Assembly: GCA_963718615.1 (NCBI GenBank)
Contig: OY970368.1
Location: forward strand, 3,840,001-3,904,000
From: an uncultured cyanobacterium
Lineage (GTDB): Bacteria > Cyanobacteriota > Cyanobacteriia > PCC-9006 > JAAUQQ01
Direction: 5' to 3'
DNA length: 64,000 bases
The notes beneath the pieces are model-generated. The model saw only the letters and a list, made by a program, of their open reading frames with translations. It was not told the DNA's origin and did no database searches. Numbering within the stretch: position 1 is the first letter of the stretch; each line of letters begins with the position of its first letter. The position numbers and the translations under genes are program-made. This document shows positions 1 through 64,000 of the stretch, in pieces.

Positions 1-236
1 GAGGAAATCTTCATGGTTTGAGGAAAATTCAAGAGGGCCATAGATCTTCAACCACAGTTGCAAGACGATCGAGGATGGGATCGAGAAGGCTTGCGAGGGA
101 ACGATAGAACTAGAAAGAGCCCAGAAGCTCTCTAGGCGCTCACCAGCAACTTCTCATTGCCCAAACGCGATACTCAACTGCGATACTCAAACGCGACCGC
201 CGATGGTGGCTGCGGTTTGCCCTTTCATTTTGCCCC

Positions 237-746
237 ATGCGCGATCGCACAGCTAGCCTCACCCTTGGTCAACTGGGCGAAACCCTAGTGGCAGATTGGC
301 TGAATACCCAAGGGGGCAACATTCTCAGTCAGCGATGGCACACGCGCCGGGGAGAGCTCGACCTAGTCGTCTACCTCCCGGCTTTCAGCCCCATTGGATT
401 TAGTCCCCAAGGATTAGGACAAACCGCTGGCCTTGCCTTTGTGGAAGTCAAAACCCGCAGTCGCGGCAACTGGGACGAAAATGGCCTACTCGCCCTCACG
501 CCCAGCAAACAGCAAAAACTTTGGCATAGCGCCCGCGCCTTTTTGGCCAGCCACCCTGCCTATGGGACATTACCCTGCCGCTTTGATCTGGCCCTAGTGA
601 AAAGCCAAGCAGTGCGCAATGCCTCAACGGCTGAGCCTTTAGCTGAGCCCTTACCTTTGGCTCCAATCTTGGGCCAACCTTGTCTGCGCGGAGCCTACAG
701 CCTCACGATTCAGCATTATTTGATCGATGCGTTTCGATTGGATTAG
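237..746 (+). CDS. YraN/UPF0102 family endonuclease-like protein
   Basis: G-x-x-GE start, RWHTRRGELDLV, FVEVKTR and CRFD motifs typical of YraN. Confidence 0.9.
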   Translation: MRDRTASLTLGQLGETLVADWLNTQGGNILSQRWHTRRGELDLVVYLPAFSPIGFSPQGLGQTAGLAFVEVKTRSRGNWDENGLLALTPSKQQKLWHSARAFLASHPAYGTLPCRFDLALVKSQAVRNASTAEPLAEPLPLAPILGQPCLRGAYSLTIQHYLIDAFRLD

Positions 747-756
747 GCCAGGGTTT

Positions 757-1179
757 CTAGGCCAGGGTTTCAGGGCAGTAGCCTAAACCTTTGACAAATT
801 GGCGACGGAATTCTTCAATTTCGCTGCAATCGGGCCGTCCATGGGAGACAATGGCGACTTGGTGAAAGCGCATCACTTCTACCGCAGAATAGCCGGATTC
901 CAGGGACTGTAACGCCCGCTGTAATCTGGCGCTCGGCTTTACCGGGCCACCGTATTCCCGCAGGACCGCGCGGAAATCTCCGTCCTCGGAAATCGAAAGG
1001 GGGTAGCGCAATTTGACTTGGACAATCCACCCGTCAATTTGATGCACCACCGTCAGCGACTGAACGGGCCAGTAGGGGCGATCGCGTAGATACTCCACCA
1101 CTCGCATCGTCAGGCTAGCATTTGAGAAAAAGTACAAGTAATCCATGACTGTGCTTTCGTCGCGCTTAACATCGACCAT
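757..1179 (-). CDS. conserved cyanobacterial hypothetical protein
   Basis: 140-aa ORF with GAGGTG ribosome-binding site upstream; start may be the internal MDYLYFF; no recognisable function. Confidence 0.65.
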   Translation of the reverse strand: MVDVKRDESTVMDYLYFFSNASLTMRVVEYLRDRPYWPVQSLTVVHQIDGWIVQVKLRYPLSISEDGDFRAVLREYGGPVKPSARLQRALQSLESGYSAVEVMRFHQVAIVSHGRPDCSEIEEFRRQFVKGLGYCPETLA

Positions 1180-1216
1180 GTGTTCACCTCGCTGACGCAG
1201 GGCGGCGGGACAAACC

Positions 1217-1272
1217 CCGTGATTTCTCTGCCGTGATTTCTCTGCCGTAATTTCCCTGCCGTAATTTCTCAG
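1217..1272. repeat. 14-bp tandem repeat x4 (CCGTRATTTCYCWG)
   Basis: ccgtgatttctctg ccgtgatttctctg ccgtaatttccctg ccgtaatttctcag in the divergent intergenic region. Confidence 0.9.
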
Positions 1273-1385
1273 GGGTGTTGATAGCCAATTATGGTTTGTT
1301 AAAATTCGCTACGGCAAACGAAAAAATGACTCTTTAACTACATAAATCTTCTATGAAATTCATCCTTTTGAATAAATAAGAATCA

Positions 1386-2255
1386 TTGAGGTCAAGGAGT
1401 AGCATGCACTCACGTCCACGCAAGCAATTCGGCCAGCACTGGCTACGCAGCCCTGCCGCTCTGCAATCCATTTTGGCTGCCGCTGAGCTGAAGGCGGAGG
1501 ATTGTGTTTTAGAGATTGGTCCGGGTCAGGGAGTACTCACTCGGGAATTACTGACGCAAAGCGGTGAGGTGATTGCGGTGGAAATCGATCGCGATCTATG
1601 CGTCGGATTACGTAAGCAGTTTGGCGCAGCAACAAATTTTCTTTTGGAAGAGGGGGACTTTTTGGAGCGCGATCGCACCCAGCCCTTAATTTCTCCCTCC
1701 GGCAAGGCGGTCAATAAGATCGTCGCCAATATTCCCTACAACATTACTGGACCCATTTTGGAACGCCTCTTGGGCAAGATTTCTGCACCCCGTCAACCGG
1801 CCTTTGACAATATTGTGCTTCTGGTCCAGCGGGAGGTCGCCGAGCGGGTTTGCGCCCAGCCAGGGTCGAAGAGTTTTGGGGCGCTGACAGTGCGGGTTCA
1901 GTATTTGGCAACTTGCGAACTCATTTGTGCAGTTCCCTCCAAGGATTTTTATCCACCTCCCAAGGTAGATTCGGCGGTGATCCGGCTGCGGCCCCGTCCC
2001 TGTAGCGTTGCGGCGACGGACCCAAAACAGTTGGAAAGCTTGGTCAAGGTGGGGTTTGCGACGAAACGGAAGATGTTGCGCAATAACCTGAAGGGGATAG
2101 TGGAGCGCGATCGCCTCACGGAGATTCTCGTCAGCCTCGGCTCTAAGCCAGAGGCACGGGGGGAAGAACTATCGCTGGAGCAATGGGTAAGGCTAAGCAA
2201 TCGGTTGGCGAAGCCTGAGAATATTTCGTCAATCCCAGAAGCAATCGAAAATTAG
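1386..2255 (+). CDS. rsmA: 16S rRNA m6,2A1518/1519 dimethyltransferase
   Basis: RKQFGQHWL, VLEIGPGQG, VANIPYNIT, FYPPPKVDSAV, KRKMLRNNL; true start probably ATG at ~1404. Confidence 0.97.
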   Translation: MRSRSSMHSRPRKQFGQHWLRSPAALQSILAAAELKAEDCVLEIGPGQGVLTRELLTQSGEVIAVEIDRDLCVGLRKQFGAATNFLLEEGDFLERDRTQPLISPSGKAVNKIVANIPYNITGPILERLLGKISAPRQPAFDNIVLLVQREVAERVCAQPGSKSFGALTVRVQYLATCELICAVPSKDFYPPPKVDSAVIRLRPRPCSVAATDPKQLESLVKVGFATKRKMLRNNLKGIVERDRLTEILVSLGSKPEARGEELSLEQWVRLSNRLAKPENISSIPEAIEN

Positions 2256-2287
2256 TCAAGTCTCTCCTGATCTTCAGAAGACGTTCG

Positions 2288-2815
2288 TTAGACCGGTTCT
2301 AAGAGGCTTGGTTCAGTGGGCTCAGCGACATCGTAATCCCGTTCCCAACCTTCGTTTTGTAGCGTCAGCGATTCGGTTGCAATGGTACAGCGATGATTGG
2401 CATCGAGCGTCGGCAATGCAACATAATCAATGGGCCAGCAACGAAAAACCTTATAGGCAATTGCGACTTGCCCGGCTTCATTCATGAGCTCAATAATCAA
2501 ATCTTTTCGATAGTCTTTCAGCGAAACTTCAGCGCCTAAACCAGAGCCATAATTCCAAACTTTGTTAGCCCATTGTTCAAAATCTTTATCGTGAGTTTTC
2601 CCTCGAACCAATGTAATGGGCGAAAATATTGTCTCTCCAGGGGAATAGCGCAAACTACTGGGGTCTCCACCTTCTCGATTCGAGATCGCTTCAGTCGAAC
2701 GACGCAGGGGACTCACATAGGAAATTCCAGCGATATACTTGCCATCCCACTTAACTCGGAACTTATTAGCTTTATAGGGATCAAATCGCTGAGCATTGAC
2801 GCTGAAATTTGCCAT
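2288..2815 (-). CDS. phage tail tube protein (T4 gp19-like, eCIS Afp1/5-type)
   Basis: RFDPYKANKFRVKWDG, REGGDPS, PITLVRG, RKDLIIELMNEAGQ, YKVFRCWP, ESLTLQNEGWERD; start set at MANFSV. Confidence 0.88.
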   Translation of the reverse strand: MANFSVNAQRFDPYKANKFRVKWDGKYIAGISYVSPLRRSTEAISNREGGDPSSLRYSPGETIFSPITLVRGKTHDKDFEQWANKVWNYGSGLGAEVSLKDYRKDLIIELMNEAGQVAIAYKVFRCWPIDYVALPTLDANHRCTIATESLTLQNEGWERDYDVAEPTEPSLLEPV

Positions 2816-2908
2816 GATTGCGCTCCAAAATCTCTTCAAAATCATGTTAGCTAGAGTCAGAATACTCTATACATTCGTATTATTTTTACCTAGAAGAATT
2901 GTAACCGG

Positions 2909-3676
2909 CTATTTTAAAAATCTTGTAATTCCATTAGCGATCGCATCCGCCGCCCGCACAATCCAAGCATTCAACGTTGCCCCATTGTTCACCGAATCAA
3001 TAAAAAATGATTCCGTCAGCACCGCCGGAACCGACTGCGGTACGCCTCGTAAAACCGCAAGTCCCTGTCGTTTAATCCCTCGATTTTGAATCTCAAATTC
3101 GCGATCGAGTTCTTCATTAATCAACCGCGCTAATCGCTCATCCGCTGCACTTCCTTGAGAATCAATCAACACTTCATGGCCTTGAGCCTGTCGATTAAAA
3201 ACATTCAGATGTAACGAGACAAAGCAATCCGCACCACGGCCCAAGGCTCCAATTTGGGTCAGGCTCATGCCTGTGCCATTTTCAATCAGCGTGACCCTTG
3301 CACCTTGGGCTTCCAGCCTTGCTTTGATCAGCGTGGCTTGTCTCCGCACCAGATCCCGCTCCGTTGCACCGTTGGGGGCGATCGCCCCTGGATCGTTCAC
3401 CCCTCGCTCCACTTCGCCATGGCCAGGGTCGAGGATAATGCGTTTGCCGGTTAGGGCGTTGGAGCTGGCGATCGCACAGCTTTCCGGCTCTGCACTTTCC
3501 AAATCAACAATCATGCCTCTAGGGGCATCGGCACGGGTAAACCAGCTTGGAGGAATATTGAGCCGATATTCCGTCGGACGGCGACCGGTTGGCGAAACTA
3601 TCATCTTTTCGAGAAAACAGCCATCTCCACTTTTCATTAGGTAGAGGCCATTTCTCGTTAATTTTAACCAAGTCAT
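2909..3676 (-). CDS. N-acetylmuramoyl-L-alanine amidase (Amidase_3) with short N-terminal domain
   Basis: IILDPGHG, DPGA, ADCFVSLHLN, LAVLR, PAVLTESFFID zinc-amidase motifs. Confidence 0.92.
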   Translation of the reverse strand: MTWLKLTRNGLYLMKSGDGCFLEKMIVSPTGRRPTEYRLNIPPSWFTRADAPRGMIVDLESAEPESCAIASSNALTGKRIILDPGHGEVERGVNDPGAIAPNGATERDLVRRQATLIKARLEAQGARVTLIENGTGMSLTQIGALGRGADCFVSLHLNVFNRQAQGHEVLIDSQGSAADERLARLINEELDREFEIQNRGIKRQGLAVLRGVPQSVPAVLTESFFIDSVNNGATLNAWIVRAADAIANGITRFLK

Positions 3677-3811
3677 CGCTTACTCCAAAAGTCGGTAGCG
3701 TCCTTCTGCTCCAATATAATCAAACCGAGCGAGGATTTAGGAGTACCCTGATGGGTAAATGACTCTTGAGGCATTGTTCTCCTATGATCTGGCTGGGTTA
3801 TTGGTGAAGTC

Positions 3812-4573
3812 GGCGTTGCATAATTGAGGGATGATGCAAGAGTAAGAAAACGATGAATTGCCCAGAATGCCAGTCTAGTCATATCCGTAAAAATAGGAAG
3901 AGGCGAGGCAAACAAAATCACATGTGTGTCGATTGCGGACGACAATTCGTCGAGACTCCTCAAACTTATCGTGGCTATAGTGACGAAGTCCGACAAGAGT
4001 GCCTCAAGATGTACACCAATGGGTTGGGGTTTCGGGCGATCGAACGAGTCAAAGGAGTTCATCACACGACTGTGATCACCTGGGTCAAGCAGGTTGGAGA
4101 GCTGCTTCCAGAGACTTATGACCCTGAGGAGAGCCCAGAGGTCGGTGAACTCGATGAGCTTCAGACTTTTGTGGGCCAAAAAAAAACAAAGTCTGGCTCT
4201 GGACAGCTGTAAACCACTTCCAGCCTGGGCTCTTCGCTTGGGTGGTGGGAGACCACATGCCCAAACCTTTGAACCTTTGTGGGAAATCGTCGGTGCGTGG
4301 AAGTGCTTCTTCTACGTTACCGATGGGTACAAGGTTTACCCCAACTACATTCCTGACGAAGACCAGATTGTGAGCAAGACATACATGACTCGGGTAGAAG
4401 GAGAGAATTGTCGGTTACGACACTATCTCGCTCGCTTACGCTTACATCGCAAGACATTGTGCTATTCGAAGTCCCTGGACATGCTGGAACATTCGATACG
4501 TCTGTTGATTCACTACCTCCAGTTCTGGGAGTTGCCCCTACCACCACGATTCATCCCTTAATTCAGCAACGCC
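3812..4573 (+). mobile_element. IS1-family element, probably inactive
   Basis: terminal IRs GGCGTTGCATAATTGAGGGATGA / TCATCCCTTAATTCAGCAACGCC; InsA zinc ribbon (CPEC...CVDC) at 3853-4212; A9C slippery run at 4178-4187; InsB part has an extra frameshift near 4258. Confidence 0.9.
3853..4561 (+). pseudogene. IS1 InsAB transposase, frameshifted
   Basis: ELDELQTFVG, then KVWLWTAVNHFQPG in a second frame, then YVTDGYKVY...MTRVEGEN...LRHYLARL in a third frame. Confidence 0.8.
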
Positions 4574-4764
4574 GCTTCGACCTTCCGAATTCCGAGTCGG
4601 GTCATCGTGGGCAGATCAGGAGTCACATCCGAGTTTGATGGAAGGGACTTTCACCCTCATCAAGAGGACAGTTCAGCTCTTGAGAGTGCTTCATGTTTGG
4701 AAGCCAAGCTGGCAGAGTTATTTACGGGCTTGCACCGTTATTCATCTGCAACGAATCGCACTCC

Positions 4765-5562
4765 CTATCCCGATTGTGAGGCTGGCTTGTGCTTCGCCAA
4801 CTTCAACGCCGATAACAGCAGGATCGTACCCAATATTAGATACAACAGAGAACTTGATACATACCTTAAAAGATTACTGCCAACAAATGCTCCCAAAATT
4901 GAACCAGATGCCATTGAAATGATAAATTTCTGCTCTGGTTTAACTTCCTTAAGTCTTTGTTGACTTCTGTATTTAAACAGACCCATCAAAATTGTTGGAA
5001 TGCTGATCGCAAGGCTCAAACTTCCTGCCAGCTTAATATCAACTGAAAACAGCAAAATAACTGTTGGGATAATCAACTCTCCACCTGCCACACCCAACAT
5101 ACTACTGAATATACCAATGATAATTCCTGCTAAAAATCCCAAGCTGACTCTTAAAAGATATGGTAATTGCAAACTCTCAAGACTGAAAGTGAGATTATGT
5201 CCTATCAAGACAACGCTCAAAAAAACCAGAAAAACTACAACGACTCTGTTCAATACTCGTTCGTTGATTCGAGTTGCATAATGAACTCCAACATAAGAGC
5301 CAATTAGAGAGCCTGCCAGAATGTTAACAATCACTGTCCAGTTCGCAGCAATATTTTCTAGTCCCACAATGCCGTTCCGAAAAATGAATGAAAATGTCAC
5401 TGTGACAAGACTGACAATGAGGTTGATGATAATTGACTGTAAAGTTCGATAGTTAAAAACGCTGACTAGAATGGGTAGGCGAAACTCTGCACCGCCCAAA
5501 CCAATTAGTCCACCAAGAACTCCAACCAAAGCACCCCAAGCAAACGCCCAAATATTTCGCAT
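4765..5562 (-). CDS. sulfite exporter TauE/SafE family membrane protein (likely gene cassette)
   Basis: duplicated GGLIGLGGAEF / SSMLGVAGGEL motifs, about 8 TM helices; lies downstream of the attC R' box at 5696-5702. Confidence 0.88.
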   Translation of the reverse strand: MRNIWAFAWGALVGVLGGLIGLGGAEFRLPILVSVFNYRTLQSIIINLIVSLVTVTFSFIFRNGIVGLENIAANWTVIVNILAGSLIGSYVGVHYATRINERVLNRVVVVFLVFLSVVLIGHNLTFSLESLQLPYLLRVSLGFLAGIIIGIFSSMLGVAGGELIIPTVILLFSVDIKLAGSLSLAISIPTILMGLFKYRSQQRLKEVKPEQKFIISMASGSILGAFVGSNLLRYVSSSLLYLILGTILLLSALKLAKHKPASQSG

Positions 5563-5695
5563 TCAGACCTCCACCTCTTATAGCAGCAAAATTATAAGCG
5601 ATTTACTTTGAGGCTGGGGTAGTCAACTTAACAGCACTTGATTCTGATTGCCTCACAGATAGCTCTCGTCTGCGCCTTCACCAGTAACCGAAGCC

Positions 5696-5774
5696 GCATA
5701 ACGGCCCCGTTCACCCGCCGCAGAAGCCTTGCGGTCTTAACGGCCAACTTAATACGGTCGGCGTGCCACGCAAT
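5696..5774 (-). other. integron attC site (distal part), split by IS110 copy 1; its R'' box is at 6746-6752
   Basis: plus strand GCATAAC-ggccc-CGTTCAC-ccgccg...cggtcggc-GTGCCACG-caat [IS] GTTAGGC; R/L box spacing matches the intact attC at 18285-18376 within 1 nt. Confidence 0.8.
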
Positions 5775-5786
5775 TATGGGGGGACA

Positions 5787-6079
5787 GGGGAGAAGAAACA
5801 GGAAGAGACGACTATGCATTGGACGACACAGAGGATGTCTACTAACATACCGAATCGCTCATCCCTCTCCCATGCGCGAATTTGACAGAAGCGCATAAAG
5901 TCAAAAAAGGAGAGCATCTGCCAGCTTGTCGGGACGACTATGCAACGTTAGTCAGAAGATGACTACTAACCTATCGAATTGCCCGTCCAGCCAATCCAAT
6001 CGCATACCAACGAATCCTCAGGGAGCAGGGAAAGACCCTTGACCTAATCTCTTCGCTTTGCGTGGGTGGCAGACTCTCC
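5787..6079 (+). ncRNA. putative IS110 bridge RNA with three guide loops, copy 1
   Basis: non-coding leader; closing stems GGGAGA/TCTCCC and GGAGAG..TCTGCC (5909-5922) / GGCAGACTCTCC (6068-6079); three guide-hairpin-guide units matching attC and element ends. Confidence 0.68.
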
Positions 6080-6108
6080 ATCCAACAAAATACCCCCAAT
6101 CTAACACA

Positions 6109-6543
6109 ATGAAACTCAACCTCAGCACAACCGTTTATGCTGCCTATATCGGCATTGATTGGGCAGACCGCAAACATGATATTGCTCTCTACGATTGCCA
6201 GAATGAGATCTGGGCACAATCCACTATTCAGGCCACCCCTCAGGCGGAGGAAATTGGCAAGCAACGTTGGGTCCATTGGCGTTGGTCTTGTCCTATCTTT
6301 CTGAGGCAAATTTTTGTCGAGTGGGTTACCCATGCTCGGTCTCGTTCGGTCTGGTCACAGGCATTTTATCAACAACAACGACTGGCGGGTAAATCCCATC
6401 AAAAGGCTATTCGTGCTTTGGCATATAAAGGGGGTCAGATTCTTTGGCGATGTTGGCAGGATAGGACTCCTTATGATGAGGAAAAGTATCTCGCTGCTCT
6501 CCGGCGCAAAAACTCTCCTTTGGTCGCTCTTTTACCGGATTAG
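6109..6543 (+). pseudogene. IS110-family recombinase with in-frame internal deletion (144 aa)
   Basis: N-terminal YIGIDWADRKHD (first Asp of DEDD) fused near nt 6247 to C-terminal GKQRWVHWRW..LRQ..GKSHQKAIRALA..ILWRCWQDRTPYDE. Confidence 0.87.
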
Positions 6544-6746
6544 TTCTCTATCTTGTTGCTCGATTGAACTGCTTTAGGTTTTGAACCAATCGAATACAAA
6601 AAATACGCAGATGGCTCTGATAGACCAGTTCGGCTGAGACTCAAAACTGACTATTAGGGGGTTTGCGCTGGCTTCAATTCGCTCAGATATTACATCAGAG
6701 TTATTTTTGATATTCTCTATTGACCCCGTCCGCCTCAAGGCCTATG

Positions 6747-7862
6747 TTAGGCACGGGGCTGTTGTTGTGTGGTGCAGTGTATGCCACCACCGCCAGCAGC
6801 GATCGCATCAATATTTAGCTGGACAACATCGCGATCAGGGAATAGATCTTGCAAAGTCGCTTTTGCTTTTTCATCAGCGATGACATTGCCAAACTCTGGC
6901 GCGATGACAGCGCCATTGACCACATAGAAATTGATATAACCTGCGGCAAAATCAGCACTTTTAAACTTGGGACGAATGCTGGTGGGACTTTCAAGGACAG
7001 CCACTTCTAGTTTATGACCATCCGCATCCGTCTCAGACCGCAGAATCTCTAGGTGCTTTTGAGTAACAGCATGGTCGAACGAGGCTGGATCGGGATCATA
7101 TCCAGCAATGACAGTCCCTGGACGCGCAAAGCGGGAATAAAAGTCAGTATGACCATCTGTAATATCTTGCCCTCGGATACCAGGTAACCAAATGATCTTG
7201 CGGAGTCCCAGAAGTGGCTTGAGTAGTGTTTCACACTCAGCTTTAGCCATTCCAGGATTACGATTTTCGTTGAGGACACAGCTTTCGGTGATGATTGCTG
7301 TCCCCTTACCATCCACTTCAATCCCACCACCTTCTAGGACTAACTTAGTATTAATAGCCTGAACACTAGATTTCTGAATGACAAATTCAGCGACTTTTGC
7401 ATCATGGTCATGATCTTGCTTCTGACCCCAACCATTGAAGTTAAAATCAATTCCACCTAAATATCCACGACTATCTTTCACAAAAACAGGACCAGTATCA
7501 CGTATCCACAGGTCATCTAAAGCCGAAACAACCATATCTACAGATGAACCGCATTTTCGGACAGCTATCTCGTAATCTTCTTGTCGAACTAGCATGGATA
7601 CAGGCTCATAGCGAGCGATCGCTTTAGCAATAGTTGCTAGATTGTTTTGCACTTCAGAAAGCAACTTTTGTCCCCAAATGGCACGACTTGCACCAAAAGC
7701 CATCCAAGTACGATCATGAGGCTCTGATTCGTCAGGCATCAACCAAGTCGTTTCCTGTGTTCCCACGGCTTCAGAGTCACTACAACCCAAAACATTGTGC
7801 ACGATCATCGCTCCTGAACAACCTGCCATAAATTGAATCAGTGATCGTCGATTCATGATCAA
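6747..7862 (-). CDS. agmatine deiminase / peptidylarginine deiminase family protein with Tat-lipoprotein-like signal (gene cassette)
   Basis: DDLWIRDTGP, FNGWG, LEGGGI, DITDGHTD, YINFY, GGGGIHCTTQQQP; N-terminal NRRSLI...LGC; its stop TAA lies inside GCCTAAC (attC R''). Confidence 0.93.
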   Translation of the reverse strand: MIMNRRSLIQFMAGCSGAMIVHNVLGCSDSEAVGTQETTWLMPDESEPHDRTWMAFGASRAIWGQKLLSEVQNNLATIAKAIARYEPVSMLVRQEDYEIAVRKCGSSVDMVVSALDDLWIRDTGPVFVKDSRGYLGGIDFNFNGWGQKQDHDHDAKVAEFVIQKSSVQAINTKLVLEGGGIEVDGKGTAIITESCVLNENRNPGMAKAECETLLKPLLGLRKIIWLPGIRGQDITDGHTDFYSRFARPGTVIAGYDPDPASFDHAVTQKHLEILRSETDADGHKLEVAVLESPTSIRPKFKSADFAAGYINFYVVNGAVIAPEFGNVIADEKAKATLQDLFPDRDVVQLNIDAIAAGGGGIHCTTQQQPRA

Positions 7863-7975
7863 CCTATTAACTCAAGGTAATCATGGTAACAGTTCCTGGG
7901 GGATTTTCACGAGGTGAATAGGCAGAATGATTCGGCATAACACTCCCAAATTCGGTACTTAGATAGAATCTTTTC

Positions 7976-8038
7976 TCATAACACACCGCTCAAGCCGAAT
8001 AGCCAGAATCTTTCGGCATGTTTTCAGGTTTCTTATGG
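7976..8038 (-). other. degenerate attC-like site
   Basis: TCATAAC-acacc-GCTCAA-GCCGAA...TTCGGC...cTTATGG upstream of the deiminase cassette; right arm poorly conserved. Confidence 0.4.
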
Positions 8039-8344
8039 AAATAACTGCGTGTATTTTTGAATACCTAATGCGTTTATTTATCTCTGTCGAGAAGGGCAAT
8101 GCTGAATGAGGATCTACTCATCGCTAAGGACGTTCGAATTCACTCCTCGATCGTCCTCCTTCTCTCAAAAAGAACGATCGCCCCTTCTAAAGACAGTTCA
8201 TCTGAATGCATCATCTCCGCGCCTCAAGACAGATTTGTTCAGGATGAACTTTAGGTTCTATCTAAAGATGGACGGTCTGAGAGGGCTGACTTTTTAGAGT
8301 TCTTTTAGCTGACATACCCAATTTATCGATCGTCGTATCGCTTT

Positions 8345-9526
8345 ATGTTTAGTCAGCATTTAACTCAGCTATTCTCACGCAAGGATTTCAGGCATGATTT
8401 CAGGCATATTGGTATGACTATAGCTTTGATTCTCGATCGCCCGATCACTGGGATCTCAAAAATGTTGCAGTCTTCTGCTCAAACTGCCCATTACACCAAG
8501 GCAGAAGAGCAATTTATTCAGCTTCTGAGAACTAAAAACCTAGATCAACGGGTGAACTCCCAACCTGAGCTAACTGGCGATTTTTCAGCAACGCTTACCG
8601 ATGCTTTAGCAATTGCTTACTCAGAGTCCTCAACATCTGATGCTGTAGAGTCCGCACAGCTATTTCTGCAACGTATTCTCTACCAAATTAATCGGCTTAA
8701 CTTTTTTTGGTATAGCGACTTGTTGCAGTACGAAAATGAGCGTTCTTCCTATTTGCAACAGGTACGCGACAGCATTGAAGCCGTGTGGCAACCCTGGGAA
8801 CTAGCCCAACTCAATGTTGAGCAGCTGCAAAAACTGGATGTCAAACAAGCGTTGATCGATCGCTGCGAAGCTGATTTGCAGCCTCCTTTGTCCGAAAGCA
8901 AACGCTACATTCAAGAGCAGATGACGCTAGAAGGATATCGCCACCTGATCGCGATCGCTTCTCTAGATGGACTAGTAGAATCTAGCCGCCTTTGCAACAT
9001 TTTAGGAGGTGCCAGTAACGAAATTCAGGCAACGCTGATTCGAGTGCTGATCGAAGAGTATGGGAATGGACGCTTGCCCCGAAAGCATTCCACCTTCTTT
9101 GCTCAAATGATGAGGGAACTAGAGCTGCATTCTGAACCTGAAACCTATTTGGATCTCGTTCCCTGGCAAGTTTTGGCTTGTATTAACCACAACTTCCTAC
9201 TAACCGAACGCAAGCGCCATTTCCTACGCTACATTGGCGGATTTACCTACTTTGAAATTGTCGGGCCGTCTATCTATCGAGACTACATGAAAGCGGCTCA
9301 GCGGTTAAATCTTTCAGATACCGCAATGGGATATTGGGAGCTACACATTCGGGAAGATGAACGACACGGACAATGGATGCTTCACGATGTTGCGCTAGCT
9401 CTGGCAGATCAGTATCCAGAGCAGGCTTGGGAGCTCGTACTGGGCTATGAGCAAGATAAATGGATGGGCGATCGTGCTGGCAAAGCGATCTTTCAAATGA
9501 TTCAACAAGCTGAGCACTCTTCCTGA
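8345..9526 (+). CDS. iron-containing redox enzyme (heme-oxygenase-like diiron, HDO family)
   Basis: LIEEYGNG...HSTFF, TYFE, YWELHIREDERHG metal-ligand pattern; start could be 8414 or 8462. Confidence 0.85.
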   Translation: MFSQHLTQLFSRKDFRHDFRHIGMTIALILDRPITGISKMLQSSAQTAHYTKAEEQFIQLLRTKNLDQRVNSQPELTGDFSATLTDALAIAYSESSTSDAVESAQLFLQRILYQINRLNFFWYSDLLQYENERSSYLQQVRDSIEAVWQPWELAQLNVEQLQKLDVKQALIDRCEADLQPPLSESKRYIQEQMTLEGYRHLIAIASLDGLVESSRLCNILGGASNEIQATLIRVLIEEYGNGRLPRKHSTFFAQMMRELELHSEPETYLDLVPWQVLACINHNFLLTERKRHFLRYIGGFTYFEIVGPSIYRDYMKAAQRLNLSDTAMGYWELHIREDERHGQWMLHDVALALADQYPEQAWELVLGYEQDKWMGDRAGKAIFQMIQQAEHSS

Positions 9527-9598
9527 GTTTATTTGCTTTGTCTCCGGAGGCGCTGATGGTCCTCCTCATTTCTTCATTCCTAAAACTGGACTTTTCTT

Positions 9599-10342
9599 AT
9601 GAAAGAAGCTTTACTGAGCGCTGGTAATGCAGCCACAGCCTATTCACCCAACCAAGTGTTTCTCTGCCCCGAAGAATCTCAGTTTTATTCTCAATGCATT
9701 GAGAAAATGGTTGCTTATCATTGCACCCCCGCTGACTCAGTAGTTGAGTTTGGTGCTGGAGAAGGTAGCCCAGTGATCAACTGCTTGTTGAAAACTAAAT
9801 TTGATGCGTTCATTCAAGGCTATGAGCTAAATCCTGCTGCTTGTGAGCTGGCAAATTCTAGAATCGAACAGTATCAGCTAAAGCACAAGTATAAAGTTCA
9901 TAACAAGTGTTTCTTCAACAATTTCTCTGTTTATGCAAATTACCTGATTGCAAATCCCCCTTACCTTCCTGCACCTGATGACGACCTTTACATGCCTACT
10001 TTGCATGGTGGAACTGACGGTGCAACGATTACCAAAAGACTATTATCAGTAGGATGTGAAAGCCTACTGCTGATGGTCTCGGCATATTCTAATCCCATTG
10101 AAACAATCGAGTATGCTGCTGCTGAAGGCTATCAAGTGACGGATTTCATGGTTTCACCTCTACAATTTGGTTACTATAGCCGTGAACCCAAAGTGAGAGA
10201 CGCGATCGCAGAGCTTCGCACTCAACGTAAGGCATTTTATTCTAAAAACATCTACTTTCTTGCCGGTGTATTATTCCAAGAGAGAAACCGCTCTAGACCG
10301 GATTTATCTACAGAGTTGCTAAAGATAATGACGGCTCTGTAA
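9599..10342 (+). CDS. class I SAM-dependent methyltransferase (HemK-like NPPY motif)
   Basis: VVEFGAGEG, GYELNP, LIANPPYLP, LHGGTDG. Confidence 0.85.
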   Translation: MKEALLSAGNAATAYSPNQVFLCPEESQFYSQCIEKMVAYHCTPADSVVEFGAGEGSPVINCLLKTKFDAFIQGYELNPAACELANSRIEQYQLKHKYKVHNKCFFNNFSVYANYLIANPPYLPAPDDDLYMPTLHGGTDGATITKRLLSVGCESLLLMVSAYSNPIETIEYAAAEGYQVTDFMVSPLQFGYYSREPKVRDAIAELRTQRKAFYSKNIYFLAGVLFQERNRSRPDLSTELLKIMTAL

Positions 10343-10622
10343 AACACAGCTCTCTATTTCATAGCTTCCAAGCTTCATCACTCATGGGCTTGATTCCGTA
10401 TCCCAAACAATGCCATAGTCTACACCGAAGTAGTTATGAATCAATCGATCGGGTATTCCAGCCATAGCCCGCCATTCAATGGCATCGTATTTTAACGTAA
10501 CCCATCTGGTAACTGTTTGAGCTTAGGGTGGCGATCGCCCTCAACCAAACCAAACCTTGCCTCTACCAAATCCGAATCAATAATTTGATATAGTGACTCA
10601 AATCAGCGGCGGCAGATTATGT

Positions 10623-10652
10623 GGTTGGGTTTCTTTCGTCAACCCAACCTAC
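10623..10652 (-). repeat. GTAG-type REP-like palindrome
   Basis: minus strand GTAG-GTTGGGTT-gacgaaaga-AACCCAAC-C. Confidence 0.7.
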
Positions 10653-10808
10653 AGGCGAACAATCGCACTTCACTCCTACTTTAGATCAGCCTATCTCAAC
10701 CTGTAGACCCATGTTTTTCCCCACCCTTCTCTCTATAGTTAAAATGAACACTATTTTGCAACATTTTGAAAATGGGTTAGTGGTAATAATTCGCAGGGAG
10801 AATAGACT

Positions 10809-11519
10809 ATGTTTTTTCACAAAAAAGAACTCATCCACAAGGTTGAGATTAAGGAAGCAAATCCTCGATATGCTCAACTGCTGCTAGAACAGTTTGGTGG
10901 CGCTACAGGAGAGCTTTCTGCGGCATTGCAATATTGGGTGCAGTCCTTCCATGTTGAGAATGCAGGGATACGCGATATGCTACAAGACATTGCGATCGAA
11001 GAATTTAGCCATCTCGAAATGGTGGGCAAACTCATCGAAGGGCATACCAAGAATGTTGATCAAACAGAAGCATTCAAAAGCACACTATTTGCTGTGCGGG
11101 GAGCCGGCCCTCATTTTCTAGACAGCCAGGGCAGTGCGTGGACTGCAAGCTATCTGAATGAGGGAGGTGATGTTGTGCGCGACCTCAGAGCAAACATTGC
11201 CGCAGAAGCCGGGGCACGCCAGACTTACGAAGAACTGATCAAGTTAGCTACTGATGAAGGAACCAAACAAACGTTAGTTCATCTGTTAACGCGGGAAATT
11301 TCTCACACCAAGATGTTCATGAAAGCTTTGGAGTCGTTGGGCAAATTGGACGAGCCATTTTTCGGCAATATTCAACCTGACGAGACCGTTAATCTTTACT
11401 TCAACTTGTCCTCTAATGGAGAGAAAGATGAGCGTGGTCCCTGGAATTCCGATGAGAACTTTGAGTACATCGCAGATCCTTTTAAACAGGGCAAAGCTCC
11501 AGCTCAACGCGAAGCTTAA
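10809..11519 (+). CDS. katB: manganese catalase (KatB-type)
   Basis: MFFHKKE...LLEQFGGATGELSAALQY, DIAIEEFSHLEMV, NIAAEAGAR, TREISH; closely resembles Anabaena KatB as recalled. Confidence 0.93.
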   Translation: MFFHKKELIHKVEIKEANPRYAQLLLEQFGGATGELSAALQYWVQSFHVENAGIRDMLQDIAIEEFSHLEMVGKLIEGHTKNVDQTEAFKSTLFAVRGAGPHFLDSQGSAWTASYLNEGGDVVRDLRANIAAEAGARQTYEELIKLATDEGTKQTLVHLLTREISHTKMFMKALESLGKLDEPFFGNIQPDETVNLYFNLSSNGEKDERGPWNSDENFEYIADPFKQGKAPAQREA

Positions 11520-11529
11520 ACAAAACTAG

Positions 11530-11651
11530 GGTAGCGCGTTTTAGACCTGTGGAGGCGACCTTGGTACCGCTGTTTACCTGCCCCAGAGCAATCGGGCTTG
11601 ACTACATCATCCCCATTACAATTTGGGCAAAGTAGAAGTTCTAAAAGCATA
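11530..11651 (-). pseudogene. IS1-type InsA zinc-ribbon remnant
   Basis: LLCPNCNGDDVVK...GKQRY fragment inside the otherwise non-credible ORF 11516-11992. Confidence 0.55.
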
Positions 11652-11794
11652 CGTCGATTGAGGAGAAATAACCTGTCCAAAGGCTCCCTTATCTCCACAT
11701 GTCTAGAAAACCATATCAACTTAAAACTTTGTCTTTGGAGCAACTTAACTGTAACTCGGCGGCAAGAATAACCGATAGCCCTAAAGAACGTCCT

Positions 11795-11813
11795 GTGCAA
11801 GCGGTGGTTAGGC
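11795..11813 (-). other. attC half-site (R''/L'' arm)
   Basis: plus strand GTGCAAGC-ggtg-GTTAGGC, 67 nt downstream of the stop of 11880-12896; partner arm not convincing. Confidence 0.5.
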
Positions 11814-11879
11814 AGTCTCAAGAAGACACGAGAAAGCTCATAGTTATGTTTTCTAAAGATGTCTATGGTAGTACATAAC

Positions 11880-12896
11880 TTAGGATGGAAGGTGCAGGGG
11901 AATATAGAGTCGTCGAGCGAGTTCTGGGAATCGGTCACGATCTGCCACGATGAAAAACCCATATTCCCCATTTTCGTGATAACCCGTGCCAAAGCGGAAG
12001 GCTTGCTCTCGTCGATCGATTCTGTCCATTAACTGATTGAAGTGATTAATTACTGCCTCGACATCCATCCAGGTGCCTCTGCAATCTGCTCCAAACTGAT
12101 ACGTTTCGCCATTAAGCATGTACTGCACAACCCAATGAGAATCCAGATCGCTGAAAACGCCAATTCCTTCAGAGCGTTGATCGGAGATCAAGAATTGCGT
12201 CGTTGTTCCGTCAGGATTTCGCATGGAGAGTTCAGTCGTCCCGCTCACATTCTTAAACCGCTTTTCTTCTCCTATAAATTGTGAAATACTATTCAGACAA
12301 ATAGGAGAATTTGTTGATTTAGCAAGATCCCTGAAAAGCTCATCATGCCGAGGTTCAAAACCTATATCACGTAGGCTTGCATAGACCACCCGTTGCCCGA
12401 ATAGTTCATAAATGATGTTGATATGGTCATGCAGTATTAAGGCTGGGTTCTGAATCCACGAGTTAATTATTTCGATAGACTCTGCTGTCCATTGCTCAAC
12501 GATTCCAGCTACTTGCAGCATTTGCGAAACATGAGTAGCTATATGCCCCTCTTCATGCCACCTAAACATTAGACGATGCCAAGGATGCGATTGCGCTAGT
12601 GTTTCAGGTCTTCTACAACCATATTTCAGCAGGGTATAGGCCAGAAAGTGCCCAGCATAGTCAGTGGGATGATCCACTAAAGCATCTCTTAAAGCATTGA
12701 CAAGATTTTGGTCTGCTGCCCAGGTTCCATGCTTATAGATGTCTTCGCTATGTACTTTATACGCGCGATTTGAAAGCTCTATGCAAACCTCATAAACGCG
12801 GCCAACCTCATCATTTTCATCTCGAAAATGGTGTCGGTCATACCATCCAAGCAATTTGAAAAGCTCTTGGGTACTGGGCTTAAAATCGTTAGGCAT
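11880..12896 (-). CDS. hypothetical protein (gene cassette)
   Basis: 338-aa ORF starting 30 nt after the attC R' box at 12927-12933; no motif recognised. Confidence 0.8.
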   Translation of the reverse strand: MPNDFKPSTQELFKLLGWYDRHHFRDENDEVGRVYEVCIELSNRAYKVHSEDIYKHGTWAADQNLVNALRDALVDHPTDYAGHFLAYTLLKYGCRRPETLAQSHPWHRLMFRWHEEGHIATHVSQMLQVAGIVEQWTAESIEIINSWIQNPALILHDHINIIYELFGQRVVYASLRDIGFEPRHDELFRDLAKSTNSPICLNSISQFIGEEKRFKNVSGTTELSMRNPDGTTTQFLISDQRSEGIGVFSDLDSHWVVQYMLNGETYQFGADCRGTWMDVEAVINHFNQLMDRIDRREQAFRFGTGYHENGEYGFFIVADRDRFPELARRLYIPLHLPS

Positions 12897-12926
12897 CAGT
12901 CAATGTTACCCTCTGTCGGGAGTTAA

Positions 12927-13007
12927 GCCTAACGTTGCCCCTCACCCGCCGCCAATCACACCTGCATCAAACCGATCAATTTTCGGCGGTCGGTGTGCAT
13001 GGGCGTT
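12927..13007 (-). other. integron attC site (distal part), split by IS110 copy 2; its R'' box is at 13980-13986
   Basis: plus strand GCCTAAC-gttgc-CCCTCAC-ccgccgcc...ggcggtcggt-GTGCATGG-gcgtt [IS] GTTAGGC; removing the IS restores 7-5-7...8-5-7 geometry. Confidence 0.87.
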
Positions 13008-13019
13008 TATGGGGGGACG

Positions 13020-13313
13020 GGGGAGAAGAAACAGGAAGAGACGACTATGCATTGGACGACACAGAGGATGTCTACTAACATACCGAATCGCTCATCCCTC
13101 TCCCATTCGCGAATTTGACAGAACCGCATAAAGTCAAGAAAGGAGAGAATCTGCCAGCTAGTCGGGACGACTATGCAGCGCCAGTCAGAAGATGACTACT
13201 AACATATCGAATCGCCCGTCCAGCCAATCCAATCGCGTACCGACGAATCCTCAGGGAGTAGGGAAAGACTCTTTCCATAATCTCTTCGCTTTGCGAGCGG
13301 GGGCAGACTCTCC
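13020..13313 (+). ncRNA. putative IS110 bridge RNA with three guide loops, copy 2
   Basis: guide pairs TGCATTG/CTAACA (13048, 13075), TGCAGCG/CTAACA (13174, 13199) and CTCAGGG/CCATAA (13250, 13275), each pair separated by a short hairpin. Confidence 0.72.
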
Positions 13314-13342
13314 ATCCAACAAAACACCCTCAATCTAGCACA

Positions 13343-13777
13343 ATGAAACTCAACCTCAGCACAACCGTTTATGCTGCCTATATCGGCATTGATTGGGCAG
13401 ACCGCAAACATGATATTGCTCTCTACGATTGCCAGAATGAGATCTGGGCACAATCCACTATTCAGGCCACCCCTCAGGCGGAGGAAATTGGCAAGCAACG
13501 TTGGGTCCATTGGCGTTGGTCTTGTCCTATCTTTCTGAGGCAAATTTTTGTCGAGTGGGTTACCCATGCTCGGTCTCGTTCGGTCTGGTCACAGGCATTT
13601 TATCAACAACAACGACTGGCGGGTAAATCCCATCAAAAGGCTATTCGTGCTTTGGCGTATAAAGGGGGTCGGATTCTTTGGCGATGTTGGCAGGATAGGA
13701 CTCCTTATGATGAGGAAAAGTATCTCGCTGCTCTCCGGCGCAAAAACTCTCCTTTGGTCGCTCTTTTACCGGATTAG
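13343..13777 (+). pseudogene. IS110-family recombinase with in-frame internal deletion (144 aa)
   Basis: same deletion as 6109-6543. Confidence 0.87.
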
Positions 13778-14363
13778 TTCTCTATCTTGTTGCTCGATTG
13801 AACTGCTTTAGGTTTTGAACCAATCGAATACGAAAAATACGAAGATGGCTCTGATAGCTCAGTTCGGCTGATACTCAAAACTGACTATAAGGGGGTTTGC
13901 GCTGGCTTCAATTCGCTCGGATATTACATCAGAGTTATGTTGTATCTTCTCTATTGACCCCGTCCGGCTCAGGGCCTATGTTAGGCACTACATCTACAAA
14001 CAACTGACAACATAAGTTAGCCAAGATCTGAAAGCATAGGAGTTCATCATAAGCAGGGGGTTGAGCATGCAGCCAGACTACTTTTTTCTACTTGAAACCT
14101 ATTTTATTTGACTAGCTTCAATTTTCCCTGCTTCTGTCAATTGCCATGCTGACTTTGAACCCCTAAGTTCTGGTACTCTTTCCAGAAGCCCATTTGTTAG
14201 ACGACAATAGCATTGGCGGCTGCTCGACATTTCCTGGCGGGAGTTGTCGCGAAAGCGTGGCTTGGATCGTGAGACAGACGTGAGACTTTGACAGCTCACT
14301 GGCGTGGCGATCGACAAAAAAAGACACTCATAGGGTCCCCCTGGAAAGAAAGGACTCTAACGA

Positions 14364-16154
14364 GTGTCGAGAGTAATAATGTATCAACAGCGAGTGTACA
14401 TGAATGCAAAGGAGCATGGCCTGTCGCAGCAAGATGCGGCAGCGGTGGCGGAATTTTCGGTGCGAACCGCGCAACGAATGGATGCCAACGAGTGGCAGCA
14501 GGGGAGTGGAGAGGGCACCGGGGTGCGGACCCGGCCAGATCCACTCAACGGTCTTTGGGAAGCCGAACTAGAGGCGATGCTGCGAGCTGAGCCAAGACTG
14601 AAACCGACGACGTTATTTGAGCATTTGCAGGACAAATATCCGGGTCAATATCCGCAAGTGCTCAGGACGCTTCAGCGGCGAGTGAGAACCTGGAAAGCAC
14701 TGTATGGTCCAGCTCCCGAGGTGATGTTTGAGCTGCGTCACGAGCCGGGGGTGCAAGGATTTTCCGACTTCACCGAACTCAAAGGGACGGTGGTGACGAT
14801 AAATGGAAAGCCCTATGAGCACTTGATTTATCACTACCGCTTGGGCTACAGCGGCTGGTCCTACGCGGAGTTAATCGAGGGGGGTGAAAGCTTTGTCGCC
14901 CTATCCGAAGGATTGCAGAATGCCCTGTTTGCCTGCGGCGGGGCTCCAAAGCAGCATCGCACCGATAGCCTGAGTGCGGCCTATCGAAATCTGGGTGGGA
15001 AGAAGACCAAACCGCTGACGCGCTTGTATGACGACCTGTGTGAGCACTATCGGTTGCAACCGACGCGAAACAACCGGGGAATCGCCCACGAGAACGGTTC
15101 TATTGAAGGCCCCCACGGTCATCTGAAGAACCGCATTGTCCAAGCGATGTACCTGCGCGGCAGCACCGACTTCGCTAGCGTCAGCGACTATCAAGACCTG
15201 CTCAATGACTGTGTGGCCAAGCTCAATGCCCAGCATCAGGATAAGTATGAGCATGAGAAAGCGCATCTCCAGGCGTTGCCCAAATACCGGGCTGCGGACT
15301 ACGAACTCCTCACCGCCAAGGTGAGCAGCAACAGCACGATTGATATCCGCTGCATGCTCTACAGCGTGCCGTCTCGCTTAATTGGCCGGTCCCTGGAAGT
15401 GCATCTGCACCACAACCGCCTGATGGGCTACCTCGAAGGCCATGAAGTGTTCAGGTTGAAACGGATTCGTTCTACTGACAAGGACAAGCGGCGCGCCCGC
15501 TCGGTGGACTATCACCATGTCATCGAAGGGTTGCGCAAAAAGCCCTTGGCCTTCCTCCACAGCACCTGGCGAGAGGACCTCCTGCCCAATGAGCGCTATC
15601 ACCAACTCTGGAAACAGCTCCAGGCTGGCTTTGAGCTTGATTCTGCCGCCGTGCTCATGGTCGAAGCCCTCTATATTGCGGCGACCCAAAACAAGGAAGC
15701 GGCGGTCGCTGACTACCTCTTCCCAGAGATTGAGGCCAAAACCCTCACCCTCTCAAGGCTCAGACTCCATTTTCAGTTGCTCACCAAACTCGAATTCCCC
15801 ACCGTGAATGTCCAACAACATGACCTCAACGACTACGATGCCCTTCTGTTCACCCACAGCAGCGTCATCCCAGATGCAGAACCAGAGCTCGTCTCAACCG
15901 GAGCTGAGCCCTTACCAAAGCCTCAGCGCTCAGCTCAAGCACCTGCGCTTATCCCATATGCTCAACCACTGGGAGACCTTGGAGCAGCAAGCCATGCGAG
16001 AGACCTGGTCCTACGCGCAATTTCTCTTGGCCCTGTGCCAACTCGAAACAGACCGCCGCAAGGCTTTGCGCCTCCAAAGAGCCATCACCGAAGCTCAACT
16101 GCCCAACGCCAAAACGGTTTCCAATTTCGATTGGACACACCTGCCCCTGGTTAA
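14364..16154 (+). CDS. istA: IS21 transposase IstA
   Basis: RTRPDPL, LRTLQRRVRTWKA, SDFT, HRTDSLSAA, HENGSIEGPHGHLK (DDE), YSVPSRLIG; start may be 14379. Confidence 0.93.
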   Translation: MSRVIMYQQRVYMNAKEHGLSQQDAAAVAEFSVRTAQRMDANEWQQGSGEGTGVRTRPDPLNGLWEAELEAMLRAEPRLKPTTLFEHLQDKYPGQYPQVLRTLQRRVRTWKALYGPAPEVMFELRHEPGVQGFSDFTELKGTVVTINGKPYEHLIYHYRLGYSGWSYAELIEGGESFVALSEGLQNALFACGGAPKQHRTDSLSAAYRNLGGKKTKPLTRLYDDLCEHYRLQPTRNNRGIAHENGSIEGPHGHLKNRIVQAMYLRGSTDFASVSDYQDLLNDCVAKLNAQHQDKYEHEKAHLQALPKYRAADYELLTAKVSSNSTIDIRCMLYSVPSRLIGRSLEVHLHHNRLMGYLEGHEVFRLKRIRSTDKDKRRARSVDYHHVIEGLRKKPLAFLHSTWREDLLPNERYHQLWKQLQAGFELDSAAVLMVEALYIAATQNKEAAVADYLFPEIEAKTLTLSRLRLHFQLLTKLEFPTVNVQQHDLNDYDALLFTHSSVIPDAEPELVSTGAEPLPKPQRSAQAPALIPYAQPLGDLGAASHARDLVLRAISLGPVPTRNRPPQGFAPPKSHHRSSTAQRQNGFQFRLDTPAPG

Positions 16155-16722
16155 CCCTCTCCCGATTCAAAAACTCGCCACTGAACCCCAGTGGATTGAT
16201 GACGCCCAAAACTGTCTCTTCTTCGGACCTTCTGGGGTCGGCAAAACCCATCTGGCCGCTGGCATCGCTCGTGCCGCCCTGGAAGCGGGCAAGCGCGTCA
16301 AATTCTTCTGTGCCACCACCCTGGTGCAGTATCTCCAAAAAGAAAAGCTTCATCTCCAGCTTCAGCCTGCCCTGAAAAAGCTCGACCGCTTTGACCTCGT
16401 GATCATTGATGACCTCGGCTATGTCCAAAAATCCGAGGCAGAAACCTCCGTTCTCTTTGAACTCATTGCCTATCGCTATGAGCGCAAAAGCATCATGGTC
16501 ACTGCCAATCAGCCGTTCAGTGAGTGGAACTCCATCTTTGGTGATTCCATGATGACCGTCGCCGCCGTTGACCGCCTCATTCACCATGCGGTCATTCTCG
16601 AAATCAAGGCGGACAGTTTTCGTAAACGCTCCGCTCACCAGCGCTCTGAGAACTTGAAGGCACTCCCGGCAAAATCCTCTGAATCTGACTCCCAAACATC
16701 GACACACCAGAAGCGATCTTAG
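15874..16722 (+). CDS. istB: IS21 AAA+ helper ATPase IstB
   Basis: Walker A GPSGVGKT, Walker B LVIIDDLGY, AAVDRLIHHA; start codon uncertain (ORF opens at 15808). Confidence 0.93.
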   Translation: MQNQSSSQPELSPYQSLSAQLKHLRLSHMLNHWETLEQQAMRETWSYAQFLLALCQLETDRRKALRLQRAITEAQLPNAKTVSNFDWTHLPLVNPLPIQKLATEPQWIDDAQNCLFFGPSGVGKTHLAAGIARAALEAGKRVKFFCATTLVQYLQKEKLHLQLQPALKKLDRFDLVIIDDLGYVQKSEAETSVLFELIAYRYERKSIMVTANQPFSEWNSIFGDSMMTVAAVDRLIHHAVILEIKADSFRKRSAHQRSENLKALPAKSSESDSQTSTHQKRS

Positions 16723-18284
16723 ATTGTCGTCTTGACCTGAGATTGCCGCTTCTCATTTCCTTTTGCCAATTCAGTGGGCTCCCCGCCTTCTAATTGTCGC
16801 GACAGGCAAATGTCTTGACACTTGATACCCATTATCTCTAAGTTTATAAAATTCGACCTTAACCAGATTCTCGGATCTGATGCCTGTAATGTCTCTTGCT
16901 TGTTGGTTAGTAATTGTTAGATTTGATCGAAGAAAACTGAGAATCGCCTCTGCTGGTACTGCAAGAGGTATATGAGGAAGGGTAACTTTGACATAGTTTC
17001 CATCCTCAGTGATCTCAGGCGATTTCAGTCCCCACTCTTTCATCTTTTGAAAGGTAGTGTTGAGCCCTTCGCCTAAATCCTTGTTCGGAGCCTCTTTGTA
17101 TCTATTAAGAGTTCTAACAATTTTGGCATTTCTTGCATAACGTGCATCCAATATGTTTTCAATAGTAACGTATCCGGGAAGACGTCCTGGACTTAGAATC
17201 TCAATTCTATTGTTATATATTAAAATTCGAGTATCATCTGATATTGAATAATCTCGATGAATGATTGAATTCACAATTACTTCCCATACTGCTTCGGGAG
17301 GATAATTAAGGTTCTTAAGACCGTCGGAAGTCCAGACTTTCACGGATGACATTATGCTTTCGACGGCAGTGACAGTATCCTTGATCAGACTGTAGAGCGG
17401 ACCTTCAACCGAAACCTGCTCTGCTAAATGATCGCGCTCAGGATCATCTTCTTTTGTTTCATACCTGGTAATTTTTACTGCACATTTTCTAGGCACAACT
17501 GCACTAGGACAGGGATGAAATAATAGTGCTGCTGCTACCCTCACTTCCCAGGTTTTGTAATCGAATAAGTTTTGATTTATGCAAAATTCTAAAGGATCAG
17601 TTTTAGGGGAATAATCACCTAAAAAGGAGGTCAACTCCTCAGACTCCGCAACTTGCTCAGCAGGAATATCCTTGATTAACTGATCTTCAAAGGATGTAGC
17701 ACCCTTTGCAAATGACAGTTGCGTAATTCTTTCTGGATCTTTGACAGGTAGGGATTGAGCACCCTGTCTTTGATAGACTGTTCCATCAGCAGTTTTGTGG
17801 ACTTCGGAACTTTTCTCAATCATTATCCTTAAGATATATCCGGATTTGCCTTCACACCTCAATATTTCATATCTCAAATCCAATGGAGGGGTGATGTCGA
17901 AAATTGCCTGCAAATGGCTGTTCAATTCTTCGATTTTTGATACCCCTTGCCATCTTCTTCCTGGATCAGTCTCATCTTCATCATCTGCGATACCAATAAT
18001 AAGCTCTCCGCCATCTGCATTTGCAAAAGCTACGGCTGCCTTTTGTACTTTCGCTCCCTTAATTTGAGCAGCTTTTCTGTCAAAAAAATGAGATTCTTCT
18101 CTTATTGAGAATTCATCAGCTTCAAATGAGGTAATTGTTTTGGTATTCATGTTTCCCGTGCTGAATTCAATTGTAATTACTAAAATTTTATTCGAATATT
18201 TCTTCGTTTTATGAGCTTCCTTGTTACATCTTGAAGATTAGCAGATAGCTTTTTGCAGATTCTGTATGTCTATGAACGAAGCTG

Positions 18285-18376
18285 CCTAACGTTCCCGCTA
18301 ACCGGACGCAGATAACCTTTGCATCTCACCGATAACTTTAACTTGACTTCGTTACGGTTCAGCGGGGTTGTTATGG
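18285..18376 (-). other. intact integron attC site
   Basis: minus strand CCATAAC-aaccc-CGCTGAAC-cg...cg-GTTAGCG-ggaac-GTTAGGC; L'' has the extra base; begins about 12 nt after the stop of 18389-19171. Confidence 0.9.
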
Positions 18377-18388
18377 TGCGATCGCCTT

Positions 18389-19171
18389 CTAGCGTATAAA
18401 CCAGTTGTAACAAATAAACGGTAAAGGAATAACCCACCACCATCGATTTAAGAATTGGGTTACTCGATATATCCAATTGTCCTCCACCTTCATATCAGGT
18501 GATTTATAGTCCACTTTTGCAGTGTAGGATTTGTACTTACCACTTACATCAGTAAGCCAATCTTGATCGCCTTTCTCGATGACCCAATCTTCAAAAAGTG
18601 GGGTTTCTGAGTACTCACAAAATTCTTTCATTAGCTGACTTAAAAGATTACTTAGTTTTGCTGCTGACACAGTATCTCGTGAAACCACTTGTGCAGGTCT
18701 AACAGACTTGCTGTCTGCCCCAGAAAACGTATTTACAAAATCTAGGCATAGAACACAATCGGTATGTATTAAACCTTCAGGAACCATCATTTTCCTATTT
18801 GCTGCATCTATGAGAGATAGTACAGACAGATCACTAGCTATTTGATTTTCTAGAATGATTAGACCTAGAGCATCTGGAAGATTCAGAGCTATTTTAGTAT
18901 CTTCTATTTGCTTGTTGGCTTTGCTCAGAGCATTCTCAATTGAATTATATAGATCTCGCTTCAAGTTTTGCTCTGAAATATTTTCCTTTTTAGATAATTT
19001 CTCCACCTTATTTGGGATCTGGATATTTTGAACCTCCTTAAACTCACAGACAACTTGACCATCAAACAACAAAAAATCAGAGCGCCCTCTTCCTTGAGGA
19101 AAATATTGATTGTAAGAGTTGTCATCTAAGTTGATGGCTTGATTGTACGTTTCGAGGAACTCTCGCATCAT
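18389..19171 (-). CDS. hypothetical protein, possible PD-(D/E)XK nuclease fold (first cassette)
   Basis: AT-rich 260-aa ORF; RSDFLL...VVCEFKEV motif; hydrophobic Trp-rich C-terminus. Confidence 0.75.
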   Translation of the reverse strand: MMREFLETYNQAINLDDNSYNQYFPQGRGRSDFLLFDGQVVCEFKEVQNIQIPNKVEKLSKKENISEQNLKRDLYNSIENALSKANKQIEDTKIALNLPDALGLIILENQIASDLSVLSLIDAANRKMMVPEGLIHTDCVLCLDFVNTFSGADSKSVRPAQVVSRDTVSAAKLSNLLSQLMKEFCEYSETPLFEDWVIEKGDQDWLTDVSGKYKSYTAKVDYKSPDMKVEDNWIYRVTQFLNRWWWVIPLPFICYNWFIR

Positions 19172-19323
19172 GAAGAACCGTAGAAACTAGCAGTATATCT
19201 TGAAGTACCGTCCCCACCGACGACTAAGCGGCATATGGGATCCGCCCGTTAATAAAATACCAACTTCTGCCCTAAAGCCCAAACAGGCTTGCGGGTTGCC
19301 TGGTATAACATTTTCAAGCGAGT

Positions 19324-19345
19324 CCCTAACAACTTATTCTCATGC
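19324..19345 (-). other. putative attI core
   Basis: minus strand ...GAATAAGTT-GTTAGGG between the first cassette and the divergent intI; the position fits but the L box cannot be defined. Confidence 0.45.
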
Positions 19346-19349
19346 ACGA

Positions 19350-19549
19350 TGCCTGATAACTCCCTCCTCCGGGTATTCTCAAGCGCCAACGCCGTATAAT
19401 CCCCAGTCTCAGCCAGTTATCCAGGCAATCATGCTGGATAACATACCTAGTTGGGTATTATCAGGCAAAGGTGCATGATAACAACCCATTTCTAGGCGTT
19501 ATCCCGGCATCGCTGCCGGATAACATCCCTACACAGGTATTATCAGGCA
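19350..19549. repeat. array of five palindromic units TGCCNGATAAC-N12/N15-GT(A)TTATCNGGCA-like
   Basis: units start at 19350, 19390, 19432, 19472 and 19514; spacers 12, 15, 12, 15, 12 nt; 4-nt gaps between units. Confidence 0.88.
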
Positions 19550-19644
19550 TGTCTCAGTATAATCACCCCCTTTGAGTCAGCGTAGAAAATTACAAAATCT
19601 TCACCCCCGAGTCAGGGAACCCAGATGTTTCATCCTCGGCTCCC

Positions 19645-20414
19645 ATGCAAACCCAGCCCCCCAAGCTTCTAGATCAAGTCCGTGTGGCCCTACGACTCAA
19701 GCACTATTCCTGCAAAACAGAGCAAACTTACGTTCAGTGGATTCGGCGTTACATTCTGTTTCACAACAAGCGCCATCCCAAGGACATGGGCGTGACCGAA
19801 GTGGAAGCCTTCTTGACCCATCTCGCGGTTCAAGAACGGGTTGCTGCCTGCACGCAAAACGTTGCCTTTAGCGCCTTGCTCTTCCTCTATCGTGAAATTC
19901 TTCAACAACCCTTCGAAAATGTTCAGGCTCTCCGAGCAAAGCCTTCGCGCTATCTACCTACGGTACTGACTCCCGAAGAAGTCCGCCAAATCATGCGACA
20001 TCTTTCCGGTGAATGTCGCCTCGTGATTCAAATTCTCTACGGAAGTGGATTGCGGATTAGTGAAGCACTTCGACTCAGAGTTAAAGACGTAGATTTTGGT
20101 CAGCACCAGATTGTTGTGCGAGATTCTAAGGGGCAAAAGGGCCGGGTAACACCGCTGCCCGATCGCATCATCAAGCCTCGTGCCCTTCAGGATGCCGTTG
20201 GTTCTGCTGGTATTCACAAGAAAGTCAGTTGCCACACCTTCCGCCACAGCTTCGCCACCCACCTGCTGCATTGATTTGTTTTTATGGGGCATACGACATC
20301 CGCACCGTCCAAGAACTGTTGGGCCACAAAGATGTTAAGACAACCATGATCTACACCCATGTCCTCAATCGCGGCGGACGAGGCGATCGCAGCCCGCTAG
20401 ACCATAATTTTTAG
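19645..20414 (+). pseudogene. intI: integron integrase, internally deleted and frameshifted
   Basis: [85 protein letters not shown]; segment missing near 20178; stop and frame change at 20272-20290. Confidence 0.92.
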
Positions 20415-20434
20415 ATATAGCTTCCCCACAGGAA

Positions 20435-21175
20435 CTAAACTTGATCCTGCAACTGCCGCATCAGCCAATTCGCAGCAGCCGTATTGGTTTCCGTCTCTGA
20501 ACGCTCCAAAGCCTGCTCCACTAGGTCCAGGGAAAGCCCAGGGAGAACACCAGAAATCGTAATGGCCTCATACCTCCCCTGCTCCGTCAAACCAAACCCA
20601 AACAACCGCCTGCCCTTCACATCAATCACCCAATACTCAGAAATTCCTAACTTGGCATAAAGCTGCTTCTGCTCATCCAGGTCAACCGTCAAAGTTGTAT
20701 CCCCAATCTCCCCCACCAAATCAGGCAAGCGATGACGCTCCGTACTAATGCGACGGGGCTCCTTCGGCTGCCACTTCGGGATATCATCCCCCCGGTAAAG
20801 CACGAGATCCGGTGCACAGGCCCGAGCCATCGGGCTTTCAATCAGACAGCGCCCGTAGGACTGCAACGGAACATCCGGATGCAAAAACGCCCATACAAAG
20901 AAAATCGCAGTCACCAGATCGCTCAAGGAAGCGTGATTCGGTCCTTCTTTGCCCATATCTACCCAGAGCCAGCCTTGATCAAACGCAATCTTGTTCCAGT
21001 CACACCCCACGTCATCGCGCAACGCAACGTAATCCTGCCAGGTTGCACCATCGCGCTGGAGGTACCGTGAGATTTTCTGGGGTCTTTCTAAGGAGAGGGT
21101 CATCCGCAAACACCTCGGGCATCCCATTGACGGCTTGGCTTTATCATAGCGCTTGCCCAACCTAGCTAATCTCAA
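20435..21175 (-). CDS. Uma2 family (DUF820) putative endonuclease
   Basis: ATWQDY, APDLVLY, PDLVGEI, YAKLGISEYWVID; start likely at MTLSLE. Confidence 0.9.
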   Translation of the reverse strand: MRLARLGKRYDKAKPSMGCPRCLRMTLSLERPQKISRYLQRDGATWQDYVALRDDVGCDWNKIAFDQGWLWVDMGKEGPNHASLSDLVTAIFFVWAFLHPDVPLQSYGRCLIESPMARACAPDLVLYRGDDIPKWQPKEPRRISTERHRLPDLVGEIGDTTLTVDLDEQKQLYAKLGISEYWVIDVKGRRLFGFGLTEQGRYEAITISGVLPGLSLDLVEQALERSETETNTAAANWLMRQLQDQV

Positions 21176-21510
21176 TCACGCTGGTTCAACGACATCAAAG
21201 GCTGAGACCGCAGTTCCTCCTCGCAGAGATCATCCACAAACTGCCCTAAACCAATCACATCCGGATTTCGCGCAATATCCTGGGCCGTTCGGAACGAGAA
21301 ATGACGATCGCCCTGCTGCTCCGTCCAAGCCTGCTGCACCGCCGCATCGGGATAGTGGCCTCGGTCTAGCAGGTGCATGAGTCCAGCCCAACGCTGTTTG
21401 AGCTGCGAGGTTTCACCCACGTAGATTTTGTAGGGACCGATGTGGGCGATCGCAAAGATCCCGGAGCGTCGTTTAGACTGCGACTGTGTAGAATTGAGCT
21501 GCATGATCAT
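21172..21510 (-). CDS. small GIY-YIG-like protein
   Basis: SGIFAI...KIYVGET..LKQRW, degenerate GIY-YIG pattern. Confidence 0.6.
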   Translation of the reverse strand: MIMQLNSTQSQSKRRSGIFAIAHIGPYKIYVGETSQLKQRWAGLMHLLDRGHYPDAAVQQAWTEQQGDRHFSFRTAQDIARNPDVIGLGQFVDDLCEEELRSQPLMSLNQRD

Positions 21511-21567
21511 GATTGAGCACCACTGACCCTCCCATGGTGCCCCAAGCTTCTCCGAATCAACAACGGG

Positions 21568-21935
21568 TTATCCCCCCAATCCAGGTTCTGTAAGACTTTC
21601 TGGGTCAGGACGCCACAAATATACGGCTAGGTCAATCTTGCCATTAGGCTTAAATTCAATCCCCTCATCCTCCAGCAAGGCTCGCTGCACATAGTCCGAA
21701 CCATTACGGACGATCGCATAGGACACCTCCCCCTTGGCATTCACCACCCGCTGCCAGGGGATCTCCGGCTCCGGCTCCGCCACGCGAAATAGCGCATACC
21801 CCACCACCCGAGGTTTTCCCGCTAACCCCGCTAGTGCTGCAACTTGGCCATAGGTCGCGACTTTTCCCCGAGGAATTTGACGCACCACGGCATAGATTTT
21901 GGCGTAGGCATTCGCAGACTGAATCACGGGGCTAA
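21568..21935 (-). CDS. alkyltransferase-like (ATL/MGMT family) DNA-binding protein
   Basis: IPRGKVATYGQVA, PRVVG, IPWQRVVN (Trp replaces catalytic Cys), QRALLEDEGI; start codon uncertain. Confidence 0.88.
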
Positions 21936-24900
21936 GAGACCGGCAAACCGGTTTCCGGCGAGGGTTCCGCCATGGGCTCCGGCAAACCATCCGGGGGTTC
22001 GTCCTGGGGCAAATCCTGTTCGCTGCGGTAGCCCGACTCAATCAGATACCGGAACGCTTGGGCGATCGCCTCAGCACAACGCTGGGGCGGAGACTGATAA
22101 AACCGACCCCAAGCCGCAGCCGTATGGGGCGCGTAGTCATCAGTTTGTTCAGCATGGTCCTGGAGCCAAGCGATTCGGACAGCATGACCAATCAGAACAT
22201 CCAAAACAATGTGGTCTTCGATGCGGAGCTCGGGGTTACCCTGGGCGATCGCCGTCAGTTCCAACAGCGCTTCAATATTCAACCGACGATACTCAGGCAC
22301 CTGAATCTTGTTAAGCAAATGCTCGATTCTCAACGCAAAATTGGTTTCTCCCGGCGTCATTTCTAGGACCAGGGGATAGCTATCCAGACGATTGCGCCGT
22401 TCCAGCTTGTCGCCAATCACAATGCCCTTACATTGGTTGAGCAACTGCCACACCCCTTTGTAAAAGTCCTTGGGAATACGATTCAGCGATCCTTCTAGCT
22501 GACGGCGCTGTCGCCAGTCCTTGGGTGGGGGTTCTTGGCCTTCGGAGTCAGGGCGGATGATCCAGGCGATCGGCTGTTTAACCGTGGCGACGTGGAGCGA
22601 CTCCTGTTGCCGCAACATCTCACTCACATGGTCCCGTTCCGCCAAAACGGACTGCAACCGCGTTTTGATTTCGAAGGGGCTTAGCCCCATCAGGGCTTCG
22701 TAGGCTTCATCCTGGGTGAGATGCTGTTCTTGCCCTAGTTGGCTGGTCAACAGCAGGATCAGATAGCCTACGCGAAGGGTGAGAAAACCTTGGAACAGCT
22801 CAGGGTCGGCCCGCATGAGGACGCCGAGGTAGAGGAGGATCTCCTGGGAGAGGACGCGATCGCGAATATCTTCCCGACAAAACTCCGTCAGTTTTTCCAA
22901 CAACTCCGGATTAGACAGCGGTTGCGTGATCAACGAAGCTTCGCTATAGGCACGACCCACCGCAATTTGCTTGCGCCGCACCAGCATTTCCGTGACCGCA
23001 TCGGAAAGACCAATATCCACTTTATCGAGCAACCCCGCTGCCCGCCGCACCAAAGCCCAAAGACGAAGCTGACTGGCCTTATCATAAACTTCGTCTAGCA
23101 ACTCCTGCACCGAAATCCGCTCTTCCCCCATCGGGACCCGCAATTCAAGTCCTTCTAAATTCCGTAGGGTTTGCAGCAGTTCGATTTGCTCATAGAGATT
23201 TTCCGACTGTTGCAATCGTCCAAAGACTGTTTCTAGATCAGTCTCACTTTCAATCTGAAACTCTTGCACATTGCTGAGGGCAATATTCTGAGCTGGGTCC
23301 AACTTGAGCCGAGCAATTTTAATCGACGGCCCGCGTAAACTGGAGGCTTCGAAGCGAAAATTATGGGGATCATCAATCCGCTCCAGACCCGCCGTCAACA
23401 GGAGTTGTTGCAAGGGACCCACCTTAATCGGCACCCCGTCACAATGGCCACTATTGAGTTCTTGAATCAACTCCAGAAATGCAGTTTGTCCGCTGGCAAA
23501 CATCCGTCTCGTAATCAACAGCGTCATCACAGGTTGACCCAACTGACGCCAATGGCGATAGAGATAGGACAGTTCACTTTTAATTTGCGCGACGAGAAAA
23601 TGCTCATCCAGCGTCAGATAAAACTGATCCAGATCCAAAAATGCGGGTAAAAAGGCGATCGCTTCCCCCCGAATACGAAACAGCCGGGAGGTCGTTAAGC
23701 TCCGTAAGCGCCGCAGGGGTCGCCCTGTTAGCCCCAAGGCCGCGTTGGAGCCAATGTGGTGATACAACGCCGCCAGTTCTTGGGCCGAGTGGAGCTGTAG
23801 GGGTTGGAGATCCCCCGGCGTTTGCGTGGCGATACCGAGCGCTTCCAATTCCGCTTGCAGCGTAGCGTCCTCGCTGAGCAGCGCCACTTGCACAACGGGA
23901 CGACGCGGATTGCCCAGTTTGCGATGGCGACCGAGGGGATCAATATCACCAGGACTCAGCAGCCCCTCCAGGAGCATTTGGCCCAGGTAGTAAAGGCTTT
24001 GCGCCCAGACAAGGGGAATATTTTCGTTGGGAAGTCGGGCTTGGCTCTGGGGCTTTTGTCGTTCCGCTTCAACCTGGCCTTCGGGGACGTAGTAAAGCTC
24101 GGGCAGGAGGGCAACGCCGTTGCGCTTGACTTCGACAAAGGCGAGGCGATCGCGATACTCCGCCACCTGCGCCCCATCCCCCCGAAAAATCCCATCCAAC
24201 AATAGATAGGTATAAAACAGCGGCCACTCACATTCAATCTGTTCAAACTGCTGCAATTCCCAAGGTTCGTAATGCAACCGGCGGGTGTCTTCAATGGCGG
24301 TTTGGTGACCATCACGCAAAAAGCGTTTGCAGCCGTAGCGGCCCTGGAGTTTTGTAATAATTTCGTTGCGCGTCCGGGTCACCAAGGCTTCGTCTTCCAC
24401 GGCAAAGGCCGGGTAACTAATGGCGCTGAGGGTGGCCGCATCGACTTCCTTCGAGCCCGATTCGCGGGGCAAAAGCGAGAGTAGCGTGGCACGGGCACGG
24501 GCGATTTCGTCGGGTAGGACGTGAATCACCGACGACTGACCACCATTAATCCCAAACAAATTCAAACCGCTGATCGCCTCCAGCGCCGCCTTGGCCATGC
24601 CCACGGAACTGGCATTCAGCTCTGGATTGCCGTGGTTAATCTTATTGCCCCGCTCCCAAATGCCATAGTCCGGCGTGCGGTAGGTGCGGCCAATGTAATA
24701 GACCAGGTTTTGAACAAAGTTAACTTCATCCAGCGTATAGGCAATGGATAACCCCGACGCCGTCATCTGCGCCAGCATCAGGACAAACAGTGATGTGGCA
24801 TCGAGCTGTAGATGACCCCACTGATCATCGCCAACCACCGTATCCCCCGTACGGGTATCGTACTTGGCATGGAGCGAGTCCAGCGGGTGCTGGGTGTCCT

Positions 24901-25219
24901 TAAACCGTTCAACCTTCTCCGCCTGTTTCATCATGGCGAACAGCAACCCTCGCATCAGCTTGATGACGCTGTGCTCTAATTCAAAGGTGCGTCCGGGGTC
25001 GGTGTTGTATTTGCGGTAGGCGATCGCCAATCCCCACACCGCCAAAATGCTATACACATTATCCCGGACCCAGGCATCGGTATAGTCCCCATGGGTCGTG
25101 ACGGCAGTACTGGCAGGGAGCAAACCGCTAATGGGATTTTGCCGACTCAGAATCACCTGCTTGATGGGCTGATAATAGCGATCAAGCTGCTGATGCAGAT
25201 CAGGAAGGCTGCTGGGCAT
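21932..25219 (-). CDS. GH15-like / phosphorylase kinase alpha-beta subunit homologue
   Basis: GLLPAS, DAWVRDNVY, LHAKY, WGHLQLDA, DYGIWERG, LLPRES.SKEVD, YGCKRFLRDG, ECEWPLF. Confidence 0.9.
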   Translation of the reverse strand: MPSSLPDLHQQLDRYYQPIKQVILSRQNPISGLLPASTAVTTHGDYTDAWVRDNVYSILAVWGLAIAYRKYNTDPGRTFELEHSVIKLMRGLLFAMMKQAEKVERFKDTQHPLDSLHAKYDTRTGDTVVGDDQWGHLQLDATSLFVLMLAQMTASGLSIAYTLDEVNFVQNLVYYIGRTYRTPDYGIWERGNKINHGNPELNASSVGMAKAALEAISGLNLFGINGGQSSVIHVLPDEIARARATLLSLLPRESGSKEVDAATLSAISYPAFAVEDEALVTRTRNEIITKLQGRYGCKRFLRDGHQTAIEDTRRLHYEPWELQQFEQIECEWPLFYTYLLLDGIFRGDGAQVAEYRDRLAFVEVKRNGVALLPELYYVPEGQVEAERQKPQSQARLPNENIPLVWAQSLYYLGQMLLEGLLSPGDIDPLGRHRKLGNPRRPVVQVALLSEDATLQAELEALGIATQTPGDLQPLQLHSAQELAALYHHIGSNAALGLTGRPLRRLRSLTTSRLFRIRGEAIAFLPAFLDLDQFYLTLDEHFLVAQIKSELSYLYRHWRQLGQPVMTLLITRRMFASGQTAFLELIQELNSGHCDGVPIKVGPLQQLLLTAGLERIDDPHNFRFEASSLRGPSIKIARLKLDPAQNIALSNVQEFQIESETDLETVFGRLQQSENLYEQIELLQTLRNLEGLELRVPMGEERISVQELLDEVYDKASQLRLWALVRRAAGLLDKVDIGLSDAVTEMLVRRKQIAVGRAYSEASLITQPLSNPELLEKLTEFCREDIRDRVLSQEILLYLGVLMRADPELFQGFLTLRVGYLILLLTSQLGQEQHLTQDEAYEALMGLSPFEIKTRLQSVLAERDHVSEMLRQQESLHVATVKQPIAWIIRPDSEGQEPPPKDWRQRRQLEGSLNRIPKDFYKGVWQLLNQCKGIVIGDKLERRNRLDSYPLVLEMTPGETNFALRIEHLLNKIQVPEYRRLNIEALLELTAIAQGNPELRIEDHIVLDVLIGHAVRIAWLQDHAEQTDDYAPHTAAAWGRFYQSPPQRCAEAIAQAFRYLIESGYRSEQDLPQDEPPDGLPEPMAEPSPETGLPVS

Positions 25220-25380
25220 GACGATGGTTGCGCTGATTCCCCTTTAGGATTCCCAGAAGCCCCTTACGAAGCAGGGGGAAGAACCCAGCAGGGATGGATA
25301 GATTTTAAGATTTTTTTAATTATCCACCATCACCGGACGACTGGCGTTCTTCTTTTAGCGTCTTCCCTTGGCTTCTTTCC

Positions 25381-27093
25381 TTAGCTTGCCGAGGCATTTT
25401 GCGTTGCAGCAGCATAGTTGATTTCGTAGCCAATATCATCCAAAATCGCCAGGTCCAAAAGGGTCGGCAACTGGCGTCGCCCAGTGACACTCACCGGGTC
25501 CATCACCGTTTCCCCCGATCCCCCGAATTCGTAGCCATCGAGAATATGAGAGTGATCGTCCTCCAGCAGAATCGGTTGTCCACCATTCTGAGCTAACGCA
25601 TTGGGTCCCACAAAGCTATTGGAGACTAGATACTGAGCAAAGGCGTTGATCTGGTCGCTAAACCCTAAAATGTGACCCAGTTCATGAACTGCTGTCGACA
25701 AAAAGTCACTTTGATTAAAGGGAATATCGTTGCTCGTTGCCGGTGTCGTATCAAAGAACCAGTTCGCATCCCGATTAAATGTCAGCGATCCCAGCCAGGG
25801 TTCAAAATCATCCCCGACATAGCGCGTTTCATTGGAAAAGAATCCTGACGCCCCAGCAAAACCTAAGGTACCGCCGGTGCCTAGACTTTGGGTGCCCACA
25901 AAGACTAAGACATCGTCGATCGCCCGATCCGTCACATAAATATCGCTGGCTTGCCCTGGCGAGGTGAGATAGGTTTCGTCCGTCTCTGGATTGCGCACAA
26001 AGGGCGTGGCTGTTCCCGCAGGCACCTCTGCAAACTCATCCACAATAATTCGTTCCCAAACCCGTGCTGCGGCTTCTAACACTGCCTTGCGCTCCGGCGT
26101 GAACCAGCCTTGGGTGTCAAATCGATAGTCAAATTCAATATTAAAGGGCGAGTCACTATAGAATAGCGTTTCTGCCTGACGGGTCGCCCCCTGCATTTCC
26201 CAGAGGGCGCTTTGCCCAAAACTCTCGGTTTCCCAGATCAAATCCGCTCGCCCATCAGCGGTATAGTCGCCAATGCCGCAAAGCTTCCAATCGAGGTCGG
26301 GGATCACGTCGATCGCCAGCTCTTGGCTTCGCTGGGCTCCGGTCATCAGCCAAATCCTGGCCTGTCCAGTAGTCGTATCGCGCCAGAGCAAATCCCAGGA
26401 GCCATTGCCATCAAAATCCCCAGACCCGAGGAGCGATCGCCCCGTCATATCCACATTGGGCTCAATCATCGCGGTGCCCTGGCGGTTCGTTCCTGACAGG
26501 TACCAAATCAACCGCTCACCCGTTTGACGGTCGTACCAGAGCAGATCATCCCACTGACTGTCTTGGTCAAAATCTCCTACACCGCGAATTTCCCAATCTG
26601 TATCGGTAACGCTGGGGAGGGCGATCGCCTGTTGGGGTGAAGTCCCATTCATCAACCACACTAAATTCTGCCCCGTGCGCTGGTTACGCCACACCAAATC
26701 GGAACTGGCATCGCCGTTGAAATTGCCACTGGCCTGGAGCTGCCAGTTTGGATCCTGGATCAGCGGCGCTAGGGCCGGTTGCGCCAAGAGCTGCGCCTGA
26801 TCCATCAGCCAGATATTCGCCTTACCCGTGGTCGGATTGCGCACCACGACATCCGCTTTTCCGTCCTGGTTAAAATCCTGGGGCACATAGGCAGCCGTAT
26901 CCGCATGAACCGGCAGCGCGACCATGAGGCCATAGCCCTCTAGGCCATAGCTATCTAGAGCCGTGGGTCCACCGATCCCTAAGGCCGATCCCCCTACCTC
27001 TGCCCATACCTCTGCCGTTCCTGCACTTGATCCCATGTTTCTTGCCCACAAGTCCAATGGCGATAGGTAACATAGGCTACCGCGCATTACCAC
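25381..27093 (-). CDS. FG-GAP/VCBS repeat protein with C-terminal zinc metalloprotease domain
   Basis: five (G)DFNxDGxxDLxWR repeats; HELGHILGF zincin motif; LDLAILDDIGY; start uncertain. Confidence 0.85.
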   Translation of the reverse strand: MVMRGSLCYLSPLDLWARNMGSSAGTAEVWAEVGGSALGIGGPTALDSYGLEGYGLMVALPVHADTAAYVPQDFNQDGKADVVVRNPTTGKANIWLMDQAQLLAQPALAPLIQDPNWQLQASGNFNGDASSDLVWRNQRTGQNLVWLMNGTSPQQAIALPSVTDTDWEIRGVGDFDQDSQWDDLLWYDRQTGERLIWYLSGTNRQGTAMIEPNVDMTGRSLLGSGDFDGNGSWDLLWRDTTTGQARIWLMTGAQRSQELAIDVIPDLDWKLCGIGDYTADGRADLIWETESFGQSALWEMQGATRQAETLFYSDSPFNIEFDYRFDTQGWFTPERKAVLEAAARVWERIIVDEFAEVPAGTATPFVRNPETDETYLTSPGQASDIYVTDRAIDDVLVFVGTQSLGTGGTLGFAGASGFFSNETRYVGDDFEPWLGSLTFNRDANWFFDTTPATSNDIPFNQSDFLSTAVHELGHILGFSDQINAFAQYLVSNSFVGPNALAQNGGQPILLEDDHSHILDGYEFGGSGETVMDPVSVTGRRQLPTLLDLAILDDIGYEINYAAATQNASAS

Positions 27094-27207
27094 GGTAGAA
27101 GACAGATCCTCAAATCGGCTCAGGAAAAATCAGGATTTCGTCAGAAAAATCGGGGATCAATGCCAGACAATTCAGGGCAATTGCGAAGGACAATGGCAAA
27201 GTAGGGG

Positions 27208-27242
27208 CGATCGCAGGCCATCGCAGGCCATCGCAGGCCATT
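27208..27242. repeat. 10-bp tandem repeat derived from HIP1
   Basis: gcgatcgcag gccatcgcag gccatcgcag gccat. Confidence 0.75.
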
Positions 27243-27391
27243 GAAACCCCAACTTTGAGCCCCAGCCTAGTCAGCTTTTTAGCCAATTTCGACCGTTTTC
27301 AGGCACTTTTCCCCATCTATCTCCTTAGCTAGACCCGCAGTTTACATTTCGTAATGTTAAGATCGGGTTTGTAATCTGACCTTCCTCCCAA

Positions 27392-28147
27392 ATGGTGGCA
27401 ACTTTGTTAGGCGGTTTACCCTCCATTAATCAAGGCGGCGATCAGCTGGTCAGTAAAGCTGTCAGTGCGGCGATCGCAGCGCTTTTCAAACGAACCGACA
27501 AAATCGACGCGACGGTGCGGGCAGAGCCTGTGTCTAAGCTTCTCCAGGGAAGTATCGATGGATTTGATTTTGTCGGGAAAGGCTTGCTGATGTACAACGG
27601 GCTTCGCATCGAAGCCATGGAACTGTACGTCGAGGCCGTGGCGATCGACTTTGGCGCAATTTTGAGCGGTCGCATTAAGCTGCGGCGTCCCACGGAAGCT
27701 CGGCTACGGGTTTTGCTCACGGAGACGGACCTCACGACTTCGTTCAATACGCCGTTCGTCGTTCAAAAGCTTCAGAAACTGGAAATTGAAGGCCAAAGTC
27801 TGCAATTGCGGCAAACCACGATGAACGTCCAAGATGACCGGACGCTGCAAATCAATTCCACGATTCAAGTGGGGGAGGAGGAGCCGGTAGCGCTGGATAT
27901 CAATGCCAAAGTTGCCGTTGAGGAACGACGGCGCATTCAGTTCACAGAGGTCAAGTACGGGGGCTGCGAGAAAGCGATCGCCCTAGGTCAAGCCCTAGTG
28001 GGCCATGTCAACCATTTGATGGATCTGGATAAATTTGCGCTGGATGGGACGCAGCTCCGCATTGACCAGGTGCGGGTCCGGGACAATCAGCTGACGTTTT
28101 ATGGCACCGCGCAAATTGATCGGTTTCCTGAGCGTAAAGCCGCTTAA
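27392..28147 (+). CDS. DUF2993/LmeA-like protein
   Basis: KLLQGSIDGF, AIDFGAILSGRIKLRRP, VLLTETDLTTSFN pattern of cyanobacterial DUF2993. Confidence 0.75.
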   Translation: MVATLLGGLPSINQGGDQLVSKAVSAAIAALFKRTDKIDATVRAEPVSKLLQGSIDGFDFVGKGLLMYNGLRIEAMELYVEAVAIDFGAILSGRIKLRRPTEARLRVLLTETDLTTSFNTPFVVQKLQKLEIEGQSLQLRQTTMNVQDDRTLQINSTIQVGEEEPVALDINAKVAVEERRRIQFTEVKYGGCEKAIALGQALVGHVNHLMDLDKFALDGTQLRIDQVRVRDNQLTFYGTAQIDRFPERKAA

Positions 28148-28197
28148 ATCGCTTAAATATAATCCACAGCCACGATATACAGCTAAGCACTAACACA

Positions 28198-29877
28198 CTA
28201 GTTGGGTGCAAATTCCCGGACTAAGCTCAAGGGCACTGCGGGCTGACTCAGATACTGGGCATAGGCTGCGTTCAGGTAGTCTTTGTACTGAGCTTGCTCT
28301 GCCCCATAGGCTTTGACAAAGGCCACACTCAGCGCCGCCAGGTAACGCTGGGTCAGCTTGGGATCAGGCCCCGCTAACCCCGAAGGAATGGGTAGAGCCT
28401 TCTCGTTGGGTCCGGGTTCTGCCAGAGTGGAAAAATGGGTGGCGTTGCGCATTAAGACGAGATAGCGATCGCGCACCATCAACCAAGTAAAGGGCCGCAG
28501 TTGCTCTTCGGAGGGCGGCACAACAAAATCTGCACTGCCTGATACAATCATCGTTGGCACCTTGACTTTTGCCAGTCCCGCCTGATTAAACACCTTGCTC
28601 GTCAGTGGATTGACCGCCAAAACAGCCTTAATGCGGGGATCGGCCAAGGGCACCGAAGCCGAACGCAGTTCGCCCACCTGACATTGCAGCAAGAGAGAAA
28701 GATTCAAAAAGGAGCGCGGTTCTCCATTGATGCAGGCTTGGTTGAGGGCTGAAAAATTCAGCTCGGCCCCCCCCAACGCCAAGGCCGTATAGCCCCCAAA
28801 GGATTGACCGATAACGGTGACGTGATCGAGGTTAATTTTTCCCTTAAAGTGAGGATCCGTCGGCTCGAGCTGCGTCAGCCGGTTCAAGATAAACTGAGCA
28901 TCCAGCGGGCGATCGAGCGCTTCTCGGGGTTCCGGTGGGCCTGCAACTCCATCAAAAAACTGTTGAAACTTAACATTATTACTCCCCACATGTTCTGGCA
29001 CCGCCACCGCAATGCCATGGGACACCAAATGTTTGGCCAAATAGGCGAGGGTGTGGCGATTCGAGGCAATTCCGTGGGAAATCAAGACCAAGGGCGCAGG
29101 CGTGGAGCCCTCTGGAATATAAAAATCTACCGGGATCGGGCGATCGCGCGATTCATCCTGCCAATCCACCTCATAGCTCTGCCACTGGCTCGATCCGGGC
29201 AACTGCAGATTTTCCAACGCCTGAAAATTGGGAGCGGCAACCTGGGTCGCTTCCCGCTGGGCTTCGGCCTCAACGGCCAGCGCGAGGCGATCGCCCTCCG
29301 CAAACAGCGCCTCCACTTCCTGGGCAATCCCCATCCCGGCATTGACATCCACCTGCACTTCCCGCGTCGGAAACTTTCGCAGCAGGTTGAGCAAGGTCAG
29401 TCCTTCGGGAGAAGCCGCCGCCTGCACAACCGTTGCCCGCAGGGCTGTCGCACCATTTTCGCTCCCGCTGCTTTTAATCACCCCCCCCAAACGGCGCAAC
29501 ATCACCGCACCGGTTTTAGAGTAAGCCAACTGAGACACGAGTGTTGGACTCATTTCGACCCTTTGCTGCAAGGCCTCTCGTAAACTATCCAACTGTTCCG
29601 CCGAGACCAACCCCCCATAGCGAGACAACTCGCCCTGCAACTTGCCGGTTTTGGCATAGTTTTCTAGCTCTTGAACCGGCACCGCAAACTTGATGGGACC
29701 GTAAACAATGGTCATAACCTCAGCACTAAGAGCCGGAATGGCCGCAAACATAGACAGCAGACCAATCCCCCAGGGGAAGGGCGATCGCCACCCTTGCCAC
29801 AGTCGAGGAGAAATCTTCAAGAACGCTTTCACGGGTCGCTGAACCGACCCAAGACGAGACGAATCCGAAACAACCAT
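28198..29877 (-). CDS. alpha/beta hydrolase with N-terminal DUF1400
   Basis: LVLISHG, PEHVGS, GQSFGGYT nucleophile elbow, DPRIKAV, ATHFS. Confidence 0.88.
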   Translation of the reverse strand: MVVSDSSRLGSVQRPVKAFLKISPRLWQGWRSPFPWGIGLLSMFAAIPALSAEVMTIVYGPIKFAVPVQELENYAKTGKLQGELSRYGGLVSAEQLDSLREALQQRVEMSPTLVSQLAYSKTGAVMLRRLGGVIKSSGSENGATALRATVVQAAASPEGLTLLNLLRKFPTREVQVDVNAGMGIAQEVEALFAEGDRLALAVEAEAQREATQVAAPNFQALENLQLPGSSQWQSYEVDWQDESRDRPIPVDFYIPEGSTPAPLVLISHGIASNRHTLAYLAKHLVSHGIAVAVPEHVGSNNVKFQQFFDGVAGPPEPREALDRPLDAQFILNRLTQLEPTDPHFKGKINLDHVTVIGQSFGGYTALALGGAELNFSALNQACINGEPRSFLNLSLLLQCQVGELRSASVPLADPRIKAVLAVNPLTSKVFNQAGLAKVKVPTMIVSGSADFVVPPSEEQLRPFTWLMVRDRYLVLMRNATHFSTLAEPGPNEKALPIPSGLAGPDPKLTQRYLAALSVAFVKAYGAEQAQYKDYLNAAYAQYLSQPAVPLSLVREFAPN

Positions 29878-30093
29878 GATGGCTTTTAGACTAATCGGTT
29901 AGCACTATCTCCACTTTTCCCAGTTTATGGGGTGACTCCAGCTTCAGGGGGACTTTTCTGGGATATGAGTTCATATACCCTGAGTATCAAGGCCACAGAA
30001 TATTAAGGCCACAGACGCTTTTGCTGATTCTTTTTTCAATGTCTGGTCCTAAACTTCCGGAGACCCTGGACAGGACGAACGGAAAAGCAGAAG

Positions 30094-31431
30094 ATGCGCA
30101 CCATCCCTAGAGAGCCTGCCCGAGACACTATGAATAATTCCCCTAAGGCTGCATCCTCAAGGCGGCGATCGCGGCTATATGGGTTTCCTGCTTTAAGTCT
30201 TCCCGTTTGGATCCTCACAATTGGTCGTCTACTCTCCCAAATTGGCACCGGCTTCACACTATTTTCAGCACCCATCTTCTTTTCCCAAGATCTTGGGTTG
30301 TCCAGCGGTCTAATTGGCCTCGGACTTGGACTCGGATCACTCATGGGGGTCGCAGGACGGATCTTCAGCGGAACCCTGGCCGATCGTCCTCGAATTGGGC
30401 GCAAACCCATTTTGCTGGCATCCGCAGGGATTTCTGCCTTGGCCGATCTGTGTTTTGCGACGGCCCAGGGTTGGTCCCTCTTTTTAATGGGCAATTTACT
30501 GATGGGATTTGGCATTGGACTGTATTGGCCCGCCATGGAAGCAGCCGTTGCCGATTTAACCACTGAGGGCGATCGCAACGAAGCCTTTGCCCTTAGCCGC
30601 CTCGGCGACAATCTCGGTCTCGGGTTGGGGGTCATCTGCGGTGGCTGGCTGATGGTGAGCAAAATTCCCTATGCTTGGCTTTTCTGGGCCGATGGGGTTT
30701 CCTTTATCGTCTTTGCGGGCTTAGTTTCCGGTTTTGTGCGAGAGACCGTTGCAGAAAAAACTGATCTTGTTTTCCAATCTCAACGGCAGGGTTGGAAACA
30801 GGCCTTGGGCGATCGCACTCTGCAACAATTCATCTTTATTAACATTCTTTTTACGCTGTATCTCTCCCAAGTCCAAAGCACGCTTCCTCTCTTTCTAAGT
30901 CAAACGTTTATCAAGATCCAAGGTTCCTTATCCAGTGCTTTTCTCAGCAGTCTATTTACGATTTATGTATTTCTAACTGCTGTTTTACAGCTCCCTGTTG
31001 CTCGTTTCTTTAGACGACGAGGTCATCTTTCCATGCTAAAAGTCTCGATTTTCTGTTGGGGTTTAGGCTTTCTTTCTCTAGCGGCTCTAGGCCTCTTTTC
31101 TAGTGGTATTAATCCAGGCTTTATCAAATTCTGGAGTTTTTTAAGCCTATTGTTTCTTTCCCTTGGAACCGTCTGCTATCTACCAGCAGCATCAGCTTTT
31201 GTCGCCGCCCTAGCCCCAGCACATTTACGCGGCATTTATCTCTCTATTAACTCTCAATGCTGGGCGATCGGCTACTTTTTAGGACCTCCTTTAGGAGGTT
31301 GGGCCTTAGACACATTTCAAACTCAAAGTTTTATTCTTTGGTTCAGTATTGCCCTTTCTACACCCTGGGGTTGGCTCAAAATTCAACAGCTTCAGCAACA
31401 GCAACAGCTACAGTCACAACAAAATCACTAA
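30094..31431 (+). CDS. MFS transporter
   Basis: GTLADRPRIGRK motif A, about 12 TM helices, GPPLGG; start may be 30130. Confidence 0.9.
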   Translation: MRTIPREPARDTMNNSPKAASSRRRSRLYGFPALSLPVWILTIGRLLSQIGTGFTLFSAPIFFSQDLGLSSGLIGLGLGLGSLMGVAGRIFSGTLADRPRIGRKPILLASAGISALADLCFATAQGWSLFLMGNLLMGFGIGLYWPAMEAAVADLTTEGDRNEAFALSRLGDNLGLGLGVICGGWLMVSKIPYAWLFWADGVSFIVFAGLVSGFVRETVAEKTDLVFQSQRQGWKQALGDRTLQQFIFINILFTLYLSQVQSTLPLFLSQTFIKIQGSLSSAFLSSLFTIYVFLTAVLQLPVARFFRRRGHLSMLKVSIFCWGLGFLSLAALGLFSSGINPGFIKFWSFLSLLFLSLGTVCYLPAASAFVAALAPAHLRGIYLSINSQCWAIGYFLGPPLGGWALDTFQTQSFILWFSIALSTPWGWLKIQQLQQQQQLQSQQNH

Positions 31432-31476
31432 CAGGCGCTTAAGTATCCCAATCAATGTCAATACAAGCTTCAAAAC

Positions 31477-32001
31477 TTACCAACAGGATTTGCCATTATC
31501 AAGCGTACGATGGTTCTCTCCCGTTCTTAATGCACCCAAAAGCGTAGAAACAATCACGCAACGCTTAGTAGAACCACCATTCGGCATAGAAAATGTTAAT
31601 CGTCCTAGCTGACCATTCACTTGCCCCAAATGATTGAACTGAATTCTCCGAATTTCACCGGATTTTGATAGCGTAGTTTCCGCATCTAGTTGCACACCCA
31701 ATGGAAAATTTTTCCAGACACCGTCCGACGGCAACATTCCAGCCGGATGCGTTGCCCACTGTACCCAACCCTCTTTCACTCGAAAACTCGCCTGCCATTT
31801 ACGTCGATGCTGGATTGCCTTTGCCTGGGCCTCCCTCATAACATCTAAAGCTTCGGAACGAGCAGTATTGAGCGTTTGAGTTCGTTGAAAAGCGATAAAA
31901 CTGGGGGAGGCGATCGCCATCAAAAGCCCCGAAATGACAAGTGAAACCAACATTTCACTAAGAGTGAAACCCCTGTCATCAAAATTATTCTGTCTAGCCA
32001 T
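31477..32001 (-). CDS. type IV pilin-like (FimT/GspH-type) prepilin
   Basis: RG|FTLSEMLVSLVI prepilin cleavage motif; C-terminal Cys pair (KRCV...KSC). Confidence 0.87.
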   Translation of the reverse strand: MARQNNFDDRGFTLSEMLVSLVISGLLMAIASPSFIAFQRTQTLNTARSEALDVMREAQAKAIQHRRKWQASFRVKEGWVQWATHPAGMLPSDGVWKNFPLGVQLDAETTLSKSGEIRRIQFNHLGQVNGQLGRLTFSMPNGGSTKRCVIVSTLLGALRTGENHRTLDNGKSCW

Positions 32002-32194
32002 CTTACCTTCCTCCAAAGAGACTCATAATTTTCTTTACAAGTCAATCAAAGTTAGGCAGGATGGAGAAATACTGAACTTTTGTTTCTGAGAAAACAAAAA
32101 GAACTTTAAGACTAAAAAAATTACGGATGACGCTGAGCAAATCAGCGAATACTCCCCACAAGTTCTATTAGCAGCTTTACAATACGAAAAAGCA

Positions 32195-32229
32195 AAAGAC
32201 CCCAGAAGTTAGTATTCCGAGGTCTTTTG
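32195..32229 (-). terminator. rho-independent terminator after 5S rRNA
   Basis: AAAAGACC...GGTCTTTT hairpin followed by a T-rich tail on the minus strand. Confidence 0.7.
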
Positions 32230-32239
32230 CGTAGTATTG

Positions 32240-32357
32240 CCCTGGCATCGAGCTAGATTCACAAGCAGTCACCCGCTCACTATTTTCGCCGCAGATGTGT
32301 TTCACAACCGAGTTCGGGATGGGTCGGAGTGGTTCCACATCGCCATTGACACCAGGA
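32240..32357 (-). rRNA. rrf: 5S rRNA
   Basis: minus strand TCCTGGTG...CCCATCCCGAACTCGGTTGTGAAAC...GCCAGGG. Confidence 0.95.
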
Positions 32358-32471
32358 ATGCTGTTGGGTCTGTTGGCCAGAACCCAGAAGGCTGCATAGA
32401 GAATCTTTAACGAAATGAATGGGCATGCGGTTCTTAACATCACCACATCTTCAACACCCTCTCCACTGATT

Positions 32472-35354
<2,883 letters not shown>

Positions 35355-35770
35355 TCTTCTCAATCACTCCCTTTCACTACTCACATGCTTCACTCTCATC
35401 TACACAACCAACTTCCCTAAATATTCTCTAGAAAAATCTGTTGCTCAACTCAAATCCACACATCTCATAGCTTCCAGTCATCATTGACTTCAGTCTCTTG
35501 GTGTCTGTGTATCTCTCATCCTCGCTTCTTCTTCTTCTCTGGTCTCGCTCTTACACTCAACCTCTGATGAATTAGCAACGCTAAATGAGTTCGATACTAC
35601 CCATTCATCTCTTTCTCTATGCAGTTTTCTAGGTTCTTTCACTGGACTAATTGCCCAGCATCCTCATTGCTACCTTTCACTTCATGCTCAACACAAACTA
35701 TACATACAATAGCCTGTTGCTCATCAAACTACTCTTCGCAATCTAGGTGCTAAACTCTAATCCCTCTCAG

Positions 35771-35843
35771 TGGAGGTTAGCGGACTTGAACCGCTGACAT
35801 CCTGCTTGCAAAGCAGGCGCTCTACCAACTGAGCTAAACCCCC
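35771..35843 (-). tRNA. tRNA-Ala(TGC)
   Basis: GGGGGTTTAGCTCAG...CCTGCTTTGCAAGCAGG...GTTCAAGT in the 16S-23S spacer. Confidence 0.96.
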
Positions 35844-35861
35844 AAACACCTTTGGAGAAGG

Positions 35862-35935
<74 letters not shown>

Positions 35936-36175
35936 TTAACTCTTATCTATACAACTATCACTCACTACCTTGATCTCTCAATTAGCTCATGACTCATCTC
36001 TAGATAAAATCAGTCCCTAAACAGATCTGAAAGCTTTACTCGCCCCACTCATCACTCATCCTATCTCTCAATACAATGAACTCTGAATGGCCGAAATCCT
36101 CGAACGACCTTAGAGTGACCTCTCACAACTCGGCAATACTATTGCGCCGATGTCATAAGGGCTAGGTCTCCCTTA

Positions 36176-37663
<1,488 letters not shown>

Positions 37664-37934
37664 GTAAACTTAAGTCCCGTGAACACAGTCTCTCAACTAC
37701 ATCCACTCAACTCAGCTCGAAAAGCTCAGCAAACCCTATTCGCTAAAATAGAACTCACCTTCTCAATCCGGCACCAGATATTCTCTATCCGGTCCTTGTC
37801 CCAAAACTCTGACATTAATTGCCAAAGCTCTTCTTTTTCTTGACGAGGACTTCTGGCTTATAAAGCTCTCAATCTATTTCTCTGTCTAGGTTCTGGCACT
37901 TTCCGGTGAGCTCCGCTCCCCTCAGCGCTTTACT

Positions 37935-37964
37935 AAGGTAACTCGTTCCTTTTCAATCTGTCAA
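37935..37964 (-). promoter_or_regulatory. rRNA operon promoter
   Basis: minus strand TTGACA-N18-TACCTT with an A-rich upstream element. Confidence 0.65.
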
Positions 37965-38108
37965 TACTTTTCTCAAAAAAACTTTTACCTCACGGTTTGC
38001 CTGCATTTTGCGGATGGAGTTGTTCTGTGAGGTAGCCTGTTTTGAGGAATAGGACATTAGGGATGCTCGAAATGCTCGGGTATCAAAGCAATTCTGGAGA
38101 GACCTAGC

Positions 38109-38996
38109 GTGAACTTTCAGTCTGTTATTGCCACCCTGAACCAATTTTGGTCGGAGCGAGGCTGTTTGATTGCCCAGCCCTACGACACCGAAAAGGGGGC
38201 TGGGACAAAGAGTCCCCATACGTTTTTGCGAGCGATCGGCCCAGAGCCTTGGTCAGTGGCTTACGTAGAACCCTGCCGCCGACCTGCAGATGGTCGCTAT
38301 GGGGAGAATCCAAATAGAGGACAGCACTACTACCAATACCAGGTACTGATCAAGCCTTCACCAGACAATATTCAGGAAATCTATCTGGATTCATTGCGTG
38401 CCCTCGGTATCCATCCCGAAGATCATGACATTCGGTTTGTGGAAGACAATTGGGAAGATGCAGCGGTGGGGGCCTGGGGAGTGGGCTGGGAAGTCTGGCT
38501 GGACGGGATGGAGGTAACGCAGTTTACCTATTTCCAGCAATGTGGCGGTTTGGACTGCAATCCGGTGTCCATCGAAATCACCTACGGTTTAGAGCGACTG
38601 GCGATTTATTTGCAGGGGGTTAATTCCATTTTTGATTTGCAGTGGAATGACAGCTTGACCTACGGTGATATCTTTCTACAGAGCGAAATCGAGAACTCAA
38701 CCTACAACTTTGAGGCTTCAAATCCAGAACTGTTGTTTACGCTGTTCCAGCTTTACGAACAGGAGGCCAAGCAGCTTATGGAGCGCAAGCTGGTGATCCC
38801 GGCCTATGAACAGGTATTGAAGTGCTCTCATACGTTTAATTTGCTGGAGGCGCGGGGGGTTATTTCGGTAACGGAGCGGACTCGCTATATCGGTCGGGTG
38901 CGAGGTTTGGCGCGGCAGGTGGCTCAGCTTCAGTTGGAGCAGCGGGAGGCTTTGGGATTTCCGCTACTCAAGCAGAATGCGGAAGCTATGGCTTAG
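38109..38996 (+). CDS. glyQ: glycine--tRNA ligase alpha subunit
   Basis: [54 protein letters not shown]. Confidence 0.98.
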
Positions 38997-39098
38997 TCGC
39001 TGTTTTTAGACTGGCCCTCCGCTCCGGATTTACCCCAAAACCCAGAGAATTCAGCTTTAGAATGCTAAGCGGATGAAGACGCACGCTTGGAGTAGATC

Positions 39099-39587
39099 AT
39101 GAACATAAATGGAACCATCAGTGAGGTCCTGGAACCCTTGGGGGCCTGGTTTCGCGGTTTAGGCATTCCCGAACCCATTACCCACTGGGGTCATCCCGCG
39201 ATGATGGGCATTGTCGTCTTTGTCCTGGGAACCTATACGGCCTATGCGGGCTGGAAGGGTAGAACAGCGACAGAGACAGAAGAGGCCACAAACAATAAAG
39301 CAGAGCACAAGAAGCTGGCACCGTTGTTCTATCTATTTATTGCGTTGGGCTATACGGGGGGCGTGCTGTCCCTGGTGATGCAAAAGCAGCCGATTTTTGA
39401 GAGTCCTCATTTTTGGACTGGTTCAATTGTCCTTGGGCTGCTGGCGCTCAATGGTTTGATTTCCGCAACGAAATTTGGGGGAGGACAATCTCAGCTCCGG
39501 ACCGTTCATGCTTATCTGGGTAGCGTGGCGCTGGTTCTACTATTTGTCCATGCCTTTTTGGGGCTGCAATTGGGTCTGAGGATCTAG
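39099..39587 (+). CDS. DUF4079 family membrane protein
   Basis: HWGHPAMM, ESPHFWTG, RTVHAYLG; four TM helices with conserved His. Confidence 0.8.
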   Translation: MNINGTISEVLEPLGAWFRGLGIPEPITHWGHPAMMGIVVFVLGTYTAYAGWKGRTATETEEATNNKAEHKKLAPLFYLFIALGYTGGVLSLVMQKQPIFESPHFWTGSIVLGLLALNGLISATKFGGGQSQLRTVHAYLGSVALVLLFVHAFLGLQLGLRI

Positions 39588-39594
39588 GTTTGCC

Positions 39595-42024
39595 ATGAGC
39601 CCAACGGAAGGCTGGCTACTCCTATTCGCCTATCTTGCAGGGTTACTCGCGACCGGGCTGAATTGGCAGTTTCGCAGTCTTCCGTTGCCGGAGCTGATAT
39701 TGTTTGCCATTGGCTTGTTGGCAGCTTTTGTTTTACCGCGTGTTTGGTGGAAAAGTCCGCGATCGCGCATTCTCTTCCTCGCCGGTCTGATTGCCCTGGT
39801 GGCTGGCTTTTATCTGAACTGGCGCATGCCCCAACCGGGTCCTCAGGACGTTAGTCGGTTAATTCCACCGGAAGGGGAAGGCCAGTCGTTGCCCATTGTG
39901 ACGCTGCGGGGGACAATCGCCAGTGCGCCCAAATTGACCCGGAGCGATCGCGTCCAGTTTTGGCTCCAAACCCAGCGCCTGTTAGAAATCACTGGCAAAA
40001 CCACCACAGAACAAAGCGCCGATAACACCACCGGCAAAGTTTATGTCACCGTGCCTTTGTTGCAGGGCACGGGCCTCTATCCAGGGCAAAGTGTGGATGT
40101 CACGGGAATTTTGTATAAGCCCCAAACGGCCAGCTATCCGGGTGCCTTTGATTTTTCGGTTTATCTAGCACGACAGGGGGGCTTTTCAGGCTTGAGTGCG
40201 AATCAGGCCAGCGATACCGGGCAAGACACCCGCTCTCCTCAGACTTGGCGCTTACGCCGCAGGATTATTCAAACCCAGACGCGCGCCTTGGGGAGTCCTC
40301 GGGGACCGCTGCTCAGCGCCATGGTACTGGGACGACGCAGCGTGGATTTGCCCTACGACATTCAGGATTTATTTCGACAGGTGGGGCTCTCCCATGTGAT
40401 TGCCGTGTCGGGGTTTCACGTCTCACTGGTGTTGGGATGTGTGTTGATGCTGACTCGGCGGCGATCGGCCCAAGTCCAGTTTGGACTCGGCACGGCCCTA
40501 TTGCTGGGGATTCTTGCTCTGACCGGATTTCAGCCATCCGTTCTCCGGGCGGTGCTGATGGCTCAGGGGGCTTTGATTGCCTTGATTTTGCGGCGGCGGA
40601 CCAAACCCCTAGGGGCACTGTTGCTGACCGCCGGATTATTGCTGCTGATTAATCCGCTGTGGATTTGGGATCTGGGATTTCAGCTCAGTTTTCTGGCGAC
40701 GTTTGGGTTAGTGGTGACGGTGCCGGGATTGACACGCGGGTTGGATTGGTTACCGTTGCCGATCGCAGGGGCGATCGCCGTCCCCATTGCCGCCACCCTC
40801 TGGACCATTCCGCTACAACTGTTTCACTTTGGCCTGACCTCGCCGTACAGCATTTTGGTCAATTTACTGACCACGCCTTTTGTCACGGTTTGTACGCTGG
40901 GGGGATTTTTGAGTGCGGCATTGGCGGGGTTGTGGCAACCGGCAGGGGAGTTCATAGCGATGCTGATGGGCTATCCCATGGCTGGGCTGTTGGGCATTGC
41001 CCAAAGTTTTGCCCATTTTCCGGGAACTCAGTATGCGATCGGCAAACTGACGATTCCCCAGTTGGTGAGCTTGTATGGTGTTTTGCTGTTGTTTTTGGCG
41101 CGATCGCTCTGGCAACGCCGCCTTTGGCTCATTCTCATTGGCTTGGTTTTTATCACAACACTGCCTCTACAAGGCTATGCCCTGCCTCGGCTTCAGGTCA
41201 CGGTCCTCGCCGCTAAGCCGCCAGTCTTGGTGATTCAGGATCGCAACCAAACCGGGCTAGTCAACAGTGGTGATGCGGACCAAGTTCGTAATGTAGTGAT
41301 TCCATTTTTGCAGCACCAAGGTATTAATCGACTCACCTGGGGCGTGGCTACGAGCCTGGATAACGAGATGCGTCGCGGCTGGTTACAGCTTTTGCAAACC
41401 ATTCCGGTTGAGCAATTCTACGAACTGTCTACGACAATCGGAGGTCAGGGATTAGGCAATACGCCGAATCCAGGAAACACACCCAATCCAGGCATCACAC
41501 CCAATCCGGACACAGCCCCAATTCCCGCTCCGGCAGCCCCTGTCACAGCCCCCGAAGCCTGGATGAATTCAGCCCTCCAAGCCGTTCTCAACAGCCAAGA
41601 GGCGATCTATGGCATTTTGCAGCCCGGTCAAACCCTGGGTGTGGGACGCAGCACGATCGCGATTGATCGTCAAAGTGCCAATATCTGGCACTACCAACGG
41701 GGCCAACAACGCTGGCTCTGGATGTTTAACTTAGACCGGGGTCGGCAAGAGGCACTGATCCGTCAGGTAGGGTCTCAGGGGTTAGAAGATGTGGATGTGT
41801 TGTGGTGGTCCGGGGAAGATTTGGCCCAGGAGCTGATTGAGCAAATTAAACCGGAGGTGGCGATCGCATCTTCCAAAACCCTTACCCCTGATACGCTTCG
41901 TCTCCTTTTAACCCAAGAAATCCCAGTTTATTGGACCGGACGCGATGGCGCAGTGCAGTGGATACCGCCCAAGGATGTCCAACCCACGCGCGAGGTTCTA
42001 GAGGTGGAGACCGATCCCCTTTAA
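39595..42024 (+). CDS. comEC: competence protein ComEC
   Basis: GLSHVIAVSGFHV, PSVLRA, DLGFQLSFLAT, C-terminal TGRDGAVQW; contains a TPNPG tandem insert at ~41456-41508. Confidence 0.93.
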   Translation: MSPTEGWLLLFAYLAGLLATGLNWQFRSLPLPELILFAIGLLAAFVLPRVWWKSPRSRILFLAGLIALVAGFYLNWRMPQPGPQDVSRLIPPEGEGQSLPIVTLRGTIASAPKLTRSDRVQFWLQTQRLLEITGKTTTEQSADNTTGKVYVTVPLLQGTGLYPGQSVDVTGILYKPQTASYPGAFDFSVYLARQGGFSGLSANQASDTGQDTRSPQTWRLRRRIIQTQTRALGSPRGPLLSAMVLGRRSVDLPYDIQDLFRQVGLSHVIAVSGFHVSLVLGCVLMLTRRRSAQVQFGLGTALLLGILALTGFQPSVLRAVLMAQGALIALILRRRTKPLGALLLTAGLLLLINPLWIWDLGFQLSFLATFGLVVTVPGLTRGLDWLPLPIAGAIAVPIAATLWTIPLQLFHFGLTSPYSILVNLLTTPFVTVCTLGGFLSAALAGLWQPAGEFIAMLMGYPMAGLLGIAQSFAHFPGTQYAIGKLTIPQLVSLYGVLLLFLARSLWQRRLWLILIGLVFITTLPLQGYALPRLQVTVLAAKPPVLVIQDRNQTGLVNSGDADQVRNVVIPFLQHQGINRLTWGVATSLDNEMRRGWLQLLQTIPVEQFYELSTTIGGQGLGNTPNPGNTPNPGITPNPDTAPIPAPAAPVTAPEAWMNSALQAVLNSQEAIYGILQPGQTLGVGRSTIAIDRQSANIWHYQRGQQRWLWMFNLDRGRQEALIRQVGSQGLEDVDVLWWSGEDLAQELIEQIKPEVAIASSKTLTPDTLRLLLTQEIPVYWTGRDGAVQWIPPKDVQPTREVLEVETDPL

Positions 42025-42065
42025 TCTCAAACCTAAAGGGGCTATAGTATTAATCGTGCCAGCTT

Positions 42066-42150
42066 GGAGAGGTGGCAGAGCGGTTGAATGCGCTTGACTC
42101 GAAATCAAGTATAGGGAAACCTATCGGGGGTTCGAATCCCCCCCTCTCCG
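42066..42150 (+). tRNA. tRNA-Ser(CGA)
   Basis: GGAGAGG acceptor stem, anticodon loop CT-CGA-AA, long variable arm ATAGG-GAAA-CCTAT, GGTTCGAATCC. Confidence 0.95.
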
Positions 42151-42210
42151 TTGAAGAATAGCAAATTGACTGGATCGACCGCTGCGTAGCGATTTGAGCT
42201 CCTAGACCCG

Positions 42211-43446
42211 ATGAAATACGCCCTCGTCCACGAATGGCTGACCCCCAAGGCAACGGGCGGCTCGGAATGGGTGGTGCAGGAAATTTTGCGCCATGTGGAG
42301 GCAGATCTGTTTGCGTTGATTGATTTTGAGTCTCGTAATCCCGAGAGTTATTTGTATCAGCGGGCGATCGCCACCACCTTCCTCCAGCATTTTCCCCAAG
42401 CTGAGCGGGGCGTACAGAAATATTTGCCCTTTTTGCCCTTGGCGATCGAACAGCTCGATCTCCGGGGTTATGACGTCATTCTCTCCTCATCCCATGCGGT
42501 GGCCAAGGGCGTGTTAGCGGCTCCCCAGCAATTGCACATTTGCTATTGCCACAGCCCCATGCGCTACGCCTGGGATTTGACGTTTGACTATCTCGAACGC
42601 AGTCGGGCGGGGCAGGGATTGCCTGGTATCGCAACCCGCTACCTCCTCCATCGGCTGCGCCAGTGGGATGTAATTTCTGCTAACCGGGTGGATTTTTTTA
42701 TTGCCAATTCTCACCATACCGCCCGTCGGATTTGGCGCTGTTACCGTCGTAGAGCAGAAGTGATTTATCCTCCCGTGAATCTCGATCGCTTCCCCCTCCA
42801 TCCAGACAAAGAAGATTTCTATCTCGTCGTCGCCCGTCTCGTCAGCTACAAACGGGTGCCGCTGATTGTGCGAGCCTTTGCTCAACTGGGATTACCGCTC
42901 GTTGTCATTGGCGAAGGCACGGAATTTTCGGAGGTCGAGCAAATCGCCAAAACCGCCCCCAAGGGCAATATCCAAATCCTTGGTCCTCAGCCTAACGCCG
43001 TCGTCGAGCAGTACATGGCCAAGGCTAAAGCCTTTGTTTATGGAGCCTGCGAAGATTTTGGCATTAGCCTGGTCGAAGCCCAAGCCTGTGGAACCCCCGT
43101 GATTGCCTATGGCGGAGGCGGTGCCCTTGAAACCGTGCGAGACCTACAGGTTCATCCCGAAAACCCGACCGGCCTCTGGTTTGAGCAGCAAACCGAAGCC
43201 AGTTTGATCGCAGCCGTCGAACAATTTGAGCAAAACCAACGTCAGTTTCACCCAGAGGTGATTCGTCGCCATGCCGAGCAATTTAGCCAGGAGGTGTTTG
43301 GCGATCGCTACCTGCAATTTATTCACCACTGCTGGGAACAATTCCAAGATCAAGCCGCAGGTCAAGCCTCAGATCAAGCCGCAACCGGCACCCAATGGTC
43401 CAGGCAAACAGACTCCCCTGACAACCGAAATGATCCGGAATTCTAG
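42211..43446 (+). CDS. glycosyltransferase family 4
   Basis: ALVHEWL..GGSE, YCHSPMRYAWD, VIYPPV, EDFGISLVEAQACGTPVI. Confidence 0.93.
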   Translation: MKYALVHEWLTPKATGGSEWVVQEILRHVEADLFALIDFESRNPESYLYQRAIATTFLQHFPQAERGVQKYLPFLPLAIEQLDLRGYDVILSSSHAVAKGVLAAPQQLHICYCHSPMRYAWDLTFDYLERSRAGQGLPGIATRYLLHRLRQWDVISANRVDFFIANSHHTARRIWRCYRRRAEVIYPPVNLDRFPLHPDKEDFYLVVARLVSYKRVPLIVRAFAQLGLPLVVIGEGTEFSEVEQIAKTAPKGNIQILGPQPNAVVEQYMAKAKAFVYGACEDFGISLVEAQACGTPVIAYGGGGALETVRDLQVHPENPTGLWFEQQTEASLIAAVEQFEQNQRQFHPEVIRRHAEQFSQEVFGDRYLQFIHHCWEQFQDQAAGQASDQAATGTQWSRQTDSPDNRNDPEF

Positions 43447-43594
43447 TTTTCCCCTTCGGAAAATCCTAAAGGAAAGCTATGATCCCTACATTCGCTGTGG
43501 TGTTGTGACTTTTTTGAGGGTGGCCTAGCCCCGTGGGCTGTAGCGACAGCTTCATCCTAGGATGTCCATGTGGTGTGAACGGAAGTGAGGGCTC

Positions 43595-44332
43595 ATGACT
43601 GGGAACCGGCAAGCTATTGCTGAAGAACGATTGCGATCGCCTGAACGGAAGGCCAGCGCCGCGCCGCTGTTTTTCCCGTCTCGTCGCCGCAGCCAAGGAC
43701 TTTTGCGCCTGTTGGACGGACCGATCACCAAGCGCCTCTTTGATATTTTGTTTGCCAGTGCCGTCTTAACCCTCTGCGCTCCGATTTATACACTAATCGC
43801 CCTTTTGATCAAAGTCAGTTCCCCCGGCCCGGTGTTTTACTTTCAAGAACGGGTGGGTCGCAACGGACGCCATTTTACCTGCATCAAATTCCGCACGATG
43901 GTGGTTAATGCCGATGTGCTCCTCAGCGAGCTCATCCGCCAATCCCCCGACTTACAACAGGAATTTGCCGATAACTTCAAGCTCAAAGTCGATCCTCGGA
44001 TTACCCCCATCGGTCGGTTTCTCCGGGTTACGAGCCTCGATGAATTTCCCCAATTTTGGAATGTCTTCTGGGGCGATATGAGTGTCGTTGGTCCCCGTCC
44101 CCTAGTGAGTGAGGAACTGCCCCGCTACGGCGGTGCGATTCACACGGTGCTTCAGGTCAAACCCGGCATTACTGGGCTCTGGCAAGTCTCTGGGCGTAAT
44201 GATATTCCCTACGATCGCCGCATTCAAATTGACGCCTCCTACAGCCGCTTTCACACGTTCCAGATGGATCTCTGGATTATTCTCAAAACCATCCGCGTCG
44301 TCCTGTTTCCCAAAAATAACGGGGCTTACTAA
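43595..44332 (+). CDS. undecaprenyl-phosphate sugar (priming) transferase
   Basis: KRLFDI, KFRTM, DPRIT, SLDEFPQFWNV..GDMSVVGPRP, KPGITGLWQVSGR. Confidence 0.93.
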   Translation: MTGNRQAIAEERLRSPERKASAAPLFFPSRRRSQGLLRLLDGPITKRLFDILFASAVLTLCAPIYTLIALLIKVSSPGPVFYFQERVGRNGRHFTCIKFRTMVVNADVLLSELIRQSPDLQQEFADNFKLKVDPRITPIGRFLRVTSLDEFPQFWNVFWGDMSVVGPRPLVSEELPRYGGAIHTVLQVKPGITGLWQVSGRNDIPYDRRIQIDASYSRFHTFQMDLWIILKTIRVVLFPKNNGAY

Positions 44333-44593
44333 GACAGTTCCTGAGAGTTCCCATGGGCTGAAAGGATGGGCGATCGCCTAGGATATCCCCTAGGATACAG
44401 AGGCAATCTAAAAACACGTAGCAGAAAAATTACGCTATCTCGGTTGGCAACTGGGCTATTTGGGCAGTCTGTAGATTGAGGTTCTTGAAACATCATTCAG
44501 TATTCCTAAACGGCCTCAGCCGACGATGTTTTGAGCGGTGTCCTTAGCCGGATGTTTTAAGCACAACGTTTCCACAGACGAGAAGAGGCAAGC

Positions 44594-45676
44594 ATGACGC
44601 AAGCAAAGCGCGCCCTAATCACAGGGATTACAGGTCAGGATGGGTCCTATCTGAGCGAGCTGCTCCTAGAAAAGGGCTATGAAGTTCATGGCATCATTCG
44701 ACGGACCTCAACGTTCAACACCGATCGCATCGATCACATCTATGTCGATCCCCACATGGAAAATGCCAAGCTTTTCCTGCACTACGGGGATTTGACCGAC
44801 GGCACAACGCTCCGCCGAATTATCGAAGAAGTCCAGCCGAATGAAGTCTATAACCTAGGGGCTCAGTCCCACGTTCGCGTCAGCTTCGATGCGCCGGAAT
44901 ATACCGTGGATGCCGTCGGCATGGGTACATTACGCGTTCTCGAAGCCATTCGAGACTACCAGCAACGCATCGGTAACGAAGTCCGCTTCTACCAAGCAGG
45001 CTCTTCGGAAATGTACGGTAAGGTCCAGGAAGTCCCTCAATCCGAAAAGACCCCCTTCTATCCTCGTAGTCCCTACGCCTGCGCTAAGGTCTATGGCCAT
45101 TGGCAAACGGTCAACTACCGCGAGTCCTACGGTATGTTTGCCTGCAACGGTATTTTGTTTAACCATGAATCGCCTCGCCGGGGGGAAACATTTGTCACCC
45201 GCAAAGTGACGCGGGCGATCGCTCGCATCATCGCAGGCACCCAAAAGCAGCTTTACATGGGCAACTTGGACGCCAAGCGGGACTGGGGCTACGCCAAGGA
45301 CTACGTCAAGGCCATGTGGCTGATGCTACAACAGCAAGAGGCGGATGACTACGTCGTCGCCACGGGTGAAACCTACTCCGTCCGAGAGTTTCTGCAAATT
45401 GCCTTCAACCATGTCAACCTCAACTGGGAAGACTACGTCGCCTTCGATGAGCGTTATCTGCGACCCGCAGAAGTCGAGCTGCTGATCGGCGACCCGACGA
45501 AAGCCAAGCAAAAACTGGGCTGGGAGCCTTCGGTAACTTTTGAGGGCCTGGTGAAACTGATGGTGGATGCAGACCTGCGCGCCCTCGGACTGATTCCCCT
45601 GAACGGCAGTCAGCCTTCCCCTGTGAGCGACGTTGCTACAGTTCGCGCGGTCGCTGCAGCCAGTAGCATGGGTTAG
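44594..45676 (+). CDS. gmd: GDP-mannose 4,6-dehydratase
   Basis: [46 protein letters not shown]. Confidence 0.98.
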
Positions 45677-45710
45677 GAATCGAGGAAGCGGAAATCCTTT
45701 CAATTCGTCT

Positions 45711-45796
45711 GTAGGGAAGGGTTTGGCGGATAATTCTTGAGATAATTCTTGAGATGATTCTTAGATTATTCAAGCCATCGGCCAAACCCCATCCTC
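45711..45796. repeat. REP/MITE-like palindrome with internal 12-bp tandem repeat
   Basis: GTAGGGAAGGGTTTGGC...GCCAAACCCCATCC flanking GATAATTCTTGA x~3. Confidence 0.6.
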
Positions 45797-45927
45797 AAAA
45801 TCCCGGCACGGCATTCGATGAGTATTTTCTTGAATATTTCCTTGAATATTTTCCTAATTTTTTAACCTCGATTTTTCGTTGAGCAGAGGGTGCCACCGTC
45901 CCCCCTATTTCGGATATGGAGTAACAG

Positions 45928-46893
<966 letters not shown>

Positions 46894-46940
46894 CCTCTGC
46901 CCTAGTCACGCCCAAGGCCGTCAGGCTCCACTCAAACCGG

Positions 46941-47666
46941 TCAGACCCAACCCGCTCGGTCAAAGGGCCAAAACCGGAATAGGGCGTGACCCCGCACATT
47001 GGCGGTGGGCAAAAAGCCCCACACATGGGAGTCGTTGCTATTGTTACGATTGTCCCCCATGACAAAAATGGCTGATTCCGGCACGCGATAGGGACCCCAA
47101 TCGTAGGCAGGGGGTTCGGCAATATAGGGCTCGGCGAGGGGGCGATCGTCCACAAACACCGTCCCTTCCCGAATGGCAATCACCTGGCCCGCAACGCCAA
47201 TGACCCGTTTAATAAAGACCTGTTGCCGAGCGTAACCATAGTCCTGAAGCAGTTGGGGCGGTTCGAAGATAATCACATCACCGGGGCGGGGGGGATGGAA
47301 TCGGTAAGAGATCTTTTCGACGACGAGGCGATCGCCCACCCACAACGTCGGCACCATCGAATCTGAGGGAATAAACCGAGGCTCTGCCACAAAAACTCGG
47401 ATCAGCAACGCCAAGATCAACGCCACCGAAAGCAAAATGATATTCTCCCGCTGCTTCCGCCAAAAACTTCGGGGGATTGGGTCGTTAGGCTTTGGGTCGT
47501 TAGGCTTTGGGTCGTTAGGCTTTGGGGAATCAGGGGGTGAAGTTATGGGTTGTGGGGTTGCAGATTGTGAGTTGGCTGGCTGCAAAGTTTTATCGGAGGT
47601 CATACCCAGGTTTATCGTGATACCTCCATGCAGCATAAGCCTTCTTGCCAAGGATGTGGATTGCAA
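46941..47666 (-). CDS. lepB: signal peptidase I
   Basis: IPSDSMVPTL (Ser), FIKRVIG (Lys), MGDNRNNSNDS; N-terminal PKPND x3 repeat; start likely 47603. Confidence 0.95.
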   Translation of the reverse strand: MQSTSLARRLMLHGGITINLGMTSDKTLQPANSQSATPQPITSPPDSPKPNDPKPNDPKPNDPIPRSFWRKQRENIILLSVALILALLIRVFVAEPRFIPSDSMVPTLWVGDRLVVEKISYRFHPPRPGDVIIFEPPQLLQDYGYARQQVFIKRVIGVAGQVIAIREGTVFVDDRPLAEPYIAEPPAYDWGPYRVPESAIFVMGDNRNNSNDSHVWGFLPTANVRGHALFRFWPFDRAGWV

Positions 47667-47718
47667 GCTGTTGGATGTTGTTTGATATCTTGGCCTTTGG
47701 CCTCATTTCTCCCTCACC

Positions 47719-49515
47719 ATGCCCCTCGACTTTCGCAATACCAATACCCTCTGGGCATCGGTGCTGGTGGAAACGCTCTACCGCCTCGGTCTTCAGACAG
47801 CCATTCTTTGCCCCGGCTCCCGTTCAGCCCCGCTCACCCTAGCCTTTGCTCAACATCCCCAGCTCAAAGCTATTCCCGTCTTGGATGAGCGATCGGCCAG
47901 TTTTTTTGCCCTGGGTATGGCTCGGCGACTGCACCAACCGGTGGCCTTGGTCTGCACCTCAGGAACCGCCGGGGCCAATTTTTATCCCGCCGTGATTGAG
48001 GCCCGTGAAAGCGGCGTGCCGCTGCTGATTTTCACCGCCGATCGCCCGCCAGAACTGCGCCACTGCCACGCGGGACAGGCCATCGACCAAGTTCGTCTAT
48101 TTGGACAATATCCCCAATGGCAAACGGAATTGGGCCTGCCGGAAGCCAATCTCGATGTTTTGGCCTATTTGCGGCAAACCTTGGTTTATGCCTGGGAGCG
48201 ATCGCAATTTCCTACCCCTGGCCCCGTTCATCTCAATCTCCCCTTCCGCGACCCCCTCGCCCCGCTGGCAGAAAACTGGCCTGAGGAACAATCGTCCGTC
48301 GCCGACCTCGATCCGGCGCAATTTTTTCAGCATCTCTTGCCGCCAGCTTTGCCCCCCGAACCGATTGCCCTCCCCACCCATCGTCTGCCCGAGCGGTTGC
48401 CCGACTGGCATCGCCTTGAGACCGGCATTTTGGTGGTTGGCTTGGCCCAACCCGCCCAGCCCCAACGGTATTGCGAGGCGATCGCCCAACTCGCCCAGTC
48501 CCTCGGCTGGCCCGTCCTCGCCGACGCCCTCAATCCCCTGCGCAACTTTGCGAGCTTAAACCCCTATCTGATTGACCATTACGACCTAATTTTGCGATCG
48601 CCCGATGCAGCCCAAAGCCTTCAGCCCGACGGTGTGATTCGCCTGGGCGAACTGCCCACCAGCAAAACCCTGCGGCAATGGTTGAGCCAGCTCGACGTGC
48701 CCCAATGGGTTCTTAGCACCAGCGCCGAAAATTTTGACCCCCTCCACAGCAAAACCCTGCACCTGCGGACCCCCCTTGAAACCTTACTCGACAGTTTTCC
48801 CCACTCCCCCACTCCCCCACTCCCCCACTCCCACCTCAAAACCTGGCAACATCTCGACCAGCAAATCGCTCAACGCCTAACGGCCCAATTCACCGCTACC
48901 TCAGACCTGCGAGAACCCAAAATTGCCTGGTTTCTCTCCCAAACACTACCGCCAGAAACGCTGCTCTTCGTGGCCAACAGTACCCCGGTCAGGGATCTGG
49001 AGTGGTTTTGGCAAAAGGGCGATCGCCATATCCAGCCCTACTTCAATCGCGGAGCCAACGGCATCGACGGCACCCTCTCCACCGCCCTAGGACTAGCCCA
49101 TGCCGCCAACCGCGCCAGCGTCCTGCTAACGGGTGACCTTGCCCTCTTGCACGACACCAACGGCTTTTTGCTGGCCTTGGGCGCGCAGCGCAGCGGCAAA
49201 CTTCGGGGTTCGCTCACCATTATTTTGATTAACAACAATGGCGGCGGCATTTTTGAGCTCTTGCCCATTGCGCAGTTTGACCCCCCCTTCGAAGAATTTT
49301 TTGCCACCCCCCATCCCATCCAGTTTGCTCAACTCTGTCAGACCTACGGCATCGAGTATCACGCCATTCAAACCTGGGAGGCATTCGCCCAGAATTTGCA
49401 ATCCTTACCCCAGCAAGGCATCCGACTCTTAGAATTGCGAACTGACCGCAAGGCTGATAGCGTTTGGCGATCGCAACTGCTCAATCTGGGTCGAGAAATC
49501 CCCCTGAACGGTTAA
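47719..49515 (+). CDS. menD: SEPHCHC synthase
   Basis: CPGSRSAPL, DERSASF, CTSGTA, NRGANGIDG, TGDLALLHD, NNNGGGIF. Confidence 0.97.
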   Translation: MPLDFRNTNTLWASVLVETLYRLGLQTAILCPGSRSAPLTLAFAQHPQLKAIPVLDERSASFFALGMARRLHQPVALVCTSGTAGANFYPAVIEARESGVPLLIFTADRPPELRHCHAGQAIDQVRLFGQYPQWQTELGLPEANLDVLAYLRQTLVYAWERSQFPTPGPVHLNLPFRDPLAPLAENWPEEQSSVADLDPAQFFQHLLPPALPPEPIALPTHRLPERLPDWHRLETGILVVGLAQPAQPQRYCEAIAQLAQSLGWPVLADALNPLRNFASLNPYLIDHYDLILRSPDAAQSLQPDGVIRLGELPTSKTLRQWLSQLDVPQWVLSTSAENFDPLHSKTLHLRTPLETLLDSFPHSPTPPLPHSHLKTWQHLDQQIAQRLTAQFTATSDLREPKIAWFLSQTLPPETLLFVANSTPVRDLEWFWQKGDRHIQPYFNRGANGIDGTLSTALGLAHAANRASVLLTGDLALLHDTNGFLLALGAQRSGKLRGSLTIILINNNGGGIFELLPIAQFDPPFEEFFATPHPIQFAQLCQTYGIEYHAIQTWEAFAQNLQSLPQQGIRLLELRTDRKADSVWRSQLLNLGREIPLNG

Positions 49516-49682
49516 GCCAAGCCCAACCCGGTGCATAAAGGAACTAAATCATTGGCTCCATTAAGGAAAGGCAAGGGGAGTGATAGAGTTTTAAGTAGGA
49601 AATTGACAAATTTCTTAAGCCTACTCCAACAAATGTTAAAGAGTGGGTGTCCACCCTTATCTTTACCGGTCGGAGGAAGCGG

Positions 49683-50747
49683 ATGCCGCCACGCCGCACT
49701 GCAACACGCACAAGCAGCAGAACCCGGAAGCGAAGTTCCGCTCAGGGAGAAGCTGAAGTCACCCCAGCTCGTTCATCAGATTTATCGGCAACTAATCCCT
49801 GGGATATGGAAATTGAATCTGCCTCTGAGCCGAAAACTGAGTCTGAACCTCAAACTGAGTCCGTTGCTGAAGCAGCCGTAGCACTCGTGGAAGCGGTCGC
49901 TGCTGATTTGGCTCCAGAGCCAGAGCCTGAAGCCGCGACCCAAGCGTCAACATCCGGTTCGGATAAGTCGAATAAGTCGGATACAGATGAGACAGGGGCG
50001 GCGATCGCCCAAAGTCTCATTCAGGAAATCACCCAAGAAATTAATCAAAAAACGGCAAAGACTACCAGCCGTCGGCAAAACGCTAAAACACAGCCTAAAA
50101 CACAGGCCAAATCTCAGGACAAATCGGCAAGCCCCAAAGCCGCAACCGTCCCAAAATCTAAGGCTGAACCCAAAGCTGAACCCAAAGCTGAACCCAAAAT
50201 CGAGCCCAAAGCTGCTACTTCTAGCCGCCGCCAAGCCAAGAGCAAAAGCAGCTCCTCATCAGCCCCCAACGTTTCTTCACCTTCTACTCCGGAGCTTTCT
50301 ATGCCTGCGAAAAGCAACTCAACCAGCCGTAAACCCAGCAACAGCCGAGCTACAACCCGCAAAGCCAGCTCGACCACAAGCACAACCCAGGCGGCTTCCA
50401 CACCGTCAGTCTCGAGTTTGACCGTTTATCAAGCCTCACCCTTGCCCGAACATCGACCCATCGGTCCCAGCGCCATCGAAGTGGCCGATACCTATGGTGG
50501 CAACTTCCAGCGCCCCATCGGTGCTAGCGAAATCCATGTGGTTCACACCTTCCGCGATCCAGAAGTGCGCCCGGTAACGGCAGATACCTTTGAAATTGCC
50601 AAAATGGAAAATCACTCCGGCAATCGTCCCATCATGAAGAGCCAGCTTCCCATTTCTCGGATTGAACGGGCCTTTGGCGATCGCCCCATCGCCCCCAACG
50701 ACGTGGTAGACGAAGATCCCGCCATCCTCATGGGCTATCTCGACTAA
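49683..50747 (+). CDS. low-complexity hypothetical protein with C-terminal RPI repeats
   Basis: Ser/Thr/Lys/Ala-rich body with AEPK repeats; five RPI/RPV units ending LMGYLD; start uncertain. Confidence 0.7.
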   Translation: MPPRRTATRTSSRTRKRSSAQGEAEVTPARSSDLSATNPWDMEIESASEPKTESEPQTESVAEAAVALVEAVAADLAPEPEPEAATQASTSGSDKSNKSDTDETGAAIAQSLIQEITQEINQKTAKTTSRRQNAKTQPKTQAKSQDKSASPKAATVPKSKAEPKAEPKAEPKIEPKAATSSRRQAKSKSSSSSAPNVSSPSTPELSMPAKSNSTSRKPSNSRATTRKASSTTSTTQAASTPSVSSLTVYQASPLPEHRPIGPSAIEVADTYGGNFQRPIGASEIHVVHTFRDPEVRPVTADTFEIAKMENHSGNRPIMKSQLPISRIERAFGDRPIAPNDVVDEDPAILMGYLD

Positions 50748-50756
50748 GCGACATTC

Positions 50757-51614
50757 ATGGGAAATTCAGCAGCAATCCCCGAGGTCGACTGGCATTCGGT
50801 CAAGGCCTACGAAGATATTTTGTATCACAAATGTGAGGACGGAATTGCCAAGATCACGATCAATCGACCTCACAAACGTAACGCCTTTCGACCCAAAACC
50901 GTTGTAGAACTCTACGACGCCTTTAGCAATGCACGGGAAGACCCACGCATTGGTGTGGTTTTGTTTACGGGCGCGGGTCCCCACAGCGATGGCAAATATG
51001 CCTTCTGTGCCGGGGGCGACCAAAGCGTTCGGGGGCAAGGGGGCTATCTCGATGAGGAAGGAACCCCCCGTCTCAATGTACTCGACCTTCAGCGTCTGAT
51101 TCGAACCATGCCGAAGGTCGTGATTGCGCTGGTGGCCGGCTATGCCATTGGCGGGGGCCATGTACTGCATATTCTTTGCGACTTAACCCTGGCTGCAGAC
51201 AACGCCATCTTTGGCCAAACCGGCCCCAAGGTGGGCAGTTTTGATGGTGGTTTTGGCTCCAGCTATCTGGCGCGAATTGTGGGCCAAAAGAAAGCCCGAG
51301 AAATTTGGTATCTCTGCCGCCAATATGACGCCCAAGCAGCACTAGACATGGGACTAGTGAACAAGGTCGTCCCGATAGAGGAGCTAGAGGCAGAAGGAAT
51401 TCTCTGGGCTAGGGAAATTTTAGAAAAAAGTCCGATCGCCATCCGCTGTCTCAAGGCCGCCTTTAATGCTGACTGCGATGGTCAAGCCGGAATCCAGGAA
51501 CTCGCAGGCAACGCCACCCTGCTGTACTACATGACGGAAGAAGGGGCAGAAGGCAAACAAGCCTTCCTTGAAAAGCGCAAACCCAACTTCCGCCAATATC
51601 CCTGGCTCCCCTAG
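50757..51614 (+). CDS. menB: 1,4-dihydroxy-2-naphthoyl-CoA synthase
   Basis: [42 protein letters not shown]. Confidence 0.98.
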
Positions 51615-51629
51615 CTGGCCCCCCTAGAT

Positions 51630-52757
51630 TTAATTGACTTGCTCCAAACGAGTACCCGCCATCCGGCTCATCCATTGTCGAAAATACTGACGGTTGACCC
51701 GCTGCTCCTGGGGGTCAGCGGTATTGAACGGGTGGGGCGCGAGGCCCTGAATCGCCGCAGAAGTCACACAAAACATCGACTTTTGAAAGCTAATCGCCAA
51801 CTGCACACGCACATCCCGTCCCTGGCGTTTGCTGGTCTTGTAATAGGGTTCCAGATAGTCCGGCAGGTGTCGACTCATATCCTGCATCAGCAGCGTCGGC
51901 GGAATGCCTGAACCACCCACGGGCAAGGGATCCGCATAGAGTGCTCCATAGCTAAAATCCTGAGGGTCCAAGGGAATTTGGAAGGCTTGGGCATTGTAAG
52001 AAACGGTGCCCATAAACGGAGCCCCCCGGAAGAAAACAGCTTCGACATAGGGAACTGCCGTTGCCGAAATAAATACAAATTCTTTGTCCGCCGGAATCAG
52101 CTCACACACCTGTCCCCGAATCGTGGGGGCATAGGTAATGGGCATTGCCGCATCCCGCACCAAGCCTTCCCGAATATGGGCTGTGACCGCTGGAATCGAC
52201 GTGATTTCTCCCTGGCGATAGCGTAGGGCCAAGGTATTGAAAATATCAGCCATGATCGTCCAAAACTGCCCTAGGGCACTGTAGTAGACCATCAACCGCA
52301 GTTGCTCAGCAAAGAAGTTGGGAAAGAGACGATGAAGGAGTGCTAAATCAGGACGGCCCTTGATCTTGACCTGGGTTGCGGCTTCGGCCAATTGCTCAAA
52401 CTCTGGGGTTTCCAGAAACGGCATCAAGACACTGTCCCCATGCCAGAGCATCGCTCGCATACAGTATTCTGCGTATTCAAAATAAAGGCGATCGTGCCAA
52501 AGATGGCGCAAGAGCTTTTGCACCGAAACTTCACCGTCAAAATATTTGAAAAAGGGAAAGAACACCAAACACTGATGGTCGGCAATGTACTTGAGATTTT
52601 TGGAATAGGCATCCAGGACGATACCGTAGCTATCTAAAACGCCAACCACCTCCAGCAGATTCTCTGGAGAATCCGGCAACATCGACTCCCCGGCAATCAG
52701 GCGATCGATATAGGCATCCAAAGGATGAGCCGGATTTTGTTCAATACTCGCAGTCAT
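51630..52757 (-). CDS. cupB: CO2 hydration protein CupB/ChpX
   Basis: EVVGVLDSYGIVLDAYS, EYAEYC, YGALYADPLPVGGSGIPPTLLMQDM; 375 aa fits ChpX rather than ChpY. Confidence 0.9.
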   Translation of the reverse strand: MTASIEQNPAHPLDAYIDRLIAGESMLPDSPENLLEVVGVLDSYGIVLDAYSKNLKYIADHQCLVFFPFFKYFDGEVSVQKLLRHLWHDRLYFEYAEYCMRAMLWHGDSVLMPFLETPEFEQLAEAATQVKIKGRPDLALLHRLFPNFFAEQLRLMVYYSALGQFWTIMADIFNTLALRYRQGEITSIPAVTAHIREGLVRDAAMPITYAPTIRGQVCELIPADKEFVFISATAVPYVEAVFFRGAPFMGTVSYNAQAFQIPLDPQDFSYGALYADPLPVGGSGIPPTLLMQDMSRHLPDYLEPYYKTSKRQGRDVRVQLAISFQKSMFCVTSAAIQGLAPHPFNTADPQEQRVNRQYFRQWMSRMAGTRLEQVN

Positions 52758-52766
52758 GATTTCCCC

Positions 52767-54659
52767 CTAAGCCTTCCAAACCGCCGTCTGCAACAGTTGC
52801 AGCGCAGTGGTGACATCATCCCAAAGATGGGTCCAGCTCGCGATGAAGACGAGCAGAGCACCCACACCCAGCAAAATCGTCACCACATAGAGCTGGGACT
52901 GACCAGACGCGCTATAGCGCAGCGTTTGCCCTCCCAACACCGTGACGAGTCCGACTGCATTGACCAAACCATCGACGATATAGCGATCGAACCAGGCAAA
53001 CAACTGCGAGGCCAACCGCACGGGGGCTACCACCACAAGACCGTAGAGGCGATCGAGATAAAAATCGTAGGCCAAAAGATCCTGGGCAAACCGCAGACTG
53101 CGGCTGAGGGGACGCGCCCGCTGTCGAGAGAGGGGTAGGGCAGCTCCCACCGCACAGCCCACGACTCCGGTGGCCGTAATCGCAGCCATGGGCAAAATTG
53201 CAGTGACTGAGCTAATCCCCGACAGCAGCCAGTTGGGCGCAATCCAAGGTAGGAGCAGCGTCACGATACTCAACGACACCATGGGCAACACCATGGGCCA
53301 GCCCACCTCGGGCGTTCGCCGGGTTTTGAGCTGCGGTTCGCCACAGAAAATCAGTCGGAACAGTCGTGTCAGGTTGAGCGCCGTTAGTCCATTGACGATC
53401 GCCAAGATCACTACCACCCAAAGGGGCGAGGAATAACTACCACTCACCCAGCGTTGCCAGGTCCAAAATAACCCCAGGGGTAGAACGCCAACGACCCCTA
53501 AGGACCCCACTAAAAACGCCAGCGTCGTGACCGGCATCCGGGACCCCAACCCTCCCATTTCGGTGATGTCCTGGGAGGTTGTTACCAGAGAAATCGCGCC
53601 AGCACTCATGACCAGCAGCGCTCGGGCAGTGCCATGGGTGAGAATCAACAGCAGGGCAACGTCGGTGCGCTGGAAGCCCACAGCGATAAAGACAAGCCCG
53701 AGGTAGGCGCTGCTGGAATGGGAGAGGGCTCGTTTGAGATCGATTTGGGCGATCGCCACCAAAGATCCCCCCACCGCCGTAATCACCCCCAACAGCATCA
53801 ATGCCTGTGAAGCCACCGGCGAGAGCGTCAGCAGTGGCTGCAATTTCAACAAGACATAGGCCCCAGCGGACAGCACCACCGAGTTCCGCAAAATCGACGC
53901 CGGACTTGGCCCCTCCATGGCTTCATCAAGCCAAAGATTCAGGGGAAACTGGGCACATTTGCCCACCGGCCCTGCAATCAGCGCCAACCCCAACAGCGTC
54001 GCCTGCCAGCCCGACACCGGCTTGTGCATGGCCCAGTTCGAGAGCTCCGAAAAGGTCAGTCCCGGTGCGTAGGAAATCAACGCCACTAGGCCCATCAGCA
54101 GAACCACATCCCCAACCCGTTTGGTCAAAAAGGCATCGCGTGCCGCCGTCACCACCAAGGGTTGGGCATACCAAAACCCCACCAGCAAATAGGTCGAGAG
54201 GGTCAGCAACTCCAGCAGACCGTAGCTCAGGACAATAGAATCGCTCAGCGCCAACCCCGACAGCGCCGCTTCAAAAAAGCCCAAAAGCCCATAGAACCGG
54301 GCCAAGGACCATTCCTTTTCCAGATAGCCCAAGCCATAGAGCTGGGTCATCAACATTACCAGCGAGATCAACGTCACAGCCCCGAGGGTAATCGTTGAAA
54401 TTTCTAGACTGATGTTGATCTCTAGCCCCGCCACCTGGAGCCAGGGCATGGAGAGATGCTGGAATGGCTGCATGTTCAAGCCTCGAAAGGCGATCGCCCC
54501 ATGCACCAACGCCAAAAACGAAGTCAGAATATTAAAATAGGCCGCCGGACGCTGACCATTACGCCTCACCAAGCCTATGGACCAAGGCAAAGAGAAGGCG
54601 GCACCAACGAGACCATAAAGCGGAATTAACCAAACCCGATCTAAAAGGAAGCCAGTCAT
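52767..54659 (-). CDS. ndhF4: NDH-1 subunit F4 (constitutive CO2 uptake)
   Basis: RPAAYFN, FWYAQPLVVTAARDAFLTKRVGD, KCAQFPLNLWLDEAMEGP; adjacent to cupB. Confidence 0.88.
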   Translation of the reverse strand: MTGFLLDRVWLIPLYGLVGAAFSLPWSIGLVRRNGQRPAAYFNILTSFLALVHGAIAFRGLNMQPFQHLSMPWLQVAGLEINISLEISTITLGAVTLISLVMLMTQLYGLGYLEKEWSLARFYGLLGFFEAALSGLALSDSIVLSYGLLELLTLSTYLLVGFWYAQPLVVTAARDAFLTKRVGDVVLLMGLVALISYAPGLTFSELSNWAMHKPVSGWQATLLGLALIAGPVGKCAQFPLNLWLDEAMEGPSPASILRNSVVLSAGAYVLLKLQPLLTLSPVASQALMLLGVITAVGGSLVAIAQIDLKRALSHSSSAYLGLVFIAVGFQRTDVALLLILTHGTARALLVMSAGAISLVTTSQDITEMGGLGSRMPVTTLAFLVGSLGVVGVLPLGLFWTWQRWVSGSYSSPLWVVVILAIVNGLTALNLTRLFRLIFCGEPQLKTRRTPEVGWPMVLPMVSLSIVTLLLPWIAPNWLLSGISSVTAILPMAAITATGVVGCAVGAALPLSRQRARPLSRSLRFAQDLLAYDFYLDRLYGLVVVAPVRLASQLFAWFDRYIVDGLVNAVGLVTVLGGQTLRYSASGQSQLYVVTILLGVGALLVFIASWTHLWDDVTTALQLLQTAVWKA

Positions 54660-54914
54660 TCAGAGTGCTCTGAGGTTTTGCCGAAACGAAATGCAGAATA
54701 TCCGTCAGCAGAACTCCATCAGGGGAATTCAGCGGAATAATTGCCCCGAAATGCTGACATCACTGATTGCTTAAATATTTTTACCTATTGACGAACCTCA
54801 GACAAGCTGAATGGCCTAGGATGATCCCAGAGCAGGAGCAATTCCGTCACCGAGGCAGTACCTGGAACCGAAAGATTCGCTTACGATGGCGGGAAAGCGT
54901 TTGGAGCACGGCTG

Positions 54915-55346
54915 ATGGATTTGCGCCATATTGCTCGGGAAACCTGCGACATCCTGGTGAACTATCTGACCTACCAAGCCTACCGGGTGATCTTAAGTCA
55001 ACTCCAGGAAACTAACCCTTCGCTCTATATTTGGCTCCAGCATTTTTCAGCTCAGCACTCATTCCAGCACTCCGGGGACTATCTGCAAGCGTTATACCAA
55101 GAGAAACCCGAACTGGCGCTGCGCATGATGACCGTACGGGAGAATCTGGTGGAGGACATGGCCGACGCGCTCCCCGAGATGAGTCGTACCAGCGTCCGAC
55201 AGGCCAATATGAGCTTGCGGCGACAGATGCTGGAGCAGCTCACCCAAGCCCCGTCGGCGATCTCCAGCGCCGAGGCTCCCCTCCATCCCGAACTGAGCCC
55301 CGAGGAATTGCCGACCGCCGAAGAAGCGGGTGACTCAACTGATTAG
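54915..55346 (+). CDS. rbcX: RuBisCO assembly chaperone RbcX
   Basis: IARET..LVNYLTYQA.RVI..QLQETNP, LALRMMTVRE, RRQMLEQLTQ. Confidence 0.92.
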   Translation: MDLRHIARETCDILVNYLTYQAYRVILSQLQETNPSLYIWLQHFSAQHSFQHSGDYLQALYQEKPELALRMMTVRENLVEDMADALPEMSRTSVRQANMSLRRQMLEQLTQAPSAISSAEAPLHPELSPEELPTAEEAGDSTD

Positions 55347-55435
55347 GTTAATTAGGCTGATTAGCCTAAGACCAAGGATGAGTAAGCCCAAGGACAAATT
55401 CCGCCCTGAGCCGATTGAGCTGCCGATTGAGCAGT

Positions 55436-55705
55436 CTAGTAAACCCGCTCCAGAATGCGTAACACCAAATCCGCAAAGGCATCATCACCCAAGCGCCCTA
55501 GGGCCTCTTCCAGAATTTCCAATTCGCTAATCTGCGACTCCGGCGATAGTTCGATCGCTGGAACCAACAACTTGAGATGCTGAATAAACTGCTGCAAATC
55601 CTCCTCGATCCGGCGATGCTTTACATCTAACACCTCCAGCGTGCGTCGAACTGAGCATTCCCGCCGAAATTGATTTGCAACACCATACTCGGATTCGCTA
55701 TTCAT
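55436..55705 (-). CDS. small conserved hypothetical protein
   Basis: 89-aa ORF ending LGDDAFADLVLRIL, convergent with rbcX. Confidence 0.6.
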   Translation of the reverse strand: MNSESEYGVANQFRRECSVRRTLEVLDVKHRRIEEDLQQFIQHLKLLVPAIELSPESQISELEILEEALGRLGDDAFADLVLRILERVY

Positions 55706-56036
55706 AACCTATGGCCTCAGCGGGGAAAAGTTAGCTGCCTACCCTCGCATTAAAGCGAAGAACCCTAGGGGCCGTGGGCATTCATTGCAAAAAGTTTGTG
55801 TTTATTCAGACTTAGTCAAATTGGAGGTTTCATCCCCTGGCCATAGGGCTTAAAAGCCTATAAAGTCAGGGTTTGAGCCGGACGCTGAATTAACATAGAA
55901 GAGATCGGCAGGGCCGCCATTGATCTTTTTGCTCTTTAGGGTTTCCGCAATGAAAAGAAAAGGATCGCCGGAACCGTTGAAAAATGTGATAACAGTTACA
56001 GAGTAAGTCTTTGCACAAACTAGGCAGGTAATTGTT

Positions 56037-56825
56037 TTGGCTGGAATACTAGCGGCCAAATCCCCTGAGGCGATCGCAATCTCGGAGAGCGTCTCTTCAG
56101 AATCTCTGGCAGCGCCCATCAAAATTTTAGTGGTTGAGGATGAAGCGTTAATTCGGGAGACTATCGTCTTGGCACTCCGGGATGAAGGGTACGACGTCGA
56201 AGTCGTAGCCGATGGTCGCGCCGCCCTCGACCTGTTTTATCGCAGCTTTGAGCAGGAGGGCGGGGCAGACACCCTACCGGCTCTAATTGTTCTGGACCTG
56301 ATGCTGCCCCATGTGAATGGTCTGGATCTGTGTCGGTTTGTTCGGCGGCAGGGCAGTACCATTCCCATTTTGATTTTGAGCGCCAAAGGCACCGAAACCG
56401 ATCGGGTCGTGGGTCTCGAAGTCGGCGCGGATGACTATCTCACCAAACCCTTTGGCATGCGGGAACTGATCGCCCGCTGTCGTGCCCTGCTGCGCCGTTC
56501 GCAGCAAAACCGCGAGTCGCAGCAGGAGGACGCCATTTCCTTTAAGGAGATTACGCTTTACCCGCAACAATGCCGGATTCTCTTGCGCAACGAAGAGGTT
56601 AATCTTTCTCCCAAAGAATTCCGCATGATGGAACTCTTTATCCAAAACCCCAAACGAGTTTGGTCCCGAGAGCAGCTGTTGGAACGAGTTTGGGGACCCG
56701 ATTTTATGGGGGATAGCAAAACCGTTGATGTTCATATTCGCTGGCTGCGAGAAAAGCTAGAATCAGAGCCCAGCCGCCCCGAATATCTCAAAACCGTGCG
56801 GGGCTTTGGCTATCGGTTCGGTTAG
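56037..56825 (+). CDS. sphR: phosphate regulon response regulator (OmpR/PhoB family)
   Basis: ILVVEDE, LDLMLP, GADDYLTKPF, RVWSREQLL.RVWGPDFMGDSKTVDVHIRWLREK. Confidence 0.88.
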   Translation: MAGILAAKSPEAIAISESVSSESLAAPIKILVVEDEALIRETIVLALRDEGYDVEVVADGRAALDLFYRSFEQEGGADTLPALIVLDLMLPHVNGLDLCRFVRRQGSTIPILILSAKGTETDRVVGLEVGADDYLTKPFGMRELIARCRALLRRSQQNRESQQEDAISFKEITLYPQQCRILLRNEEVNLSPKEFRMMELFIQNPKRVWSREQLLERVWGPDFMGDSKTVDVHIRWLREKLESEPSRPEYLKTVRGFGYRFG

Positions 56826-56983
56826 ACAATTTGGGGGTCGAATGGCAAACCGCAGGGCACAGAACGGTGCTAGGACATGCATCCTGGATCACCTACAGAC
56901 ACCAAAATCTCACCCTAAGATGAAGGATGCTCTCAGTACTTTTCTGTCCCCTCTTTTTCCCTTAACCCCTGTATCTTGCTGTA

Positions 56984-58285
56984 ATGGCTGAATTTTTTCT
57001 GGGATTGGCGATCGGTCTGCTGCTCTTGGCCTGGCAACGTGTTGCCCTCAGCAAGCAGTTACGACAGTTGCTGGCTTACTTCGACGAAGAGTCCCTGCCG
57101 CCCTACTTCAGCCAAACCTCTCGGCTCCTGGTTGCTGCCGCCCAACAACGTCAGCGCCAACAGGATTTGCAATCGATCCTGGCCAGTTTGCGCCAGTTAA
57201 TTAACTACGCCCCGATCGCCTATCTCCAGATCGATCCCGATAATCATTTGCTCTGGTGCAATCAGGCGGCCTCTGAACTGGTGGCGATCGCCGATCCCAG
57301 CCCCACCACCCCTCGGCTTTTGCTCGAACAGGTGCGCTCCTACGACCTCGATCAACTCATCGAACTCACCCGCCAACAGCAGCAAATTTGCCAGCGTCAA
57401 TGGGTTCTCCATCCGCTCAATCCTGATCCCCTCAATCCGGCTCCGCGCCAGACCTTGTATTTATTGGGATATGGCATTCCCCTGCCCGATGGCCAAGTGG
57501 GTGTTTTCCTAGAAAACCGGCAAGAGGTCATGCAGATCGCTCAACAGCGCGATCGCTGGGTTTCGGATGTGGCCCACGAACTCAAAACCCCCCTGACTTC
57601 GATTCGGCTCGTCGCCGAAATGATCGAGTCCCGAGTGGATCCCATGCTCAAACCTTGGGTGGAGCGACTTTTAGGAGAGGTCATTCACCTCAGCAACCTG
57701 GTCCATGACCTACTCGACCTTAGTCGGCTGGAGCGACGCGCGGCCCAAAGCCTGAGTCTCAGTTCTGTACAGTTGCCCAGCCTCATCGAAAGTGCTTGGC
57801 AAACCCTGGAACCGATTACGGCAGCCAAGGACATTCAAATGATCTACCAAGGACCCCAACGGCTGGCGATCGAGGCGGATCAGTCTCGGCTTTACCGGGT
57901 GGTCCTCAACCTGCTCGATAACGCGACAAAGTACAGCCCCCCCAGCAGCACCATCCAAATCCAGCTCGCCCAAACGGACCAAGAGGTTTGTCTGGATGTG
58001 ATTGATTCCGGTCCCGGCTTCCCGGAAGAGGCGATCGCCCACGTCTTCGAACGCTTTTACCGCGCTGATCCCGCCCGCGCCCGCACCGCCTCAACCCTCG
58101 GCCAAGCCGCAGAATCCAGCTCTGCCAACCTCACCTCCATCGCCAGTTGTGGCCTGGGTCTCGCCATCGTCTGGCAAATCATCGAAGCCCACGCAGGCAA
58201 AGTAACCGCCCAGAACCATCCAGACACCCACGGTGCCTGGATCCAGGTGAAGCTCCCCCTACCCATCACCGCATCAGCACTTTAG
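56984..58285 (+). CDS. sphS: phosphate sensor histidine kinase
   Basis: PAS-like region, SDVAHELKTPLTS, NLLDNA, DSGPG, FERFYRAD, GLGLAI; follows sphR. Confidence 0.85.
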   Translation: MAEFFLGLAIGLLLLAWQRVALSKQLRQLLAYFDEESLPPYFSQTSRLLVAAAQQRQRQQDLQSILASLRQLINYAPIAYLQIDPDNHLLWCNQAASELVAIADPSPTTPRLLLEQVRSYDLDQLIELTRQQQQICQRQWVLHPLNPDPLNPAPRQTLYLLGYGIPLPDGQVGVFLENRQEVMQIAQQRDRWVSDVAHELKTPLTSIRLVAEMIESRVDPMLKPWVERLLGEVIHLSNLVHDLLDLSRLERRAAQSLSLSSVQLPSLIESAWQTLEPITAAKDIQMIYQGPQRLAIEADQSRLYRVVLNLLDNATKYSPPSSTIQIQLAQTDQEVCLDVIDSGPGFPEEAIAHVFERFYRADPARARTASTLGQAAESSSANLTSIASCGLGLAIVWQIIEAHAGKVTAQNHPDTHGAWIQVKLPLPITASAL

Positions 58286-58466
58286 CACTGCCCCTTTCGC
58301 CGCCAAAAACAAGGGGTTCAGACCCCTCAAGGCTCATAACCCACAAGGGGATAGACCCAGCAGCAATCTCCAAGGGCTCTCACAAGTGCGGTAAGATTGG
58401 CTTGTCAACTGAATCCTGACTTCCGCTTAACGTTCTTAAACAGGTTGTGATAACGTTCTGATCACC

Positions 58467-59210
58467 ATGGGCGATCGCCTCCAAAAAGTGCTATCCCAAT
58501 GGGGAGTGTCCTCCCGCAGAGGCGCAGAAACCCTCATTCAAGCCGGGCGGGTCCAGCTCAATGGCGAAATTGCCCAAATCGGGCAATCTGCCGATCCTGA
58601 GCGCGATCGCATCGAAGTTGATGGGGTGCTGATTAACGCCCATCAACGCCCCCAGTTTCACTACCTGCTGCTGCACAAACCTCTGGGTGTAGTTTCAACC
58701 TGCGACGATCCCCAAGGACGTCGTACCGTGCTGCAACTGCTCCCCCCCGTCCTCCAGCGGGATCAAGGATTGCATCCTGTGGGTCGTCTGGATCTAGATT
58801 CAAGCGGGGCGCTCCTCCTCACCAACGACGGCGAGTTCACCTTCAAACTCACCCATCCTCGGCACCATATCGCCAAAACCTATCGGGTTTGGGTTCGAGG
58901 TCAACCGAGAGAAGCGGTACTCCAGCAATGGCGTCAGGGCATTCTGCTAGAGGGGAAGAAAACCCACCCCGCAACCGTTAAACGGTTACGGCAACGCGAC
59001 GAAAATACACTCCTTGAAGTGGTATTAAAAGAAGGTCGCAATCGACAAATTCGTAAAATGGCCCAGCAGTTGGGTTATCCGGTGCTGCAACTGCATCGCA
59101 TCGCCATCGGCTCGGTCAACCTCGGCAACCTCCCCCGAGGCCAATGCCGCTCCCTCGCCCCCGAGGAAGTCCGCGCGCTCAAGACAGATGAGTCGAAGAG
59201 CACAAGCTAA
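58467..59210 (+). CDS. rRNA pseudouridine synthase (RsuA/RluB family)
   Basis: S4 domain RLQK..SRR, HKP.G, VGRLD, EGRNRQIRKM. Confidence 0.95.
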   Translation: MGDRLQKVLSQWGVSSRRGAETLIQAGRVQLNGEIAQIGQSADPERDRIEVDGVLINAHQRPQFHYLLLHKPLGVVSTCDDPQGRRTVLQLLPPVLQRDQGLHPVGRLDLDSSGALLLTNDGEFTFKLTHPRHHIAKTYRVWVRGQPREAVLQQWRQGILLEGKKTHPATVKRLRQRDENTLLEVVLKEGRNRQIRKMAQQLGYPVLQLHRIAIGSVNLGNLPRGQCRSLAPEEVRALKTDESKSTS

Positions 59211-59354
59211 AAAGTTACTTGGGCCAGCCTCGTATAAATACTGAAATCCCTTCTAGAGAGTGTTCAGTATGATCCACGATGGCGCGCTTGAAATGGTAGT
59301 CTAAGCAAGCAAAAGTCGGTTACTTGATTGGCATATCTGGAAACTAGAAGGTTT

Positions 59355-60317
59355 ATGAAGAGAAGAGCGGGTACACCCCAATCCCTTCAATTAGCAGAGC
59401 TCCAGCAGCAACAGCTCAGGGAAGTTGGTGTTTACCTTCGTCAACACCGTGAGTCTCAGCAGCTTTCTTTGTCCGATGTCGCTCAGAGGACGCTTGTGCG
59501 TCAATCTATTTTGACCGACATTGAAGGGGGCAATCTTGAACGCCTGCCGGAGCCTGTCTATATTCAAGGTTTTATTCGTCGCTATGCGAGCGCCCTCGGG
59601 CTTGATAGCGAACAGGTCGCAGAGGCGTTTCCGACGCAAGTATTTCAAAAGGTCTCCCATTCCTTTTGGCGACAGTTACCCAATGCCCAGCTTCGGCCCG
59701 TCCATCTGTACGTTGCCTACTTACTCATGATTGCAGCTTCAGTCCACAGTTTGTCTTGGCTGATGAACCGTTCCATTGCGCGGGCGGCAGACGACACCCG
59801 TACGGAACAGGCGACGCAGCTCGAACAGGCGGTGGCTCAGGCATCAGCAGCAGCGGCGGGCATGGGGTCTTCCAAACTGGGTCCGATGCGTCAAGCGTTT
59901 CCCCTGGCGGCAGCTCCCGATCGGAGCTCACCCCAACAACTGGCGGAGCAATTGAGCAAGCAGGCGATCGCCGCAGCGCCCCAAAAAACAGCTCAGGAAA
60001 AAAAGTCGAATAAGCCCGTTCAAATCAAGCTGACCTTGACGTCCCAGTCTTGGTTGCGGGTCATGGTCGATGGCAAGACCGCCTATGAAGGCATGCTTTC
60101 GGAGGGGGACCAGCGAAGCTGGGAAGCCAATGAAGCCGTTGTCGTGCGGGCGGGAAATGCGGGCGGGGTGATGGTGGCTCTGAATAATCAGCCGCCTAAA
60201 CCCATGGGTGCGCCCGGTTCGGTGGAAGAAGTCACCTATGGTTCGAACAAAGTCGCCTTGGGTAAGTCCACGACTCGGGCCTCGATTCTGCAAGCCTCGA
60301 TTTGGAAGAGTTTCTAA
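59355..60317 (+). CDS. RodZ-like HTH/DUF4115 membrane protein
   Basis: LPEPVYIQGFIRRYA HTH, one TM helix, SWLRV..DGK and RAGNAGGV C-terminal domain. Confidence 0.87.
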   Translation: MKRRAGTPQSLQLAELQQQQLREVGVYLRQHRESQQLSLSDVAQRTLVRQSILTDIEGGNLERLPEPVYIQGFIRRYASALGLDSEQVAEAFPTQVFQKVSHSFWRQLPNAQLRPVHLYVAYLLMIAASVHSLSWLMNRSIARAADDTRTEQATQLEQAVAQASAAAAGMGSSKLGPMRQAFPLAAAPDRSSPQQLAEQLSKQAIAAAPQKTAQEKKSNKPVQIKLTLTSQSWLRVMVDGKTAYEGMLSEGDQRSWEANEAVVVRAGNAGGVMVALNNQPPKPMGAPGSVEEVTYGSNKVALGKSTTRASILQASIWKSF

Positions 60318-60427
60318 GGCTGCCAACAGATCCATCGAAAACCTTAGAGACAATCCTCAACCTTACCCTGGGACATGGCAGTACATGTCCCAGTATTTGT
60401 GTGGAACACATTTTTGTGCCGACGATT

Positions 60428-61939
60428 TTATCGGGGTACGCGCCCATAGAGTTCGGTGACGAGGCGGAAGCGATCGCTCACCTCCCGCTGTAACATCTCA
60501 GAACGATAGCGCCACTGCCAGTTGCCCTCAGCAACCCCCGGAAAATTCATCCGCGCCTCGCTCCCTAAGCCCAGCAAATCCTGGAGGGGAAAAATTGCCT
60601 GGTTAGCCGTGCTGCTAGAGGCTAAGCGAATCAAATCCCAATGGATCCCTTCTGAACTCATCTGACCGAGATAGTTGGCGACATGGGTCTTAGCTTCGTC
60701 GGAACGCTCATTGAACCAGCCGACGGTGGTGTTATTGTCGTGGGTGCCGCTGTAGACCATCCAGTTACGACCCTCGTAATTGAAAGGAAGATAGGGATTG
60801 TCAGGACCCGAATCAAAGGCAAAGAGCAAAATTTTCATGCCGGGGAAATCAAAGCGATCGCGCAGTTCTTCCACATCCGGCGTGATGATGCCCAAATCTT
60901 CCGCCACCACCGGCAAATCCCCTAAGTGAGCCCGGATCGTCTCAAACAACTCGTCCCCCGGAGCCTGGATCCATTCTCCGTTCATCGCCGTGGTTTCACC
61001 TTCAGGCACAGCCCAGTAGGCCCGCAACCCCCGAAAATGATCAATCCGAACAATGTCAACGTAATCCAGGAGGGTTTTAAACCGACGAATCCACCAATCA
61101 AATCCCGTTTTCTGAAGATAGTCCCAGTCATATACCGGATTGCCCCAAAGCTGTCCCGTGGCGCTAAAGTAGTCCGGCGGAACGCCCGCCATCAGCTCGG
61201 GATTTCCCGTTTCTGGATTGAGACGAAAGTTCTGGGGACAGGCCCAAACGTCGGCACTGTCGTGGGCAACATAGATGGGAATATCCCCAATGATCTGAAT
61301 GCCTCGCTCGTTGGCGTAGGACTTGAGTGCCGACCACTGCCGAAAGAAAACAAATTGCAGAAATTGGTGAAACTCAATTTGAAAATGCAGCTTGTCCCGC
61401 CAGTCGGCGATCGCCCCAGGGTCCCGTTGACGCAACTCCGGATCCCAGTCATTCCAACACTGATTACCGCGATTTTCGCGAATGGCCATAAACAGCGCAT
61501 AGTCATCGAGCCAATCGGCTCGTGTTTGGCAAAATTGCTCAAAATCCTGTCGATCAGAATCCGTCGCTTGGTCGCGAAACCGTTCAAAGGCCATTAGAAG
61601 CAGCGGCATTTTGGTCGCGAGGACGGCATCAAACTCTGTCCGATCCGCTGGAAAATCCGGTAAGCCCTGGCAGTCCTCTACATGAAGTAAATCCTGTTCG
61701 ATCAGCAGGTCGGGACTGATCAGCAGCGGATTCCCCGCCATGGCTGAATAGGCCAGATAAGGCGAATTTCCGTAACCAGGCGTACCCAGGGGCAAAATTT
61801 GCCAAAGACTCTGACGACTATCCGCTAAAAAATCAATAAACTCATAGGCAGCAGACCCAAGATCTCCGACCCCAAAGCGACTCGGGAAACAGGTGGGGTG
61901 CAATAAAACGCCACTGACACGGGGAAAGGACATAATCAA
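60428..61939 (-). CDS. malQ: 4-alpha-glucanotransferase (amylomaltase)
   Basis: SGVLLHPT, WQILPL, GVPPDYFSATGQLWGNP, RIDHFRG, AEDLG, GTHDN. Confidence 0.97.
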   Translation of the reverse strand: MIMSFPRVSGVLLHPTCFPSRFGVGDLGSAAYEFIDFLADSRQSLWQILPLGTPGYGNSPYLAYSAMAGNPLLISPDLLIEQDLLHVEDCQGLPDFPADRTEFDAVLATKMPLLLMAFERFRDQATDSDRQDFEQFCQTRADWLDDYALFMAIRENRGNQCWNDWDPELRQRDPGAIADWRDKLHFQIEFHQFLQFVFFRQWSALKSYANERGIQIIGDIPIYVAHDSADVWACPQNFRLNPETGNPELMAGVPPDYFSATGQLWGNPVYDWDYLQKTGFDWWIRRFKTLLDYVDIVRIDHFRGLRAYWAVPEGETTAMNGEWIQAPGDELFETIRAHLGDLPVVAEDLGIITPDVEELRDRFDFPGMKILLFAFDSGPDNPYLPFNYEGRNWMVYSGTHDNNTTVGWFNERSDEAKTHVANYLGQMSSEGIHWDLIRLASSSTANQAIFPLQDLLGLGSEARMNFPGVAEGNWQWRYRSEMLQREVSDRFRLVTELYGRVPR

Positions 61940-62053
61940 ACTTTGACAAACGGAGTCTGGCTGATAGCGTAGTCTAGCTATCCTCGCAAATCATACTGCC
62001 CTAGGTTGAAGTCAGCGCGTTTGCCCCATAAATCTTTCTTTGTAAACCCTGTC

Positions 62054-62504
62054 ATGACTTACCGTAATCCTGTTCCCACCGTCGATATCATCATCGAACT
62101 GATTGATCAACCCCAACGCCCGATTATTTTGATCGAGCGATTGCACGAGCCCCTAGGCTGGGCAATTCCCGGCGGCTTTATAGATTATGGCGAAACAGTC
62201 GAGACTCGCAGCCTTGCGGGAGGCCAAGGAAGAGATTGGTCTGGACATCCAGCTCACTGAGCAGTTTCAGGTCTATTCAGACCCGGCAAGGGATGCACGT
62301 CAGCACACGATTAGCATTGTTTTTTTGGCGATCGCCCAAGGCCAACCCCAAGCTGGAGACGATGCCAAGAACTTTGCCCTCTTCACCCTCGATCAATTGC
62401 CTGCCAATCTCTGCTTTGATCACGATCGCATTCTGAGCGATTACCGTCGCTATCGAGAAACGGGTGAACGACCTCAGCATCAAGGTTATCGGCATCAAGG
62501 TTAG
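62054..62504 (+). pseudogene. Nudix hydrolase with +1 frameshift inside the Nudix box
   Basis: [16 protein letters not shown] in one frame, [12 protein letters not shown] in the next; one extra base near 62207. Confidence 0.8.
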
Positions 62505-62540
62505 TTTTGTCGGCGGAAGGCCAGCCTTTTTGATTAGCTG

Positions 62541-63119
62541 CTACGCCAACAAATCAGCTACAGACGAGCTAAATCCTAACAGAACTTTCTGGGTACAAAG
62601 GGTTTGCTCTGGATTAAACACCATCCAGGCCCCATCAGTTTTTACCAAAATAAATTGAGACTCTGGAAAAACAATCCACACCTCTTCACAACCCGAAGCA
62701 AGATATTCGTCGGCTTTGGCAAATAGCATTTCAGCGCTATCGTCGGGGGAAGCTATCTCTGCAATTAATGGAAAGCTTTGGGGCAACGTTGCAACAGATC
62801 CAAATTGCTGAACCAATTCAGGGGTAAGGTAGGCAACATCTGGACGACGACCTTGCGTCTGGGTTCGGCAGGGAGCTTCGGTATAGGCATTACCGCCTTG
62901 GCCACTGTCGGTAATGTATCGATTCCAAGCGGTGACAATGTTGCCCTGAACTTTGCTGTGTCGAAGTGTCATACCGTTTTTTTCGATCAGTTCCCCATTC
63001 ACCCATTCCATCCCTTCAGGCGGGTTTTCCAGAAAGTCCTTTAGAGACAAGGATTGAGATTGTTCGTGCTGTAGGTTCTGAGGTGGATTTGGAGAAGGTC
63101 GAATAGGGGTGGTGACCAT
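62541..63119 (-). CDS. Uma2 family (DUF820) putative endonuclease
   Basis: EWVNGELIEK, RRPDVAY, LIAEIASP, YLASGCEEVWIV. Confidence 0.9.
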   Translation of the reverse strand: MVTTPIRPSPNPPQNLQHEQSQSLSLKDFLENPPEGMEWVNGELIEKNGMTLRHSKVQGNIVTAWNRYITDSGQGGNAYTEAPCRTQTQGRRPDVAYLTPELVQQFGSVATLPQSFPLIAEIASPDDSAEMLFAKADEYLASGCEEVWIVFPESQFILVKTDGAWMVFNPEQTLCTQKVLLGFSSSVADLLA

Positions 63120-63181
63120 GGTACGTATGCGGTGGGTTGAATTGTGAAGGAGGGAGGAGCGATTGCCTTTTCTATTTAATC

Positions 63182-64000
63182 CTAAATCATATTCTTTTCC
63201 CCGAAGAAACCCAATTGTTCTATTCCATCCTCCTGAACTCTACTACTTTTTGGCTTACCAGAATGCCCTTCATCCTTGCGTAGGCCCACCGCAATTTTGC
63301 TGTGCTTTTCAATGCGCGCCATCACCTGTCGCGCCCGCTGAATCACAGACTTGGGTAAACCCGCTAAGCGAGCCGCTTCGATACCGTAGGATTTATCCGC
63401 GCCCCCCGGTTGAACCTGGTGCAAAAAGATGATTTGGTCATCCAGCTCTTTGACCACCACTTGAAAATTAGCCACATTGGGCAGGATGGAGGCGATTTCA
63501 TTCATCTCGTGATAGTGGGTGGCGAAGATCGTGCGCGATCGCAATTCCGTCGCAATGTATTCTGCCACGGACCAAGCAATCGATAATCCATCAAACGTCG
63601 CCGTACCCCGCCCAATTTCGTCGAGTAACACCAGGGAACGCGCCGTAGCGTGGTTGAGAATATTGGCAGTTTCATTCATTTCCACCATAAACGTGGATTG
63701 GCCCGTGGCCAGATCATCGACCGCACCGACGCGGGTGAAAATGCGATCGCAAATCCCCAACCGAGCCGACTTCGCCGGGACAAAGCTTCCCACTTGAGCC
63801 ATCAACTGAATCAACCCCGTTTGACGCAGATAACAGCTTTTGCCGCTAGCATTTGGCCCCGTCAACACAATCAAATCCGGGGCGTTCTCATCCCGTTCGT
63901 CTCGGTCCAAGGCATATCCCAAGCGAGTCGAATTGGGTACAAAGAATCCGGTGGGCATGGATTTTTCAACCACGGGGTGGCGGCCATCGATAATCGCGAT
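63182..64000 (-). CDS. mutS: DNA mismatch repair protein MutS (3' part, runs off the window)
   Basis: [58 protein letters not shown]. Confidence 0.96.

Follow-up and report, generated by a model that had tools for sequence, protein, structure and literature searches.

The window, a stretch of 64,000 nucleotides from an uncultured cyanobacterium, carries at positions 13008-13979 a non-autonomous deletion derivative of an IS110-family element, which lies in an integron attC site. The features of this insertion, of its target and of a second copy in the window are the following, each with the evidence used to call it where this applies:

5774-6751, plus strand: second copy of this deletion derivative, inserted in a different attC with flank TGCCACG
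12915-13007, plus strand: left part of the interrupted attC (nhmmer flank profile match at 3852915-3853009)
13008-13979, plus strand: IS110-family element, internally deleted, about 972 bp, with one terminal T ambiguous
13343-13777, plus strand: remnant recombinase ORF of 144 aa, joining ~45 aa of the N terminus to ~95 aa of the C terminus
13954-13959, plus strand: TTGACC, a -35 hexamer in the right end (promoter scan, integrated form 9/12)
13968-13979, plus strand: right end of the element, with the left-donor 7-mer CTCAGGG, CCTA and the shared T (sequence read, relatives)
13980-13986, plus strand: GTTAGGC, complementary to the R'' box of the attC (GCCTAAC) and the right target of both right guides

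Copies of the element and its attC target

The extent of the deletion is given by a full-length copy in the same genome (C1:2245199-2247006), which is 100% identical to the window copy over both of its parts, the non-coding leader included, and which holds about 830 bp of recombinase gene that are absent from the window copy. The recombinase of this full-length copy has 421 aa and contains the domains PF01548 DEDD_Tnp_IS110 (2e-27) and PF02371 Transposase_20 (5e-16). It is a distant homologue of the IS621 recombinase (chain 8wt6, E 3e-10), to which its catalytic D, E, D, D and S all line up. These domains and this homology bear out the assignment to the IS110 family that a first-pass annotation, made from the sequence of the window only, had proposed. 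The remnant ORF lacks three of the four acidic residues as well as the Ser, and a Pfam scan of it returned nothing significant; the window copy is unable to supply its own recombinase. A third copy of the deletion derivative is found at C1:4716682-4717585, and each of the three lies in a different site. Since the same derivative occupies different sites, it has been mobilised after the deletion, presumably by a recombinase provided in trans.

The target is an attC site, as given by its GCCTAAC/GTTAGGC ends and by the cassette array beside an integrase. The genome contains a full-length intI (TIGR02249, 443.8 bits against a cut-off of 265, C1:948656-949594), and a degraded intI (TIGR02249) is present in the window at 19666-20405, to the left of which three attC-like sites lie in the same orientation (5676-5779, 12915-13009 and 18269-18370). 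The orientation of the integrase places the cassette array on the minus strand; hence, the insertion lies one base after R'' and the variable 7-mer is L'', and in this array orientation positions 12915-13007 correspond to L''...L'-R' of the attC. The junctions read TGCATGG-GCGT-T / element / CTCAGGG-CCTA-T-GTTAGGC, where the left 7-mer TGCATGG occupies 12996-13002 and the spacer GCGT 13003-06, and the T that is shared with the element stands at 13007. On the other side, the right flank is TGTTA[GT] in 17 of the 18 rows with a canonical right end and TGTTTG in the remaining one.

The sites of all element copies start with RYYYAAC, form an imperfect palindrome of 80-100 nt and end with GTTRRRY. 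To call attC-like sites an nhmmer profile derived from 59 flanks was used in place of a dedicated attC model; it yields about two dozen sites in the genome, seven of them occupied. Earlier attC scans by end motifs and fold energy had recovered almost nothing. Sixteen unoccupied attC-like sites of the same genome have a readable 7-mer and show the form 7-mer-N3-4-T-GTTA, and therefore TGCATGG-gcgt-TGTTAG, the empty target that the first-pass annotation had reconstructed, corresponds to a real empty-site form. The further claim, that this target is an integron attC with a variable L'', is in agreement with the RYYYAAC/GTTRRRY ends, with the bulged hairpin and with the presence of intI both in the genome and in the window. 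Two empty sites, folded as single-stranded DNA, gave hairpins with three single-base bulges, with energies no better than those of shuffles.

Comparison of the flanks with the empty sites places a single T, common to target and element, at the crossover. Longer cores were considered and discarded: for TAT and TA, the empty sites have no TAT preceding GTTAG, and a TT core does not produce the observed right junction.

Architecture and conservation of the leader

The left end of the element is a leader of 334 nt, in which a first target-binding loop (TBL1) is followed by a long helix that encloses a second one (TBL2) and the donor-binding loop. Its components are:

13030-13104, plus strand: TBL1, the extra 5' target-binding loop (unit covariance model, 67.7 bits, E 1e-12)
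13142-13155, plus strand: 5' arm of the long helix, GGAGAGAATCTGCC (cognate duplex energies, MFE fold)
13156-13228, plus strand: TBL2, the target-binding loop in canonical position (unit covariance model, 78.5 bits, E 3e-15)
13243-13288, plus strand: donor-binding loop, with basal stem CGAA/TTCG and a hairpin (guides complementary to the element ends)
13302-13313, plus strand: 3' arm of the long helix, GGCAGACTCTCC (cognate duplex energies, MFE fold)

TBL1 is composed of a basal stem and an internal loop with the left guide TGCATTG (13048-54), the hairpin GACA/TGTC (13058-61/13069-72) and the right guide CTAACA (13075-80), followed by UA (13081-82). The corresponding elements of TBL2 are the left guide TGCAGCG (13174-80), the hairpin GTCA/TGAC (13184-87/13193-96), and the right guide CTAACA (13199-204), again followed by UA (13205-06). 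The donor-binding loop harbors the left guide CTCAGGG (13250-56) and the right donor guide TTTCCATAAT (13272-81), which includes CCATAA (13275-80). Reading the sequence recovered in place every motif of the three units, and of the long helix, that the first-pass annotation had listed, and the distances it gave between guide starts (27, 25 and 25 nt) are correct. Its description of the whole as a standard bridge RNA of about 170 nt, with units 2 and 3 inside one long stem, preceded by an extra target loop, agrees with what the alignment, the duplex energies and the MFE fold give; the two-loop unit measures about 172 nt. At the right end the non-coding part is shorter (about 200 nt), and an 8-bp inverted repeat (GGACGGGG at 13015-22, CCCCGTCC at 13958-65) is present in this copy, about 5 bp of which are kept in a divergent copy.

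Units 1 and 2 form a direct repeat of 36 nt with 86% identity and 124-nt spacing, accompanied by an exact 12-nt copy, and the unit covariance model matched both of them when run on the 6.1-Mb genome, with the E values listed above. The repeat and these E values argue that the leader units are not a product of chance. In an Rfam 15 scan of window positions 12000-15000, with E up to 1, no relevant family appeared. Over the genome, the unit model matches both units in each of five elements and in one remnant.

In order to evaluate the predicted stems, 60 loop units from relatives were aligned on a common plan of basal stem, internal loop, four-pair hairpin and opposite loop side. Base pairs are formed in 85.6% of the cells, as compared with no more than 50% after displacing the partners by 1-3 columns. 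Three pairs display compensatory changes over the 60 units, namely 9-65 (GC in 38, AU in 17), 10-64 (GC in 27, AU in 25) and 31-43 (AU in 32, UA in 26), and an A-U to U-A swap is what distinguishes the unit-1 hairpin from the unit-2 hairpin. The stems drawn in the first-pass annotation are upheld by covariation among relatives. Concerning the long helix, it is present in all 28 two-loop leaders of the alignment and is maintained by different sequences in divergent lineages, with mean energies of -22.8 kcal/mol for cognate arms vs -18.1 kcal/mol for non-cognate ones. In the MFE fold of 13018-13330, TBL1 stands apart as a 5' stem-loop, and TBL2 and the donor loop are enclosed by the long helix; the leader folds with an ordinary energy (z -1.06, with 14 of 100 shuffles folding as well). 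Overall, the secondary structure predicted for the leader is conserved and backed by covariation.

These data also bear on whether the repeats act as RNA loops at all. Subterminal protein-binding repeats are common in transposons, and the units could in principle serve as DNA, for example as left-end binding sites of the recombinase. We consider this hardly probable, since the covarying stems include G-U pairs on the plus strand only, the sense/antisense layout of the guides is identical to that of proven bridge RNAs, and the donor loop is complementary to both element ends.

RNAalifold, applied to the 28 two-loop leaders, pairs the first nine bases of the element with the 3' side of the donor loop, and the first five of these pairs occur in 28 of 28 leaders, that is, the right donor guide is complementary to the left end. 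The left donor guide varies together with the right end: it reads CTCAGAG in the three relatives whose right end is CTCAGAG-GCTA (3/3), and CTCAGGG in 14 rows with a canonical right end, where the end is CTCAGGG. One further row, a decayed window copy, has a right end that reads CTCAAGG. The donor loop with CTCAGGG and CCATAA, as postulated in the first reading of the window, is thereby confirmed for both of its guides. Both right target guides read CUAACAUA, where CUAACA is antisense to TGTTAG, and the UA after it pairs with the last two bases of the element right end (CCTA) rather than with target bases. A handshake guide would behave in this way, and UA may be a handshake-like dinucleotide; handshake dinucleotides are part of the IS621 guides as described in the available text of Hiraizumi 2024.

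With respect to expression, the integrated state presents TTGACC-N17-TATGTT, directed outward, and the joined ends of a circle would give, as read from the sequence, TTGACC-N17-TATTAT. The promoter scan found no promoter-like site ahead of the leader.

A separate observation concerns two left-end remnants and one foreign insertion, whose breakpoints fall exactly at the DNA encoding the TBL1 right guide. Inversion and aberrant excision were considered as the origin of the remnants that end there, and no model fitted.

The taxonomic distribution was obtained from a protein-based scan with one genome per species, which gave 62 loci, nearly all of them cyanobacterial; the unit model matches in 16 of the 151 genomes sampled from the class. 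A search with leader DNA over 401 genomes of the phylum matched three genomes and is too insensitive. The metagenome scan with a 15-nt donor-loop pattern returned 119 stretches; 80 of them were made into loci, and the unit model recognises one of these (L189) as a real element, the others being chance matches. The leaders belong to two length classes, one of about 335-355 nt with two target loops and another of about 250-265 nt with a single target loop behind a plain hairpin. In a tree of 25 recombinase sequences, the lineages with one loop branch off basally, and the two-loop elements constitute one clade of 19 rows with support 91/90, 18 of which have two loops. The one nested exception, L025, has a single, chimeric-looking loop, which reads as a secondary loss. 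The one-loop state is likely ancestral, judging from a tree whose root is the midpoint on a long outgroup branch.

Within the two-loop clade, identity reaches 0.94-0.98 in scaffolds and right guides and 0.53-0.57 in linkers, both loops behaving alike. The left-guide triplets are variable, with eight variants in TBL1 and three in TBL2, to which a TGCA/TCCA switch is added, and the two left guides of an element differ in 14 of 14 distinct guide pairs. The clear duplication of units 1 and 2, and the existence of one nested single-loop lineage (L025), could be accounted for by a neutral tandem duplication that has not yet decayed. That reading is very improbable, as the second loop has been kept in 18 of the 19 clade members and down to about 65% recombinase identity, the scaffolds are conserved at 94-98% vs 53-57% for the linkers and undergo compensatory changes, and the guides always differ and both track the flanks, as presented below.

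Guides, flanks and the proposed mode of targeting

The relation between guides and target sites was analyzed in 59 distinct insertions whose left flank could be read, 49 of which derive from two-loop elements. In these 49, against flank-shuffled controls that have the same small spacing freedom as the data and that ignore the relatedness of elements and hosts, a match of at least 6/7 to either left guide is found in 36 cases, compared with 23.5 in the shuffles (p about 5e-5). Taken separately, TBL1 reaches at least 6/7 in 19 (12.6 shuffled, p 0.004) and TBL2 in 18 (11.3 shuffled, p 0.003). Exact 7/7 matches are enriched for TBL1 (9 vs 3.5 expected, p 0.0007) and show no enrichment for TBL2 (4 vs 3.6 expected). 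The better match belongs to TBL1 in 19 insertions, to TBL2 in 17 and to neither in 13, and the figures are about the same once near-duplicates are collapsed. The first-pass annotation had proposed that the loops cover the variable L'' box; across homologues both target loops track the flanking attC, TBL2 more weakly.

The TGCA/TCCA switch, a G/C change at guide position 2, yields a cleaner signal. Elements with a TCCA-type guide lie at a CC-type flank in 14 of 24 cases, in contrast to 1 of 35 for elements without such a guide (Fisher 1.8e-6), and 11 of these 14 cases have their TCCA guide in TBL2. The TBL2 signal rests on its 6/7 matches and on this switch. The link between TCCA and CC through TBL2, together with the nine exact matches of TBL1, implies that neither loop looks idle in target choice.

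Six guide pairs have both TBL1-type and TBL2-type insertions; the pair of the window element, TGCATTG/TGCAGCG, accounts for 14 events, six of TBL1 type and four of TBL2 type. The genome also holds a second element type, 70-75% identical to that of the window, with guides TGCATCG (TBL1) and TCCAACG (TBL2), whose sites in this genome are TGCATCG (7/7 to TBL1), TCCAACG (7/7 to TBL2) and TCCAGCC. For the window's element type, none of the four genome sites matches the TBL2 of the full-length copy at 6/7. The copy at 5774-6751 has the TBL2 guide TGCAACG, and a donor right guide altered to CCTAAT, and its site matches its own variant TBL2. Among 23 attC-like sites of the genome, the window element would match eight through TBL1 and seven through TBL2 at 6/7 or better, the union being 14. 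Since only 3-4 of the seven guide positions vary, the information per site is low. The spacing between the left 7-mer and the left end varies from 3 to 6 nt, and an extension of the left guide by three bases toward the crossover was discarded, its matches by eye being no better than chance.

Combining these data, the following cycle can be proposed. Excision would join the element ends, with TTGACC and TATTAT forming a junction promoter from which the leader would be transcribed. The RNA would fold into TBL1, a linker and the long helix around TBL2 and the donor loop. The latter would read the joined ends, with CUCAGGG as right-end sense and UUUCCAUAAU as left-end antisense. Each target loop would present a 7-nt sense left guide (UGCAUUG in TBL1, UGCAGCG in TBL2) at the variable L'' box, and the invariant antisense right guide CUAACA, common to both loops, would read T-GTTAG, the complement of the R'' core. 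The UA after the right guide is predicted to pair with the right end of the element (CCTA), handshake-fashion, and strand exchange would take place at the single shared T, in the target ..GCGT-T-GTTAG and in the donor ..CCTA-T-TATGG. The two target loops would then be two alternative address labels on one transcript, anchored on the invariant R'' core.

Our best explanation, which we regard as probable, is that the leader is a bridge RNA of IS110 type with a second complete target-binding loop in place of the plain 5' hairpin, two attC classes being addressed. From the sequence comparisons we infer that one element may be guided dually to two classes of attC sites, and that the leader would be transcribed and bound by the recombinase, with both loops acting at insertion. 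According to the available text of Hiraizumi 2024, a synaptic complex of IS621 takes its target loop and its donor loop from separate RNA molecules; each target loop would thus be an independent module, which makes an extra loop mechanistically plausible. On balance, and with somewhat more reserve, we favour the fuller proposal that one transcript carries two independently programmed target loops, both used and leading to two attC classes, that the 5' hairpin position is a slot for an extra guide module, and that the elements may also pair two attC sites and so reshuffle cassettes.

The main competitor, to which we assign a minor though appreciable probability, is that only one loop chooses the site and the other serves a different step, for example as a TBL-only RNA in direct transfer or excision, as a decoy or as a regulator of recombinase loading. 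TBL1 does form a 5' module of its own, apart from the long helix, its guide signal is the stronger and its guide the more variable, the exact matches of TBL2 are at chance, and a natural TBL-only RNA that works in a separate pathway has been described for CazIS110-1 in the part of the preprint available (Sun 2025). However, both loops retain a full left guide, an identical right guide and the UA, both track the flanks (p 0.004 and 0.003), and the TCCA/CC association, which runs mainly via TBL2, stands beside the exact matches of TBL1.

A different use of the pair, in which the two target loops cooperate in attC-attC synapsis and thereby cause cassette deletion, inversion or shuffling, is quite improbable. 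It would fit with bridge recombinases being programmable for excision and inversion between two sites (Durrant 2024, in the text available), with the assembly of loops of separate RNAs in one complex (Hiraizumi 2024, likewise) and with the two remnants and the foreign insertion broken at the TBL1 right guide, from which odd recombination does take place near the elements. Against it, IS621 synapsis requires a donor-type and a target-type dimer.

Comparison with known systems

Much current effort goes into developing bridge recombinases as programmable tools for DNA insertion. The bridge RNAs described so far have, to our knowledge, always one target loop and one donor loop. The accessible text of the literature on bridge RNAs, IS110, IS1111-attC, integrons and cyanobacteria yielded no account of a bridge RNA that has two target loops. 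The figures and supplements of Durrant 2024, and those of a 2026 genomic-language-model preprint with 86 bridge-RNA models, could contain such a layout.

If the proposal is true, a complete additional guide module can be accommodated at the 5' hairpin position, which would offer a direct template for a single RNA with multiplexed or fallback targeting, and the elements would constitute a natural test of loops as independent modules from separate RNA molecules. They would also illustrate how a site-specific element copes with the attC family, which is conserved in shape and in one box and variable at the other. Furthermore, an IS110-type lineage, with its guides upstream, is added to the known parasites of integron cassette arrays, in cyanobacteria.

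Judged from its sequence, the system is a member of the IS621-type bridge RNAs, and it targets attC as the IS1111-attC elements do. The available descriptions of IS621 (Durrant 2024; Hiraizumi 2024) share several traits with it. The bridge RNA is encoded ahead of the gene for a DEDD and Ser recombinase, within a long non-coding left end, and is built from modules of stem, internal loop and hairpin whose left guide is sense and whose right guide is antisense. A single donor loop is complementary to the element ends once these are joined, a handshake-like dinucleotide lies beside the right guide, and each of the two ends contributes part of a promoter. The same descriptions give IS621 a plain 5' hairpin and one target-binding loop, whereas here there are two, and left guides that run into the CT core, whereas here these lie 3-4 nt from the crossover. 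In place of a dinucleotide core there is a single shared T; the left guides end 3-4 nt before it and the right guides cover it. Finally, the target in the present case is a structured attC site, and the recombinase is only distantly related (E 3e-10).

The IS1111-attC group reportedly inserts at integron attC sites, a finding attributed to Tetu and Holmes. As presented in the text available of Siddiquee 2024, its members ISKpn4 and ISPst6 resemble the present elements in being DEDD-recombinase insertion sequences that enter one end of attC in one orientation and are RNA-guided. Their seekRNA is placed downstream of the gene, in a long right end, with one target-matching module (Siddiquee 2024). 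By contrast, the guides described here are upstream in a 334-nt left end, the target module is doubled and the hosts are cyanobacteria. Subterminal inverted repeats of 7-17 bp characterise the IS1111-attC group; the 8-bp repeat of the window copy shrinks to about 5 bp in the divergent copy.

CazIS110-1, in the portion of the preprint at hand (Sun 2025), offers a precedent for a target-binding loop that is a separate functional module beside a full bridge RNA. There the TBL-only RNA is a shorter transcript of the same loop, whereas here the second loop is in tandem and differently programmed. The closest comparison is that with the single-loop sisters (L040, L042, L045, L050, L052, L059, L063, L068 and L071), which have the same ends, right guide and donor loop, the same long helix and attC targets, and which differ in a leader of about 252 nt with a plain 5' hairpin in place of TBL1.

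Deletion derivatives and their donor guide

The 0.97-kb derivative spreads, judging from its copies, in the manner of a non-autonomous element, because two further copies with the identical internal deletion occupy other attC sites:
Window 5774-6751, deletion-derivative copy.
G000:C1:4716682-4717585 (same genome), deletion-derivative copy.

In both of these copies the donor right guide, i.e. the side of the donor-binding loop antisense to the element left end, is altered, with GACCTAAT replacing TTCCATAAT, and the identical alteration (GACCTAAT) is found in L050, a full-length sister element.

Loop loss and breakpoints in the leader

In L025, a related element, the leader (L025:1286-1509) carries one loop, yet is nested within the clade having both target-binding loops, TBL1 (the extra 5' loop) and TBL2. 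The basal stem of this single loop is TBL1-like, whereas its hairpin and guide are TBL2-like, a mixture which suggests that one loop was lost through recombination between the two.

Two solo remnants, G000:C1:1920899-1920975 (minus strand) and about C1:4836445-4836520 (plus strand), retain the left end and TBL1 only, and both end precisely behind the right-guide DNA, fused to the attC R'' complement; the junction, ...CTAACATA followed directly by TGTTAG, is a perfect palindrome. At the same TBL1 right-guide point, the related locus L035 (L035:1065-1300) harbors a foreign insert of ~125 nt, whose terminus resembles the element right end. As read from these sequences, the TBL1 right-guide DNA looks like a hot spot for recombination; none of the models tried accounts for the breaks in the two solo remnants and the insert in L035.

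Integron surroundings

The window element is flanked to the right by the following features:
14364-16722, IS21-family element with an istA-like ORF (Mu-transposase C-terminal domain) and IstB ATPase, about 380 bp right of the interrupted attC.
16771-18150, minus strand, cassette-like gene for a Schlafen AlbA_2 + HATPase_c_4 protein, oriented as the presumed cassette array.
18269-18370, unoccupied attC-like site, TTCAGCG-GGGT-TGTTAT, with the Schlafen/AlbA_2 gene on one side and the degraded intI on the other; its TTCAGCG matches the TBL2 guide at 6/7.
19666-20405, plus strand, integron integrase gene in a degraded state, matched by TIGR02249 in separate pieces (221, 63 and 39 bits).

The intact intI of the genome lies at C1:948656-949594, and a remnant of the element consisting of the right end only (C1:944668-945113) is located 3.5 kb from it.

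Element ends

When the element is integrated, its right end yields an outward-facing promoter-like TTGACC-N17-TATGTT (window 13954-13982), directed into the adjacent cassette. The ends also contain one repeat pair:
Window 13015-13022 / 13958-13965, 8-bp subterminal inverted repeat, GGACGGGG / CCCCGTCC.

Subterminal inverted repeats are a trait usually attributed to the IS1111 group, yet here the guide RNA is placed upstream, as in the IS110 group.
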